Part shown: piece by piece, positions 1 through 64,000 of the stretch | Layout of the letters: each line of letters opens with the position of its first letter | Position numbering within the stretch: position 1 is the first letter of the stretch | Origin: Lophium mytilinum | Lineage: Eukaryota | Length of the DNA stretch: 64,000 nt | Assembly: GCA_010093605.1 (NCBI GenBank) | Contig: MU004202.1 | Coordinates: forward strand, 11,560-75,559 | Reading direction: 5' to 3' | Program-made: the position numbers and the translations under genes | The notes under the pieces: model-generated | Databases searched by the model: none | What the model saw: only the letters and a program-made list of their open reading frames with translations | What the model was told of the DNA's origin: nothing

Positions 1-4
1 TCTT

Positions 5-455
5 ATATTATAGTAGTTCTATATAGTGCTAGTTAAGGTCTTATTAAGTATAAGGCTAGTATTATACTAAACTCTTTAAGTAACTTCTATTATTTAGAAT
101 CTTACCTCTATATATAACTGCTACTACTACTATAGCCTATATATTAATTCTAAGTTAATAGATTACTATTATATTATATATTATATATAATTCTTTATAT
201 ATTTCTTTTATACTATATTATAGTAGTTATATATAGTAGTAGTTATACTAATTCTTAAGTATAAGGCTATTCTTATACTAAACCCTTTAAGTAATTTCTA
301 TTCTATACCTGCGCACTCTATAGCCTCTCTATATCTATTTTAAGCTACTACTATAGCTTATAAATTAAATTAAAGTTAATAGAACGCTATTATATTATAT
401 TCTAAGTATTATTCTTTATATGTATACTCTATTTTATATTATAGTAGTTAAATAC
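5..455. repeat. RIP-degraded tandem repeat, ~210-220 bp unit, ~2 copies
   Basis: tattatagtagtt-like start recurs at ~5, ~215 and ~437; ttaagtataaggcta and ctactactatagc each occur twice about 210-220 bp apart. Confidence 0.6.
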
Positions 456-552
456 AGCAGTGTAAAGTTATACTACACGCAATTCTTAAAGGTTAATTTT
501 CTCTATATTAAACTTACTTCTCCCTATCTAACTCTAACTCTCTAGCCCCTAT

Positions 553-3500
553 AATAAGGCGCGTAGATTTATAAAACTTAATATTATAGCCGCCTTTAAC
601 GCTATTTAAATGTGTAATAGTAATAAGAAGTTTATAGTATTTCTTATAAGATATAGCTTATATAAATTTATAGTCTTGCTATTTAGCCTTTATAACACGC
701 CCTCTACCTTCTAAGCCTATATTAATAATATACTATTAAAGTACCTTAATAATTTTACTATAGTCTATATAAATAATATCTTAATATATATAGAGAAGAA
801 TAATAAAAATATATATATAGTATATATACGCAAGGTACTAGCTAAATTAAATAAAGTAGAACTATTTCTTAATATTAATAAGTATAAATTCTAGGTTATA
901 GAAGTTAAATACCTTAAAATAATTATTATAGCTAACGGAATTAAGATAGACCTAGATAAAATTAAGACTATACTTAAATAGCCTATACTATAGAAGCTAA
1001 AGAATATTTAAGCCTTTCTAGAATTCTATAACTTCTATAGACGCTTTATAGGCCTATTCTTTAATATATCTAGTCTATTAACTATACTAATATTACCTAA
1101 GGTTTATTTTATATTTCTATAGCATGCTAACTCTATATAATAGCGCTACTTCTAGGCTATTAAGAATGCCTTTCGCGACGCTCCTATTATTACTTATTTT
1201 AATTCTATATTAAAAATCTATATATACGCTAACTTATCTAATAAAGCTATAGAAGTAGTACTATTATAAATCTAGGCTAATAGTAAACTCTACCCTATAG
1301 TATTTATATTATATAAGATAACTCTATAGTAAATTAACTACTAGATATATAATAAGAAATTACTAGTAATTATACGCGCGTTTAAGAAATAGTAGCTAGA
1401 GCTACTAGGCTTATAAGACGGCTTTAAAGTATTTACTAATTATAAGAATCTTTAGTACTTTATAACTAGTAAGCAGCTTAATTACTGCTAGGCCCGCTAG
1501 GCTAAATTCCTATTTAAATTTAACTTTAAACTCTTCTAGTAAGCTAGTAAGAATAATACTATAGCTAATAGCCTTACACACCGCCCGGGTAATATCGCGG
1601 AGGATATTAGCAACGAGCGCGTTAAGATTAACTACTAGATAATTCTTAAGTCTAAATACCTAGAACTAGGTATAAATTATACTATTAATTTTACCGTAAT
1701 TCTTACTTATAATAAAGTTATCTACTTTATAATTAACCTAGCTATTACCTTCTACGCAATTAGTAAGTTAGAAGATATTAATAAGGTAAAGTATACTTAA
1801 TATCTAATAACTACTAAGAATATAGTTAATAGTAACTAAGGTTAGAAAGCTAAGCTTACTAAGCCGCGCGCTAATAAGGAATTAGGTACTTAGCACGCAG
1901 CATAGTAGAATAGAGGCAAGTTATTAAAAGACTCTCTAGATATAAGTAAAGCTATTCTAGATAATATCTATATTAAATAGTAGATAGACCTAATTATATA
2001 AGTAATTATTATAGCTAAGAAGAATAGAGTATACTACCTTCTATACGCGCTCTATTAGAAGTATAAGCTCTAGCTAGAACTAGGTAACTACTATATTATA
2101 GGGGGCTTAGTCTATATATATAATTAACTATATATCTCTATAGATAAGAGGCTATATATAAGAGCTATTTAGTATATATATAATCTAAGATCTATAGACT
2201 ATAGTAGTACTACCTCTACCTATTTATATATTACCCGCTTTTATTTCTAGCTAGATATAACCTATAATATAGACTATTATATTAGTACCTATATAATATA
2301 TAAGAAAATAAAGTATATTTATATAGGTAAATATAGGCTTCTTAAACCTCTCTCTATAGTAGACTAATACTAGATAAATATTATAGTTAATTTTATTACC
2401 TCTCTACTAATCTATATATATTATAGCCGGAACTATTAGTATATTATAGTTATATATAATAGGCTTTTATATAAAAAGAAGTTTATTACGCTAGACTCTA
2501 TAGAACTAGCTAATATAGCCTAGGCCTTTATTAAATAGATCTAGCAGGAAGAAGAATACCCGCGTAGTATAATTACTAACTAAGAAACCTAATAGATATT
2601 ATATTTCTAGAAACACCTCTATAAGTAACTTAAAACTAGCCTAAAGCTATCTACTACCTTTTATCTAGAGACTAATAGCCTTACTAAGAGTATAAACCTA
2701 GCCCTTAAGTAGTACCTCTAAGTATATATTAACTATAAATAAGATAACTAGGCTAATTTACTTCTAATTACTAAATTTAAGGTAAACGCTAATATTAACT
2801 CTTTAATAAAGGTCGCTCTATTTCTAGTAATAAAGGGCTATATCTCTTAATTAGGCGTTAAGCTAGCTAAGAACTATAATAGAAATAGTTCTATATAATA
2901 GCTATAGTAATAGGCTAATAAACTAATTAATAAACTTAATAGCTTCTAAAAATAGTATTATAAAGAGCTATAATAGGCTTAGGCAAAATAAAAAGAGTAC
3001 GCTAACGCCTATTAGTAACTAGCACCTAAGCTCTAAAAAGGTAATATAGTTATACTAGATTACTGCTTTATTAAAATATAGCGCCTAAATAAGTTACTTA
3101 ACTATAAGCACCTAGGCCTATACTATATTACTAAATATATTAAGAACTACGCCTATAGGCTTAAACTTCTAGAGTATATAAAGATCTTTCTAGTCTTCTA
3201 TCTATAGCTACTCTATTATATAGATAATACCCGTTCTATAAAAGAATAAACCTAGAAGCTACTAGGGCTAGTACTTATTAATAAAGAAAAATATAATTAA
3301 TATAAGGTTAGATAAATTATTACTATATAATATAATAAGAGACGCTATAATTACTAAAACCCTATAAAGGTATAAGGGTTTCTATAATATAAGGCCCTAT
3401 ACCTAGAATATAATATCTAGAACTAAAACCTACTATAGCAAGACTAGAATAAGTTTAATAATAGCCTCTACCTAGTAGCTAACTAGTACTATAAATATAC

Positions 3501-3560
3501 TAGTAAGCCGCCTTATCTAACTTATATATAACTAGCTAACTAGAAGCCGCTTCTTACCTT
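553..3560 (+). mobile_element. RIP-inactivated Ty3/Gypsy (chromovirus) pol: RT-RNaseH-integrase-chromodomain, 5'-truncated
   Basis: Manual translation gives KARRFIKLNIIAAFN...LLFSLYNTPSTF*AYINNIL...VYINNILIY (RIP form of FTKLD..AF / PFGLxNAPSTFQ / YMDD). Also RNase H NY*IYNKKLL, TNYKNL, R*AR*A; integrase GLLKPL, VNFITSL, TNSLTKS; chromodomain-like L*YKALY...*N*NLL* at ~3.3-3.5 kb. Domain order RT-RH-IN is Gypsy. Confidence 0.92.
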
Positions 3561-3992
3561 AATAAGACTATAATATTACTAAGCTACGCCTTATACTAAA
3601 GCTATAACCTAGCCGCTAGTAGCTAAGTTAATAATAATAGGCTCTTTTATTAAGAACTCCTAAGCTTAGATAAAGAGAAGGCTCTACTGCGCGCACTAAT
3701 AGTAGCTAGGTAAGTTACTTAGCTTACTAATAGTTATAGTTCTTTATATAGAACGCGTGCAACCTCTATAGTATATCTACTTAACTCTATAGTATATCTA
3801 CTTAACTTAGTAGCCTTACTATTTTACTTAGTATAGTAGCCTTACTATAGAAAAAGTTTAGTCTTTCTATTCTCTTTAAATCTATAGTTTCTTTTACCTA
3901 TAGACTTTTCTTTTCTCTTATCTATTATTCTATAGCCTTTCTATTTTATATAGAAGAATAGATAGCTATTAAAGAACTATAGATAGTTCTTT

Positions 3993-4206
3993 AAGGGGGG
4001 GGGAGATATAATAGCTATATTCTACTCTCCGCGTAGGCGTATAGCTTGCGCGCTATTATATAAGTAGGCTATTATATAACTACTATTAGTCTATGCGCCC
4101 TAGCTAAACTATAACTTTAGAGCTAGCGCCGCCCTAGCTTCTTATAGATTCTTTCTAGTTATAATTAATAACCTATTTTCTATAACACCCCTTTAGTTCT
4201 ATAATA
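3993..4206 (+). mobile_element. Polypurine tract plus probable 3' LTR of the Gypsy element
   Basis: AAGGGGGGGGGAG at 3993-4005 directly followed by tataatag...ctataata, interpretable as RIP-mutated TG...CA termini. Confidence 0.6.
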
Positions 4207-4680
4207 ATAACTAATACTATAGAAGCTATATAATTTAATTACTAGACTAGTAGTTTAATTAATTTATAAAGAAGGCCTAACTATAGATATATATAATAAT
4301 TAAATATAATATAATAGTATAGACTATTATAATTACTTAGTAGTAGAATAGTAGCTATAAAGACTATATAGCTTCTTATAGCTCTATTATAGCTAGCTCT
4401 AGTTTAAATAAATAAAGCTACTTATAGTAATACTATATATAGTAATACTATATATAGTAATACTATAATAGTAATACTACTATACTAAAATAGTAAGGCT
4501 ATAGCAGGCTATATAAAAATAGAAAAAATAAATAATTATCTATAAATTAATTTATTTTCTTTATTTACTTATAGCTAAAATATAATTAGATACTTTATTT
4601 AATAGATATTTAAGCGTTTATAGATACTCTAGTATAGAAAGAACTCTCTCTTATAAAAGCTTTAATTAGAAGGCTTCTTT

Positions 4681-4865
4681 AGAGGGGGATAATATATTAT
4701 AGCTATATAATTATATATAATATATAACTAGAAATTATAAAATAAAGGCTCTATAAAATGGATATATATTACTTCGCCCTTTAGATTATTATAATATCTA
4801 TTCTAGAAACCCTTTCTTTCTTATATTTATCTTTTATTAATATTAATACTATTTAATTTAATAAT
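4681..4865 (+). mobile_element. Second PPT plus LTR remnant (another LTR element)
   Basis: AGAGGGGGA purine tract followed by tattatagc; right boundary approximate. Confidence 0.4.
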
Positions 4866-4919
4866 TCTAATATTTTAACCTTAAGCTCTAATATAGATTT
4901 TTCTACTACTAAGTACTTT

Positions 4920-6450
4920 TATTATTATTTAGTACTATTACTACGCTAATAGCTATATAAAATAAGCTATTTCTAGTAGTTATAACTTAATATAGCCTAG
5001 TTTTATAAGTATACTTAATATTAGCTAGTAGTTACTATTAAATTTTATTATTTCTATTACTACTATTTATTTTTCTATTATAACTATTTACTTTTCTATT
5101 ACTACTAGTATTACTACTATTTAATTTTCTTTCTTTTTTCTAGTATTACTACTAGTAGCTATATAAAATAAACTAATTCTACTAGTTTTAGCTTATTATA
5201 GCTTAGTTTTACTAGTATACTTAATATTAGCTAGTATTTACTATTAAATCTTATTATATCTATTACTACTATTTACTTTTCTATTACTACTAGTATTACT
5301 ACTAGTTAAATTTTTTCTTTTTCTTAGTATTACTACTAGTAGTTACTTATTATAGTATAGTTTTATTAGTAAGCCTAGTATTAGCTTATTATTACTATTA
5401 ACTTTTATTATTTCTATTACTACTAGTTATTTTTTCTACTATTTAGGTATATTACTAAGCTAGTAGCTATATAAAATAAGCTAATTATACTAGTTTTAGC
5501 TTATTAAAGCTTAGTTTTATTAGTATACTTAATATTAACTAGTATTTACTATTAGGTTATATTATTTCTATTACTACTAGTATAACTACTATTAAAAGTA
5601 TTACTACTAGTAGTAGTAGTATTATTAGTTAGTATTATATTAATTATAGTAATAATTTAATAGTAGAGGTCTACTATATAAAAGTTTAGCTAAAAGAAGT
5701 TACTTCTAAGTATAGGTAAAGTCTTCTAAGCGCGTTCTAAATACTTACTAGGCTATAATAGATTTAGTAGCTTTAAGCCCGTAGAGCCCGCGGTCGCTAC
5801 CTAAAATAGGGTCGAGTACTTCTTAGGTATAGGAAAGGAGCTTTCCCCGCGTTAGCGGCATAACCTTCGCCCGGCTAAGTCGGTCCAGCATATAAATGCA
5901 TTATAGGAGAAGACCTTTAAGCTTTATAAACCCTTACGCTTATCCCACAATTAATGTAAGGCGACAGGATGGAAACTAAGACCGATTTAACGTCGGCATA
6001 ACAGCCTAGCCGGAAAATAAACTTGGCCTCGTTACCCTATAAACCTAATACAGGAAATACTAACAAGAGCCAAGAGGCGCATCTAAGAGCCTTTAGGAGT
6101 AACGAAGTGTAGCACGGTTTTCGGGAGTGCTACGTTAGAGACGAACGGAAGCATGGAACGTCTAAGAAGAGGTCGCGACACAAATCTAACCTCGCAGTTA
6201 GTGGGAATCCCCTTCGCGAGCTCGCGGTGCTCTTGCGACGTAGACAACGCGATAAGCGCTCCCTTATACCTTCGGGTTCTTCGTAGACGTTTCATAATTA
6301 TATTATAGGCTACGGAGCGCTTTCTAAATCCCCAGGCCCTGCATAGTCGCCCCATAGCGTAGGCAGAAGCTTAGAGACGAGATGTAGAATATACGCAATT
6401 GCATCCGCAACACAGGAACAACTGTACGGTCGCGGCTTAGTACATTAGAA
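4920..6450 (-). pseudogene. RIP-inactivated gene with Gln/His-rich tandem-repeat C-terminus
   Basis: Minus frame reads YMLDRLSRAKVMPLTRGKLLSYT*EVLDPILGSDRGLYGLKATK... into runs such as TAG TAG TAA TAC TAG TAG TAA TAG AAA (= QQQHQQQQK if CA->TA is reversed). Stops read in this frame (5466-5950) are TAA/TAG. Repeat unit starts at 4951, 5157 and 5465. Confidence 0.6.
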
Positions 6451-8456
6451 GGTCTAATAAACTCAAAGTGAGTGCGCTACGAAATACTCACATGACAGAG
6501 TTAGGCTTCCAAAACCATGCTCCAAGACGTACACGCACGTTGCAGCACCGACCCGACTCGCGAAGTAATTGAACTTAAGGTCAGGCTGCCGGCAGTCCAC
6601 ACTGCGGAAAACGTCTAACGAAAGAGCGATAATCAGAACCGCTATAGATTCTGCTCGGGGATACATTCCTCGAACCTTTCGTACGGGAGAGATGATAATC
6701 AGGAACGACGTCGACAGCGTCGAGGAATCACTCGGACACGTAATGAAGACCCAAATGGGCGAGCTGGGGAGTGGAAAAGAAATAACCTCACCAAGGCCTG
6801 CGCGAAGACAAACTTGAGCAGCGCAGTTTGGGGACGGTATTGAGAGAGGAAAGGAAGACACAAGCCCGAGGAAAGCTAGCAATAGAACTCTATTGCACGC
6901 TTAGTTTCACCACACGGCGGTATTTAGGAAATGAGAATTGGAAGAGCTCAGCCGCCGCCCGCCGCCCGCCGCCCGCCGTCACACCCGACTCGCGGTCTCT
7001 ACGTCCAACCAAGGACGATGTCAAGTATCCCAATGCTTTGCTGCCGTGTCGTGATTTGCGATAGGTGCATATCTCGAACAGTTCAACGATGTAGAGTTAG
7101 GAGGGCGTCACCTGGCTCCCCGTGCTTACCCAAAACAATAGCTTCCTATCTGTGAAAATATCTAGGCCCTCGTGATCCCCAAATCGATTTCGGCCCTGCT
7201 CATGTTGTCCACAAGACGACAGAAAACTAACCGGCCTCATGAAATGCAACCACCTCTGCCCTGCTCGCATTTCCCGGCAGACTATACCTTCCTATGCGTC
7301 TGAGTATCTATCTTCCCACGAATTTACTTTTGCCATACTCTTATTGATTACTAGACGAAAGGAAGCCAGCCGGATTGAAGTGGCTATGGAGGTAATGGTC
7401 GGAGGCAACCCGCTCCGAGGACATAGTATGCCTTGAGTTGGGCATTTCATACAGTGCGATCTGGGACGGTCTGGAGGGACTTGCTTTGAGCAACCTAGAA
7501 GTTCGGCTCGCAGGCCGTGCATGGGAGCTCTCCAGTGCGATCTGGTGGGTACTCTTTCGGTGCCTTGCTTCAAGACAGCAGCCTGAATGTTCGGCTTGGA
7601 GGCCGTACCGAGGAGGACGATGAGTTGAAGATGAAGAGTGTGCTACTGTTCTTGAGGCAAAAGGAAGCACAGAGCAGCAAACCTACTGTCATACCGGAAT
7701 GGCGCCCCTACCCGCAATTTTGCAACGCTGAGTCGGTTGGAATACATATGTTATACTGCTGACGAAATGGCAAGCAGGTACTTGCCGATAGGTAGAGGGG
7801 AGAGGCTGGAAAGGGACCTGGAAAGGGACGCGGGAGCCCGTCCGCCCATCGATAGGGATGCGAATACGCTTGATCATCACCGACGACACTCCCTTCGGCC
7901 TTTTGATTTGGCTGCGAGCCAATCCTTGACGCGAGTTGCGTACAGTTGGACCGGAGACTCGAGTTTGGGTTCCAGCACCGTAGCCTCAGAAATGCGCCAA
8001 CATTGACGCATCAGCGGCAGTGTTACTAATGTGAAGGAGGGGTGTGCCTTTGATTCCGTGACGACAGGAGGACGTTCGGGCTGTTGATGCTGTAGTGTGC
8101 ACATATTCCAGCGTCGATCATTCGAGTTTTTCTTTACCGGCGCTCCGCGAATGGAGACACCAGACGAGCACACTTGGACGGAGAGCTTACAGAACTATGC
8201 TTCCAGGCGCGCATGCTTATCCTGTCATTCCTCCGGTGGCGACGGGTGATTGGTGGGATTGAGATCCGAATCACGGCAGCGTAGAAGCTCACATCGCCAC
8301 CGCAATGACCCCCTAGCCTCCAGAACCCTAGCATCTCCAGGATGGTACAAGAGATAAGAAGGGGCCGCTTGGAAACTCATGCAAATACACAGAAGATATT
8401 CCCGGGACCGACCTACATGTACGACGCCTCGAGCAATCGTTGAGAGTCTAGGTTCA

Positions 8457-9175
8457 CCCTTTTTAGTAGGCGTACACTCCCCTCTGGTCCAATCTTTTAA
8501 TTGGTCAGGAGGGCTCGGATCACTGCTCCGGCGCTTAATTCTAACGCGCATCTGTACAGCCTCTCCATTATATCGTGTATTCTTTCTATTTCCTGTCGAG
8601 TATATGGGCTATTATACTACTACCTACATGCCTCCAAGCCTATAAGCATGCCAAAACTATCAAAATCGCCCCCTAATACGGCTTAGTTACATTATTCCTA
8701 GCCCTCCTCCATCGCCACCGCCTCCATCGCCGCTTAATCCATGATAAAGCTGAGGAAAAGCGCTATCCTGCCGCTGTACTGCCTTCTTCCATGGTGCTCC
8801 AAAGAGTTGTAGGCCCGTGGCCGTGGCGGCTGTATTGTGGTGGAGGATAAGGATATAAGGATTAATTATTTGTAGCCACGCCGCATTTGGAGAGTCGGAG
8901 GCCTCGGAAGGCCCCTCCGGACCAATCACAAGGTTAGAAGAGAGGGGAGTGTACGTCTACCAAGAAGGGGGGGTACGTCTACTGAAAAGGGGGGGTATAA
9001 ATACCAGCGCCCTTGGCCAGTGTTCAATTAATTGGTGGATATCACCCCCGATTGTCGAGATTAGGCGATTCTCGCCGAGATTCCTCGATTGGTGTTTGGG
9101 GAGTCACAGATCCGAGCGCTCCGGGTCAATCAGAAGATCAGACGTAAGGGGGGGTGCATCTACCAAAGTCGGGGA
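8457..9175. repeat. Three copies of a ~60-bp unit (one inverted, two direct) plus extra GGGG..TAC sub-motifs
   Basis: 8466-8485 gtaggcgtacactcccctct is the reverse complement of 8941-8960 at 19/20. 8905-8965 and 9110-9170 share ctccgg..caatca.aag.t.aga....agggg.gtg..tctacc. 8488-8521 matches the reverse complement of 9109-9142 at about 26/34. Confidence 0.75.
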
Positions 9176-9686
9176 GTGTGAAACTACGATAGGGGATGTA
9201 GAAATACTCGCCCCCAAAATAAACTCATTTATATACCCCGACTCAAAGCGCTACGCCACAATTATAAACAACTCAGTGACTGGGCCTCGGGGATTTACTC
9301 GGCCTGTGTACGGCTCCGTCAGCAAGGACGATGCTGAGATAAGGTGATGAGAGGAAGTGGAGATCCCACGCGACGTCACGTGGATCCGGCTACAAAGGGG
9401 TGAATGCCCTCCTTAAGCTTCTCCAGCGGCCCGGTATCTGGGAAAAAGGACACCTCACGGTGACGCGCCCGAGGTCCATCCAGCAGAGTGAACACCTACC
9501 TATACACCTCCGTCCCATTCACTATCCTCATCATTCTCTACCCCTTCGATGTCTGCTACCGCGTCACTAATGTGCTTTCTCCTTAACGTCCTCCCCTATT
9601 TAAACTCCACTCCATTTGCAAATCTCTATCACACACCCACCCTCCCACACCTCCACACCCTCAAACCCACCAATCTCAAAATCAAA

Positions 9687-10025
9687 ATGTCACACTACAC
9701 CCACCTCTCCTTGCCGACATCCGCAACCGCCGCAGAAATCAAGCGCGCTTACGAAACGCTCTCTGCTCACTATCACCCCGATGCACAAAGCCATGCTGAT
9801 GGCGAGCAGCGCGAGACAGTCTTGAGATTGTACCAAGGGATCCAGGAGGCGTGGGCTGTGCTCAAAGATCCAGCCTCCAAGAAGATATATGACAGGAACC
9901 TGGCGAAACAAGAGAAACTAAGGGGGATCAAGTGGGAGCTTAAAGGGCATGAGTGGAGAGAGTACGAAGCGAGGTGCAGACTCCTTTGGGAGGTGGAGGA
10001 GAAGAAGGGGAAGTCGTGGTCGTAA
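9687..10025 (+). CDS. Small J-domain (DnaJ-like) protein
   Basis: MSHYTHLSLP..ATAAEIKRAYETLSAHYHPD...IQEAWAVLKDP..KKIYD: canonical J-domain with HPD motif; ATG in AAAATG context at 9687. Confidence 0.85.
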   Translation: MSHYTHLSLPTSATAAEIKRAYETLSAHYHPDAQSHADGEQRETVLRLYQGIQEAWAVLKDPASKKIYDRNLAKQEKLRGIKWELKGHEWREYEARCRLLWEVEEKKGKSWS

Positions 10026-10261
10026 GGGATGGGGGCTTGAGATGTGCTATGTACAAGTACATACTCTCTGAGTCAGTCGGTGTTGTGGAACTCAAAGTAT
10101 GATTAGTATCGATCTATCACTTTACTATCCCCTACACATACCTGCAGGCATTAAGTCGCTTTGAATTCGAGTTCGCGACCCAAGCCATCACAAACTCCTT
10201 GACGAGATGCCACATGATTGATCATGATATGCTAAATCATAAGCGTGATCCCTCAACCCCT

Positions 10262-12273
10262 TTAATGCACCATCCCACTCCTCGCCATCTCCTCCACATA
10301 CTTCCCATACCTCCCCACACTCCTCTCCCTCAACCTCTTCCCCCACACCACCATCACCCACACCGTCGCGCACTGCGCCAACCCCACCATCGCCGCCGTC
10401 ACAAACGCATTCTGTAGCCCCATCCCATCAATCCACGGCGTAATCCCGTATCCAATCGCAAAACTCATCGTATTCCTTACTATAATAACCGTCACCATTG
10501 CCTCCCCACTCAACGCGCGGTACGAGTCAATGCAGTACGACACCGACAGCTGAATACCAACCGTGTTAGTCAACGCAACCACCCCCATCGCAAACACACA
10601 CCCAAACCAGTGCACGTGTTGCGCCGCACCGACACCCCAGAGGATGAGGCCAAATGGGATAAGCAGCATGCTCGGCGCGAATAGCCAGAGGCGGTGTTCG
10701 GACTCCAAGATGCCGCCGTTGCGACGGGCTTTCCAGACGACGAAGCGGTCGCCGAGCACGCCGGTGTAGAAGCTGCCGAGGGCGACGCCGACGAGGGGGC
10801 TAAGGTAGGCTAGGCCGACCATGCTGGGCTTGAAGTCGTAGGTGCTGCCGAGGATGAGGGAGGCGGTGGCATTGAGGACGTTGAACCACACGAGGTTGCT
10901 GCCGTAGCTGAAGCCGGCGTAGAAGATTACGGGGAAAGTGAGGAAGATTAGAGGACGGGTGACCATGGCGAGGAGTTCGTTGGGTTTGTGAAGGTCGGCG
11001 GATTGGAAGAGGGCGATTTTGTTGAGGTAGGTTTTCTTGGGTCTATATATGGCTCTTGGTGCCTCTGAAAGACTTGGAGGAGGTGTTTTCTCTGGAAGAT
11101 CGGCCTTTTCGGGATCGGGAGATGCTTCTTGTGCGAACGACGGGGAGCTCGAGAGGTTAGGAGGCGTGCCGGGAGTATGGCGGATGTAGTTGGTTTCTTC
11201 CATTAGAAAGAAAAGGAAGACGAAGCCTATCCCGCAGAAAATGGCACACCAATACTAGATACCCCATTAATTAGTAGTCCCTTCTAGGTTGCGGGAGTCT
11301 TCTCATTACCAGGACCCATTCCCAGCCTTGGCCATCATTGATGAAACCAGCGAAGACGGGCGCGAGGAAATTGCTGCCCGCCAGTAGCAGAGCATACAGT
11401 CCGATATATGTCCCTCTCTCGTGAGTGAAGTACTAGCATAACCGTTAGCACTAATCGTGACTCTTGAAAGTATCTCTTCGGCGAAGCAAATTGCTAATTA
11501 TAAACCTTCCCGCTAATTCAGCCCACGGAGGCGCCCCAAATAATGGTAAACTAGGTGGCAAGGAATTGCTTTCGCCAATCACGCCCCTATTAATAGCCTT
11601 TCCTAGCATAGAGCACAAAGAACGACGCCAAGTGGTGATCTAGCCTCCCCTCACGCTTATCACGAGATTGATAATAGCGCCACGATTGAAGACCCCACAC
11701 AGAAAGTCCTACCAAAGGACCTAAGAATAAACTCACGATATCCGTAACACTAATCTCGCATAGACTCTCAATCGGCGCCCCAAAGAACCCCTGAAGAATC
11801 TTGTTCGCAATCCACTGCCCATTACTTTTCGTATACGGCGCCCACAGCTGGATCGCCATAGTCGCAAGTATACTGAATAGATAGACCGGGCGCTTTCCGT
11901 ACTGCAGCGCCAGCGGCTGCCACACCAAGCATCCCCAGCCGAAGAAGAGAAACATGTACCCGGTCCCAGCGTTCAGGTCCCCAAGCGTGAGGCCGGTGCT
12001 TTCGCTGATAGGTTCGAGCACGGAGTAAATAGCGGCACTGGCGATGCCGACCATGAGCGTGTATACGCACATACATATCGTGCTTAGGGCTTTGCGGCGC
12101 GGGGACCAGTTGAGGGGGTCGTCGGGGTCGGAGGAGGGTGCGGGGACGAGCACAATATCCTTTTGGCCGCCGCGCGCGTGGAGGGCGTGGATGGTGCCTT
12201 CAAGGTCTACGAGGTGGACAGTGCCAGGGACAGGGTCTGGGGTAGCATCAACGGCCTCTATTGGGAGGGACAT
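10262..12273 (-). CDS. MFS transporter (DHA1/HOL1-like)
   Basis: PSSDPDDPLNWS, YGKRPVY and ESEHRLW motifs with many TM segments; GT-AG introns at 11433-11736 and 11255-11309 join the ORF-track fragments. Confidence 0.9.
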
Positions 12274-13206
12274 GTCGAATAGCTAGAGAGTACGAAGAAG
12301 GCAAAATGAAAACAGAGAAGGTTCACGGGAAGTGAGAATTGAAAGGAATAAAACGGCTTTGGATCAGATTTTGAGAGTATGTTACAGTGACGACACAGCG
12401 ATCCAATGGTTGAGGTCTGGAGTGGGGCACGGTGATACCAACGTATCTTCGCGCAACACCACGTATTTCTGATATTGCTCATGCCATTGACAAACTGGAA
12501 AAGTCAAAATCGGTCCGCTCTGAGGTAAGATCAACGCTTTCGCAAGGGACGGGGACGGGATACAAAAGTGGTGTGAAGCTGAGATAAGGACCGCGTAATG
12601 GATGCTCAAGGATTACGATAAGAACAGATAGGAATCCTCGTCAGTTACGAGCTGACCTGCAGCTTCTCGCATACTCGACATATTTGATGAAAAGAGAATG
12701 TAATGATGTTGGTGTTGATGCTGGAAACGGCGAAAGAGAACTTGGGAAAAGAACATCAAAAGAACTTCGGGCCTTAGAATATACGCTTGTCCTCTCTTGG
12801 CTAGCTGCTTTCTATTTCGGGGCCCTGGGGGTCACGGAAGGTCCTCTTGTTTCAACGACACTTCGCGAATGCTAAATCGGACTTCTGCTTGGGAAGGGCG
12901 CTGAGGTACAGCGTGAGGAGGTAGGTGAGGAGAGTGAGGATTAGATAAGCCTGGGAATGCTAATCCATAGCCTTCCCGTGTGAGTATCTTACTTCACCTC
13001 AGACATTAAACCTAGCAAAGAACGTCTTGGGGGCAACCACCCTGAGCGTCGCGCGAACGCCCCTTGTGATCGATTGTTTATATTAAGAGCTGTCATGGAT
13101 ATCCCTAAATCTGGGTGCTTCTACTATCTATATCCTAGCTTCGGCCTGAAAATAAAGACTGCTCTGGTATCTGCTTCTAAACGCTTTCGCGGAAATTTTA
13201 GCATCT

Positions 13207-14925
13207 CTACGCCTTCTTTGGCTGCACACTCTCCGAGTCAACAGATCCATCCTCTAGGTCACTCCCATTCCTTTGCCCTAAAACCACACTAGAGTCGCCA
13301 TCGAACAGCATACTCATCTCTTCCAAAGTGTACCCCTTAGTTTCAGGGAAAAACATGAAGATCAAAACCAACCAAACTACATTAAGCGCCAGGTAAAATA
13401 TGTAGTAGTGATACCCGATCTTTGCCAGCGCGATCGGATTCACATACATGTTGATAATCAGCGCAATCTGGCCAACGAAGTTCTTGACTGCTAGCCCCTT
13501 CGTGCGCATGAAGTACGGCATGATCTCCGTGGGGTAGGAGTAGAGAAGCGGGTTGCAGGCGATGTTGTACATGATGTCGAAGAGAAAGAGGCAGACGATG
13601 ACGCCATATCCAGCGCCTTTGGACTTTTTCGTGGCGTAAGTGGCGGAGAGGGCGATGAATGGGACGAAGATGACGATCATGCCTATGAAGGAAGACATCC
13701 AGAGCTTGCGCCGGCCAATGCGTTCAGCAAGGAGGGCGCCAATGATAGAGGCGATGAGGTTGGCTATGTTTAGGCCGCCGTTGATCCCGGTTCTAAGAGA
13801 GTCGGTCAGAAATGTGCGAGTAGTAGGGTTCAGTAGACTTACTGGCTCGTCGTATCAGTGATACCAATGCTGTTCAGAATGGGAGAGAAGTAGTAAGTGA
13901 GGATGTTCTGTCCACACCACAGCGTCATCAAAGTCATGCAAACAACAATCGAAAGCCTATGGACGTTCTGTCTTTGCGTGAGGAGAGCTTTCCAGGTCAT
14001 GCCCTCTTTCGCTGTCTCAATCGCCATCTTGATCTCCGCAACTTGGTTGACCACTACCTCATCATTCGGGTTACCGTTTCCGTGGTACTTCGTAATAATC
14101 GCAACCGCCTCGTCTGTGCGGCCCTGGGAGACCAACCATCGAGGACTCTCTGGAACCCACCAGATGAGCGTCATGACGAGGCACGGGATCAAAGCTTGCA
14201 AGACCGACGGGATCCGCCACGCCCAGGTGTCGGTCTTGGGCATGTGACTAGTACCAAAGCACGTCCAAGCCACGATAATGGAGCCGAGATACCAGAACGG
14301 GTTGAAGAATGATACGAGGGTGCCTCTGATTCGAGGATGGGCCAATTCGGCTAGGAGCGCGGGGCCAGCGTTGGTGACGAAGGCGATGCCAAATCCGAGA
14401 ATAAAACGAGCTCCCATGTACTGGCCTCGACTTTGGGATCCGGCTTGGAAACCGGCGCCGACGATGGTGAAGAATTGACCAATTCCGAGGGCGAGTTTAC
14501 GACCGCTGGAGGCATATTAGTAAGGGTGCATCAGCTTTAACGAGGGTGTTCATACTATTTGTCCGTAATAATCGAAGCAGGAAAACTTCCGCAAAGACAT
14601 CCGATGAAATAGATAGCTGTAATGACACCGAGTTCAGACGCATTAGGCTTGCCCATATCTAGACGCCATTAGTCTTTTGATCGTTTCGGAAATGCAGATA
14701 TAACATACCAAGCTTCCACTTCTTGAAACTCTGCAAATTCGCCGTCAAGGTAGCGTCAAAGCCTGTGCAAACCTGCGTTAGATAGATGATCACGATCGGA
14801 AACATCATCTTCCGCACTCCGGCGTCCTTGTACCATCGTGGCTGCTTCTCTGTTGATATCTGGATGACTTTGGAGGGCGGTTGTTGCGCCTGGCGCCGAA
14901 TCCTAGCACTTGGTCGAAGCAGCAT
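13207..14925 (-). CDS. Sugar porter family MFS transporter (lactose/cellodextrin/hexose permease-like)
   Basis: ELAHPRIRG, WAWRIPSVLQ, PESPRWL, GRRKL and FPETKG.TLEE sugar-porter motifs; three short introns (~14660-14709, ~14506-14556, ~13793-13841). Confidence 0.92.
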
Positions 14926-15935
14926 GACTGAATGCGATGTCTTGCAAAGGAGAAAAAGCAGAGACGATGAGAATTTGTCCTTGAGATTTCGTCAAGCCCG
15001 ACTGGTTCCTGGATACCTCAGAACGCAACGCGACCCGGGTTCATATACACAAGCCTTGTGTAGCTTTGCTATCACAGGTGTCGACAGAGGTCAGCGTACC
15101 AGAGCTATCGCGTTACAGACCCCGACCCGACGGTGCAACAGCCACAATCAAGCGCCGTCCAGGATGCCCGATAGGTATGGACTTTAGATCCTATGCCTCT
15201 ATCGTGAGGTATCCGACGGGATACGAGCCAGGTCAGTAGTGAAGAAGTCTAGGGCTATTCGAGGATGGTGGAGGGCGGGAGCCAGTTTAAAGCTGTGGGG
15301 TAAAGCGGATGGCGGGAAAGGAGTCAAAATACGACGGTGTACATCCCTGTGTCAATCGGTGCGAGCTAAACTAGTTTCCATCTTTCTCGCATTGACCTAG
15401 TGTTGGCGGCGTTCCTGATAAGCGGTGCCATGACTCAAGAAGGCCGTCGTGAAGAGAGGACATTCGTACCCCGCAGGAAGTGTGCGTGGCGAGCTGAATG
15501 ATGTTGTGCAGCTGTGGTGGCGGGAGGATTCCGATGCCGAGTAACCGGTCGCTGGGTCGCGAAGTATGGAGGAGAATGTTATGGACACCTGGGGGAAAAT
15601 TGAAGCTGCGATTATCGATAGAGTCAAATCAGTCGGAGCTTCTCTGTGTGCATGTTTTAGAAGGTGAGGGTACTGAGTGCTGCCCTGACTGAACTCTTAG
15701 TAGAAGTCTTCATGATAAATCCACATATTGATCTATCACCGCTAGAAGTAACTCGAGGTGTTGACTGCATGCTTCATAGTGCCTGAGGCTGATTTGCATG
15801 TGTGTATCGATGTATGGAATTCTGACGGCAGTAGTCATTCGTAGAACAGAGCTACTATGAGGTGATATAGCTCCTACCCGTCCTTGCAGATATGTACATG
15901 AAAGCCCTCCATATTACGCCGTTCGAATCGAAACT

Positions 15936-17164
15936 TCAATAATGCTTAACGCCAGCAAGCTTCAACAACTTATCGCTTCTCTCCGGTAAGGTCAGCGGCT
16001 GTTCCCGGTCCCTGGGATCCCTCGTACCGTCCTCTAAGAACGTCTTCGTGTCTCTTGGTACGATATTATCATGAGGCCAATGTGTCGTTCCGCTATAGCT
16101 CTCAAACGCCTGCGCCTTGAGCGCCAGCTGCTCTGGACTCGCTAGTCTCGCGGGAGTATACGCGGAATAGATGACTGTCCGTATCTGCTCGCTCTTCTCC
16201 GACGGCTCCGCGCCGTAGTGAACAGTGCGGCTGTCCCATAGTATCAGATCGCCGACCTCTGCGCACACCTTTAGAGGCGCGATTCCGCGGGCTCGGAACC
16301 ACGCAAGTTGGTCTTCATCGAACAAATATCTATCCAAGGGCTGCCAGGTAGATTCATCGGTGTTGGTGTCGAAAAACTCGTCGTTCAGAGCGTGCGAGCC
16401 GGGGTATACGACTAAGCCTCCATCTTCTGGTCCAGAAGGCGAGAGGTTTAGGATACCCTGCACGCAATGAAGGCCGCGTCTCAGAGGACTTTGGTCGATG
16501 TGCTCCCATGCCGGCTTTCGGGGGACGTCTTTGCGGTTCGGAAGGGTGATGTTGAGGCTGTCGAAGCTGGCTAGCAGGTTCTCGGTGCCCCATAGCAATG
16601 CAAACGCGTCCAGTACACCTGGCTCCATTCTCGCATCCCACATGAACTTCTCGTGGGCGACGCAGTAAGAGTGAAATGTGTTAATTTTGCTTTGGACAGG
16701 TAGGTTCTGCTTGATCCAGGTATCGGGGTTGTTCAAGTCAAGCTCAGTGCTGAACGACTTCAGCCAGGCATATGCGTCCTCCTGGTATTGTATCGCTCGC
16801 TCTTTTGGGATGGCTCCCTTTACTACGGCGAACCCATTCTTCTGCAAGTCGGCTCGCCAGTCGCTGTACTTTGGCCTGATTGTGAAATTAGCCGACATAT
16901 ACACGAATACGAACGACATGGAAGTGTGCATAATCGGTAGACTCGGTTGGTGGCCTCAAGCAGTGGCAGATAGGTGTACAAGAGACTAAATCGCTCTGAA
17001 ATATTGAGGAAATACATTGAAGCACCACGGGCAGTGGTAGACCAGTGTGAACAGATATATACAAGGCGTGGCGGAGAAAGAGCAGCGACTTACGATACGA
17101 CGTTTGCGATGGGCGCAGCAACGAGTTTGGGTGAGCTTTGAGGAGTGATTGCGCTGGGTGCCAT
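15936..17164 (-). CDS. PhyH-like Fe(II)/2-oxoglutarate dioxygenase
   Basis: HIDQS ... GGLVVYPGSH ... GDLILWDSRTVHY (HxD...H facial triad). Exon 1 MAPSAITPQSSPKLVAAPIANVVS splices in frame through intron 16876-17093 (GTAAGT...CTAAT..CAG). Confidence 0.88.
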
Positions 17165-17573
17165 GCTGAGGTATGGGTTGCGATTTGATCGTGTTTGCGT
17201 GAAAGAAGATGTTGAACTCGCTTGTTATGTAGTATAGCGGGGTATATAGATCCGGGAACATATCGCGTAGGATGTATCTGCTACTTGGCAAGGCGTCTGC
17301 AAATGGTGTGACCGGGAATATTATTCGGCCAGTCAAAATAACGTTCGAACGAGCTTAATCCGGTGGGTCGTGTTAGGGTCATCGGATGCAGCTTAGCTGG
17401 AATTGCTGAGTTCGCTAGACCTGTCAGAGAATGCCGTCGGGTGGCAGCACCCGTTTTTGCGACGGAGTGGCGGGCTCCACGATCTCATCCAGCGATAAGA
17501 TCACCTCTGGGGAAAAAATTGGTAATTCTTACAGAAACGAACGCTGAGCATGCGCTCGGAGCCTTCCGACTCC

Positions 17574-19942
17574 CTAGAACAGCAGAAGACCTGGATTTTT
17601 CGTTTGCATTAGCACTTCCCAATGAGCAGGTTCGCCGCTAATATGTCTTCGCCATATTTCTTCCATTATCTTGTGGGCGCTCGAAATGTTACCAAATCCG
17701 ATAGTGTTTTCCATAATGTTGATCCGGTATTCCAATGTCAGCCGATTGGCTTTGGTAACACTTCCAACACCAGCCATGAAAAGTGGAAATAGTATATGCG
17801 TTTCCATTTGCGAGCCTGGCCGTATCAAAGAAAGTGCAGAAATAATGTTCTCGGTGGGCCCTTTTGTGCGAGCCTCGTCGTTGACAGAACCATGGATAGC
17901 CTGGCGAAGCCGTAGAATAGAAGCCCATTGAATGGCGAAAGCAGCTGCCCTCACTTCCGTCGCATCTATATGCGGTGCTAGATTTTCGGGTGGACTCCAG
18001 CTTTGTAGCAGGAGTTCGATAGCCTCAGCTTCAAAGTGGAGGGCCTGCTCTTTGACTACATCAGGAAAGTTGAGGGCGGCTCGTTGAGCTACTAGTCGAT
18101 TTATGCGAGGAAGTAACTGGTAAAGCTCTCCAGAAATACCAACCAAAGGGTGTATAGTAAGCCCATCTCGTCGTTTAGAGGACTCCCAGAGGTCTAATGC
18201 CGTTCCGCAAATCCGCGGCACATTGGTTGATGTGACAGAAGCGATACCTACAGGTGCGGCTGAGTTTTAGAAATGGCCTAAGAAGAGGGTCGTCATACGT
18301 ACAGCAAAGGTAATTATACAGCTCCACGAGAAAGTTGAACGGTGTTCCAACGACCTCGAAATCGATGTGTGATAACAGAGCATGAGCCCCGTGGAGATAC
18401 AGCAGCCACTTCCTCGAGTCCCCTTCACAGATCTGTAGCACCAGATTAGATTCAAGAGCATTTTGTAAGATAAAGCTGTCTAAATCAGCCCGGGTTCACT
18501 TCGGCAATCTTCCTTCCCCATCTCCAGACGTCCTGCAGCATGATAAGATCATGACCACAGGGATCGCACCAAGAGGCACGATCCCGACGGCTCTGATAAA
18601 ACACAAAGCAGAGTCCGGATTTCCGGCTCAGTCCGTGCAGTCATTGGCAACCTCTTTGTGAGAGTTTAATATCACCCAGGGATGCCCTAACATGATCGCG
18701 GTAGGCACACGGATCGCATGATATCATAAGATCTGAACGGTCTTGATAAACATCACGTAGAGTCCAGAAGCCCGATCCAGCCCGTGCTAAACTTAACTTT
18801 CTCAGTGCAAGATTTTGCAACACTAGGAAGTCCGCCAAGGTGATATCATGACTAGCACAACGATCGCACGGATGTCTTATCCGAAGTGGTTCTATCACAG
18901 GTCGAAGAGTATACAAAATTGTAAGACGTACCTCTAGTAAGCACAGCAGTAGGGTCCCTGCGAGGGCCCACACTACAGTGTCTTTTTGGTCAAGCTCTGC
19001 TTTAAGGCCCTCTAAGGCTCTCGTTCTATGAACAAGTAGATTTCGCGTAAAGTCGGGATACACTTTGGAGAGATGGCAAGCCGATAAGGCAGCCAAAGCG
19101 TTTCGAACAACACGATTTTCCAACGCCATGGGTACGATGAAGCGAAGGAAGGGGTTGTACTCGTCACTAACCACTACCAGAGAGCGTGATACGGATTGGA
19201 GAAAGTGATTCAGCAGGTGCCTCTCGCCTATCGTCCACTTAGACAGGGCTTCGGGCGTTATTCCCGTAAGATTGCCGAGAGCGGTAGCTGGTAGGGACGC
19301 AAAGCTAGCATCAGGGGGTTCCTCGTCGCTAGCACGCTCGTGCGGCAACACCTTCAAGGCGCTGCTATTCGCCAAAGTGCCCTTCTTCAATTCGGAAGTG
19401 TAATCCTCCTCTATGACCGTAATCCAGTCAAACAGCGAAGATGGCGGCTCATCCATACCCGTGGTGTGTCCACGATTAGCCGCATGATTCCCGTTCGGTA
19501 CAGGGGTTGGACTCAAACTGTCCACGTGACTTCGAGACGGCGTACTCAATTGACCAGGCGAGGCAGAAGGCGACGCTCCGTATCCCGACGGCGAACGCGA
19601 CGGAGTCGTCTTAAAGGCGCACACCAAGCTCAATCTCTTACAATCTCCACAAATCGGCCGCGCTTCGTCACACTTCTTCCGCCTATTTCGACAGCTATCA
19701 CAGCCTCCCGACGACCTAGAGTGCTGAGCCCTAAATCTAGTCCTTTTGGCGGCAGAGGCAGTGGGTCGTTGTAGGCCTTGTGGGGCATCATCGTCTTGTT
19801 GTGTCGTAAATGCGGCCCGTTCGTCGTGGTTCCCGAGGCTGCATGCCAGAGAGAGCCGCTTGCAACGCGCACAGGGTGCTTCCTTAGAGCAAACGGTCTT
19901 GATAGCTGCGCAGGTCTGGCAGGCGGTCTTCTTGCGGCCCAT
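17574..19942 (-). CDS. Fungal transcription factor with two Zn(II)2Cys6 clusters and a C-terminal Fungal_trans_2-like domain
   Basis: CQTCAAIKTVCSKEAPCARCKRLSLAC and CDSCRNRRKKCDEARPICGDCKRLSLVC; NPFLRFIVPMA, LLCLLE|ICEGDSRKW..YLHGA, FPLFMAG; introns 18433-18931 and ~18248-18301. Confidence 0.9.
18480..18900. repeat. ~150-bp tandem repeat (about 3 units) inside TF intron
   Basis: caca..gatcgca at 18556, 18706 and 18856 (exact 150 spacing); tgataaa, agagtcc and cag.ccgtgc also recur about 150 bp apart. Confidence 0.8.
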
Positions 19943-20929
19943 GGCTGGGCTTCCCGAAGGCCATGCAATTCAAAGCGAAAAAATTGATGCGGAAGTGTGA
20001 AGGAGGACAGCTCCGCGTCTTCTCACGACGGGAAATCGGGAGTATTCTAGTCTGGGGTATTGCCCCGAAGTGCGGCCTATCATTATTCCCTGCGTTGGTG
20101 TGCTTCGGCCGAACTCCCTGGTTTCATCGCCCATTTCCAAGAACGACTAGAGAGAGGCAGACGGTCCGAATAATAGCGATGATCGTACTGTGTATATGGA
20201 CGGCCAAGACCATCACGCCGCATCGGCGCAGGCTGAGATGTTCGGCAACATTATACTCTATACTGTTCAGAACAGTCACGCTGCGTCGCTTAGATCTTTA
20301 ACACTGTGTCTGACAGCGGCGACCCAGTCCACACATGCTGCTGATGAGACAGTGGTAGTGCCATTGAAGTTGAGTGGTAGACGCTAAGCCACGGGCTCGC
20401 CACGTGAGATTCACGTGCCATTCTCGACAGTTTACCCACCTCGGGTAGTTCCGTGAGATGACCCGAAGAACGCCACATCCGCTCATCCCTTGGAAGGCAT
20501 AGAAGGCTCCCTCATACGACGGGATTCATTATAAACACCATTTTTCTTTGGCGACGGGACGACACTGCATCCACAGCAGCGTCAGCGGCTCCAATCCAGC
20601 ATCTTCAATCATCGTGGAGCTACTACTGTATGACAACGCAGCATTGACGGACCCTAGGCTCTTGGGAGCGCGATACCTAGCATCGAATAGCCCGCCGCTG
20701 TGATTTAAAATTGGTACTCCGTATTTACTCAATCTTGGGTAGGTACTCGCCCACGGAAGCCTTGTATCAATTTTATTCTACATCCACACCCAAGGCATGC
20801 TATCAAGCCCATGACACCCGTTTCTTCTCCACTCTCCGCTGCCTAAGGATATCTCACATAGCCTGTCACGCCCACAACCGCCGTGATCTATATCATTCAT
20901 TCGCAACTTCCACCTCCCCAAACTCCAAA

Positions 20930-22032
20930 ATGGCGGCTGGTGTCGGTCACGAATCCCTCAATCCCCTCGATCCCGTCGTCCTCCCCAAACTCGACCCTAA
21001 ATTCGTTGAGATCTACAACAAAAATGTGGCCAATACGCTCAACAAGCCCATTGACCTAAACGTGCTCCGCAAAGTGTACTCACGAATGTATGGCTACGCC
21101 ACAGCAGCTGGCCCAGAATGCGCGAAAGAATATGAACTTGAGGTGCCTGGGTGGAGCAAATATCCTGGCAGCATCGCTATTCGGATTTACGAGCCGCATG
21201 GTGAGAAACCGGAGGCTGGGTGGCCTGTGCACTTTGACTTTCACGGCGGAGGTGAGTACATTTTCAGCATTTGGAAGAATCATGAAATTGACTTTCAAAA
21301 GGCTGGGGTCTAGGCGACCTAGAAACGGAATCGCATATATGTCGCCACATCTGCGTCAACGCCGGCGTGATAGTGGTAGATGTGGACTACCGTCTCGTAC
21401 CAGAATACCCATTCCCAGTCGGCGTCCGCGACTGCGAAGCAGTGCTCAGACACGTACTTTCCAAGCCCGCCGAGTTCAAGATTAATCCATCTATCATAAC
21501 GTTCGGCGGCGTCTCTGCCGGTGCCTGCATAGCCCTTATCGTGAACCATCTTGCACGAGACGCCGGGATCCCCATCAAAGGCGTTATTGTAGGAACGCCA
21601 ACAGTTGCGGATATTTCGACCTGCGCCACAGCATCAGACTCACCGTATCCCTCTATCAGAGATATGGAATTTGCGCCGCTGCTGAACTGGGCGCGGCTGA
21701 AGTGGTTTGACACACTTAAATGGGAGTCACTCGAAAAGGATGACTCTGCGAAGCGAGCGGAGCAAGAGAAGGACGTGAGTTGGTTCCGTGACATCATACA
21801 AGCACCCAACTGCGAGGGTTTGGCTAATATCACGGTAATCATGACGGCGGAGTGCGATCCCCTGCGCGATGAGGGAGAGGCATATGGGAGGATGATCGAG
21901 GAGAAGGGGAACAAGGTTGTAGTGAAGCGGTTTAAGGGAGTACCGCATCCGTTTCAACATATGGACGCGGCATTGGATCAGGCGAAGGAGTTCATCCAAG
22001 ATACGGTCGATTATGTGATAGCATGTCAGTAG
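20930..22032 (+). CDS. Alpha/beta hydrolase, hormone-sensitive lipase (abhydrolase_3) family esterase
   Basis: FHGGG|W oxyanion motif, VDYRLVPEYPFP, GVSAG nucleophile, AECDPLRDEG, GVPH; intron 21252-21301. Confidence 0.92.
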
Positions 22033-22342
22033 AATGTATGAATCAGCAAAATTTCAACCTGGTTGAACTTCGCTTTTGGCGCAGTGGGTACACTGTTCTA
22101 ATACTCTGTATGGTCCTCTGCCAAAACATACTTTTCCAGACCCGATGCAAATATTTTTAAGGGCGTGATTCAAGAGAGCGAGTGCGGACACCCTTTCAAG
22201 TGGACCATGAAAAAGATGACACTCTTTTAGCTTCTAAAACGAGCTGCCGTAGGTGTGAGAGCGTGTATGCTACTACCAAGCACACGTCAACGCATTTTGA
22301 AAAATCCGAACGAAGTAGAGCTGTACACTGGATTTCGTACCC

Positions 22343-23557
22343 TTACTTCTTCAGGATAGTTCTCCTGCTCACTAACGGGCTATCTGGCTTCAGATTATTT
22401 AAATCATGAGCATCCAGACACGCCTGCCGACTCCAAAGTACCGCCGGCCCTGTTCTCTCCCTGACTTCTTCCTCATACGCATTGACTGCATCCTCAAACG
22501 AGCCTCCATTTATACCGGCCTCAGCCAGCCGCTCGCTGAGCTTCGCAGCATCCGTAATGCCATGGTTGAATGCCTCTCCTCGATACATCGTCATAGCATG
22601 CGCTGCATCGCCCACCAACGTAACAGTACCGGACCTATTGTCCCACTTCCTGGTCGGCCAGTCCTGCAGCTTAATCTCTAGAACCTCCGTATCATCCGGA
22701 ATGTCATCGACCACCTTCTTCAATCTTTTCTCAAATGGCTGCGCCATCTGCTTCATCTTCACCATACGCTCTCTCGCCGTTGTCGGCACCTCGTCCTCTG
22801 CCGTTTTCACGAGCCATGACATATTAAGCTGACCCTCATAATATTCCCCGTCGCCACTCGACCCATTGACCTCAGGGGTAGAGAGCATAGAGAACCACAG
22901 ATAAGCCCCCGTCGCCGGAAGACAGCCCTGGAAGAGCAACGGATCGATCTCCCTGAGCGGCTTCACCTCCTCCGGCGTCATCCTTACCGTCACACCCATG
23001 AATCGCACGGGCAGCTGATACAATTTTGCTTCCTCCGCCCCCATCAGCGCTCGTCGCGTACGGCTACTGCTCCCGTCCGCGCCCACAAGTAGAGAGCCCC
23101 TCGCCTCCGTCCCGTCTTCAAACTTCACGATAACCTCGTCATTCGAGATGCTGTCAAATGAGGCGAAGTTCTTGCCCCAATGAATTTCCTTTTCCAACCC
23201 CTCTGTCAAGAGTGCTCTTAGTTTCTTGCGGTTGATACGCATGCGCTTGGAAGGCGGAATGACGTAGCGGGGCTCTGCAGTGGCTAGGTCGAGGAATAGG
23301 AAGCGACCGGTGTCTTTAATGCCTTGCTGTGGATCCACTTGGATATCTTTTAGGCGGGCGAAGAGGTCGGGTGGCAGGCAGGATTCGAGGGCTGTGAGGG
23401 CCCAGTGCACGGTGATTCCCCAGCCACCGTCCGAAGTAGCGAGGGACGGGTCGCGCTCGTATATTTGAAAGGGGATTGATGCCTTTTTGAGGGCTTGGGC
23501 GAGGGTGAGGCCCACCACGCCGCCGCCGACGATGAGGATGGGGAGTCGCGATGTCAT
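22343..23557 (-). CDS. FAD-dependent monooxygenase (group A flavoprotein hydroxylase)
   Basis: GGGVVG, GADG and GDAAH..MYRGEAFNHGI fingerprints; probable start MTSRLP at 23557. Confidence 0.92.
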   Translation of the reverse strand: MTSRLPILIVGGGVVGLTLAQALKKASIPFQIYERDPSLATSDGGWGITVHWALTALESCLPPDLFARLKDIQVDPQQGIKDTGRFLFLDLATAEPRYVIPPSKRMRINRKKLRALLTEGLEKEIHWGKNFASFDSISNDEVIVKFEDGTEARGSLLVGADGSSSRTRRALMGAEEAKLYQLPVRFMGVTVRMTPEEVKPLREIDPLLFQGCLPATGAYLWFSMLSTPEVNGSSGDGEYYEGQLNMSWLVKTAEDEVPTTARERMVKMKQMAQPFEKRLKKVVDDIPDDTEVLEIKLQDWPTRKWDNRSGTVTLVGDAAHAMTMYRGEAFNHGITDAAKLSERLAEAGINGGSFEDAVNAYEEEVRERTGPAVLWSRQACLDAHDLNNLKPDSPLVSRRTILKK

Positions 23558-24141
23558 TTGAGCTTTGATATAAGGAAATATAAAGGAAGAAAAGAGCTGA
23601 TTGACACAGCTAAGGGAAGTCTTCAAAAGAGAGTTTGCTTGAGAGATTGGTAGAGTTGAAGGAGCTAACACTGAGTTTGATAGTTTGTATTGAGCTTCTG
23701 ATGAGTATGGCCTGTCAATGGTGCAGGGTAGATGATGAAGTTGAGAAAGCGCGGATGACCTCGCCGCGATTGGCCGACATTCCTGGGAAAGACATCACGT
23801 TACACGAGGTCTCTCAACCGACTATTTGTCGATGCTGGTTTGGGGCCGGAAAGAGGGGCAGAGACGCGAAGGAAGACAGTGTATACCGTCGTATACGAAG
23901 TATATACGGACCGAGTGGGAGGACGCGCCAGTAGGGAGCTTTGGCGGCAGCAGCATCTCCAACTCCGCAACTTTCGCGCTTCACGACCAAACATCCAGCT
24001 CCAGCACGCTTTCCACGCCTATAGTCCGTCTTATTTCCGAACATCATGACAGCAGGCCGCACAGCATGGCCACTTAGGCCTGTTGTTTATACAGAATACC
24101 TCCCCCCATAGCGCAATTCCTGAAGGCTGCTACGATTCACC

Positions 24142-25247
24142 ATGTCCACCACCTTCAATGGCCAGCGCATCCTCGTTACCGGAGCCAACGGATTCATCGC
24201 CGCCTATTGCATCGCTGACTTACTGAAAAATGGATACCAAGTTGTTGGTACTGTTAGAAGCATAGAGAAAGCATACGCCGTGCTCAAAGCTCACCAGCAC
24301 AACCCGTCCCTCATTCTTGAGATCGTACCCGACGTTACCAAAACCACCGCGTTCGACAAGGCGATCCAAGGGTGCCATGGAGTGCTGCACCTAGCCTCGC
24401 CGTTCGGGTACGCGTATAAAGATTTCGAAGCCGAGCTCCTCGTTCCCAGCATCAAGGGCACGATATCGATATGCCTTGCAGCCACCAAGACGCCAAGCGT
24501 CAAGCGCGTCGTGTTGACAAGCAGTTTTGCTGCTGTTTTTGATGCCTCAGCCGGGCCGTCGCCAGGGAGAATATACAAAGATGACGATTGGTCGCCGTTG
24601 ACGTATGAGGATGGCAAGACGGCGACTGCGACACCGGTGGCATACAGGGCGAGCAAGAAGTTGGCTGAGAAGGCTGCATGGCAATTCATGAACGAGAAGA
24701 AGACTGCTTGGGACCTGATCACTCTGTGTCCTGGGATGGTTTTTGGTGCCTTGTTCCCCGGGACCTTGGACTCTCTCAAGAATCTGAACACCAGCAACCA
24801 GATTGTATGGGGATTGATCGATGCCAAAGAGGTACCTGATACCAAAGCACCTCGTAAGTATTACTCCTCCTGCACGCTACTTTATAAGCACGAAGCGCTG
24901 ACATAAATTTGATAGTCTGGACTTCCGTCACGGCTCTCGCCAGAGCACATCTCCATGCTCTCAACGTACAAGAGGCTGGAAACGAACGATTCCTCGTCAT
25001 AAACGGTAGCTTCGACAACCAGGAGCTTGCGGATATCATACATGAATCCGATCGGATACCCGAGAAAGTGAAGGAAAGAGCTCCCAAAGGCGTTCCTGGA
25101 AGTAGGCTCACGGGCAAGATTTTCACGGCAGACAGCAGCAAAGCTGTTAAGGTTTTGGGTCTTGATCTGGATGTTACGCAACAGAGCTTGCCAAACACAA
25201 TCACCGATTTGGTATTGCAACTTGCAGACATAGACGCGCAGTCATGA
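24142..25247 (+). CDS. NAD(P)-dependent epimerase/dehydratase-type reductase (Gre2/dihydroflavonol-reductase-like)
   Basis: LVTGANGFIA, HLASP, LTSS and YRASK (YxxxK); intron 24854-24915. Confidence 0.92.
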
Positions 25248-25817
25248 AATTGATGTATCAATCTCTTCTCTCGGCGACTTTCAGTGATATTAGGATTTCG
25301 AAAAGAACTACTTGACGGGCGTACAGTCTACCACCGTTCAAGATGCCCTAGCGCTTCCTCGAGCTTCCAGAGCTTATCATTTTGAGCAACCGGCAGGCTT
25401 CACTAGACACCTCAGATAGCGGCAGATAGGCGTACGCAGACTAAAAAATCGCATAACCCGTCGCTTTTAATACCTATAAAACTACCTACTATCCGACGGG
25501 ATATGATCCATGCTCTGCCACGTTCCCACATCTCGGGCACTAGACTAGCGCTAGGACTGGGTTGCTGCCCTGCATCTTAAACGGGAAGACGGTTTATTCC
25601 TTATCGACAATTTACTTTGCCTTACCCGCTAGTCTTGCGGAGCAAAGCCGTGACGACGGGAAAAACAAAACCGACAACGATGATTATCGAACGACTGGAT
25701 TCTAGGGGTTAGCAATGCCCCTCACATTTGCTATCAAGATATACTTGTGGGCATTGTTTACTGAAAAGCACGCAAGTGAACAGAAGACTACCGCGCTACA
25801 CCCTTGATCAAGTCAGT

Positions 25818-27135
25818 ATGGGCTCCATGCCGGAATCTTCGCGCTCTGGCTATCGTCAGCTTGACATCGCCACCATAGGATCGGGGTTGGGAGGGCTTTC
25901 AGCCGCACTCGCACTCCGGCGCGCAGGCCACAGCGTTACTTTATACGAACGCTATGACTTTGCCGGCGAGGTTGGAGCATCTTTGTCCGTTGCCTCAAAT
26001 GGCTCACGATGGTTGCTGAAATGGGGACTGGATGTGGATGCTGTGAAACCAGTCGTACTGCGAAATCTGATTATGCACGAGTGGGAAACTGGAGCAGTGA
26101 AGAAGGAGTATGGATTAGGAGACTATAAAGCACGATTTGGCTCAGTAAGTTGTTTGCTCAGTCTAGGGACCACCACATATGCTAATAGCAACCCAGGAAT
26201 ATTATAACTTCCACCGGATAGACATGCACCAAGCTCTCCTTCATACCGTCCAGCAAGCAGACGGAATTGGTAGTCCATGCCGCGTCTTCACCAAACACAA
26301 GGCTCTGGATGTAGATGCCAAAACGGGCACCATCAAGTTTGAAAACGGCATTACTGTAACCCACGATACTATCATCGCCGCCGACGGAATCCGCTCCCAG
26401 ACCCGCCGCTCAATCGGCATTGAACCCAAGGTCGAGCCGTCAACTTCATGCTGCTACCGCTGCATCATCAGCGCAGACAAGTTGCGAGAACTCGACCTCT
26501 CGGAGTTCATCACCAATGACGCGATCGAGTTCTGGGGCGGTTTCGGTATCGACAAAATCGTGCTCTCCGGCTGCCACAACAACGAAGTCGTAAGCTGCTA
26601 CTGTTTCTATCCCGCTGCACACAACGGCCTTGATAAGGACGGCTGGAACATCGGTGCTACCCCCGATGAGCTCTGCGATACGTTCCAGAATCTCGATCCC
26701 CGCGTACGGAAGCTTTTTAAGAATGCCGACGATATCAAAATGTGGCGGCTTTATATTCACGAGGAGTACCCGTATTGGGTAAAGAACCGCGTCGCGCTAC
26801 TCGGTGATGCCGCGCATCCTATGCTGCCGGATCAGAGCCAAGGGTTCTGCATGGCCATTGAAGATGCGGCTGTCCTTGGTGAGCTGTTTAAAGAGGGGAA
26901 CTTTGACGGAGATGTCGACCAGACGCTGCGGTATTACGAAGAGGTGAGGAAACCTAGAGCGACGAGGGTACAAGATGCCAGTGCGAAGGCGCGGACGAAT
27001 CTAGATGAGCGGATTGGGTGGAGTACGGGGTTAGAGAGGCCGGGTAAGTTGACGATTGAGGAAATTTGTGAGTACGACTTGGCGGGACATGTGAGTAGTG
27101 TTGTTGGGATGGGAGTGAAGCAGCTTTCAGATTAA
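25818..27135 (+). CDS. Salicylate-hydroxylase-like FAD monooxygenase
   Basis: GSGLGG, EVGA, AADG and GDAAHPMLPDQSQGFCMAIED; intron 26145-26196. Confidence 0.92.
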
Positions 27136-27431
27136 GCAGAGAAGAGACATGTTCTATGTAAGTATTAGACAATCAAGCGGAAGTCTACGGTTTTGATTTT
27201 GGATATGCGACATGTCGTCTGGATTTGTCTTAGTCAAAGTAGCTTCTCAAGATGATCTTTCCTCCATCAAGAAAGAACGACATCGGTCGCACTGGCCGCA
27301 TGCTCGCGTCAGCAAAGTCATCGTAGCACAAAATGGGAACCCGTCACCCCGCTCTTTTACCGCCCGTTGCTGCAAAGAACCTTTTGTCAAATATTTGAAG
27401 TAGGTACATTTTCCACAAAGTCTCAGGGAAC

Positions 27432-28676
27432 ATGCTGTTCTCGCAGATTGTAGCGCGTTCGACATTCATTCTAGGACGTGTGTATGAAGCATTAGCGGGA
27501 TCTCCAGATGGCGGTAATATTCCTCCGACACGTGACTACTTCTACGTCGGAGGTCACTATGAGAATATCACTGTAGGTACAATTAAATCACTCGATTCCG
27601 ATATGAATCTCTACTAACACATGCTAGACAGGCAACTCTACAAACCAATACATGATCGGCCATATCTACGTCGAAAGACTCACACCTCCAAAAGTCACCC
27701 AACCATATCCAATCATTTTCGTTGCCGGATCCGGCCAGACAGGTACAGTCCGTCTCACCCTTATTCTACCCTCATATCCCATCCCATTAACGCAAGTCAT
27801 ATATATTAGAACTTCCTCACAACTCCTGACAACCGCCCAGGCTGGTCCACCCACTTCCTCTCACTCGGCTACGTCGTCTACCTCACCGACCAGCCCTCTC
27901 GTGGCCGCTCACCCTGGTATCCCGGAATTGGTTCAATAGCTGCTTTCGACACTCACAAAGTCGAAACGCTGTTTACAGCTCCAGAGGATTACGGCCTCTG
28001 GCCCCAAGCGCACCTGCACACGCAATGGCCTGGCACCGGCCACCCTGGGGATCCCGTCTTTGATGCATTCTACGCTACGCAAGTGCAACTTCAAGCTGAT
28101 AAACTAATCTCGGAAGAGACGAACGCAAAGGCGTATGCGGCGCTGCTTGACCGTATCGGGCCCGCACATCTAATCACGCACAGCCAGGCCGGTGCGTATG
28201 GCTGGCGGATCGGGGACGCACGACCAAATCTCGTGAAGGCGATTGTAGCGCTCGAGCCTTCTGGACCGCCCTTCGAGAACGCGTTTCCATTCGAAGGGCG
28301 GGAGAGGACGTGGGGGATCACAGACCTGGAGGTCACGTACGAACCAACCGCTGGCCCCAACGCTACCGATCTGTACACCGTAACAATAGCAGCGAAAGAT
28401 GAAGAGCACACGAGTTGTATTCTGCAAGCTGAACCGGCGAAGAGGTTGAAGAATCTAAGTAGGGTGAAGGTGCTTGTAGTCACGGCGGAGGCGAGTTTTC
28501 ACCAACCTTATGATTATTGCACTGTGCTGTATTTAAGGCAGGCGGGGGTTGAGGTTGAGTTTTTGGATCTTGGGGAGGTGGGTGTGAGAGGGAATGGGCA
28601 TATGATGTTTATGGAGTTGAATGGGGAACAGATTGCGGATCAGGTTGGGGCGTGGTTCGAGAGGCAGAAAGCTTAG
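27432..28676 (+). CDS. Alpha/beta hydrolase (THSQAG type), possibly secreted
   Basis: RDYFYVGG, GQTG, HTQWPG, THSQAG nucleophile elbow, ALEPSGPPF and GNGH; two short introns (~27573-27630, ~27742-27809). Confidence 0.85.
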
Positions 28677-29145
28677 GGGAAAGAGGCTGGTATAAGGGTA
28701 GGGCTGGTGAGAAGATCGCTTAGTGCTCCTAAAAGCTCTCGGTGTGATTTACATCTATTCTTCTCTATCGCTCTTAGGTTTCCTTAGAAAAAATAATTCG
28801 ACTCTTCGCTAGGCTTTGGTCAAGCTCATTCTTCTGAACCCTTCCAAATCCTTTTACACGTCCCTCGTTAAATTCTTCATACTGGTAATTTCAATGTGAA
28901 GTGACGAGTAAAGATCGCCATTTGTATGCCATACAATCATTATATCTTGCATAAGCTTCTTGTAAGTATCACATATACTTAAGCTCCTTGGCAAATTAGT
29001 AAGCAACACTAACCTAGGGTGATTGACACGTGTGGGTGGTAGAATTAGAGTTCCAGCACGGAGTCACTCGCAACATCACAGTATATGACTAACAATAATT
29101 GATTTTACCACCTCCGCTCTGTTTACGTACAACATCATCGATCAA

Positions 29146-31418
29146 CTACGCTCTCGGCTTGAAGTCAACTTTAACGCCCGGACGCGGCAGCGTTAGTGTC
29201 CTCCAGTCCAATGTATGCTTGCCAGTCTTCTGTACCATCTCCGGCTCGTAGTTCTCTAAGATGTGCACCATGATATGCTTCATAACGTAAGACACGAAAT
29301 AGCGACCCGGGCTGTTCTATCTGTTAGCTTGTTGATCTCACACTTATCGAGACGAGAAGAAGATCATAAGTCTAGGCACACGAATCATCACTGCTTGGCT
29401 AGAGGCTTGCTCGCTCGCCGCCATCGTATGGGGTAGCCTGGCTGTTCCGCTGCCAGCCAGTCAAAGGACAGTCTAATTTGCACTGCTTGAGATTCGACAT
29501 CGTCCTTGGATCTGGAAATCCAGTGGGTGTCTTCAAAGCGGTGGCGAACGCGTGTGCATAAAATTATGACCTGTCACTGTAGGTACGTACCAGGTAATCC
29601 TCCCGGTGCCCCAAACCTGCCAAGTATCGGAGATATCCGTGAACTTGGAGGGACCCTCTGGCTGTATTGATGGGGCTCCGCCTACGAGCTCGGGCGAGGC
29701 GAAACGAAAGCCGTTGAAAGTGTCGGGCTGTGGATAATAGGAGGCGTCGCGGAGCATCGGGCCAACTGGTATACAAATCCAGTTGCCCTTCTCGACGTGC
29801 GTTCCATTCGAGAATGTGAAGTCTTTTAGAGCACAGCGGCGCGTTGTGACTGGTGGGCGTTAGCTATCTCTGTATGGTTACGCATGGCAGGGGAGATATA
29901 CCTGACTCGACAGGGGTCCATCGTGACGATTCTTTGAGGAAGCTGTCCATGAGTGGCAGACCTTCTCCCTTTACGAAGAATTCGCCACCAGCTGGGCTTT
30001 CCATCTCTTCTCGTAGCGGTTGTATGTATTCTGGGTGAGTGGAGAGGTTGAAGAGTGCGAAGGTGAGGGTCTAGTATTCTTCATTAGCTTTGAGATGATG
30101 ATGAAGAGATAATGCCGTACAGTAGCTAGCCCTTGGACTGAACCAAACCAGATTGCCATTACCTCGAAAGCCATCCTTCCTGGTGACCATGGATTCGACT
30201 TCGGAGAGGTATCGATGATCCATTGAATAACATCGTTCTTTATCTTGAAGTCAGTAACTTCATACTTCAATCTATCAATACCAGAACACATACATATTTC
30301 TTGTCTGGGCTTGGCGCGTTTACTCTCTCTTCGATCATTTCAACGAGGCCATTGTAGAAAGTTCGCTGTCTTCCAAGAAAAAGCGGTAGAACTTTTCCAA
30401 CGACACTAGGGATGAATTCAGTGCCCATTCACATTATGTTGTTCCAAATTTCTTACGGTACAAGGAACTGAGGGATCAGCCGTAACACTTCGGCGCCGTA
30501 TAGGACGTCTTCATTATAGTAATATGCTGCATCCATGAACGCATCGTCTTCCACTATAGCATTCCGTTAGCAATGACCGTAGAGAGACCAGGATGTGGAG
30601 GAGGTTACTCCGATCCCGTCCAAAGAAAGCAAGTCCGCTGATTTTTGTCACAACCTTCTTTACTAGGCTCAACGCTATCAGTGTGTCAGTTATAACCCTC
30701 TTGATCAGGCAGGCAGATATTACCATTGATACTCCCTCCTCTCCCAACCTCGTCTGCGAAGGTTCGTTCGATGATCACTCGAGTGCCAGGAGTTAGCTGT
30801 GGTAGATGTTGTGTCAAGAGCGTTCGTAGGGTGCGAACGAAGCCGATGCCTTCGATGCCCCTCTGGTCATGCCAGTTGAAGCCGTTCATGGTATATTCAG
30901 GTTGCAGGATCTTACAGATTAGCGTTGGAAAATCCAAGATGCTTTCCCATTCTCACCTCCTTTGCAGCTGCGTGAAGAGATAGTTGATCGTTAGTAGCAA
31001 GTGCGATGTCCCTGACATCTTTCGGAGAGGACACGATGGTCATGAGGCTTTCTGGCGACAGAACTTGGAAAGCCTTCCCTTTGGCCTACGGATCTCGTCA
31101 ATTGATCCTTTCACGAAGAGAAAGCTCACTCGTTGATAACTAACCTGTGAATACGCATCTTGAATGACGCCTTTCGCCGTTATAGGATATGTGTTGAGTG
31201 CTACTCTATCCTGTATGTTTTTTTTGGCGACTCGCGCAAGTGCCGCTAAGGATGACAATGGGGATTTCTAGGCACTATCAATATACCGCTGCAGTGGATA
31301 AAGATGCATGAGCACGGACCGAGTGAGCGAGCCATAGCAGAAAAGCTCCGCAGGCCAAGACGGCAGAGCGGGAGCCAAGAACGACGGCATCAAGCGAAGT
31401 AAGACTGTACAGAAGCAT
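29146..31418 (-). CDS. Cytochrome P450 (ent-kaurene-oxidase-like fungal clan), multi-exon
   Basis: N-terminal TM MLLYSLTSLDAVVLGSRSAVLACGAFLLWLA, IWFGSVQ, KESSR (ExxR), FNGFRF; heme motif WGTGRIT-C-PGRYF whose Cys codon is split by intron 29312-29590. Confidence 0.88.
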
Positions 31419-32354
31419 TTTGAGAAAAGAGTGATTGGATTGATGAGTTTGGTAGTCAGAAAAGGCCTCAAGACCAAGACGTTAAGGTGTATATATGCAC
31501 TTGGCAGCGGCGAGTGTGGCATGATAGCCCCCATCGTGCGTATCATACTGAAAACCTAGCAAAACATATCACATCTCGGTGTTTGCCGCGCTGAGAATAT
31601 TTCGATTCAGACAGAGTCAAGGCCGTCTGGCTCATGGTCGTAGTCCGATGAAAGCGGCAGGCCGTTAATCGACATTATGGTTTCCTATTCGAAAAGCCGA
31701 AACGGCTGGCGTACGGACAAATTCGTAGTTTATCGGCGGTTCCATCGCAACGTCCAATCCAAATCGTGACAAGCACGCCGTTAGGACGCATCACATCAAG
31801 CCGTTAGAGGTTGGATCAGGGAAACCAGTCCAGTACATATCGGCAGGGGCGAGGACTAGCAGTCCTGGCGGAGTCCGGATTTCGTGCATATCCTGAGCAA
31901 CTTGGGACAGTGGGTGGGCCTACATCGCGGCCCCCGAACATTTCTGACACTACTGCAGCTGCCGCAGAAGCTTGTTCTTGAGTTTATGAGGGGCTGACGC
32001 AGTGCTCGGCACATATTGGAGTATGCTGAGAAGTGCTGACCCTCAATCCCGCACCCCCGCGCTAGACCATCACCCCGGCGATCTCCCAGCCATGCTACAT
32101 ATTAAGCTGCATATGACCTGATGCTTGTTAAGTCCTTCAATCTAGTCCTAATCAAGTGCCATCTCGGCCTTCTACATTTAACATATGTGCCGTCCGCTGC
32201 ACTTCTGTCACGAAACACAAATGTAAGGCTGGATTACCTTCTCTGTCCTATACACCCTCGAAGTCCGCTGCAGGGCTGTATCTCTCTAATTCTTAATTCT
32301 ATTTCCCGTGCTCTACTCACTCGACCAATTTCTGTGATCATTCGAAACTTTGAG

Positions 32355-33760
32355 ATGGATCAAATACCACCAGGCACAGATCTATCAAAAGTTCCCCTCG
32401 GTGTGAATCCCAGCGGAGCTCCACCAAATTTCGTGAATCCACCAACTCTTGTTCACTCAGTACAAGCAATTGGTGTGGTTCTTGCGATTATATCTTTGTT
32501 CCTCGTTTGTGTGCGGTTGGGAGTCTATCGAACCATCAGCCGTGGTATTTTGTTGGACGATGGTAGGAACTTCCAAGAGACTAGCAAGTACTTGAAGTTG
32601 ACCCAGCTCTAGCATCAATCATTATCGCTTTCGTCTTTGCCATCACATATACAGTTATAGTATCGACTTTGGACAAGGCTTCGCATCATGCTTGGGATAC
32701 CCCTATGAGCCTCTTTGACGATGCAGACTATCTAAAGGTAAAAGGTCTACCTTTTCAAACCTGACTGGCATGACTAACAGACATAGAAACTATTCGTTAC
32801 AAGCTTGATCTACGGGCCTATGCTATTCTTTGCGAAGACCTCTATCTTACTGTTGTATCACCGCGCATTCCATCCAAAGAAATGGCTGCGGTTCGGCGTT
32901 TACATAACGATAGCCATTCTATTCGGCTCCTACTTCATGACTGGTAAGTCTGAATTTTCAATCATGAACTCAATCAGTACACTGACTTGAGATAGTACCT
33001 ATGGCTTTCTATTGGTGCATGCCTCACAATGCGCCGTGGAATATGGCAGTGCTAGGCACATGTAACATGATGGCGACGCCTGGCCTTGTCCAAGGCTCTA
33101 TCAATATCGCCGCTGACATAACCATCTTCCTTCTCCCGCTTCCAGTCATCATGAGACTTCAAATCCCGACAAGCAAGAAGATTGCGTTGTCCGCAATCTT
33201 CGCTACCGGACTTCTGTAAGTTCGTACAATGCAATTCGTGAGATACCCACTGATATATCAACAGCGCTCTCGTCGCCAGCATTCTGACGATGTATTATCG
33301 CGTTCTCATCATCCGCGGAGTAGACTCCTCCTGGGCCGGCGCTCAAACATACATTTGCATCCAAGCCGAAATCTACGCTGCCATCTGCGTCGCCTGCATG
33401 CCCTCGATGGCGCGCGTCTGGAAGATCAAGTATAAGGAAACCAAGTTCTACGCCTCCATTCAGTCTCTACTCCACACAATGAGAGGGACCACCTCCAAAG
33501 GGACCCAGAAGTCCGAGCAAAGTACCACCGCTATTTCAAGTCCGCGTAGGCACTCTCACTCCTCAATCGATTCCCTCACTGCGTATGAGAAGGAGCCAGA
33601 CGAAGAGTCCAAAGTCGGCGGCTCAATGGAGGATCTTCGGGTTTCCGAAGAAGACTCTGAAGTGCAGCATCGAGGCGGTTCAGGGATCTTCAGAACGTTG
33701 GAGGTAGATGTTACGTCTGAGAAGGGCCCAACACGAACTGATGCACCGCGTGCTTTTTAG
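32355..33760 (+). CDS. PTH11-like/rhodopsin-domain integral membrane protein (SAT4-like, no CFEM)
   Basis: PSGAPPNFVNPP, LLDD, AKTSILLLY.R.F, DITIFLLPLP and EIYAAICVACMP motifs; four short introns. Confidence 0.88.
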
Positions 33761-34775
33761 CTTTATACCATGGGTGGCTTTCTTTTATTGGCGGCGTTCG
33801 TACGCGGCATGGAGTTCGAAACTGTGACTTTTTGTCACTATCATCTGTATGCATGCTATAGGCAATCTATCAATGCTCTTTGGATCTGCTATTCCTTTCC
33901 ATAGAATATCACGTGACCTCCACCTATTCTACAAGTCCACCGCGTCATAATAACTCCAAGCCATTCCAGAGCTTGATAGCGTTCCTTTTCTCCCTCGCCG
34001 GAAACGTAATAGAATCCCCACGGTAGTAAATTACAATCTCAAACACACCAGCATGGTCTTCCACATCTAGCGTTGCGAAGTCCGAGATCTGCACCCCTGT
34101 ACCCCGGATCGGGTCTCCCCGCATGAGACCCTCAAAATCCCCACCACGGACTTTGAACCAGAATGACGGTGGAACCTGCATGACCAGATAGTGGTCCCAA
34201 GATCGTCAAGACGTGGTTCGATGCGGGGAAGTGACTGCACCACGTGTCGCGTCCCAGGGCTATTCATGATTTCTCAACACCACGCCGGAAGATACCGAGC
34301 GTGGGACCTGTGCGGTGACGTCGGAATACATGGTATGGATTTGAAGTCCGTGGCGTGCGCTCTTCGTTGAAATGTTGACTAGGGAAGGGACGCGTCAGAT
34401 ATACGCCGGTGGTAGGTAGGAAGTACACTACGAACAGATGCCAGCGGCCTCAGAGAACGGTGATTATGTGGGTATGTACCAAATCACACGTTGTCTGCAT
34501 TGTAGTTTTGACCATGGATGCGTACGGCGTATTCAATGCGCACGGCGTATTCAATACGACAAATGTTGCACAGGGTGCCTAATTGTGGTGCTTCGCACGG
34601 CACGGATGAGGCACAGTCAACGCTCAAGCTTCCTTCATGTATTTCCTGGGATGAGCTTCAAGTCTCGGTTCTGCGGTTCTTAAGTCCGGTGGATACTAAC
34701 TAGAGGACATCCTTTAGAGCTCCGTTTGCACTCTTACTCGCCATTTTATTCTATCCATCATTCTCTTCACGCGCA

Positions 34776-36320
34776 ATGACTTCAACGCTATCTACAACGT
34801 TGACCTCCGTCCTCTCGGAGAAGGTTCTCGTTCCTGGAACCGAGGACTACGACACGGCGAATAACTCCTACTTTACCGCATTTGAGAACGAGATCAAACC
34901 TTCTTACATCGCGAAGCCGACGAGCGTTGAGGAAGTCAGCAAGTTAGTTGCAGCACTTCATCCTCATCTTGCAAGTGGGGAGGCCCAACTTGCAGTTCGA
35001 GGTACCGGTCACACGCCATTTGGTGGCAGCGCAAACATCAAGGATGGCATAACAGTTGACTTGCGCGCCCTCAAAGGCGTCCAATTGAGCGAGGACAAGG
35101 CGACTGTTGACATTGGGTGCGGGGAGACGTGGACGTCGGTGTACTCGGAGCTGGAGAAGCATGGGCTTACCACGGCTGGTGGGCGGGTAGGGAGAGTAGG
35201 CGTTACAGGGTTGGTTCTTGGAGGTTAGTTGCTTCCCTGGTGTACTTGTGCTATGGATGGAGTTGCTGATTCACGAAGGTGGTCTTTCTCTATATTCCAC
35301 CCGCCGCGGATTCGCTTGCGACTCAGTCACCGAATTCTCCGTTGTTCTAGCATCCGGAATAGTTGTAAAGGCCAGCGCTAAAGAGAACTCTGACCTCTGG
35401 ATTGCTCTTAAGGGAGGCTTGAACAACTTCGGCATCGTAACCTCATTCAAAATGAAGACATTTGAGACAGGGCCTGTCTGGGGTGGCGTTACGTACTACC
35501 TCCAAGGTACCTGCACGCAACTGATAGAAGCCGTTTGCGATTTCGCTCTGAATGAGAAGGATGAGGATACGCACATCATGTGCGGTGCCGGATACGGCTT
35601 CGGTCACCAAGTCACGACGTGTGTTATGTATCAGACAAAAGGAGTAGAAGATGCGCCCAGTCTGAAGCGGTTTACAACGATACAGCCGCAGATTGAGCAG
35701 ATGAAGACAATGAGGACGGGGACGCATTTGGGGTTTTGTGATGAGCTCTCGGCGTTTTCGACGGATGGGACGAGGTAAGATACCACATTCTGTCCTGAAT
35801 TCAGATGAAGGGCTAATCTGGAGATAGGCAACTATATCTCACATGCACTATCAAGCCAGATGTATCACTAATGGAAGCGTTCCATGACAAATGGCAGGAA
35901 ACTCTCGCTACCCTCAAGGATTCGGAAGGCTTCATCTTCTCCTTCAACTTCCAACCACTCACAGAAGCGCTGCTGCAAAACTCAGCAAATGCAGGCGGCA
36001 ATTCAATGAACATCTCACCAGATGACGGTCCACTACTCGTCGTTCTCCTAAACCCGGTCTGGAACTTGGCTGCTGATGATGAGCGGATCATCTCCGGGGT
36101 GTCGAGTCTTTTGGCGACATTCAAGAACCTAGCGAGTGAAAAGGGGATGTTGCATCGATATATCTTCATCAATTATGCCTACGAGAAAGAGGACGTGTTC
36201 AAGGGGTTTGGCGACGAGAGTCAAAGGAGATTGAAGGCGGCGAGCGAGAAGTGGGATCCGGAGGGGATCTTTCAAAAGGCTGTACCGGGTGGTTTCAAGG
36301 TTTCGAGTACTTGGGATTGA
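34776..36320 (+). CDS. FAD-linked oxidoreductase (FAD_binding_4 / BBE-like)
   Basis: VRGTGH, GGRVGRVGVTGLVLGG|G, LKGGLNNFGIVT and FINYA...KWDPEGIFQ; introns ~35224-35278 and ~35775-35828. Confidence 0.92.
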
Positions 36321-37434
36321 GGGTTATTCTTGCTCCAAATGCATGAATTCTATGAGTTCTAATTCCCATGATAGCCAATCAAGCATAATGCTACTTGTTG
36401 ACGATGTGCTTCCCACCCGAATACTATTACAGGGTTTCGAATACCATGGCTTGAGGGCTTCTGATTTAAGATATGCGGTACATCTCCTAGCATCTTGCTC
36501 GAAAGTCTAGATGATCGCGACTTGATCTCGTAACATTTTAAGGGAGTAGTACAATGATCTGACGTCACCTCATTTGGACATCCTACAATCAACACCTTAT
36601 CTAGACCACAACTTCTCTCTCCTTACTTCTCGGCGCATAACCACCATCCCAGCTGAAGCTAACTCGCGCGCGAAAACCCTAACCATCTCATCGGAGATCA
36701 ATGCATTCGGCGCTAGAGTACCTCACGCTCTACACAGTGTAGAGATCAGCACGGACTTCGCGCCCAGACAATTGTCAATGCTTGTTTCGGCCTTCGGATT
36801 CAAATCCCTGGGGAGATCGGAATGAAAGTTCCAGATAGTGCCAGGGGGGCAAATCCCTGAAATACACCTCTACGTGAAGACCGCGCGGAAGTCCCATGCT
36901 ATGCAAATGCGACGGAAGACGCCGACTTACGGTTCAGCATCCTAGACAAGTATATGACCCCATGGATCAAGCCGTCCGAGATGGTGTTCAGCGTGGGTGG
37001 TGCTGTTATCGCAATTTCAAGGGAGGGTGGGTTGTGCGCTGGTAAGGATGGTAAATGTTTCGCGGTGCGTAGTCCGGGTGAGCATTGATCTTCTTTGGAA
37101 TCTCAGACAGTTTTCTTTTGGAATCTCCAAAACTGTACGCCAACCGTTGTAGCCAGTAAGTTAGAGAGCGGTCTGATTTGTGCTGCTTCAAAAGTTGACA
37201 TCGCGTGTAGACTTTCAAAACTTATGGGGGTACCCCAAGCAGTAGTAGTCTAAACGAATGTGCACAGACTTATGGCCGGTCTCTGGATATCTCTTTACAT
37301 ATTTTATTAACAAAGGCTCGACTCTACTACAATGCAATACAAAACCTACACTGTCATTGCCGCTAAACAAAAGACTGCATATCATGAAATGACTCAAGAA
37401 GGCCGCGTAAATTTCCAAACCCAACGATTGGTTG

Positions 37435-38328
37435 CTATTTGATGGCATATGAGCTCTCGTCATCTGATTCATCATTTTCCTCAGTCTCGTCATCAGCACT
37501 CTCGTCATATGAGTTCTCTTCATCCGACTTCTCACGATCTGAATGCTCTTCATGCGACTTCTCCTCATCTGAATCTTCATCTTCTTGAATTCTATCGTCG
37601 TCGATTTCGTCTGCCTGGATTCTATCCTCTTGGTATTGATATCCGAACCTATCGTCCTCATGCTCCTCCCAAATGATGTCTTCGTCTCCGCTCGAACCTC
37701 TAGACTCAGCGATAGCATCTTCGTCATCCTCAAGTCTTTTCCAAACAAAGTGCTTGCACTCTTCTCCATGGTGCTCCTCTATATGAGGTTGCTCTGTATG
37801 AGGTTTCTCTGTACGAGGCTCTTCCATACGAGGTTCCTCTATACGATCGTCATCTGTTCCCCTAGTCTCTTCTATCATATCATGATAGTCAGAATTGCGA
37901 GTGACGTTGGATTTTCGCGCTTCGCCTTGGCTATTGCAACCTCTCCTCCACAAGCTGCCATTCTTTTCTCGGAAATGATCAGATCTCTCATTCTCTTCCG
38001 AACTTCCCGCTTCGATTCCTTCATCGTCCGCGGAGGCCTTGTTGTCTAGCTCGCCGAAATACTGAACAACATTGGAGAAAGAGACTCTGGTTCTGGTGCT
38101 CTTGTGCCGGAGAGTCGGACGTATATGGTCGTTGTGGCTGCGGAGCTCCTTGGAAGCTTTCACGGTCCTAGAGCTTCTACCACTTTCCTCTAGTCTCCTA
38201 GCACCCTCTTCCAGAGGCTTATACGCGTGGCGCTCGTCTCTGCGACTAAGATGCTTCTCTTCGCGATCGTATCCATCGGCCCTGGTCGGTTTGTGGCGTG
38301 AGCGACTGCTGACGGCGGGCATAATCAT
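37435..38328 (-). CDS. Hypothetical low-complexity protein with acidic C-terminus
   Basis: 297-aa ATG-initiated ORF with EEPR/EQPH pentapeptide repeats and a D/E-rich tail; no family recognised. Confidence 0.5.
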   Translation of the reverse strand: MIMPAVSSRSRHKPTRADGYDREEKHLSRRDERHAYKPLEEGARRLEESGRSSRTVKASKELRSHNDHIRPTLRHKSTRTRVSFSNVVQYFGELDNKASADDEGIEAGSSEENERSDHFREKNGSLWRRGCNSQGEARKSNVTRNSDYHDMIEETRGTDDDRIEEPRMEEPRTEKPHTEQPHIEEHHGEECKHFVWKRLEDDEDAIAESRGSSGDEDIIWEEHEDDRFGYQYQEDRIQADEIDDDRIQEDEDSDEEKSHEEHSDREKSDEENSYDESADDETEENDESDDESSYAIK

Positions 38329-39325
38329 AGAAGAGAAGACTATTTGATGGAAAAAGTGGTTTGCTAGAAACGGGATCCGCTCTCCTTTGTGTTACAGCGT
38401 TTGGTTCCTGCAACCAAGACGCACTCCCGGCCTAAGAGGGATTAGGACCGCCAAGTCCTGACGGGGCAGCCTGTGATTGGTTCGCTGGTGCGAAGCCCGG
38501 CATTTTGTGATAGGTACCGGCTGTGACGGGAGGTTTTCCGCTTCAGATCACTCTATTACATGTTCTTCACTCACCGTGAATGGAAAATGAGGGACACGGG
38601 ATTTGGGCGATTCATTTGAAAGAAAGAATCAAAACACAAAGCATTGGTCTGACGCTCTTAGACCTATTCATGCCTGAACAGTCAAGTGCAACACGCTCTA
38701 CTCACCTACTCCCTGGCAATCTGATCTGAAGGTCTTCAGACCACGTAATCAGCACGTGTCGTCCGTTAAGGAGTTACTGATCTCGCGACCTGACGTGAGT
38801 ATGGGGTAAACTATGAGGGCTAGGAGCTTTCCCCGGAGCTTAAGGTTAATAAATCACAGTAAGAAACTCCATCTTTCTTTCCCCTAGAGATACTGGCATC
38901 ATCACACAATGCTTCAGTCACTGTTTTTCTTTTATCGATAGCAAAATCAATAACTGCGCTGAACATAGATACAGTTTTGCTCCTACTTATCCTTTCGACA
39001 ATCCCTTAGTTCTTACCGCGCAGGTGTTAAGCTTTTCCGCACCTTCGTCCGGCCTCAGTTCGTCCGCGAACGCGCACCCTGGCGGGCTCAAGTTCCCCCG
39101 ATGCAGCAATTTTTAATATATCGCAACGCTGCCATTGGCCCGCTTGCTGAGCTCGGTAGACTATGCCCCCTGCGATTCTTGATGGATCCCAGTCAGTCGG
39201 GAAGATAAAGGGATTGCCCTGGAATGTGGAATGGGGTCAATCTTTTTGACTACGCCCTCTTAGAACTATTTTGATACTTCCTCAAGAGAGTTGAATTTGT
39301 TGGACCAATACACGGGCTTGTAGAG

Positions 39326-40295
39326 ATGGGCGGCATTACTTTTGATCCTGCCAAGGATGTGCCCGATCTTGCTGGAAAGGTGATATTTATCACCGGAGGT
39401 GTGTATACTTCCACATTCTTCAAACACTTCTATAGACCTCCACTAACAATCGCCAGGTACCTCCGGCCTAGGCGCAGAATCCCTCTCCCAAATCGCCGTC
39501 CACAACCCAGCCCACATCTACTTCACAGGCCGCAACGCCTCCTCCGCGACCTCCACAATCTCAAGCCTCAAGACCCTCGCCCCAAACACCGGCCTAACCT
39601 TCATCCCCATGGACCAATCCTCCCTCGCCTCCGTAAAAACCGCCATCACCGCCAACTTCACCCACTCCCGCCTCGACGTCCTCCTCTGCAACGCCGGCAT
39701 CATGAACAAGCCCCCCGGCCAAACCACCGACGGCTACGAGCTCCAATTCGGCACCAACCACATGAGCCACGCCCTGCTCATCAAACTCCTCCTCCCCACC
39801 TTACTGAAAACCGCCGAGCTCCCGGGTAGCGACGTCCGCATCATCATCCTCACCTCCCAGGGCATGAAGATGGGCAGCCTCAACAACCTCAACGCCCTCA
39901 GAACCCCGGGGAAGAGCATGTTTCCCGGTGGCCAGATGATGCGGTACGGCAATTCGAAGCTCGCGAACCTGATGTACGCGAAGCAGCTCTCCATCTTGTA
40001 TCCGCAACTCACGTGCCTTTCGATCCACCCGGGCGTCGTGAAGACGGGGTTGGTGGCCGAGCAGGGCTATTTGCATAAGGCGATTATCTATGCGAGCCAG
40101 CTTGGGTCGTTGTTGGAGCCGGAGCAGGGTGCGTGGAATCAGGTGTGGGCGTCGGTGGGGGATGTGAAGGGGGTGGAGAATGGAGGGTATTATGAGCCGG
40201 TGGGGAAGGGGGGGTTGGATGGGGGGAGGTGTGCAAATGTGAAGTTGGCGGGGGAGTTGTGGGATTGGACGCAGAAAGAGTTGGAGGGGTGGTAG
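39326..40295 (+). CDS. Short-chain dehydrogenase/reductase (retinol-DH/WWOX-like)
   Basis: ITG|GTSGLG, CNAGIM, QFGTNH, YGNSK and HPGVV; intron ~39399-39457. Confidence 0.92.
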
Positions 40296-40597
40296 GGGGT
40301 TTGGGGGTTTCGGTATATAGCTATTCTACTTCATTTTCTGCTCCGTCTAAACTAGATCACACTGTCGTCCCTATTGACCACTCTTGTGCGTATGCAAAGC
40401 TCCTCCAGCGTAGTGAGCCAGCTGCAATTCAGTTTTAATCATTCACTGACCAGAATCGGGTTCACGTGACGCCGCGCTTCTGTATCTAGCCTTATTTCCT
40501 GAGCCGCTGGCTTGCCCTTCAACTTTGTTGACATCCCTCGACCTTCTCTACCTTTCATCCAAACCACCGCAAGTTGACGCCCGATTGCCGTCAACTT

Positions 40598-41242
40598 TGT
40601 AGATTGCAGGCCGTAGCATCTGATATTGGGTTGGGACGCTACATTATGTACATGGAACGACCCTGTTTGCTACTAGCATTGATTGCTGTGGGTGATTGTT
40701 ATAATCCAACAGCCCCTCTCAAGCGCTTACAGCAAGAAATAATAGTGGGAAACCTCCTTGATGGAGAGTATCTAGTGATGAAAGATAGAAGGGAGCGTAT
40801 GCTGATGAGGCCAGCAAGGACCGTGTGATGGCTGAGAGAAGCGGCATCCTGTGAAGATGATGATGATAATGGAGGAGAGTATTGTGGTGGTGAGTGAGAG
40901 AATCGTCCGGTATCGATGATGGCTGAGAACCTGTGGTGATGGCTAACATCTTGTGGTGATGGCTGGTATCCGTATGGCGATGGCTGTGCATCTAGGAATG
41001 CATCGAAGAAGGCATCTAGGAAAGCATGTTGATGATGGTGGACGTGAGAGTCTGCTAGTAACACCCTGCAGGAACGGGCGGACGACCTAACTTAGGCGGC
41101 AGCGTTGAATGAAGCCGGGCTCATTACCTGTAGATTGCAGGCCGTAGCATCTAATATTGGGTTGGGACGCTACATTATGTACATGGAACGACCCTGTTTG
41201 CTACTAGCATTGATTGCTGTGGGTGATTGTTATAATCCAACA
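40598..41242 (-). mobile_element. Non-autonomous miniature LTR retrotransposon (TRIM, Copia-type priming), 645 bp
   Basis: 114-bp LTRs at 40598-40711 and 41129-41242 (TG...CA, 113/114 identical); TSD AACTT at 40593-40597 and 41243-41247. Minus-strand PBS GGTAATGAGCCC directly after one LTR and PPT GAGAGGGGC directly before the other. Confidence 0.95.
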
Positions 41243-41484
41243 AACTTCGCCGTCCCATCATCCGTTGCACTTGATCCAGTGCTCCTTCACTTTGCTTTTG
41301 ACACCCCTTCCGCTGCGCTGGTTACAAGTCTCACGATTCTCAGGTTCACGATAACGGTTCATCTTGTAGTATGTAATCCATAGAACACGTGTATAAATGA
41401 GTAAAGTATGCCCCAATTAATCCCCCAGGCCATATACCAGAACACTTGAGGATCTTCATTCTAGTTGTCCGGCCAAGTTCCAAC

Positions 41485-44400
41485 TTACACCTTTGGGCCA
41501 TAGAACTTCCCATTCCAGCACCCCTCATCATCCGCCAAATTCTGCACCTTTGCCTTGACGAGCATGTCGTACCCGCGCACCTTCTCCGCCTTTGCTCTCC
41601 TATTCTCCGCCTTGAACTCTTCCACAGTCTGCGCCCGCTGCCTCTCCACGATCATCTCCTCAGAGGCGACTTCGAAAGTTGGATTGACCCACTTCATTGG
41701 CACATATCCATGCCTCTCTTTGACAAAGTCCTCTCGCTCTGCCTGCACATGCCCCCCTTCCCAGCACTCTTGCTGGAAGTCAGCCTTCATGTTGAGTGCG
41801 GTCCATTTGCCAACTCCTTGATACTGTTGCACCATGCGCTCCGTCTGTTGGTCATAAACGAGCTGGAAGTCTCGATCTTGTTGCTCGACTTGCTTGCCGA
41901 GCATGCCCTTGTACCTCTCCACGTCTGCGAGAGCCCTCTCGCAGATAACATCTCGTTTTCGCTCAAGGATTGTAATGATTTTGGTGTATTCAGTGACATT
42001 TCCTTCCAGAGACGCGACTCTCCGCTCCAATTTCTCCTTCTCAACTTGAACAGCGCGGGCTTGGGCATTGAACGTGTTCTCCGCGTCTTGCAGCTGGCTG
42101 AAGCGTGCCCACTTCGTGCGCAATTGGTCAATAACCTGCTTTGGGTTCTGGACATGTAGCATATTGCCCTGCTTGATCGTTGCTTTAGCCAAGACGTTGA
42201 GTAGGCCATCGTAGGCTGCTTGTATTTCGTCTCGCTTCTGTTTGTATCCGTCGCGGTCGTTTAGAGCGAGGGCGAGCTCGCCGGCTCTCGCGCTTGCGAG
42301 CTTCTCGTAGCTCGTTTCCTCCATGTCTAGCTTAAGGACGTAGGCCTTCAAGGCCTTTTTTGTGTCCTTGATGCGCTCAATATATGCATCTTTGTCCCTC
42401 GACTGCTCTTCCATCTTTACGATGTCGTTATTCTTGAGCTGATTGTCGATGAAGAGGTCGTGGATACGTTCCTCGCCCGTGCGGACGGCGTTGCAGAGGT
42501 GGTTGATAAGATCCGTCTGCTGGTCTAAAAGGATGGTTTGTTTGCGGATTTGATCCTCTGCATCCTCAGAGAGGTCGTCGGAGGTCTCGAAAAGAGCACT
42601 TATATCCTCACACATGGCGTCCGTATAAGTCACCATGAGACGGGTGTACTTCTTCTCGATTTCATTGGCCCGGCAATGCGCACGGCTGGCAAGGAGACGG
42701 TAATCCTTCGCCTTCTCAGTAAGGATGAACTCGTTCCGCTGAGACTTCTTCATGGCAACGAAATACCCATCCCTCTCCTTCTTGTACCTCTGCGCAATAC
42801 CCTTATGATTTTTCAGGTTGTCATTGTACGAGCGGTGTTCGTAGCCAAGCTCCCTGAATCCTTCTGGCTTTTCTGAAGCTGCGCCTGGAGCTCCACGTTC
42901 TTCTGGTTGGCATCGTCCGAATGCGACTGGAAGGCTTGCAAGTTATGCTGAACTGCAACATCCGTGACATCGAAGGAAATTTGGCGGGTGATGAGCTGAA
43001 GGTGGTGCTCAAGGCGGTTATTGCGATCCTGCTCCTTTCGAAGATCCTGCGACGCTTTGGTCTTCAAGGCTGTGAGCTCTTTGCGAAGCTCAGCTTCCTT
43101 CTTGGCTTTGCGCATAATCATGATTTGGTTCTTGTTGTTCAAGTCATAACCAATCGCGGCCTCATGCTGTGCGTCGCGGAGCTCGTGCTCGAGGTCGATG
43201 ACAGTGACTCTCAGTTTTTCCACCTCCTTGACACCTTCTTTGAGCTCTTTGACTTGATTCTTTAAAGCTGTCTTGTCTTTGATATGCTTGTTATTGGTTT
43301 TGACATTCCGTGCGGCCGTCTCGGTAGCTTTAGCTTCAGCTTTTGCTTCGGCGTCCTGGAGGTCTCTACATGAGGTGTCGAAGTAGCCCTTCCAGTCGCC
43401 GATTTCAGAATTCAGTTCGTCAACTCTAACTTCTAGGCCGGCCTCGTTGGTCTTTAGATCTTCGATTTGCTTGAGCAGCATATCCCTAGTTGTTTGAAAA
43501 GCGGAGATCTTCTCGTCTTCTATGAGCTTTGCGTCGACTCGCTCGTGCTGAAGGTCCTGGACTTTGTCCAGCAGCGCATCTCTGGTAGCTTCAAGGCCGG
43601 AGACCTTTTCGGCTTCCTCGGCCGTTGCCTCCTGCTAATCTCGCTTGAGGTTCTCAATCTGTTCCTTCAACCCGACCTCGCTGCACTGGAGTTTCTCAAC
43701 TCGAATCTTCGACTCTGCACAAGCCGCCTCAAGGCCAGCGAGCTTCTCAGCTGCCTCTACCTTTTCAGCCTGCTTCTCATGGTGCTGATCGACGATGTTG
43801 TTGACGAATCCCAGGAAGGCGCCATCCGGAACGATGTACTTTGGCGTATCGATATACGCATCCACGCTGGAGCTGGTAGCTGACCGTGAGCGCTCATTCG
43901 TACTCCCACTGCTTGCTAATTCAGGCGAGGTATTTGAGGTAGAGAGGATTGTGCTCGGGTGCAAGCCGGGCGAGTCGGTCACGGTATTTGTAGCAAATTT
44001 AGAAGGTGGAACAGGTGACTTCGCCTAAGGGTGGTGCGTAGTGACGCGGTATACATGCTTGAGCTTGCGACAGCCGCCTAGATGCACTGTCAACTTGCGC
44101 GCTTTGAGTATGTTGGAAAGAGGTGTAGGCATACCCGTCTTCGACTTGCCTTGCTGGAACCTCTTGGTGAATATGGAAGCAAAGTCGGAAACTTTCGCCG
44201 AGGGGCCTTCTCGTCCTTTGGAAAGGGTTAGTAGAGTAGCAGATTAGGGGCGGAACGAACAACTACCTTTCGCTTGAGAAAGCATGACGAGCGTCACAGG
44301 CTTTGTTTTGCTCAGATTGCTCTCTTTGTATGGTGTCAGTGGAGTATAGGGGGTAACAGTGCGAGGATAACCTGCCATTACTTCCTTTGGAAGCTGACGG

Positions 44401-44511
44401 AACCATCTTCAATTGGGTTTGCGTAAGTTTATTCACTTCATCCCTCACTTTCTTTGCCTTCTTCTTGCCAGGAGGGCGGGCAGATGCTCGCAGCGCGAGA
44501 TCCTTGGGCAT
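41485..44511 (-). pseudogene. Disrupted coiled-coil protein gene (paralog A)
   Basis: ORF-track pieces 43635-43982, 42813-43481 and 41485-42753 form one reading path broken by in-frame TAG at 44025-44027, TAG at 43635-43637 and a 1-nt frameshift at ~42857; 5' introns at positions equivalent to paralog B. Confidence 0.7.
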
Positions 44512-45477
44512 CGTGGTGGAGCCAAAGCTATGGAGTGATATGTGTGGTAGTGTGTGTATGTGTATTGTGGGGGGTGGTAGGTGGAAGGTGAGTGGCGCCA
44601 GTTAGAGAAAGTTGTTCGAGAGGTAGCTCATATAAGACATTCGCCTGGGGCGAGTTTTAGCGCTACACGTGAGCGAGCCGAGTTCATGTGATGCATTCGG
44701 TGAATGATGTGCTGAGTGCGCCAGCAACCCCGGCATAGCATAATCCGAAGGCGCAGCTTATAGGAAGTAATTGCAATAGAGGTTCAGTATATTGGACGTC
44801 TGACCTTGAAGGACGGTCTGAACTCTCTTATGGTGGTAAAAGCGAGAGTATATGTATATAGATAGAATGCAGCACAACACCCTGTAGAAACTGTAGCGTT
44901 AGTCTATTATGAAAAGTATATAGAAGTAGTACCACGAGATCGTACTTGATAACAGGGAGGCTGTGAACAGAGGTAGAGAGCGTGAGCTGGCAAATTAGTT
45001 TCTCCAAGCGAGCAAACCATACGGTATCGTAGCGAGATATAGCTATGCTCAGGAGACGACTGCAGAGTCAACGCTGAATATGGCTACAGAACATCGAGAC
45101 AAGCTAGATTGCAAAATTGAGTAACTAGGCTTCCGGGGGAGTGGAGCTTTCAGGAGTATTCCGGCTCTCCAATCCTGTCGTCAAATAGACATCACAAATC
45201 TCACGATTTTGATCTTAGAGCCATTTCACGTTTGTTATGATTTTTTCTATTTTACGGAGCATAAGGGGTATCATAATAAAGATTATACGCCTAGTTGAAA
45301 ACATATAGCCCTTTGTAATCAGGCTAGGCACAATTCTTCTTCATCCACTGATAAATCAGAGTATACCCACAAACCCCGAAGGCTTCTTTACCTTCCCGCC
45401 CATATCCTCTCCGCCGCTACTTTCAGGTCGGCAGCATCGATCTCATCATCGCCGTCATCGTTGATCTCGCCCATCCC

Positions 45478-48400
45478 CTACTCCTGAATCTCGTTACCGT
45501 AGTAAGGGCCCCATGTCCCAGCCCTCTCTGCTCTCTCCACACGTTTCCTCGAGGCCTCATCCATGGCCCATCGATCTTCCTGCTTCTTCCTCCTGATGTC
45601 TCTCGCGAAATCCTCCTTGGGCTTTGTCCTTGCCTCTTCCATGATTCCTTCCGCGGTCGTGTCGAATGTTGGCTTGACCTGTGGGTCAACCCTCTCATCA
45701 CACCAATCCTTCATCATGTCGACTCTCGCCTCCGCAGCATGAGGCGCCAGGAAAGCGGTTGAGGTGAAATCCGCACATTTGTTGAAGACGTTGTACCGAC
45801 CGTCCATCTTCCTCTCATCCTCACGCCGAGCTTGTTGTTCTAGAACGTCGAGGAACTCCTTGTTCTCCTCGAGGTCTTCCTCATGCTCCCTCCGGCGATT
45901 TTGTAGCTCTTTGGCCTTCTTCTTATCGAGCTGGACCTGGAGAGCTTCAAGTTCATCGTTAAACCGTGCCCGCTCATTCTCGAGGAGATCACGATGATGG
46001 CTTGCAAACTCAGCGCACGTATTGGCCTGCAACCAAGCCTTTTCCTCCCCTTTCTTGGCTTGGTCACGCTCACTCTCTGCAGCTTCAATGCGCTTCGAGG
46101 TGGTCGTGTCAGCCTTTTCATAGTCTTTGACACGTAGGTGCAGACCGAAAAGCTCACTCGCTAATTTGACGATGAGCTGGGTATGCTGACCGTTGCGCAC
46201 CATGTAGAAGCCAGACTCGGCTTCGTAACGCATGGCCCTTTGGATAATTTCCACGAGGGACTCGTGTCGCCCCCGCATCGCGTCCAGCTGTTGCTTTCGC
46301 TTTTCCGCCACACCGGCGTGGTGGTTGGCCAACTTCTCGTAGGTCGCCTCCTTCATTTCCAAAGCCAGGACTTCGTCCCTGGCTGCGTCTCCACGGGACT
46401 CGGAGTCAGCGAGACTGGCCTTCATGTCAGACACCCCCTTGCCCAGTTCTTCAATCTTCTGGTTCTTCAAGTCCATGTCGTATGTGAGGCTACGAGCATG
46501 GGACAAGGCCGTTTCTTCTCGCTGGCGGAGCATCTGGATTGTCTCCTTGTCTTTATCAATCACGTCGTACAGGTCCAGAAGTTGTTGTTGGACCCTCTCC
46601 GGAAGGCCACTGTATTTATCCACCATGAAGCAAACATCGGCGTACATCAACTCGATCCGACGGCACTCCTCTTTGTCAAGAAGCTTCTCAAGAGCCGCGG
46701 CACGCTCGCGTTCGCGCTCTACCTGATCGTGCCCGTAGGCCTTTTCCTCTTTCAAGGTGTCCACTGTGCGCTGTAGCTCGCGGTTCTCCGTGCGGCACTC
46801 ATGGAGGTCCTTCTTGAACTGTTCGAGAAGACCCTTCGTGGAGTTCAAGTTATCCTCGTAAGGACTGTTGATGTAGTTGATTTCGCGAAGCTCCTTCGCG
46901 AAAGCATCGCGATCTTTTCGAAGCACCTCGTGAGATTCCCGAGTAGAGTTGTGGTTTGTCTCCACGATGATGAAATGGTGCATCAATTCTTCATTGTTCA
47001 GTCCAACGGCCACTTTCCGGAGTAAGTCTTCGTAAGATTTCTCCAGACTGGCGTTCCGCTCGAGAGTCTTCTTGAAGTCTTCGGCTTGTTGGGTGTTGAA
47101 ACAAGCCACTTCGCGCATGTTCTTCGCCAGATGGTTTCGAAGGACCTTCTCCGTCTGGGCCTTCTGTTGGAGCTGGGTATTCCGCTGGTAGTAGAGGTCG
47201 CGAGCTTCCTCAGTCTCCTGCTCTGAATTCAGGAGCTTCTCCTTCAAGCTCTTGATCTCCCGAGCCTGCTCACCAATGAGCTTGAGGCCAAGTTGAACTT
47301 TTTTGGACTCTTCTTCCAGGTCCTTGGCCTGGGCTTTGAAGTCGCCGTTAGCAGTTTCTAGCTCACAGCGGAGGTCCTTCTCGGTCGTATCCTGCTGCTT
47401 AATCGTCTCCGCAGCAGTATAAATTTTGCGCTCATTCTCGTCGGCTTTGTCTTCGGCCTCGAGGAGTCGCTTTTCAAGGCTCGTGGCGTGTTGCTCAACT
47501 TGTTTCTGGTCACGGACAACGCTCTCCAGTGTGGTGACTTGTGTCTGAAGCTGCGTGACCTTCTCCTTCAAGGCCTTTTTGTCCACAATTTGCTTGTTGA
47601 TGACTTTGCGGTGCTGTTGAAGCTTTTCCTGCTTGTCCGCGACCTTGTCTTCGAGTTCTGCCTCTAGACTGTTGACTAGGCTCATCAGCGCAGCATAGCT
47701 GATGGTTTCTGTGTCGTCTTCACCATCCACAGCGCATTCCTCCTCGTCTTCCTGCTCGTCTTCTGCATCATCTCCCTTATCGTCTCCCTCACCATTTGCC
47801 ACTTCGTCAGCTGTGTCATCGATAGCGCCAACGAACTTGTCGAGCGAGGAGCCCCCGGGGAGAGCGCATTGCCAATACGGGAAAAGCTCTTTGATGCTAA
47901 TGACGCTACTCTGCGAGCTGGACTGGCATCGTTCGCTGCCGCTAGTATCAGGCTCTGCAGAAGTACTTGTAGAAATAGGGTTCCACTCGATGGTCAACAA
48001 GGTCTGACGGGTAGAGAATGGCGACGATACAGTGGTGGGGTGGAGTGAAGGAGAAGGACGCTGCTTATCAGCTAAGGACTGGGAGGATGTAGGTCGGCGT
48101 GGTCCAGATGTGGGAGAGATAGGACGGTAGGAAGGATCCGCCAGGACAAGGTCCATGCAATCATTAACTAGAAGCAATGTCAACACAGGTACTTTTCGAG
48201 GAGTATGAGGAAGTAATATACCAATCTTGGGCTTCAAGGAAGCAAAGCGCTGCTGGAATACTTGAGCAAAATCCAGTATATTCGCCGCAGTTGCATCGCG
48301 ACCTTCTCAGTATGTTAGTAGGACAGAGGGTGATGGAGATATTAAGGGCTTACCGTTGGCTTCATATAGCATGCGAAGCATCTCCGCCTTGTACATCGTG

Positions 48401-48672
48401 GGTTGAACCTCTTGGTGCGGTGTTAGTAGACGGAAGGAGGACATGTGTAGTGAATACATACCATCATCAGTGGAAGAAGAAGGAGACATCTTTCCATGAG
48501 GAGCAGACATGCTCAAACTATCAAGCCCACCAAACAATGTAATGTATCCTGGCCAGGTAGGAATGGCCATCTCACGACCAAGAGTGCGCGCCTGCTTGGG
48601 TCGTGGAGGGGGGATGGGAGTGGTTGGAGACTTGCGCCGAGAGAACGGATATCCGCAAGGCATATTTGCCAT
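45478..48672 (-). CDS. Large coiled-coil protein of unknown function (paralog B)
   Basis: 919-codon open exon rich in E/K/L/Q heptads; two 5' introns (GTATGT..CTAAC at ~48410-48461, GTAAGC..CTAAC at ~48305-48353); start MANMPC inferred. Confidence 0.75.
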
Positions 48673-49773
48673 TGCGAGAGGAGAAGAAGGTCACAATACG
48701 AGAAGGCAAGTGTTGCAATGAAAGCAGAGGAGTTGGTTGTTGTGTTGTGGTGTGGGGGTGGTGGTTGATGTTGAGGAAAGGTGTTGACAGCAGCTTCGAG
48801 ATTGCCGGGCAAGCTTTTTGTATGCGAGGGACGAGCTTCAAACGTGATCCAAAGAGTTTCCACGTGGGGCGCAAGAGAGGAGGTGGTGAATGGTGGGCTC
48901 AGACGCGATGTTCGCCCAGCGAGCGCGATGGAAAGGCTGGAGGTGAATCGAACGAGGCTCGGTGGAAGTTGCGAAGCCGCACAAACAGGGCCCTCAACCC
49001 CAGAAGCACTTGTCATAGGTATAAAGGAGTAACATAATCGATATGTGCTAATTTTGTTTATATACAGACTATCATTGATGAGTTATAGCGAAGTGACAGG
49101 GGAAGCGAAGGGCTGATATTTTTCGACGTTCTCAGGGGTTGCATTGGCTAGCAGACATGTCAAATCTAATACAGCCTACCAGAAACACTTAGGCAGTATA
49201 TGAAATGCTGATATAAAAGTTTGTAGCATTGTACGACTTGTATGGCATCGTAAAAGCAAACCAAGATCCCCTTTCCTCACCAGCAATCCTGTCAAGCACT
49301 ACGCGGACGGGCAATCAGAGGCCCTCGGAGCTATACCTCCTCCTGAGCAGATAGGATCTCTCCATAATCATCATCAGATATATCACGTATGTACAAAGGA
49401 TGTATCACCCTGTTGAGCGACCATTGCTACCTAAGATACGGAAAATGGACATCACAAAAGGGGAAACGACGGCGTGATAAGATTAGCAGCTTGAAGTCGT
49501 AACGTTTCTAAGCCGAGGCTTCGTGATGTGTAAGATATAACTTCTATAATAGTGACACATTAGCGCCATAAAGAAAGTCAATGGAAGGCCGTTCCAGTAA
49601 AGCATGTATCCCGCATCATGCTCGCTCCCCGGAAATCGACTCGATGACCACGACCCTATCGGTTTGTCAACCATTGAAGCAACCTCGTCTCTATCTCGAA
49701 CTTACTCGCATCTTTACGTCTCTCAGCCCAGCTCTCAGGCCCCATACGCACCAATCGAAGCCCTCAAACAGCC

Positions 49774-51073
49774 TTAACATATCTCCGCCAGCGGCTTCCT
49801 CACCGCCCTTACTCCCAACCTCCCCGCTGCCTGACTATGGCAGCTCGACCCATCCACATCCATCCACTTCGCCACCTTCCGCTCACACGGGGACCACGCC
49901 ACTTCATTCTCGTCCGCGGTAGCAATGACAACTCTTCCGCCCTTCCCACCCCCAAGCGCAACAGTCTTCATCGCCTCCTTCTTCTGCCCGCTGCCATCCA
50001 TACACAGCGCTTTGAACCTCGCGCCCAGAGCCGGGGAGTCCTCTCCCTTCCCCTCTTGCACGACCTCCTCCTTCCGCTCCCCACTCTCGTCGCCGTCGTC
50101 CCAAAGCTCAAACCCACCATCCTCTCGACCGACGCTCATAGATGCGACCTCCTTCTTATCTCCCTTCCCAGATGTCGCCAGAGATACCACAACGCCCTCC
50201 TCCCCTTCCTCCAGCACCTCAAACCCACAATACTCATCCCGATCAATATCCGGATAAAGACTACTCTGCGTGCTCGCAGGGGAGACCTCCACACTATCCC
50301 CTTCCCCTTCCATACCCATCGTAGTATCGCTACCCCCCCGCACATGTCCGGTAAGCACTCCAAACATGACCAGCTCAGCCTCTGCATCCGATTTCTCTTC
50401 GCGCAGCGCAGACCCAGTGCGTTGGTCTTCGGTGATCGCATGCAGTCGTGTAGTCGTTGAATGAAGCGGGTTCAGTTCTTCTCCCGCGACATCCGTCTCC
50501 AGTCCTCGAACAGTCCGCTCTTCTTCGCCCTCCCCAGCTTGCGCCTCGCATCCCGCGTCCTCGTCACCGCCAACGTCCCAGGCGATGTCTGGGAACCCGC
50601 AATACGCCCCTGGGCTGACTTCGGGATATGCGCTACTCGCGTCACTAACCGGTGACAGCTCTGTAGTGTTTTTGTTCCTCGCAGAGTTGCGCAGAATGAG
50701 TACGCGCTTATGCGGCGCAGAGTATGGCGTAGTCGGGTTCGCGACCGGGAGTGCAATGGTATCCTGGAACGGGGGGAGCGGAGGCGGGGAAGGGTGGTGG
50801 CGGCGGCGGAAGATCTTGAGCTTTGCTTTGCAGTTGTAGAGGGCGAAGGTGTGCGTGTAGAGGGGCGTGAAGTCTAAGAGTGAGAGACTGTGCGAGCCTT
50901 CGAGTTCTGTGGTATATTAATTAGTGGAGTTGGTGGAGGAGGGTGGTATGGGAGCGGGCACCGTTGATGATGTGGTAGAATGCTGCGATTATGAAGTCGG
51001 CGGATATAGGGTCGAGGTTGCTGATGAGCGCGTCCCATTGCGAGTGAAGGGGTGGAGCGGGAGAGAGGTTCAT
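49774..51073 (-). CDS. Hypothetical low-complexity protein, structure uncertain (possibly frameshifted)
   Basis: Stop-free frame from ~50870 to 49774 (P-rich then acidic); candidate exon 1 MNLSPAPP...HIIN at 51073 does not join this frame cleanly. Confidence 0.35.
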
Positions 51074-51566
51074 GGTAGATGGGTTTGTTTGATGGAGGTA
51101 GATGGCGAGTTGCTATTGATATAGATGACAAAAGAGTGGAGGTGAGAAGTTGCGGTAGCGTAGACCGTGGTTGGTGTTCAAGGCGTTGGCTGCGGAAGAG
51201 AGTCATAGAAAGTTCGCCACGAGCAGTCGCCGGGTACTTAACTTCCCAGAATCGGTGAATTGCGGATCAGAAGGATTGCGGAGGACTCGGAGTCACGTTT
51301 GACACCTCAAGACCACATATATCGAAGCCAAAATCATATTGAAACCGAGTATTTTCCTGTCTAACGCGTAATCGCAATCATCCTAAAAAGCAGAAGAAAT
51401 CTCATCGGTAGCGACAGTCAAGAACTCAACAAACCACAGCGCACTTCTACCTCCGTCGTACTCTTACCCGGCTGCTCACCCATACCCATATCGTCTGAGC
51501 CGTTTCTTTGGCAAGGCCAATGCCTCTCCCATATGAAGAGCCTCACCTTTCCACGAATGAGTCACT

Positions 51567-52646
51567 CTAAGACCAAACATCCCCACTATAGTAGAAGCTC
51601 CCACAGTACCCGTTGATGATGGTATATCCCGTATCCGCGGCCAGCGTCTCCTTCGTCTCGACACCTCCCAGTCTCGCCGTATTACTCCCCTTATCACAAA
51701 ATTCGACCACCGTCCCATTCGTCCCGTTATAAGCAGGCACCTGGGACAGGGTGATGCGGCACTGGTTTTGGTAGTAGATGGCGCCCGCGCAATTGGTTGT
51801 CTGCACGCACGAGGCGCAGCAGTCGGAGCCGGAGGTTGCGTTGAGGATGCGCTGGCGCGTGACGTTGACGCGGGGCTGGTACTCGACTTTGAAGATGCCG
51901 CGGCCGTTGAGCTCGGAGACTGTAGGGGGTAGGATGTTAGTGGGATGCGCGATGAAGGGGAAATAGGTAGAGAGCAACTTGCCGACGTTGTTGAGGCCAC
52001 AGGCGGCGTAGATGGTGCGAGCTGGCGCGATGTTGGTGATTGTGCTCGTCACGGTCGTGGTCGTGGTGGTGTACGCGGTGATGATAGGAGCAGCAACAGT
52101 CGTGTAGGCGGTCAAAGCAGTGACCGTGGAAGTGCTGATTTGGCTGACGTAAAGGTAGGCTTCGCAGTAGACCTTGAATGGGAAGCTTAATGAGGAGATA
52201 GGGTTCGAGACGCCATTGTTGTCGAGCTCGAAGCCAGCCGCACCCGTGGCGTCGTCTTGTCGCCGAGCGAGCTCGATCCTGGAACGCTTGTTCTTGGTTT
52301 TAGCGACAGTGCCAGTGGTTTCTGCGAAGGGAACAAAGCCGGCACGTGTAGGCACGGTCACCGGAGGAAGTTGGCTAGTGACGGTCGTGTTCAAAGTCGC
52401 GGTGGTCGTGAGAACGCTCGTGAAGGTTGTAGCATTGGGAGTAATTGTGGCAATTGGGGTATACGTGATCGTTTGGCTGATGTCCCGAGTCGAAGTGATA
52501 GTCGCAATGAAGAAGGTTGATACGGTTGACGGCTTGAAAGTTGCTAGCTGGGTGTAGCAACTGAAGCTGGTGCTTGTCAAGTTGGATTGAGCCAAAGCAG
52601 CGGGCAAGCTCGCAAGCAGACCGAGAGAGAGTGCGATAGAGCGCAT
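51567..52646 (-). CDS. Secreted Ser/Thr-rich protein with C-terminal Cys-rich (apple/PAN-like) domain
   Basis: Signal peptide MRSIALSLGLLASLPAALA, Thr-rich stalk, KR/RR Kex2-like sites, YAAC..NN and DCCASC...NC....Y...C. Confidence 0.85.
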   Translation of the reverse strand: MRSIALSLGLLASLPAALAQSNLTSTSFSCYTQLATFKPSTVSTFFIATITSTRDISQTITYTPIATITPNATTFTSVLTTTATLNTTVTSQLPPVTVPTRAGFVPFAETTGTVAKTKNKRSRIELARRQDDATGAAGFELDNNGVSNPISSLSFPFKVYCEAYLYVSQISTSTVTALTAYTTVAAPIITAYTTTTTTVTSTITNIAPARTIYAACGLNNVGKLLSTYFPFIAHPTNILPPTVSELNGRGIFKVEYQPRVNVTRQRILNATSGSDCCASCVQTTNCAGAIYYQNQCRITLSQVPAYNGTNGTVVEFCDKGSNTARLGGVETKETLAADTGYTIINGYCGSFYYSGDVWS

Positions 52647-55343
52647 CTTTTGCTTTTCTTCTGAAGGATGGACTTGAGGATGATGGCAAATGAAAAGCGA
52701 GTGTTGAGGATGATTATTTGTTAAGCAGGTATCGAGAGAGGCTTTATACTCGTAATAAGAGCTTCACCCCAGCACTTACAGCATCGGCCACGCCCTCGAA
52801 AGACAGCTTGAGCTCAAAAGTCGCGTAGTAGAGTGGTGGAAGCCATTGGTTGCACCTGTGGCATCAAAGTGTGTTCTCTCGTATGTAGAGAGAAACACGG
52901 TAGACGAACACAGATTGAAACATGACACCAGCGATTTGAGGAAGAATCAAAAGTAAGACTATGATAGAGTCTTGGTCGTCCGATAGAGCTGTGCACGACG
53001 CTGATACTCGTGATCCAGAGAGGCTGGAACACTGACGAACTACATCGGGACCTGGAATAGGAGAGCTACAAGGCTGGACGGGTCCCAGAGATGATTAGCC
53101 TCAAATCCGAGTCAACATCGCGGGTTCTAGCTGCCTCATGAGACCTTGTGGGTATTGAGCCGCAGCTGACGTGCCATTCTCAGCCAATATCCGTTGAGGG
53201 AGGACGCATGGTCCTTTCTTGTCTCCTGGGGGCATATCTGTCGTAAAGCACGCTTCAAGAGGAAGGCTGGTGACACAGATGAAACATGCAGCCAAGGAGG
53301 ATTTAGAAATGACTAAAAGTGGCTTCTTCTCATTTGACTACTGAGTTCGCTTAGCCACCTAAACACTCGCCAGTTGACTTGGCTCTTACGGTACAGATCC
53401 ACGTAGAAAAGAATGGAAGCATTGCGGACCTTGAACATAATTTCGGTGGCTAGATTGGTCGTAGACAGAAAAGAAGATGGGGAAGGAATGTGGCGTAGCA
53501 AAGATATGACAGACGACGAGATGAATGACGTGAGGAGAACTCGGGCATCGTCACCTGTTCTGGAGGGTCTCTTGTTCCTGTCAGGTTCGTAAGCCACGGG
53601 AATGACAAGACGTTGATTGACATATGAGGCTCAACGTTCCCTTGCGTGGTGGCTTGCGGCTGATGCCAAGACAGGTGAGGTGCCTGAGGGCGCACGCCAC
53701 GACAGGGTCTTCAAAAGTTGAATATGTACTCTCGCGCTCATCCTTCGTAGGATTAAGGCTGGAATGGGGCAGTGTTGGAGAAGCTTACGAACCCAGGCAT
53801 CACTTCACTTCGGCGAAGTATTCAGTAAGAATGGATCATCAGACTAGCGTAGCTCCTAGCATGGCTGTTCACAAAAGAAAAGAGCTGGCATTCTGCTCAG
53901 CATGGAGAAAAGTTTAGAGAGATAGTTGGGTGGGGGCGTGAAGTTCGAAAGGTCAGTGCACCGAGACAACAGAAGCGATAAGAAAGCTCCATCAAAATCT
54001 AAGGTTAACATGCTGCATGCTGCAGGTACCGTCAATAGCGACAGCAAGCAGGTTCCGTGGTCTTGGGGATTCCAAAGATGTGTAGGTCGTCTCAGTGAGG
54101 GGAGCCGGGAGCGAAACCCACTTGCTGGGAAGAGTTCAGAAAACACCCACGAGAGGACAAGGACAGTCAGTGGGACCATGCCCATTGACCAATTGGGGCA
54201 GGAGGACAGCACTGGAGCCAATGACAGTCAAGGGAGGGAGAAGATAGCAACTGCTATGTGACTTCCGGGAGGCTCGCATGAGACGGGCTATTGCTATCAG
54301 CCCACATCCCGATGCTGAGGGGTGCGCCTGGGGTGAAACGCTTCATGGACTCCGGAAGCGGCGGCAAGCTGTTAGTATACGTGAGACTGTACGCAGGCGG
54401 TGCGCTCGTGTGGTTGTGCGGCGATGATGCAGCTGCAGTGTGGTCTGGATTCGATTCGCGTCAACAAACACCACAGCTAGAGACTCTGGGGGTATCGCGC
54501 GTGCTGGGCGGGGCGGTCAGGAGCAGCACCAGATTGACGACTCGGCCTTCCGGAACCACGATAGCAGCTGGTGCGGTCTGTAGGGCATGGGAGCTGAGGG
54601 CGGGGATGGGTGGATAGGACAGAACGCGTCTGGGTTTCGGGGGTATAGCTCAACGCGACTTGCAGGTTGGTGCAGGACAGGCGCCCTTGCATCGTCATCG
54701 CTGTCCAATAGTTCGTCCGCGGGCGTGTTCCTTGCCTCGACTCGCTGCCTTTGTGCCTTGGCCGAAACGAAGCCCCGCGACCCGAGTGCAAGCTGCTGCT
54801 GCTCTGCCGTGTTCCCAGGCTGCTCCTCGCTTTCCCACTTGCCAGCTCACCACCACCTCCCTTTCCACTCCCTTTCCACAAACCCTTCTCCACATTCAAC
54901 ACCCAACATCGACAGTCACACAGTGTTAAAGACTGCATCCACCAGCTCTCGGCCTGCCCGACAGTTTCATTGCTTCAGCCAGCCTCTGCCGCCAATCCGC
55001 CATTATTGCGCCCGGACCATCTCGATTTTAGCGCCATCATCAAGCCGAAGCTCCAGATCTCCTGCCTCCGAACGCCCATCCCCGATCATCACCTCTCCTC
55101 GCCGCCACGACCCACACACCGTTTCTCTCACCTCCATTGCAGCACCGCCGACACCTTCTCCAACGTCTCCGTCACGTCCAACGTCAACATCAACACCGCC
55201 GCGCGCTCGACGCCTCGTCAAAACACCGTGATCGAAACCTGCTGGAGCCGCCGCACTACCGCTCAATTCGCCCATATTAACGCGATTTCACGCGTCATTC
55301 ACCTTCTCGAGTCTGTTGGAGGTCTTTCTGGGCCTCCCCGCTC

Positions 55344-57590
55344 ATGAAGGCCATGGCCTCAACCCGTCGCCAGCCCGCTCTGCAGATTTTTCAGGATCCC
55401 GTCTCACCAAGCCACAATGAAGTCGCTGGCTTCGAAGCACAACTCCTCTCCGCCCTGGGACCCATCACCGACGTGTCATTCGACCACCACACCCTCCTGA
55501 ACCCGCCAGACTCGCAGGAGAACCTCCCCTCACCGCGCAAAACGAACCGCGTCTCCAGCTCTCCACCTCCACACGCCCTCTCCGAGGCTTCGCTCAACGC
55601 CATTTCCATCCCACCTCCCTCCGAAGGCGTCTTCGCCACCGACTCCCCAATGAAGCGTGTTCCTCGCCCACAGCAGAAGCAGGCAAAGCTGCTTGCCAAG
55701 GATCCAAACGCCCTTTTCACTACCTTTCCGTCCGCCCAGTTCGATAAGGAGAACGCGTACTCAGCCTTGCCCACTGTACCATACTCAGATCCCATCTACG
55801 GCCAGAAGGGAGCCGGAAAGCGCACCTTGATGGACGCTGCTCCTCTCCGCGACCGCAAGGACAAGAAGCCAAAGACTACCGATGACGACATCAGTCCACT
55901 TCCCGATTGGGATCAGATGCCCGATGTTGAAGACGATGGCGGTAAGCCACCATTCAGCTACGCTAACCTCATCGGTATGGCCATCCTACGATCTCCACAA
56001 CGTCGATTGACCCTCGCCCAAATCTACAAGTGGATCTCGGACAACTTCGTCTACTACCGCCAACCCGAGACAGGATGGCAGAACAGCATCAGGCATAACC
56101 TCAGCCTGAGCAAGACCTTCCTTAAGCAGGAACGACCAAAGGATGATCCCGGAAAGGGCAACTACTGGTACATCAAGCCTGGATGTGAGAAGGCCTATCA
56201 CAAGGCGAAGTCATCGCGTCGTATCACCAATCCCGACGGCTTCGTCAACTCGAGTGGGAACCTGCCACGCCCTTCCACCTCCTCTGGAGAGCGTTCGTTT
56301 GCTGTTGAGTCTAGCGCTGTAAAGAATGTCGACTCGGCCAAATTCCCGGATGAGACAGAGCTGTCATCAGACGCCACCATCCCTTGCTCGGACCCAGCTG
56401 CACACGACGGCCAGCAGGTCGAGCACCATATGCCACCTCCATCGCGCACTCAAATTCCCTCGTCTCCACCGCCCGCGGATATTCACTCCTCCCCGCCTCC
56501 GCCCATCACGCGTTCTATGCGCGAAGGCACGCCCCCACGCGTGCCTCGCTACCCCACCCAGAGCCGTTCTGGCGGACGGAAGCGCAAGTTCGGTGGACTA
56601 GGCGACAGCGGCTACTACTCCTCCATTGAGTCGTCTGCTATGAAAGGCAACCCACTGGGCGCGCTCTTGACTTCTGAGGCTGACATCGACCGTCCCGTCA
56701 TCAAGCGAGGACGCGCTGAGGAGGAAATTGCTCGTATTCGTGGATCGTCATACGAGAGCCCTTCGAAGACGCGTTCTTTCCTGAAGCCACCAACCACTTC
56801 CGGAATCCCGTCTTCTTCGCCCTTCCGGGGGTTCGGCGCGAATGTTGAGGATCCTCTCACTCCTGCTGTCATCTTCAAGCGACCAACCCTCCCACCGCAA
56901 TCCGTCTCTCCCAACACCAACCTTCGCAACCACCGCAACCGCATCCGTGAGATGCTTGGTGGCTCGCCAGACCAAACCTTGGGCATTATGATCGACCCTC
57001 CTTTCTCCTATCAAAATCCGTATAGCCCAGCTGTCCAGATCCCGAACGAAGAAAGCTTCAACCTTCACGAAAATGGTTTCCATGACAACTTTGACGTCTT
57101 CGCCGAACTCACCAATCAGGACTCCCCGTCGAGGCCATCAGCAAAACGACCACGTCTGGAACGTGCGGCAACCACATCTGGCATTCTCGCCGACATCACT
57201 GGCACCAAGTCGAACGCTCGCCCGAGCACTTTGACACCAGGCAGCTGGAAATCTCCCTTCCTGAACTTCCCTGCTCTTCAATCACCACGCTTCTCCCTCT
57301 CGCCCGTGAAGGCACCCACTTCAAACCCGCTCCAGCTGCCCGAGTCCAATCCGAACGACCTCCCAGAGCTGAACTACAGCCCTTTCAAGTTCGACATGCC
57401 CCAGGGCGAGGACCTCACCCAGCACGACGACTTCTTCGGCGTCAACATCCCCAGCGACGAATCCGACGAACCGAGCTATGACATCCTGAAAGCCTACCCT
57501 CGCATCGGCGCTGCCACGGTCGCACCGAACGGCTCCCCATCCAAGCCAACACGCGCTCCATTTGCTCGCAGCACCACGACGCGCTTCTAG
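55344..57590 (+). CDS. sep1: Forkhead transcription factor (Sep1/Hcm1-like)
   Basis: [58 protein letters not shown]; single 748-aa ORF with many SP/TP sites; no FHA domain seen. Confidence 0.9.
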
Positions 57591-58240
57591 TTGGATACCC
57601 GACGCGTTGGATACACGCGAAATCACCCTTACTTTCTCCACACACTTTTGAAATGTTCTGGCTAAGCGCTTGAAACCTGAACGATGAAACGACTATGATA
57701 CCCATGACTGACCTCCTTGGGTGACACTCCGGCGCCGGCCTGTCTCTTTCTTCTTTCATTGGGAGCTTTGGACCTACTTTTCTTTTTCCTCTTTCTTTTT
57801 CTTCTGCGGCTTTGCTTCTTTTACTTTGCGTTACGAGTGGTTGGGTAGCACGCTAATTGGGTCATGAAATGTGACGCCGTGGTGGTACCTGGTTATTATG
57901 GTTGCTTGTGTTTACATCTGCGTCTGGGTTGTACATAACTTTAATGAATTCCCTAGGATCTGGGGGCATGGGGTGCCTGCTTTTACGGCTTTTTGTTCAC
58001 GGCTTGGGGGGGTATACGTGATGCTAAGGGACTGGTTCTGCTTGATGGAACGGCTAGATGAATGAAGCAAAGTACAGTTATTGAAGATCTTGCGCATGTG
58101 ATGGTTATGGGGGTTGTTCTGATTGATGGAATTGATGGGATGTGAATGAGGCGCTGTATGCTTGTTGACGCCACGTGGTAATCGCACGTGATGTAACTTC
58201 TTGTGCTTGTAGTTCCTAAGCTGTAAATCGGAGTGCGCAG

Positions 58241-58890
58241 ATGAGCGTGCTGGGTGTGTGTATGGTATGCTATGGCACTCCTTGGTGTTGCACCTTTTCA
58301 ACTTGTGGATGTCATGTTCCAAAGGCCGTGGACTAGACCTTCTAGTTTGCTTATTGAGAATTGCTTAGGCAGATCGAATCGCACGGGAGAGCTAAGCTCG
58401 CTGGGGTGTGTATAGCATAGTAGGACACCCCCGGAGGTATTCGATTTTCGATCTATGGATGTTTTGATCTAGAGACCGTGAATTAGACCACGCGACTTGA
58501 TCGCTGTGGAAGTGATAGGAGCTTCAAATTATGGTAAGGAGTGAGTCTGCTAGGGGTGTCTCCAGCATATTAGGACACCCCTGGAGGTATTGGTGTTTGG
58601 ATTCGTGGATGTCATATTCTAGGGGTCGTAAATTAGGCCCTATGACTTGAAAGTTGCAGAAACGATTGGTTCTGGACATCGAGGTAGCAAGTCGTGTCCG
58701 CTGGGGGTATGTATAGCAGATCATGGCACCCTTGGGCGCAATGTTTTTTGAGTTCGTGGATGTCATGTTCTAGAGGTCGTGGATCAGCCGCATGACTTCA
58801 AAGCTACGGAAACGGCTAATCCTATATATCGAGCTATATTGACGAGTCTATTGGGAGTGTAGACACTATATTGGCGTACCCCTAGAGGTA
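58241..58890. repeat. Degenerate tandem array of ~150-bp units (about 4.3 copies)
   Basis: tggatgt at 58306, 58456, 58606 and 58757 (periods 150, 150, 151); taggacaccc at 58421 and 58571; gactt at 58494, 58644 and 58794. Confidence 0.9.
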
Positions 58891-59035
58891 AGGAGGAGAA
58901 GAAGAAGGAGAAGAAGAAGAAGAAGAAGAAGAAGAAGGAGGAGAAGAAGGAGAAGAAGGAGAAGAAGGAGAAGAAGGAGAAGAAGGAGAAGAAGGAGAAG
59001 AAGGAGAAGAAGGAGAAGAAGGAGAAGAAGGAGAA
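58891..59035 (+). repeat. Compound purine microsatellite (GAA)n/(GGAGAAGAA)n
   Basis: About 145 nt of pure purine triplet/9-mer repeats. Confidence 0.95.
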
Positions 59036-60560
59036 ATAGAGACGGAAGAGGAACCAGTGAGTACAACTCCTATTAACTGCAGCTTGAGCATCGGCTGATA
59101 TCCATGTAGCCTGCCCCCGCCCCAAATCGCCGCAAGGCGAACGACCACGACCACGACCACGGTGATGACGATGACGACGACGACGACAACACCAAGGTCG
59201 AGAAGAAGGCAGACGAGGGCATGGTGGAGTGGATGGACGAGCAGAAGAGGCTCGAGATTGCGGCCTATCGTAAGTAGTAAATACGCAGTTGATGTGACTT
59301 GTACTAACACATGTGCCGTAAAAGGCCCATCCAGCGCAAGCGAGGACCCGGTTGCCCAATGGTAGGATCAGCAGTCGGACGAGGTAGAGTTATGTGGTTG
59401 CATATCAGAAGGCACTATGGAGCTGTGAATGGAGCTGTAGAGGCGAGTACGTTGGGGGGGATATCGGGGTGAAGGAGGCGGTCATGGGGATTTGACGGGA
59501 TGTAGGTTGAGAATCGGGAGGCACTGTATGGGTGAATAGATATTGCTTGATAGGGAACATGGTCTTGAGAGTGAGATAGCTTTGTAGGGAGGGCCCTGGT
59601 TAGTAAGTAGTGGAGAAGGAAAAGAAAACACTGGGTCGAAGTGGGATGCCGATTACATCGTGTTAGGTTATTGGGGGGTTTATGGGGGATGGATTATAGA
59701 GCAGCGGAAAGCCTCTTTTATGGTAGATATAATCTGCGAAACTATTAAGACTTCAAAATCATGACTACCTAAGTCGCAATTCAACCTTACCCTTAATTTC
59801 CTTAGGCGACTTTTGGTATAATCGAGCCCTCTGTGTCCTCAGGCGACCGCTGGTTCAAAAGGCGCGTGGTTTCTTGCTTTTGGTTTTTAGACTGGGTGAT
59901 ATGTTTTGCTTTTACGGTTGTAGTCCTACCGCATGCAGTGAAAGGATGGACGCGGAAATCTGGAAGAAGAGTGTGTATTGACTGATTTGATGGGTTGTTT
60001 TGGATTCTACCTGACTATCTAATAGCTCGGGGTCCAGTCTTGCTCACTCGACGCCACTGTTAGGAGAATCCCGCATGGTAGACAGCTGGTCAGTCAAGCG
60101 CTAGTCAAATCTGCACTGTAATGGCCTTTAAAGCTTGTTGACAGTCTGAATATGAATGAGTATGCTTATGCCAAGAAAACAGAATGATCAGATCCCGTTG
60201 GTATCGAGTGAGTGACGACACACCTTTTTCCCAGATTCTTCGAGCTTGAAATCAGATCCAAGATCGTGAAGCTAAGTCCAGCATAACGCAGCCGTATCCC
60301 AGAATCAAAGCTAGAAAAGGCCAATGATTTGAACGCAGGCGTGGGTATCCTTTTCCCTGCGGCAATCTGTAGTCGTACAGCCGATGCCGTTGCCTCAGGG
60401 TATAACAGTTCGTCCTCCACAGATGACTTATTCCTCTGTCAAGATGGCCCAATCAGCCAGCCCGTTCCCTCATTTCCAGCCAATAAGATAGGGGGTTAGT
60501 CTTTCTGTTGCGTTCCACTCGGATAGTATCGTGGTGTTGATGCCAGTAGAAGACGGCGGC

Positions 60561-61072
60561 CTAGTCCCCAGAAGAGCATCCCCGGCACCCACAGCTCACA
60601 CACTGAATATCCTGTCCATCCTTCAGCTGCTCCCTAGGCACACGGCAGATGCAGGTGGAGCTGAAATTCGTCTCTTTGGTTTGGATGCAGCGGACACAGC
60701 ATAGCTACATCAGATGCATTAGCCTCCATCTCACTTCTGCCTTCCGCTACTTCAGGATGTACGTACCTTCTCATACCCCATCTTCTTCCACTTCGCGATA
60801 AGCATCGCATCCGCGTACCCGTTCTTGATCAACCAGTCATACAACGTCTTGCTAATCGCCTCCTTCTCGTAGTACAGGTCGTAGATGTAGCGGCTCCGCT
60901 GATGCGTGATCTGGAAGATCGGCCATAGTGTTTCGTACTTCTTCTTCCCTTCATGAGAGGCGTTCTCGGCGTCCTTCATCTTGTTGCTGAATTCGAGGAG
61001 GGTGTCCTCGATGTCGCTGAAGCCTTCTGGGGGCGGCTTGCGAGAGCGCGCATGGGTACGGGTTGGGGGCAT
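60561..61072 (-). CDS. BUD31: Pre-mRNA splicing factor Bud31/Cwc14 (G10)
   Basis: [48 protein letters not shown]...CICRVP...CVSCGCRGC; intron 60705-60766. Confidence 0.97.
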
Positions 61073-61303
61073 GGTTGCGGTGGGACGAAGTTGGCGATCT
61101 CACGCAAGTAGGGTGGTGGTGAGAAGTCGAACAAATAAATAGCAAGCTGCAGTCGTGGTGTTGAAGAAGTGATGTCAAGGTGGGCGAGCGCATAACTTTC
61201 ATTAAATTCACCGCTTAGTCACCCGCCCGTCAAGCTCGCGGGCGCGGAGCCGCAACTTCAACCCACCACTCCTCTCACCCGCCCAGCTCCCACGCCGCCC
61301 ACC

Positions 61304-61995
61304 ATGATTAACCCGACCTACCTCGCTGTGCGGACGCGCTCGTGTATGTTTTCTATCTAGAGAGGGTTTGGACTGAAAGCTAACAATGCATAGCGGCCAA
61401 TTGGGGCGATGCGAAGACGAGGGTCATACATTCGTACCGGGACTGGATCAGATCTGTATGTGTGCCCTCTCAGAGCATCCAATGGAATCGAATGACACAC
61501 CGGAGTCATGTGAAATCCGATTGAGGGAATTGGGTGGCCTTGGATATGGGATATGGGCTAACGGAGTCCCGACACAGGCACCTGAGGTCCAACAAATGTA
61601 CACTCTCAGCCTCCCCGTCTCGACTATTCGAACAAAGATACGGCAAGAATTTGAAAGGCATCGCTATGTGGCACAGTTGAAGACGGTAGACGTGTTGCTG
61701 TTCAATTCCCACCAGGAGTATCAGGTACGGACCCGCATACATATTCCAGGACACACCGGATACAAGGAAACGGGCTAGGAGCATAGCAAAGTTCTAATTG
61801 GTGGACAGGAGACATTGAACTACTGGAAGCAGCTCACACACGTGCTGAAGTACTTCCGCACGGAGGAGGAGCCGAAGGCAAGGCTGCCGGCGAACTTCAT
61901 CAGTGGGTTCTTGGAGGTACGATTCCCGAATCCTTCACCGCGAACAGGCACTTGGAAGAAAATTAGAGCTAACGGGTATATAGGGAAGGAACTAG
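61304..61995 (+). CDS. NDUFA6: NADH:ubiquinone oxidoreductase 14.8 kDa subunit (NDUFA6/B14, LYR family)
   Basis: [39 protein letters not shown]...IRQEFERHR...[14 protein letters not shown]...FLE|GRN*; four introns. Confidence 0.93.
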
Positions 61996-62160
61996 ATCCA
62001 CCCTACTCGAGTCATAAGGGGGATCGAAATCAAAAGACTTTGTACATATGCCAGCCAATACCATTTTCCTTGCCGTACGCCATCCATAGTTCGAACAGTG
62101 CAGATCAACGCCTGTGGATGCATTCAAACTCGTATCTCGCCATCCAGAAGAAAAAGCTTG

Positions 62161-62768
62161 TTAAGTGCCGCTCGCCTTCTGAGCATTGAATTCGTCCCGT
62201 GCGATGGTGAACTTGTCCATCACGACGTCGCAGAGGTCCGAGAGGTCGTTCAGCCCTTTTTCGAGGACATCGTAGACGCTTACTTTATCTTTCTGCAGTG
62301 TTAGATGGAAGAAGAAGATGCTATGGGAAACTCAAAGGAGCTTGTACGAACCATATGTCTGGATACGGAGATGCATTTTTGCTTCTGATGGATGTGGAAT
62401 AGAGTAGCCACAGAACTCGACATCGGGGCTTGGTGGTGTTAGTAGCTTCTTTGGCTTGTAGTAGGAAATGAATGGAGATAGAGCACTTACTTCTTCATGA
62501 TGATATACCGCAGCGCATTGCCCAACGTGTGATCCTCGTTCTCGAATTCGAAAGAAGCTGCCTCTTCTGTTGAACCGGGAAGCTACAACGCGTCTCATCA
62601 GCCAAAGTGCTCTTACATTCAAACTGCAATAGATCTTCTTCATTTGTAGTCACGTACCACCCTAACCCGCTGCTCCTCCGCCTCTTCCGGTGCTGGACTC
62701 TCCACCGCGCCCTCCTCCGCCGGCGCATCTACCATAGTCGCATCGGTATCACGAGTGGCTGACGGCAT
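62161..62768 (-). CDS. RPC19: RNA polymerases I and III shared subunit AC19/RPAC2
   Basis: ASFEFENEDHTLGNALRYIIMK|NPDVEFCGYSIPHPSE.KMHLRIQT, LEKGLNDLSDLCDVV; three introns. Confidence 0.95.
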
Positions 62769-63013
62769 TTCGAGAGAATATCGTAAGATCGTTACCCCGC
62801 TATATTGTTGTACGAAGGCAGTGGTGAAATCGTGGGTAGTGGTTGTAAAATTTAGAGCTTCTTATCTAATCAGGTCCCGCGATTCATTCATTCGTCACCA
62901 GTGGAAAAAGTTCCCCGCCGCCACAAAGAACCTCACCCCCATCCCATACACAACCGCAATTGCTCCTCGAACGTCTCCTAAGCCTCTCCGAATACCCTCG
63001 CGATACTGTAAAT

Positions 63014-63757
63014 ATGGCTTCCGAACGGAGAACAACGACGCTGAAGCGCGACACAAACGAAACGAAGATCTCCCTCGCGCTTTCGCTGGACGGCGGTCCC
63101 GTTCCATCGCTCGACGGGGAGGAAGAGGCGGCAAGCACAAATGGCGAGGCTAAGGGCCATGCGGCACAGGTCTCTAAGAGCCAGACGATAGATGTAGACT
63201 CCGGTATCGGCTTTCTGGACCATATGATCCATGCGCTGGCGAAGCATGCGGGATGGAGTTTGAGAATTAGGTGTCGGGGAGATTTGCACAGTACGCTTGA
63301 CAGGTTGATACTGATCATACAAAGACTCTGACATAGTACGTGTGCAGTCGACGACCACCACACAGCCGAAGACACCTTCATCGCGCTCGGCACCGCCTTC
63401 AAAACCTCCCTCGGCTCCTCTACTGGTCTCGCCCGCTTCGGTAGCGCGTACTGTCCGCTTGACGAAGCCCTTTCTCGCGCCGTTATTGATCTATCGAATC
63501 GCCCATACTCCGTAATAGATCTTGGCTTGAAGAGGGAAAAGATTGGGGATCTGAGCTGCGAGATGATACCACATTGCCTTCAGAGCTTTGCGCAGGCGGC
63601 GGGGGTTACGCTGCATGTGGATTGCTTGAGGGGGGATAATGATCATCATCGCGCGGAAAGTGCGTTCAAGGCCCTGGCTGTTGCAACGAGGATGGCCACG
63701 ACGAGGGTCGTGGGGCGAGAGGGGGAGGTGATGAGTACAAAAGGGGTGCTATATTGA
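63014..63757 (+). CDS. HIS3: Imidazoleglycerol-phosphate dehydratase
   Basis: [37 protein letters not shown] and [14 protein letters not shown]; intron 63291-63347. Confidence 0.98.
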
Positions 63758-64000
63758 TTGGAGATGGATTGGGGGATTCTCTATATGAAAAGGGCGTTAT
63801 GACAGGTACTTCTTGGTTACCGGCATTGCAGAAAAAGGATGGGTGGATCTGGGCCGGGTATGCACATAGCGGGATTGTAGATAGGCGGATTTAAGAACTG
63901 ATATACCAACTTTGGTCATAGAGTCAAAGAATTGACGAACTCCAGACGATATCAACCTAAGATCACAGGAAATAGAAACACGACTCAATTCATGCGATTA

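Follow-up and report, generated by a model that had tools for sequence, protein, structure and literature searches.

Diverged 150-bp tandem units in a spliced intron of a fungal transcription factor gene and a probably related intergenic array

The gene, its long first intron and its surroundings

The window, defined here as the whole stretch of DNA analysed (64,000 nucleotides), was assigned to a member of the Mytilinidiales (Dothideomycetes): the forkhead protein that it encodes shows 95% identity to its counterpart in Mytilinidion resinicola, and the next named match stands at 66%. A minus-strand gene with its ATG at 19942 encodes two Zn2Cys6 clusters and a Fungal_trans_2 domain, giving a protein of 604 aa once spliced. 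The parts of the gene are as follows.

18932..19942, minus: exon 1 of the Zn2Cys6 transcription factor gene, 337 codons, with two Zn_clus stretches and the start of Fungal_trans_2
18433..18931, minus: intron 1, 499 nt, GT...AG, phase 0, spliced; transcript contigs of X1 and X2 skip all 499 nt
18641..18643, minus: in-frame stop if intron 1 is retained; 433-aa product
18433..18484, minus: non-repeat 3′ end of intron 1, with a branch-like CTAAT at 18449 and the acceptor
18303..18432, minus: exon 2
18248..18302, minus: intron 2, 55 nt, spliced
17574..18247, minus: exon 3, to the stop codon

Intron 1 is a real intron that is removed by splicing. It starts with GTACGT and ends with AG, and transcript contigs from two runs (X1 and X2) join position 18432 to 18932; intron 2 is skipped as well. 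The X1 contigs match the window at 99% or better, with a depth of 55, and may share its source, while X2 derives from another organism, about 95% identical. Neither run is recorded as RNA; both were judged to be transcript-derived because both introns are absent from their contigs. An extra coding exon in this interval, the finding that the first-pass annotation had set against its own reading, is seen in no transcript contig of X1 or X2, which skip the intron exactly. No internal GTRAGT or GTAYGT donor occurs in intron 1 and its only two branch-like words both lie close to the 3′ end, so that clean splicing would be expected. The same annotation had put most introns of the window at about 50–65 nt, which held for intron 2, the sole one checked. 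It had also predicted that retention of intron 1 would stop translation at 18641 and leave both DNA-binding clusters with a truncated C-terminus. The in-frame stop lies at 18643–18641, and the 433-aa product would contain two Zn_clus domains and only profile positions 1–105 of the 384 of Fungal_trans_2.

Between 10262 and 28676, the factor lies amid genes for an MFS and a sugar transporter, a PhyH dioxygenase, an esterase, two FAD-binding monooxygenase-like proteins, an epimerase-like protein and a hydrolase, a neighbourhood that is likely a catabolic or secondary-metabolism cluster. The spliced X1 contig (3449 nt) is about 1.3 kb longer than the stretch compared and, judging from these lengths, would enter the same-strand PhyH-like dioxygenase gene at 15936–17300; a contig covering two genes does not prove a single transcript. 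Further repeats were observed elsewhere in the window. Positions 1–5700 form a RIP-mutated, AT-rich block with tandem repeats of its own, of 221 bp (4–461) and 154 bp (5207–5581). A direct repeat of 114 nt, 99% identical, occurs at 40598–40711 and 41129–41242, 531 nt apart; it encloses short G/A-rich repeats and may represent either a recent duplication or a small unit of LTR-like type. Three related intergenic elements of about 60 nt lie at 8457–8521, 8913–9001 and 9109–9182, one of them inverted relative to the other two (74–83% complementary).

Periodic units in intron 1 and in the array near 58 kb

Intron 1 is periodic. The word CACA..GATCGCA stands at 18556, 18706 and 18856, as had been reported, and nowhere else in the window. 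Banded self-alignment of the intron scored 47 at a lag of 140–160, compared to 15.2 ± 2.7 (maximum 26) in 150 shuffles, and 32 at a lag of 290–310. By this measure the intron tile ranked fourth of 230, and the three tiles above it all came from the array near 58 kb. The period is thus as first described, but the intron does not consist of three whole 150-bp units; it holds 2.6–2.9 decayed ones. The firm repeat covers 386 nt (18870–18485, 2.6 periods), and 427 nt (18911–18485, 2.85 periods) with a weak head included.

18824..18911, minus: repeat unit I1, partial; firm from 18870, with a weak head at 18911–18871
18676..18823, minus: repeat unit I2, closest to the array, 39–46% identical to its four full units
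18524..18675, minus: repeat unit I3, 59% identical to I2 and 37–40% to the four full array units
18485..18523, minus: start of a fourth, shortened unit

The head (18925–18871) is not significant on its own (307 of 2000 shuffles), although a profile trained on it extends to 18911. In the tail (18523–18485), a fourth unit begins (5 of 2000 shuffles); a purine-rich 3′ end common to both arrays, considered as a separate feature, was dropped for this reason. The last 52 nt of the intron are not repeat (719 of 2000 shuffles). After gapped projection, the intronic units are 52–62% identical, and the ungapped identity at lag 150 is 46–47 of 150 positions (about 31%). TRF did not report the intronic units, which illustrates how an old repeat family can escape a standard tandem-repeat search.

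The second array is intergenic, between the 3′ end of the forkhead gene (stop at 57590) and a microsatellite.

58161..58284, plus: decayed first array unit, with several gaps upstream of 58245
58285..58885, plus: four full array units of 150, 150, 151 and 150 bp, 48–66% identical to each other
58894..59035, plus: (AGGAGAAGA)n microsatellite, 142 bp, directly after the last array unit

Each unit carries a short, better-kept box. In the array, the box makes up the 3′ side of an inverted repeat, whose arms (GGGGTGT ... ACACCCC) are separated by 15 nt in two units, at 58251–58284 and at the same place in each unit; 85% of its cells pair, with covariation at chance. Directly after the box, all four full units have GT or GC, and exactly 50 nt later YAG, the size of a fungal intron. 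These spans, read by eye from the alignment, are 58287–58336, 58437–58486, 58587–58636 and 58738–58787 (plus); they contain no CTRAY branch word between GT/GC and YAG, and the YAG is absent from the intronic units. Following the array, 58894–59420 (plus) contains the microsatellite and a short reading frame of acidic composition, interrupted by an intron-like break; the frame has no visible in-frame start codon and is possibly an orphan gene or a relic.

Kinship between the two arrays had been proposed from a 16/19 match of 18676–18694 (minus) to 58566–58584, which is exact as given. The reported difference in spacing between two shared words, 90 in the intron and 92 in the array, corresponds to a 2-nt gap in the family alignment, and the plus strand of the array does correspond to the pre-mRNA sense of the gene, so that the arrays face opposite ways on the chromosome. 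Profile tests upheld the kinship, but the link is much weaker than 16/19 suggests, with 33–47% identity per unit pair.

A plain alignment score within the shuffled distribution had been named in advance as grounds for rejecting the kinship. Such a score was obtained with the first scoring scheme, a lenient local alignment (68 against 58 ± 8 in shuffles, z 1.2, not significant), but not with the stricter and profile tests. An nhmmer search with the array HMM returned the intron as its best outside match, but over 25 nt only and with an E value of 0.069; the intron HMM found no match in the array. Transition-aware scoring produced an almost ungapped, in-phase alignment of 188 nt, joining 18846–18659 (minus) to 58262–58450 (plus), with 30.3 bits (0 of 2000 shuffles) and 22.8 bits even with the core shuffled. 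The outcome depends on the scoring: with 11 of the 20 parameter sets, none of 200 shuffles and none of 222 genomic tiles reached the observed score, and with the four sets that lack transition weighting, 3–39 of 200 shuffles did. The best unrelated tiles follow closely (26.6 and 25.9 bits against 29.2 for the intron/array match), and among free pairwise alignments only one of the 12 cross pairs, I2 with one array unit, was clearly significant.

Nulls that keep the period reached the observed value in 0–2 of 1000 cases across 24 sets. Plain identity pointed the same way. In the register of the best alignment, all 15 cross pairs are 33–47% identical; the held-out unit I3, which lies almost wholly outside that alignment, shows 38% identity to three other array units, where the 149 shifted registers give 25 ± 3%. 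With strand, shift and gap place optimised, the best profile identity was 0.394, again in this register, compared to 0.333 ± 0.009; none of 1200 permutations of columns or blocks equalled it. Homology between the two arrays extends over most of the unit, with nine of ten bins above 0.30 and the box as the best-kept bin (0.56), and they differ by a single 2-nt gap at about 40% identity. The consensus sequences agree in 47 of 87 columns (54%), above the unit-to-unit mean of 39%, as expected under common descent. Within the window, the intron repeat and the array are each other's best match. On the basis of these comparisons, the intronic units and the array are very probably of common descent.

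The family is known from these two loci only. Within the window, a combined profile revealed no further copy: its best unrelated score was 24.6, over a background of 14.6 ± 2.4, and weak profile matches near 32.7–33.3, 39.3–39.6 and 59.4 kb did not stand out with it. An exact pattern of the array core matched neither metagenome nor viral contigs. The arrays share no flanks, all eight flank comparisons being at chance (72–460 of 500).

Age of the intron site, a candidate scar and signs of function

The intron site is old: an intron at the same codon was found in homologues of 36–65% identity (27 of the 48 homologues aligned), and many of those predicted from raw contigs read through into it. 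Its length was 46–76 nt in 11 of the 48, where the read-through reached exon 2 in some frame; the method detects short introns only, so that these are common at the site and the absence of long ones is not implied. The other homologues comprised 14 annotated as spliced, 20 that stop earlier and 3 without an anchor. Among the 20, the script had mis-anchored 4, and reading by eye gave intron lengths of 71 and 95 nt for two more. A mean intron length of 87 bp is given for the related Cenococcum geophilum in the consulted part of PMC12910237. Among metagenome contigs, 435 stretches matched the homologous gene loci by pattern and none was confirmed. The proposal that the repeat accounts for the inflation of the intron agrees with these lengths, since 72–113 nt are left without the repeat and homologous introns measure 46–76 nt where they can be measured.

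A candidate target-site duplication brackets the repeat.

18919..18926, minus: left copy of the 8-bp direct repeat TCTTACAA
18463..18470, minus: right copy of TCTTACAA, with 448 nt (about three monomers) between the copies

The bracketing was found post hoc; it was reproduced in 115–281 of 5000 shuffles and in 15 of 1148 genomic controls, and no matching direct repeat surrounds the array near 58 kb. As a candidate target duplication, TCTTACAA would imply an original intron of 43 nt and, if real, a block copied in with its units already diverged. An insertion dating back as far as the divergence of the units would hardly be expected to have kept the 8-mer intact. A long-range stem between the two ends of the intron, through an 8-bp inverted repeat (18919–18912 / 18467–18460), was rejected at a pair probability of about 0.001.

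The repeat is neither decayed coding sequence nor RIP-mutated. A decayed 50-aa coding repeat was rejected: all six frames contain stops and the codon positions show no bias, both of which hold for the array, and the intronic copy is spliced out. RIP is recognised by an excess of C-to-T change, raised TpA and depleted CpA/TpG. The TpA/ApT and (CpA+TpG)/(ApC+GpT) indices are 0.65 and 1.27 in the intron and 0.92 and 1.11 in the array, compared to 1.76 and 0.09 in the RIP block at 1–5700, and transitions about equal transversions in the repeat. Searches of the repeats with Rfam and ARAGORN returned no family or tRNA, the best weak match being SCARNA7 (19.7 bits against a threshold of 65). The intron fold has a z score of −1.85, with 6 of 100 shuffles equally good; one of seven units folds at z < −2, and the covariation score, from four units only, was reached by 168 of 500 shuffles.

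Constraint is hinted at only by the length of the unit. Between neighbouring central array units there are 3 indels, compared to 5.9–10.4 expected in simulation, at 0.4–0.7 substitutions per site. At indel ratios of 0.03, 0.05 and 0.09, unit lengths that agree to within 1 nt arose in 16, 9 and 0 of 400 simulations; these ratios are assumed, and the only local estimate (window against X2, about 250 nt) gave 2 indels to 22 listed substitutions. Such a constant length is somewhat hard to obtain under neutral drift and leaves a modest chance of function.

Interpretation and comparison with known element classes

The reading that best accounts for these results, with a probability of roughly 0.68, is that the intronic units and the array near 58 kb are two short arrays of one old, non-coding tandem repeat family of about 150 bp (minisatellite or short-array satellite type), dispersed in euchromatin of the present fungal lineage, and that one block entered an existing short intron and was tolerated. 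The gene would already have had a short intron at this site, and a block of about three monomers would have entered between the donor and the branch site. Tolerance would follow because both splice signals are intact and the units contain no competing donor. The block may have come in a single step: 448 nt of monomers that had diverged beforehand would have been set into a 43-nt intron at a staggered break, with the 8-bp direct repeat as its trace; this is a tentative suggestion, and more doubtful than probable. Alternatively, a single monomer could have arrived and been duplicated in place. A repair-templated copy, reinsertion of a circle or a rolling-circle element since lost are candidate vehicles. 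The insert most likely has no selected function, and the intron repeat is most likely an ordinary tolerated insertion and not a new control switch.

Two alternatives concern the origin of the arrays. They might have arisen independently by local tandem duplication, with a likeness due to chance and a common G/T-rich composition. The failed plain alignment and nhmmer tests, the thin margin over unrelated tiles and cross identities of only 33–47% can all be read in this way; nevertheless, the permutations that never reached the observed profile identity (a plain-identity test), the consensus identity above the unit-to-unit mean, the equal period and the spread of the likeness over nine of ten bins make an independent origin very unlikely. 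The arrays might instead be the central tandem repeats of a decayed non-autonomous Helitron- or Helentron-type element, like Drosophila DINE-TR1, which carried them to both sites. Short arrays of units of about 150 bp, a better-kept part of about 30 bp and an adjacent microsatellite do recall DINE-TR1 as described in the consulted sections of PMC9957191 and PMC10048060. As printed, four of the eight box ends are CTGG or CTAG, and a fifth is truncated by one base to CTA, with the G just beyond the cut. The box of the array also supplies the 3′ arm of a hairpin. Helitron1 elements are characterised by 5′-TC, 3′-CTRR and a hairpin 10–12 nt before CTRR (PMC5148889, in part); here, no TC follows any box end and the hairpin abuts CTRR, for which reason this type was rejected. 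The 5′ arm of the hairpin is not kept in the intronic units. The Helitron2, Helentron or DINE type was rejected as well: no flanking blocks are shared in any of the eight comparisons, and the inverted-end test gave 198 of 500 for the intron and 18 of 500 for the array, although old termini could have decayed. A genuine direct repeat would also argue against a Helitron, since Helitrons are not known to make a target duplication. We regard such a carrier as highly improbable.

Two further alternatives give the unit or the intron a role. The 150-bp unit could be a selected cis-acting element, a nucleosome-sized spacer of fixed length with a candidate protein-binding box, in or behind transcription factor genes. 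The central array units with their few indels, the single 2-nt gap between arrays at about 40% identity, the box of about 15 bp ending in CCCTGG as the best-kept bin between arrays and the position of both loci beside transcription factor genes speak for it. However, the array edge unit and the intronic units carry several gaps, period-keeping arrays are those likely to be noticed, the indel ratio is assumed, the box varies at many positions and homologues function with short introns; on this evidence selection on the unit is unlikely. A broader proposal appears improbable, namely that Mytilinidiales carry undescribed, nucleosome-sized (150-bp) non-coding units that move as preformed multi-unit blocks, leave short target duplications, are selected for length even as sequence identity falls to about 40%, and provide phased platforms for protein binding or chromatin organisation within or behind transcription factor genes. 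Intron 1 could also act as a regulatory switch, its retention giving the 433-aa DNA-binding protein without the C-terminal domain, or message decay. The in-frame stop would permit this, and a 161-nt contig of depth 3 (18709–18869) is the sole intronic signal; it crosses neither splice site, and contigs cannot separate retention from pre-mRNA, lariat or DNA. Fungal splice variants are commonly retentions, for the most part with no indication of a function, and introns above 200 nt are ill-suited to intron definition, but retained fungal introns give little sign of frame-keeping (PMC2397502, in the portion consulted). The role that had been suggested for retention in this gene was not borne out: the dominant contig (depth 55) is fully spliced, and no contig crosses either splice site unspliced. 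The 96-aa read-through has no Pfam match and no likeness among the homologues, whose own read-throughs are unrelated and mostly short. A switch is thus scarcely to be expected.

Tolerated insertion of a tandem repeat into an old short intron, with splicing intact, would show clearly how one of the rare long introns of fungi comes about. Should the constant 150-bp length turn out to be selected, it would point to a fungal repeat class kept for its spacing and not for its sequence.

A literature search of incomplete coverage found no paper on a 150-bp repeat family in Mytilinidiales; supplementary repeat libraries (for instance that of PMC12910237) may hold it. DINE-TR1 repeats of Drosophila Helentrons resemble it in units of about 150 bp, short arrays and one better-kept segment, but conserved flanking blocks and Helitron termini are absent here (PMC9957191 and PMC6947457, as far as their consulted text describes the element); the likeness is one of layout, and no sequence likeness is claimed. 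Introner-like elements of Dothideomycetes share with this case the dothideomycete host, an unusually long intron and related sequence elsewhere (PMC3609843 and PMC4457414, both in part). Unlike them, as described there, the unit lies inside the intron without splice sites, the intron position is old, the related sequence is a tandem array between genes, and no near-identical copies occur in the window. An introner-like element was rejected, with the repeat confined to 18911–18485, the last 52 nt outside it and no internal donor; as a new intron gain it was rejected on the same-codon introns of the homologues.

Two classes that come closer have already been described, at least in the consulted parts of their sources: repeats inserted into regular fungal introns (PMC3609843) and dispersed short arrays (PMC10048060). 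The former likewise lie within an existing intron, which they lengthen without being introns themselves; they are near-identical and of high copy number, whereas the present units are tandem and heavily diverged. As in satellites and minisatellites, the monomers here run head to tail, are non-coding and form homologous arrays at two oppositely oriented loci. Those of PMC10048060 are similar: their monomers are non-coding and arranged head to tail, with fewer than ten to an array, and the arrays occur at multiple sites and near genes. Its examples are animals and plants, and its text names no fungi, whereas the present host is a fungus; here, moreover, monomers are 48–66% alike within arrays and about 40% between them, two loci are involved, and no long array or carrier was seen.

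What the first reader, a model, noticed from the sequence alone, without database searches (positions are those of the whole stretch)
58241..58890. ~150-bp tandem array: best-preserved member of a dispersed repeat family not explained by any annotated feature
Seen: four full units plus a partial, periods 150/150/151, with consensus landmarks tagg(a/g)cacccc.ggaggtatt ... tggatgtcat.ttctag ... a.ttag.cc ... tgacttga. The units are diverged yet hold length, are not RIP-mutated, have no LTR or TIR, and carry no continuous ORF. The same landmarks recur in register elsewhere in this window (separate findings). Inference: a genome-wide, nucleosome-sized (about 147-150 bp) repeat that amplifies in tandem inside introns and intergenic DNA. 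It could be a non-autonomous mobile unit, a chromatin-positioning element, or the relic of a 50-aa repeat gene (minus-strand units read PRPLEHDIH..K....GC).
Basis: partly seen in the sequence, partly recalled or inferred. Interest (0 to 1): 0.75.

Follow-up and report, generated by a model that had tools for sequence, protein, structure and literature searches.

The report
Helically spaced fungal repeat cassettes
This is a real 150-base tandem array from a genome-wide, non-coding fungal repeat family whose copies keep a 31-base box and space it in steps of about one DNA turn, which hints at a protein reading the boxes along one face of the helix; no binding or function has been shown.

Summary
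The array is real: four units plus a partial, spacings 150/150/151, not RIP-mutated, no ORF, no flanking inverted repeats. It belongs to a genome-wide family (327 pattern hits vs 2 control; 301 units collected) with a ~92-bp core ending in a conserved 31-bp box. It is not a 150-bp nucleosome unit or a protein relic: spacings run 98-241 bp, 63 of 148 are under 147, and they ignore reading frame. They cluster at multiples of ~10.75 bp (43 loci, R 0.68, 0 of 3000 nulls), but support weakens when each length class counts once. A ~218-231-bp TA-flanked MITE (363 TIR hits) carries one core lineage; its duplications reach 151, 163 and 227 through different junctions. Box-free duplications are off this lattice. 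Best reading (0.45): an old cassette family whose box binds a protein, with in-phase pairs retained. No binder, recombinase or transposase partner was found. The scan noted what looks like the same family on other pieces of this genome (not matched by sequence), mostly as ordinary satellite, once with a helical-turn idea judged weak.

The parts
58241..58890 (+). Tandem array: four units and a partial fifth; box-to-box spacing 150/150/151 (14 turns of ~10.75 bp)
58247..58339 (+). Unit 1 core (offsets -62 to +30); 31-bp box at 58308-58338
   Evidence: profile score 33.9
58397..58489 (+). Unit 2 core; box at 58458-58488
   Evidence: score 30.2
58547..58639 (+). Unit 3 core; box at 58608-58638
   Evidence: score 34.2
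58698..58790 (+). Unit 4 core; box at 58759-58789
   Evidence: score 25.3
58843..58890 (+). Partial fifth unit: upstream half only, no box; cut by the microsatellite at 58894-59035
29352..29581 (-). Decayed full-length copy of the TA-flanked MITE that carries the same core (box anchor 29500)
   Evidence: TIR-like hits at 29352 and 29581, core score 29.9; 147 matches to a young copy over 29365-29581
37154..37287 (-). Truncated MITE copy: left TIR and core only (box anchor 37200)
18769..18861 (-). Possible lone, degenerate core (uncertain)
   Evidence: score 20.9 vs best of 30 shuffles 15.8; no MITE similarity
55344..58007 (+). Context: upstream gene (748-aa ORF, stop at 57590; forkhead-type by my recall of the domain, not scanned) with an RNA-like contig reaching 58007
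59994..61072 (-). Context: downstream minus-strand transcription (intron 60146-60223) near a BUD31-like exon (name recalled, not scanned); the array lies between 3' ends

Best explanation
An old, lineage-restricted family of non-coding DNA cassettes. Each has a ~92-bp core that ends in a 31-bp box with imperfect dyad symmetry. SHOWN: the family is dispersed genome-wide; arrays are mosaics of cassette types exchanged between loci, with shared blocks ending mostly in or just after the box; box-to-box distances cluster at whole multiples of about 10.6-10.8 bp; one core lineage is an integral part of a young Tc1/mariner-type MITE. INFERRED: the box is a double-stranded DNA binding site for a host protein that acts cooperatively, by oligomerising or bridging, when neighbouring boxes face the same side of the helix. 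Duplications arise with arbitrary breakpoints, but those that leave boxes in phase are the ones retained and copied on. Spread between loci is by ordinary recombination that crosses over in the box, and for one lineage by MITE transposition. The window array is a 14-turn member with its own spacer. Whether retention benefits the host (a chromatin organiser or boundary near gene 3' ends) or only the element is unresolved.
For: Lattice: one value per non-MITE locus, n=43, best period 10.76, R 0.68, phase -0.02, 0 of 3000 jitter nulls. 51 of 61 locus-by-class means lie within 2 bp of n x 10.75. Convergence: MITE-lineage duplications reach 150-152 by two junction types (resuming about -25 and about -2), 162-164 by two (about -10 and about -50), and 227 by two; 9 of 12 events lie within 2.3 bp of the lattice, binomial p 0.025. 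Specificity: 64 box-free duplication periods give R 0.13 at 10.75. Box kept while the rest drifts: cores from different loci average 41% identity, yet four box columns hold 91-95% consensus. Within arrays, box identity 0.73 vs spacer 0.59 in 12 of 13 loci. Gaps per 100 bp are about half those of MITE pairs at 15-35% divergence. No complementary covariation, so recognition is unlikely to be of a hairpin or RNA fold. 10 of 12 between-locus shared blocks end within the box or up to 3 bp after it.
Against: If all arrays of one length share an ancestor, only 9-12 recurring classes are independent. Then 5-30 of 3000 nulls reach the observed R when the period is limited to 10-11.5, and 78-360 of 3000 when it is free. 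With all 18-21 classes counted once, the result is 132-159 of 3000 (limited) and not significant (free). Off-lattice spacings exist (101, 114, 134-135, 144, 154, 211, 230, 241) and the 11- and 12-turn classes are absent from the spacing set. Box conservation is inflated by how units were found: box-ascertained MITE pairs show a similar excess (0.74 vs 0.64) that vanishes in TIR-ascertained copies (0.756 vs 0.739 and 0.731). BLAST ends are drawn to the conserved box in any case. Arrays and MITEs show the same bias to 3' flanks (50 of 77 and 51 of 78; control 383 of 816), so position gives no sign of host function. No array in 839 kb from other fungi, including 16 loci that also carry the forkhead homolog. 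No binding protein was identified.
Confidence: 0.45

Rival explanations
1. Circle-mediated cassette shuffling. Box-to-box segments are excised as 98-236-bp double-stranded circles by recombination between boxes and re-inserted at other boxes. Only whole-turn circles close, so the lattice is mechanical and needs no selection (integron-like, or homologous pop-out).
For: Fitted intercept -0.04 +/- 0.72 and slope 10.75 +/- 0.05, on points already assigned to the lattice. The smallest class is about 98-107 bp. Arrays are mosaics with junctions in the box. Some arrays hold inverted units. Satellite-derived circles in multiples of the monomer are known in plants (PMC2543021, passages). The twist constraint on small circles is recalled, not from a call.
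Against: MITE duplications have breakpoints outside the box (about -25, -50, -80) yet land on the lattice, which box-by-box excision does not create. No match to the tyrosine recombinase family PF00589 (control rang 14 of 14, but the search ignores introns). Relaxed DNA would give about 10.5 (recalled). The plant circles detected ranged from about 500 bp to over 8 kb.
Confidence: 0.2
2. A neutral, decaying dispersed satellite library. A few ancestral monomer lengths were inherited, the box looks conserved because it is what searches find, and the lattice is descent plus chance.
For: The class-level test is weak. An ascertainment effect was demonstrated in the MITE control. Location bias equals that of the MITE. 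The family was not found in other fungi. Earlier notes read it this way (unchecked).
Against: Independent junctions converge on the same lengths. The 159-163 class stays 5 bp wide across 15 loci whose spacers mostly share no detectable similarity. Most large spacing changes inside arrays are near whole turns: 24 of 30 within 2.5 bp. Box-free duplications are off the lattice.
Confidence: 0.2
3. A nucleosome-positioning unit, one nucleosome per repeat, with linkers of the 10n+5 type.
For: Above 120 bp the best period is 10.52 with phase 0.35, compatible with 147 + 10.5n + 4 to 5. Yeast linkers follow 10n+5 (PMC2522279, passages). The commonest class by loci, about 161, and the 172 class match fungal repeat lengths of 161-172 (10.1101/2021.04.16.439968, passages).
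Against: 63 of 148 non-MITE spacings are under 147, including the abundant 105-108 and 139-142 classes. The weak/strong dinucleotide oscillation in the core peaks at 12 bp, not 10. The conserved element is a sharp box, not a 147-bp pattern.
Confidence: 0.1
4. The arrays are decayed internal or subterminal repeats of the MITE or of an older relative that has lost its ends.
For: 24 of 24 TIR-found left ends align over the core. The MITE forms its own tandem duplications. MITEs with internal tandem repeats are known (PMC3879986, abstract).
Against: 40 of 42 MITE cores form one clade inside much greater array diversity (midpoint root, weak deep support). No flanking inverted repeats above null in 68 non-MITE groups. 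Window units are at background identity to the MITE arm.
Confidence: 0.05

Closest known systems
Short-array euchromatic satellite DNA families with a conserved protein-binding box (CENP-B-box-type logic; recalled)
   Same: Head-to-tail non-coding units, dispersed short arrays, one conserved box amid diverged sequence, kept monomer length.
   Different: One core is used with about ten monomer lengths in steps of one helical turn. Arrays are short (2-17 units) and mix cassette types. No binder is known.
Tandem-repeat-containing MITEs (DTC84 of Donax trunculus, PMC3879986, abstract)
   Same: A repeat core occurs both inside a MITE and in tandem copies; copy number inside the element varies.
   Different: Here most arrays have no MITE ends and are far more diverse than the MITE core, so the MITE looks like a carrier rather than the source.
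mimp MITEs of Fusarium (Tc1/mariner, impala-derived; PMC5579170, passages)
   Same: For the MITE part only: 218-235 bp, about 28-bp TIRs, TA at both ends, and the same first four terminal bases as the published mimp pattern.
   Different: The rest of the TIR differs, no autonomous partner was found, and the window array is not a MITE.
Quantised nucleosome linkers, 10n+5 (PMC2522279, passages)
   Same: Spacing is periodic in the helical repeat; classes of 151 bp and above fit.
   Different: Here the periodicity is in genomic repeat length, and it continues below 147 bp.
Integron cassette arrays with attC sites (recalled)
   Same: Mosaic arrays of cassettes bounded by a conserved, partly symmetric site.
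   Different: No genes in the cassettes, no covarying hairpin, no integrase found.

Membership tests
Dispersed short-array satellite / minisatellite | Head-to-tail homologous non-coding units | tested here: met
Dispersed short-array satellite / minisatellite | Related arrays at many loci | tested here: met
   60 arrays of 2 or more units in 91 fetched loci; 43 non-MITE array loci
Dispersed short-array satellite / minisatellite | One characteristic monomer length, homogenised within arrays | tested here: not met
   21 length classes, 98-241 bp; mosaic arrays
Tc1/mariner-type MITE (window array itself) | Terminal inverted repeats around the element | tested here: not met
   no TIR hit near 58241-58890; flank score 14 vs null median 15
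Tc1/mariner-type MITE (the carrier element, e.g. window 29352-29581) | Under 500 bp, non-coding, TIRs, TA at both ends, many copies | tested here: met
   363 TIR hits vs 0 control; paired ends of 218-235 and 382-388 bp. TA was part of the search pattern and no empty site was seen, so duplication of TA is inferred.
Tc1/mariner-type MITE (the carrier element) | Autonomous transposase element with matching TIRs | tested here: inconclusive
   0 of 24 DDE_3/DDE_1 loci had a TIR at 7 or fewer mismatches or a core within about 1.5 kb; only the best candidates are scored
Protein tandem-repeat gene relic | Period a multiple of 3 and a kept frame | tested here: not met
   modulo 3 counts 58/55/60 of 173, R 0.025 at period 3; stops in all frames
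Nucleosome-positioning repeat | Unit of at least 147 bp | tested here: not met
   63 of 148 spacings under 147; the window array itself is 150-151
Nucleosome-positioning repeat | Phased nucleosomes in vivo | not testable with these tools
   needs MNase-seq
Helitron / rolling-circle element | Subterminal hairpin and Rep-helicase partner (features recalled) | tested here: inconclusive
   no covarying stem; PF14214 gave no match but its control rang nowhere
Site-specific recombinase cassette system (integron-like) | Cognate tyrosine recombinase in the genome | tested here: inconclusive
   PF00589 no match, control 14 of 14; DUF3435 no match, control rang nowhere; intron-blind search
Site-specific recombinase cassette system (integron-like) | Excised circular cassettes | not testable with these tools
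   needs Circle-seq or outward PCR
Structured RNA or tRNA-derived repeat | Rfam or tRNA match, covarying pairs | tested here: not met
   only hit E 2.1, far below its gathering score; 0 tRNA genes; no stems
TFIIIC B-box (ETC-type) sites | B-box consensus and TFIIIC occupancy | not tested
   compared by eye with a recalled consensus only; the fit looked poor

The most novel reading that the evidence does not exclude
A eukaryotic modular DNA system in which a 31-bp box is read by an unknown protein that polymerises or synapses only across whole helical turns. The genome record would then show a ruler ticking in ~10.75-bp steps from 9 to 22 turns, with cassettes shuffled between loci at the box, possibly as 100-240-bp circles, and a MITE that captured a box and obeys the same rule.
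Probability: 0.25. Interest if true: 0.85.

Novelty: new variant of a known kind. Interest (0 to 1): 0.55.

Why it matters
Why satellite monomers have the lengths they do is an old question, usually answered loosely with 'nucleosome size'. Here one core occurs with about ten lengths that step by one helical turn, some shorter than a nucleosome, and independent duplications converge on the same steps. If this holds in a full census it is a natural experiment that separates helical phasing from nucleosome length. It also gives a direct test: insert 5 bp or 10-11 bp between two boxes. It would point to an unidentified fungal DNA-binding protein or small-circle pathway. If it fails, this is an ordinary uncatalogued repeat family plus an ordinary MITE.

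Tried and rejected
TRF at score 40 did not report the array. BLAST of the array against the own genome found only itself; the family is too diverged for that. The 4-unit HMM found no significant second site in the window. A sequence-only covariance model was built but could not be run on this genome. A first anchor script mis-registered units after the HMM grew; its spacings were discarded and redone with an ungapped profile. One null simulation timed out and was rerun. Spacer clustering over-split arrays, so I rely on the one-value-per-locus test and the class test. Expression: no RNA holder was listed. One RNA-like run covered 56500-58007 and 59994 onward but not the array, and a relative's run did not cover it either; lack of cover is not evidence either way. 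The forkhead query found no metagenome relatives. A direct motif scan of public collections was not done, so the family's range in close relatives stays open. Rejected readings: protein relic, tRNA or Rfam RNA, hairpin element, array derived from the MITE's 151-bp unit. A mini LTR element was considered and dropped: shared blocks span the supposed internal part and stop after the box, and the upstream end is only weakly conserved. Literature: ten searches found no description of this family or of a helical lattice of monomer lengths. The library lacks most subscription papers. PMC10827815 (one passage) concerns curvature only. PMC12910237 (three passages) does not describe it; its supplements and any repeat library were not read and may hold these repeats.

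Full report
OBSERVATION. The window is fungal-type DNA with a RIP-scarred block at 1-5600; it is G000:C22:11560-75559 of a 43.4-Mb, 49-contig genome. The array is as described: four units with spacings 150/150/151 and 55-68% pairwise identity, plus a partial fifth cut by a microsatellite. All six frames have stops. The composite RIP index is -0.22. There are no flanking inverted repeats. It lies between the 3' end of a plus-strand gene (RNA-like contig to 58007) and minus-strand transcription ending near 59994.

THE FAMILY. Successively broader patterns gave 6, 23, 120 and 327 genome matches against 0, 0, 2 and 2 for the reversed control. I fetched only part of these: 91 locus records, chosen from the listed rows. 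An ungapped 96-column profile found 301 units, forming 60 arrays of 2-17 units and 68 singletons. Conservation spans offsets -62 to +30 and peaks in a 31-bp box (window 58308-58338 for unit 1), where four columns hold 91-95% consensus. The box has imperfect dyad symmetry about its centre, with no complementary covariation among 155 non-redundant units. Rfam and ARAGORN found nothing. A 300-kb random sample held four MITE-type cores, three weak singles and no non-MITE array. The 43 non-MITE array loci found are therefore a lower bound of a class rarer than about one per 100 kb.

THE MITE. The youngest copies sit in an element of 218-235 bp with ~28-bp TIRs and TA at both ends. Its TIR pattern has 363 hits against 0. 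All 24 left ends found by TIR align over the core, with the box about 82 bp in. This resembles mimp in size and terminal bases (PMC5579170, passages). None of 24 transposase loci carried the TIR or core nearby. Two decayed copies lie in the window (29352-29581, 37154-37287). In a tree of 138 cores (at most two per non-MITE locus, all four window units, one per MITE locus), 40 of 42 MITE cores form one clade nested among array cores that average 41% identity between loci. The root is a midpoint and deep support is weak, so 'the MITE captured a core' is an inference. The window units group with array cores from other contigs (best 53-58%) and are at background identity to the MITE arm.

SPACING. 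The 173 same-strand spacings up to 250 bp fall into classes near 98, 107, 140, 151, 161, 172, 184, 194, 203, 211-215, 226 and 236. With one value per non-MITE locus (n=43) the best period is 10.76 bp, R 0.68, phase -0.02, and 0 of 3000 nulls jittered by 10 bp reach it. Above 120 bp alone the best fit is 10.52 with phase 0.35, so the step is 10.5-10.8. The strict test counts each length class once and is much weaker: 5-30 of 3000 for recurring classes within 10-11.5 bp, 78-360 of 3000 with a free period, and not significant for all classes with a free period. The 211-216 class may be dimers of 107. Three further lines support the lattice. First, MITE-lineage duplications reach 150-152, 162-164 and 227 by two different junctions each; 9 of 12 events, which I grouped by hand and one of which spans a masked stretch, lie within 2.3 bp of the lattice (p 0.025). 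Second, 24 of 30 spacing changes of 4 bp or more inside arrays are within 2.5 bp of whole turns; several are dimer steps. Third, 64 box-free duplication periods from the same DNA, a mix that includes protein repeats, give R 0.13. Whole MITE lengths (218, 231, 383) are not on the lattice. Spacings ignore reading frame, and 63 of 148 non-MITE spacings are under 147.

CONSTRAINT AND MOVEMENT. Within arrays the box is better kept than the spacer (0.73 vs 0.59; 12 of 13 loci), and in the window array box identity is 0.71-0.81 against 0.34-0.57 for the in-register spacers of units 1-3. Part of this is ascertainment: the same excess in box-found MITE pairs disappears in TIR-found ones. Gaps are about half as frequent as in MITE pairs at 15-35% divergence, for array pairs limited to length differences of 4 bp or less. 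Arrays are mosaics: of 12 between-locus shared blocks, five end at +29 to +32, five inside the box and two beyond, though alignment ends are drawn to conserved sequence. A crude coding model puts 50 of 77 array flanks and 51 of 78 MITE flanks at gene 3' ends against 47% for controls, so location reflects tolerance as much as function. In 839 kb around the neighbouring gene in 80 metagenome loci from other eukaryotes, apparently fungi, there was no array and one weak hit of 18.4; 16 of these loci also carry the forkhead homolog, at best 70% identical. Close relatives were not sampled.

MECHANISM. I favour (0.45) a protein-bound box with retention of in-phase pairs, because new duplications with breakpoints outside the box still land on the lattice. 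Circle-mediated shuffling (0.2) explains the zero intercept, the ~100-bp floor and the mosaic junctions, but no recombinase was found (two of the three searches are uninformative). Neutral descent from a few lengths (0.2) remains open because the class test is weak. One nucleosome per unit (0.1) fits classes of 151 and above, given 10n+5 linkers (PMC2522279, passages) and fungal repeat lengths of 161-172 (10.1101/2021.04.16.439968, passages), but not 98-142. MITE decay (0.05) is contradicted by the tree and the missing ends. Binding, circles and function are all inferred; none is shown.

KNOWN OR NEW. It works like a short-array satellite with a conserved box and overlaps with tandem-repeat-bearing MITEs (PMC3879986, abstract), but it fails the single-monomer feature. 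Ten literature searches found no description of the family or of such a lattice (listed under Tried and rejected); supplements were not read. Earlier scan notes describe what seems to be the same family elsewhere in this genome; a sequence look-up returned nothing, so identity rests on their wording. One note raised whole helical turns and judged it weak on two arrays. I had noted the pattern before reading that note, and the genome-wide data support it more strongly at locus level while agreeing that it is not proven. Verdict: new variant of a known kind, interest 0.55.

Noticed in passing
window 59243-59384: A 142-bp non-coding segment with intron-like signals has an 87% identical second copy at G000:C17:313567-313707, next to a MITE; it holds no core.
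   Followed up: partly
window 58894-59035 and 59141-59187: A 9-bp purine microsatellite (15.8 copies) truncates the fifth unit; a 3-bp repeat follows.
   Followed up: no
window 60026-60071 and 60127-60147: Short pieces match other contigs of the same organism's DNA run, suggesting another small dispersed repeat.
   Followed up: no
window 8457-8969: 57-bp inverted arms 399 bp apart with further direct copies at 8943-9182; likely another MITE-like element.
   Followed up: no
window 40598-40711 and 41129-41242: 114-bp direct repeat, 99% identical, 531 bp apart.
   Followed up: no
window 1-5630: RIP-mutated AT-rich block containing tandem repeats of period 221, 154 and 206.
   Followed up: no
L061:6520-7480 (G000:C3, about 906.5-907.5 kb): A box-free non-coding array of period 107-110 in the random sample; possibly a second family near the same 10-turn length.
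   Followed up: no
L050:45-1320 (G000:C13, about 516.7-517.9 kb): A complex box-free repeat cluster with periods 148-236 beside a 108-bp box array.
   Followed up: no
L150 (G000:C23:244271-244780): The only DDE_1 match without stops (426-aa open frame) among 10; an intact or domesticated pogo-like transposase, without this MITE's TIRs nearby.
   Followed up: partly
L009/L014 (G000:C5:285896-286352) and L103 (G000:C12:732815-733826): Arrays with inverted units; in L103 two tail-to-tail box pairs both have anchors 74 bp apart.
   Followed up: no
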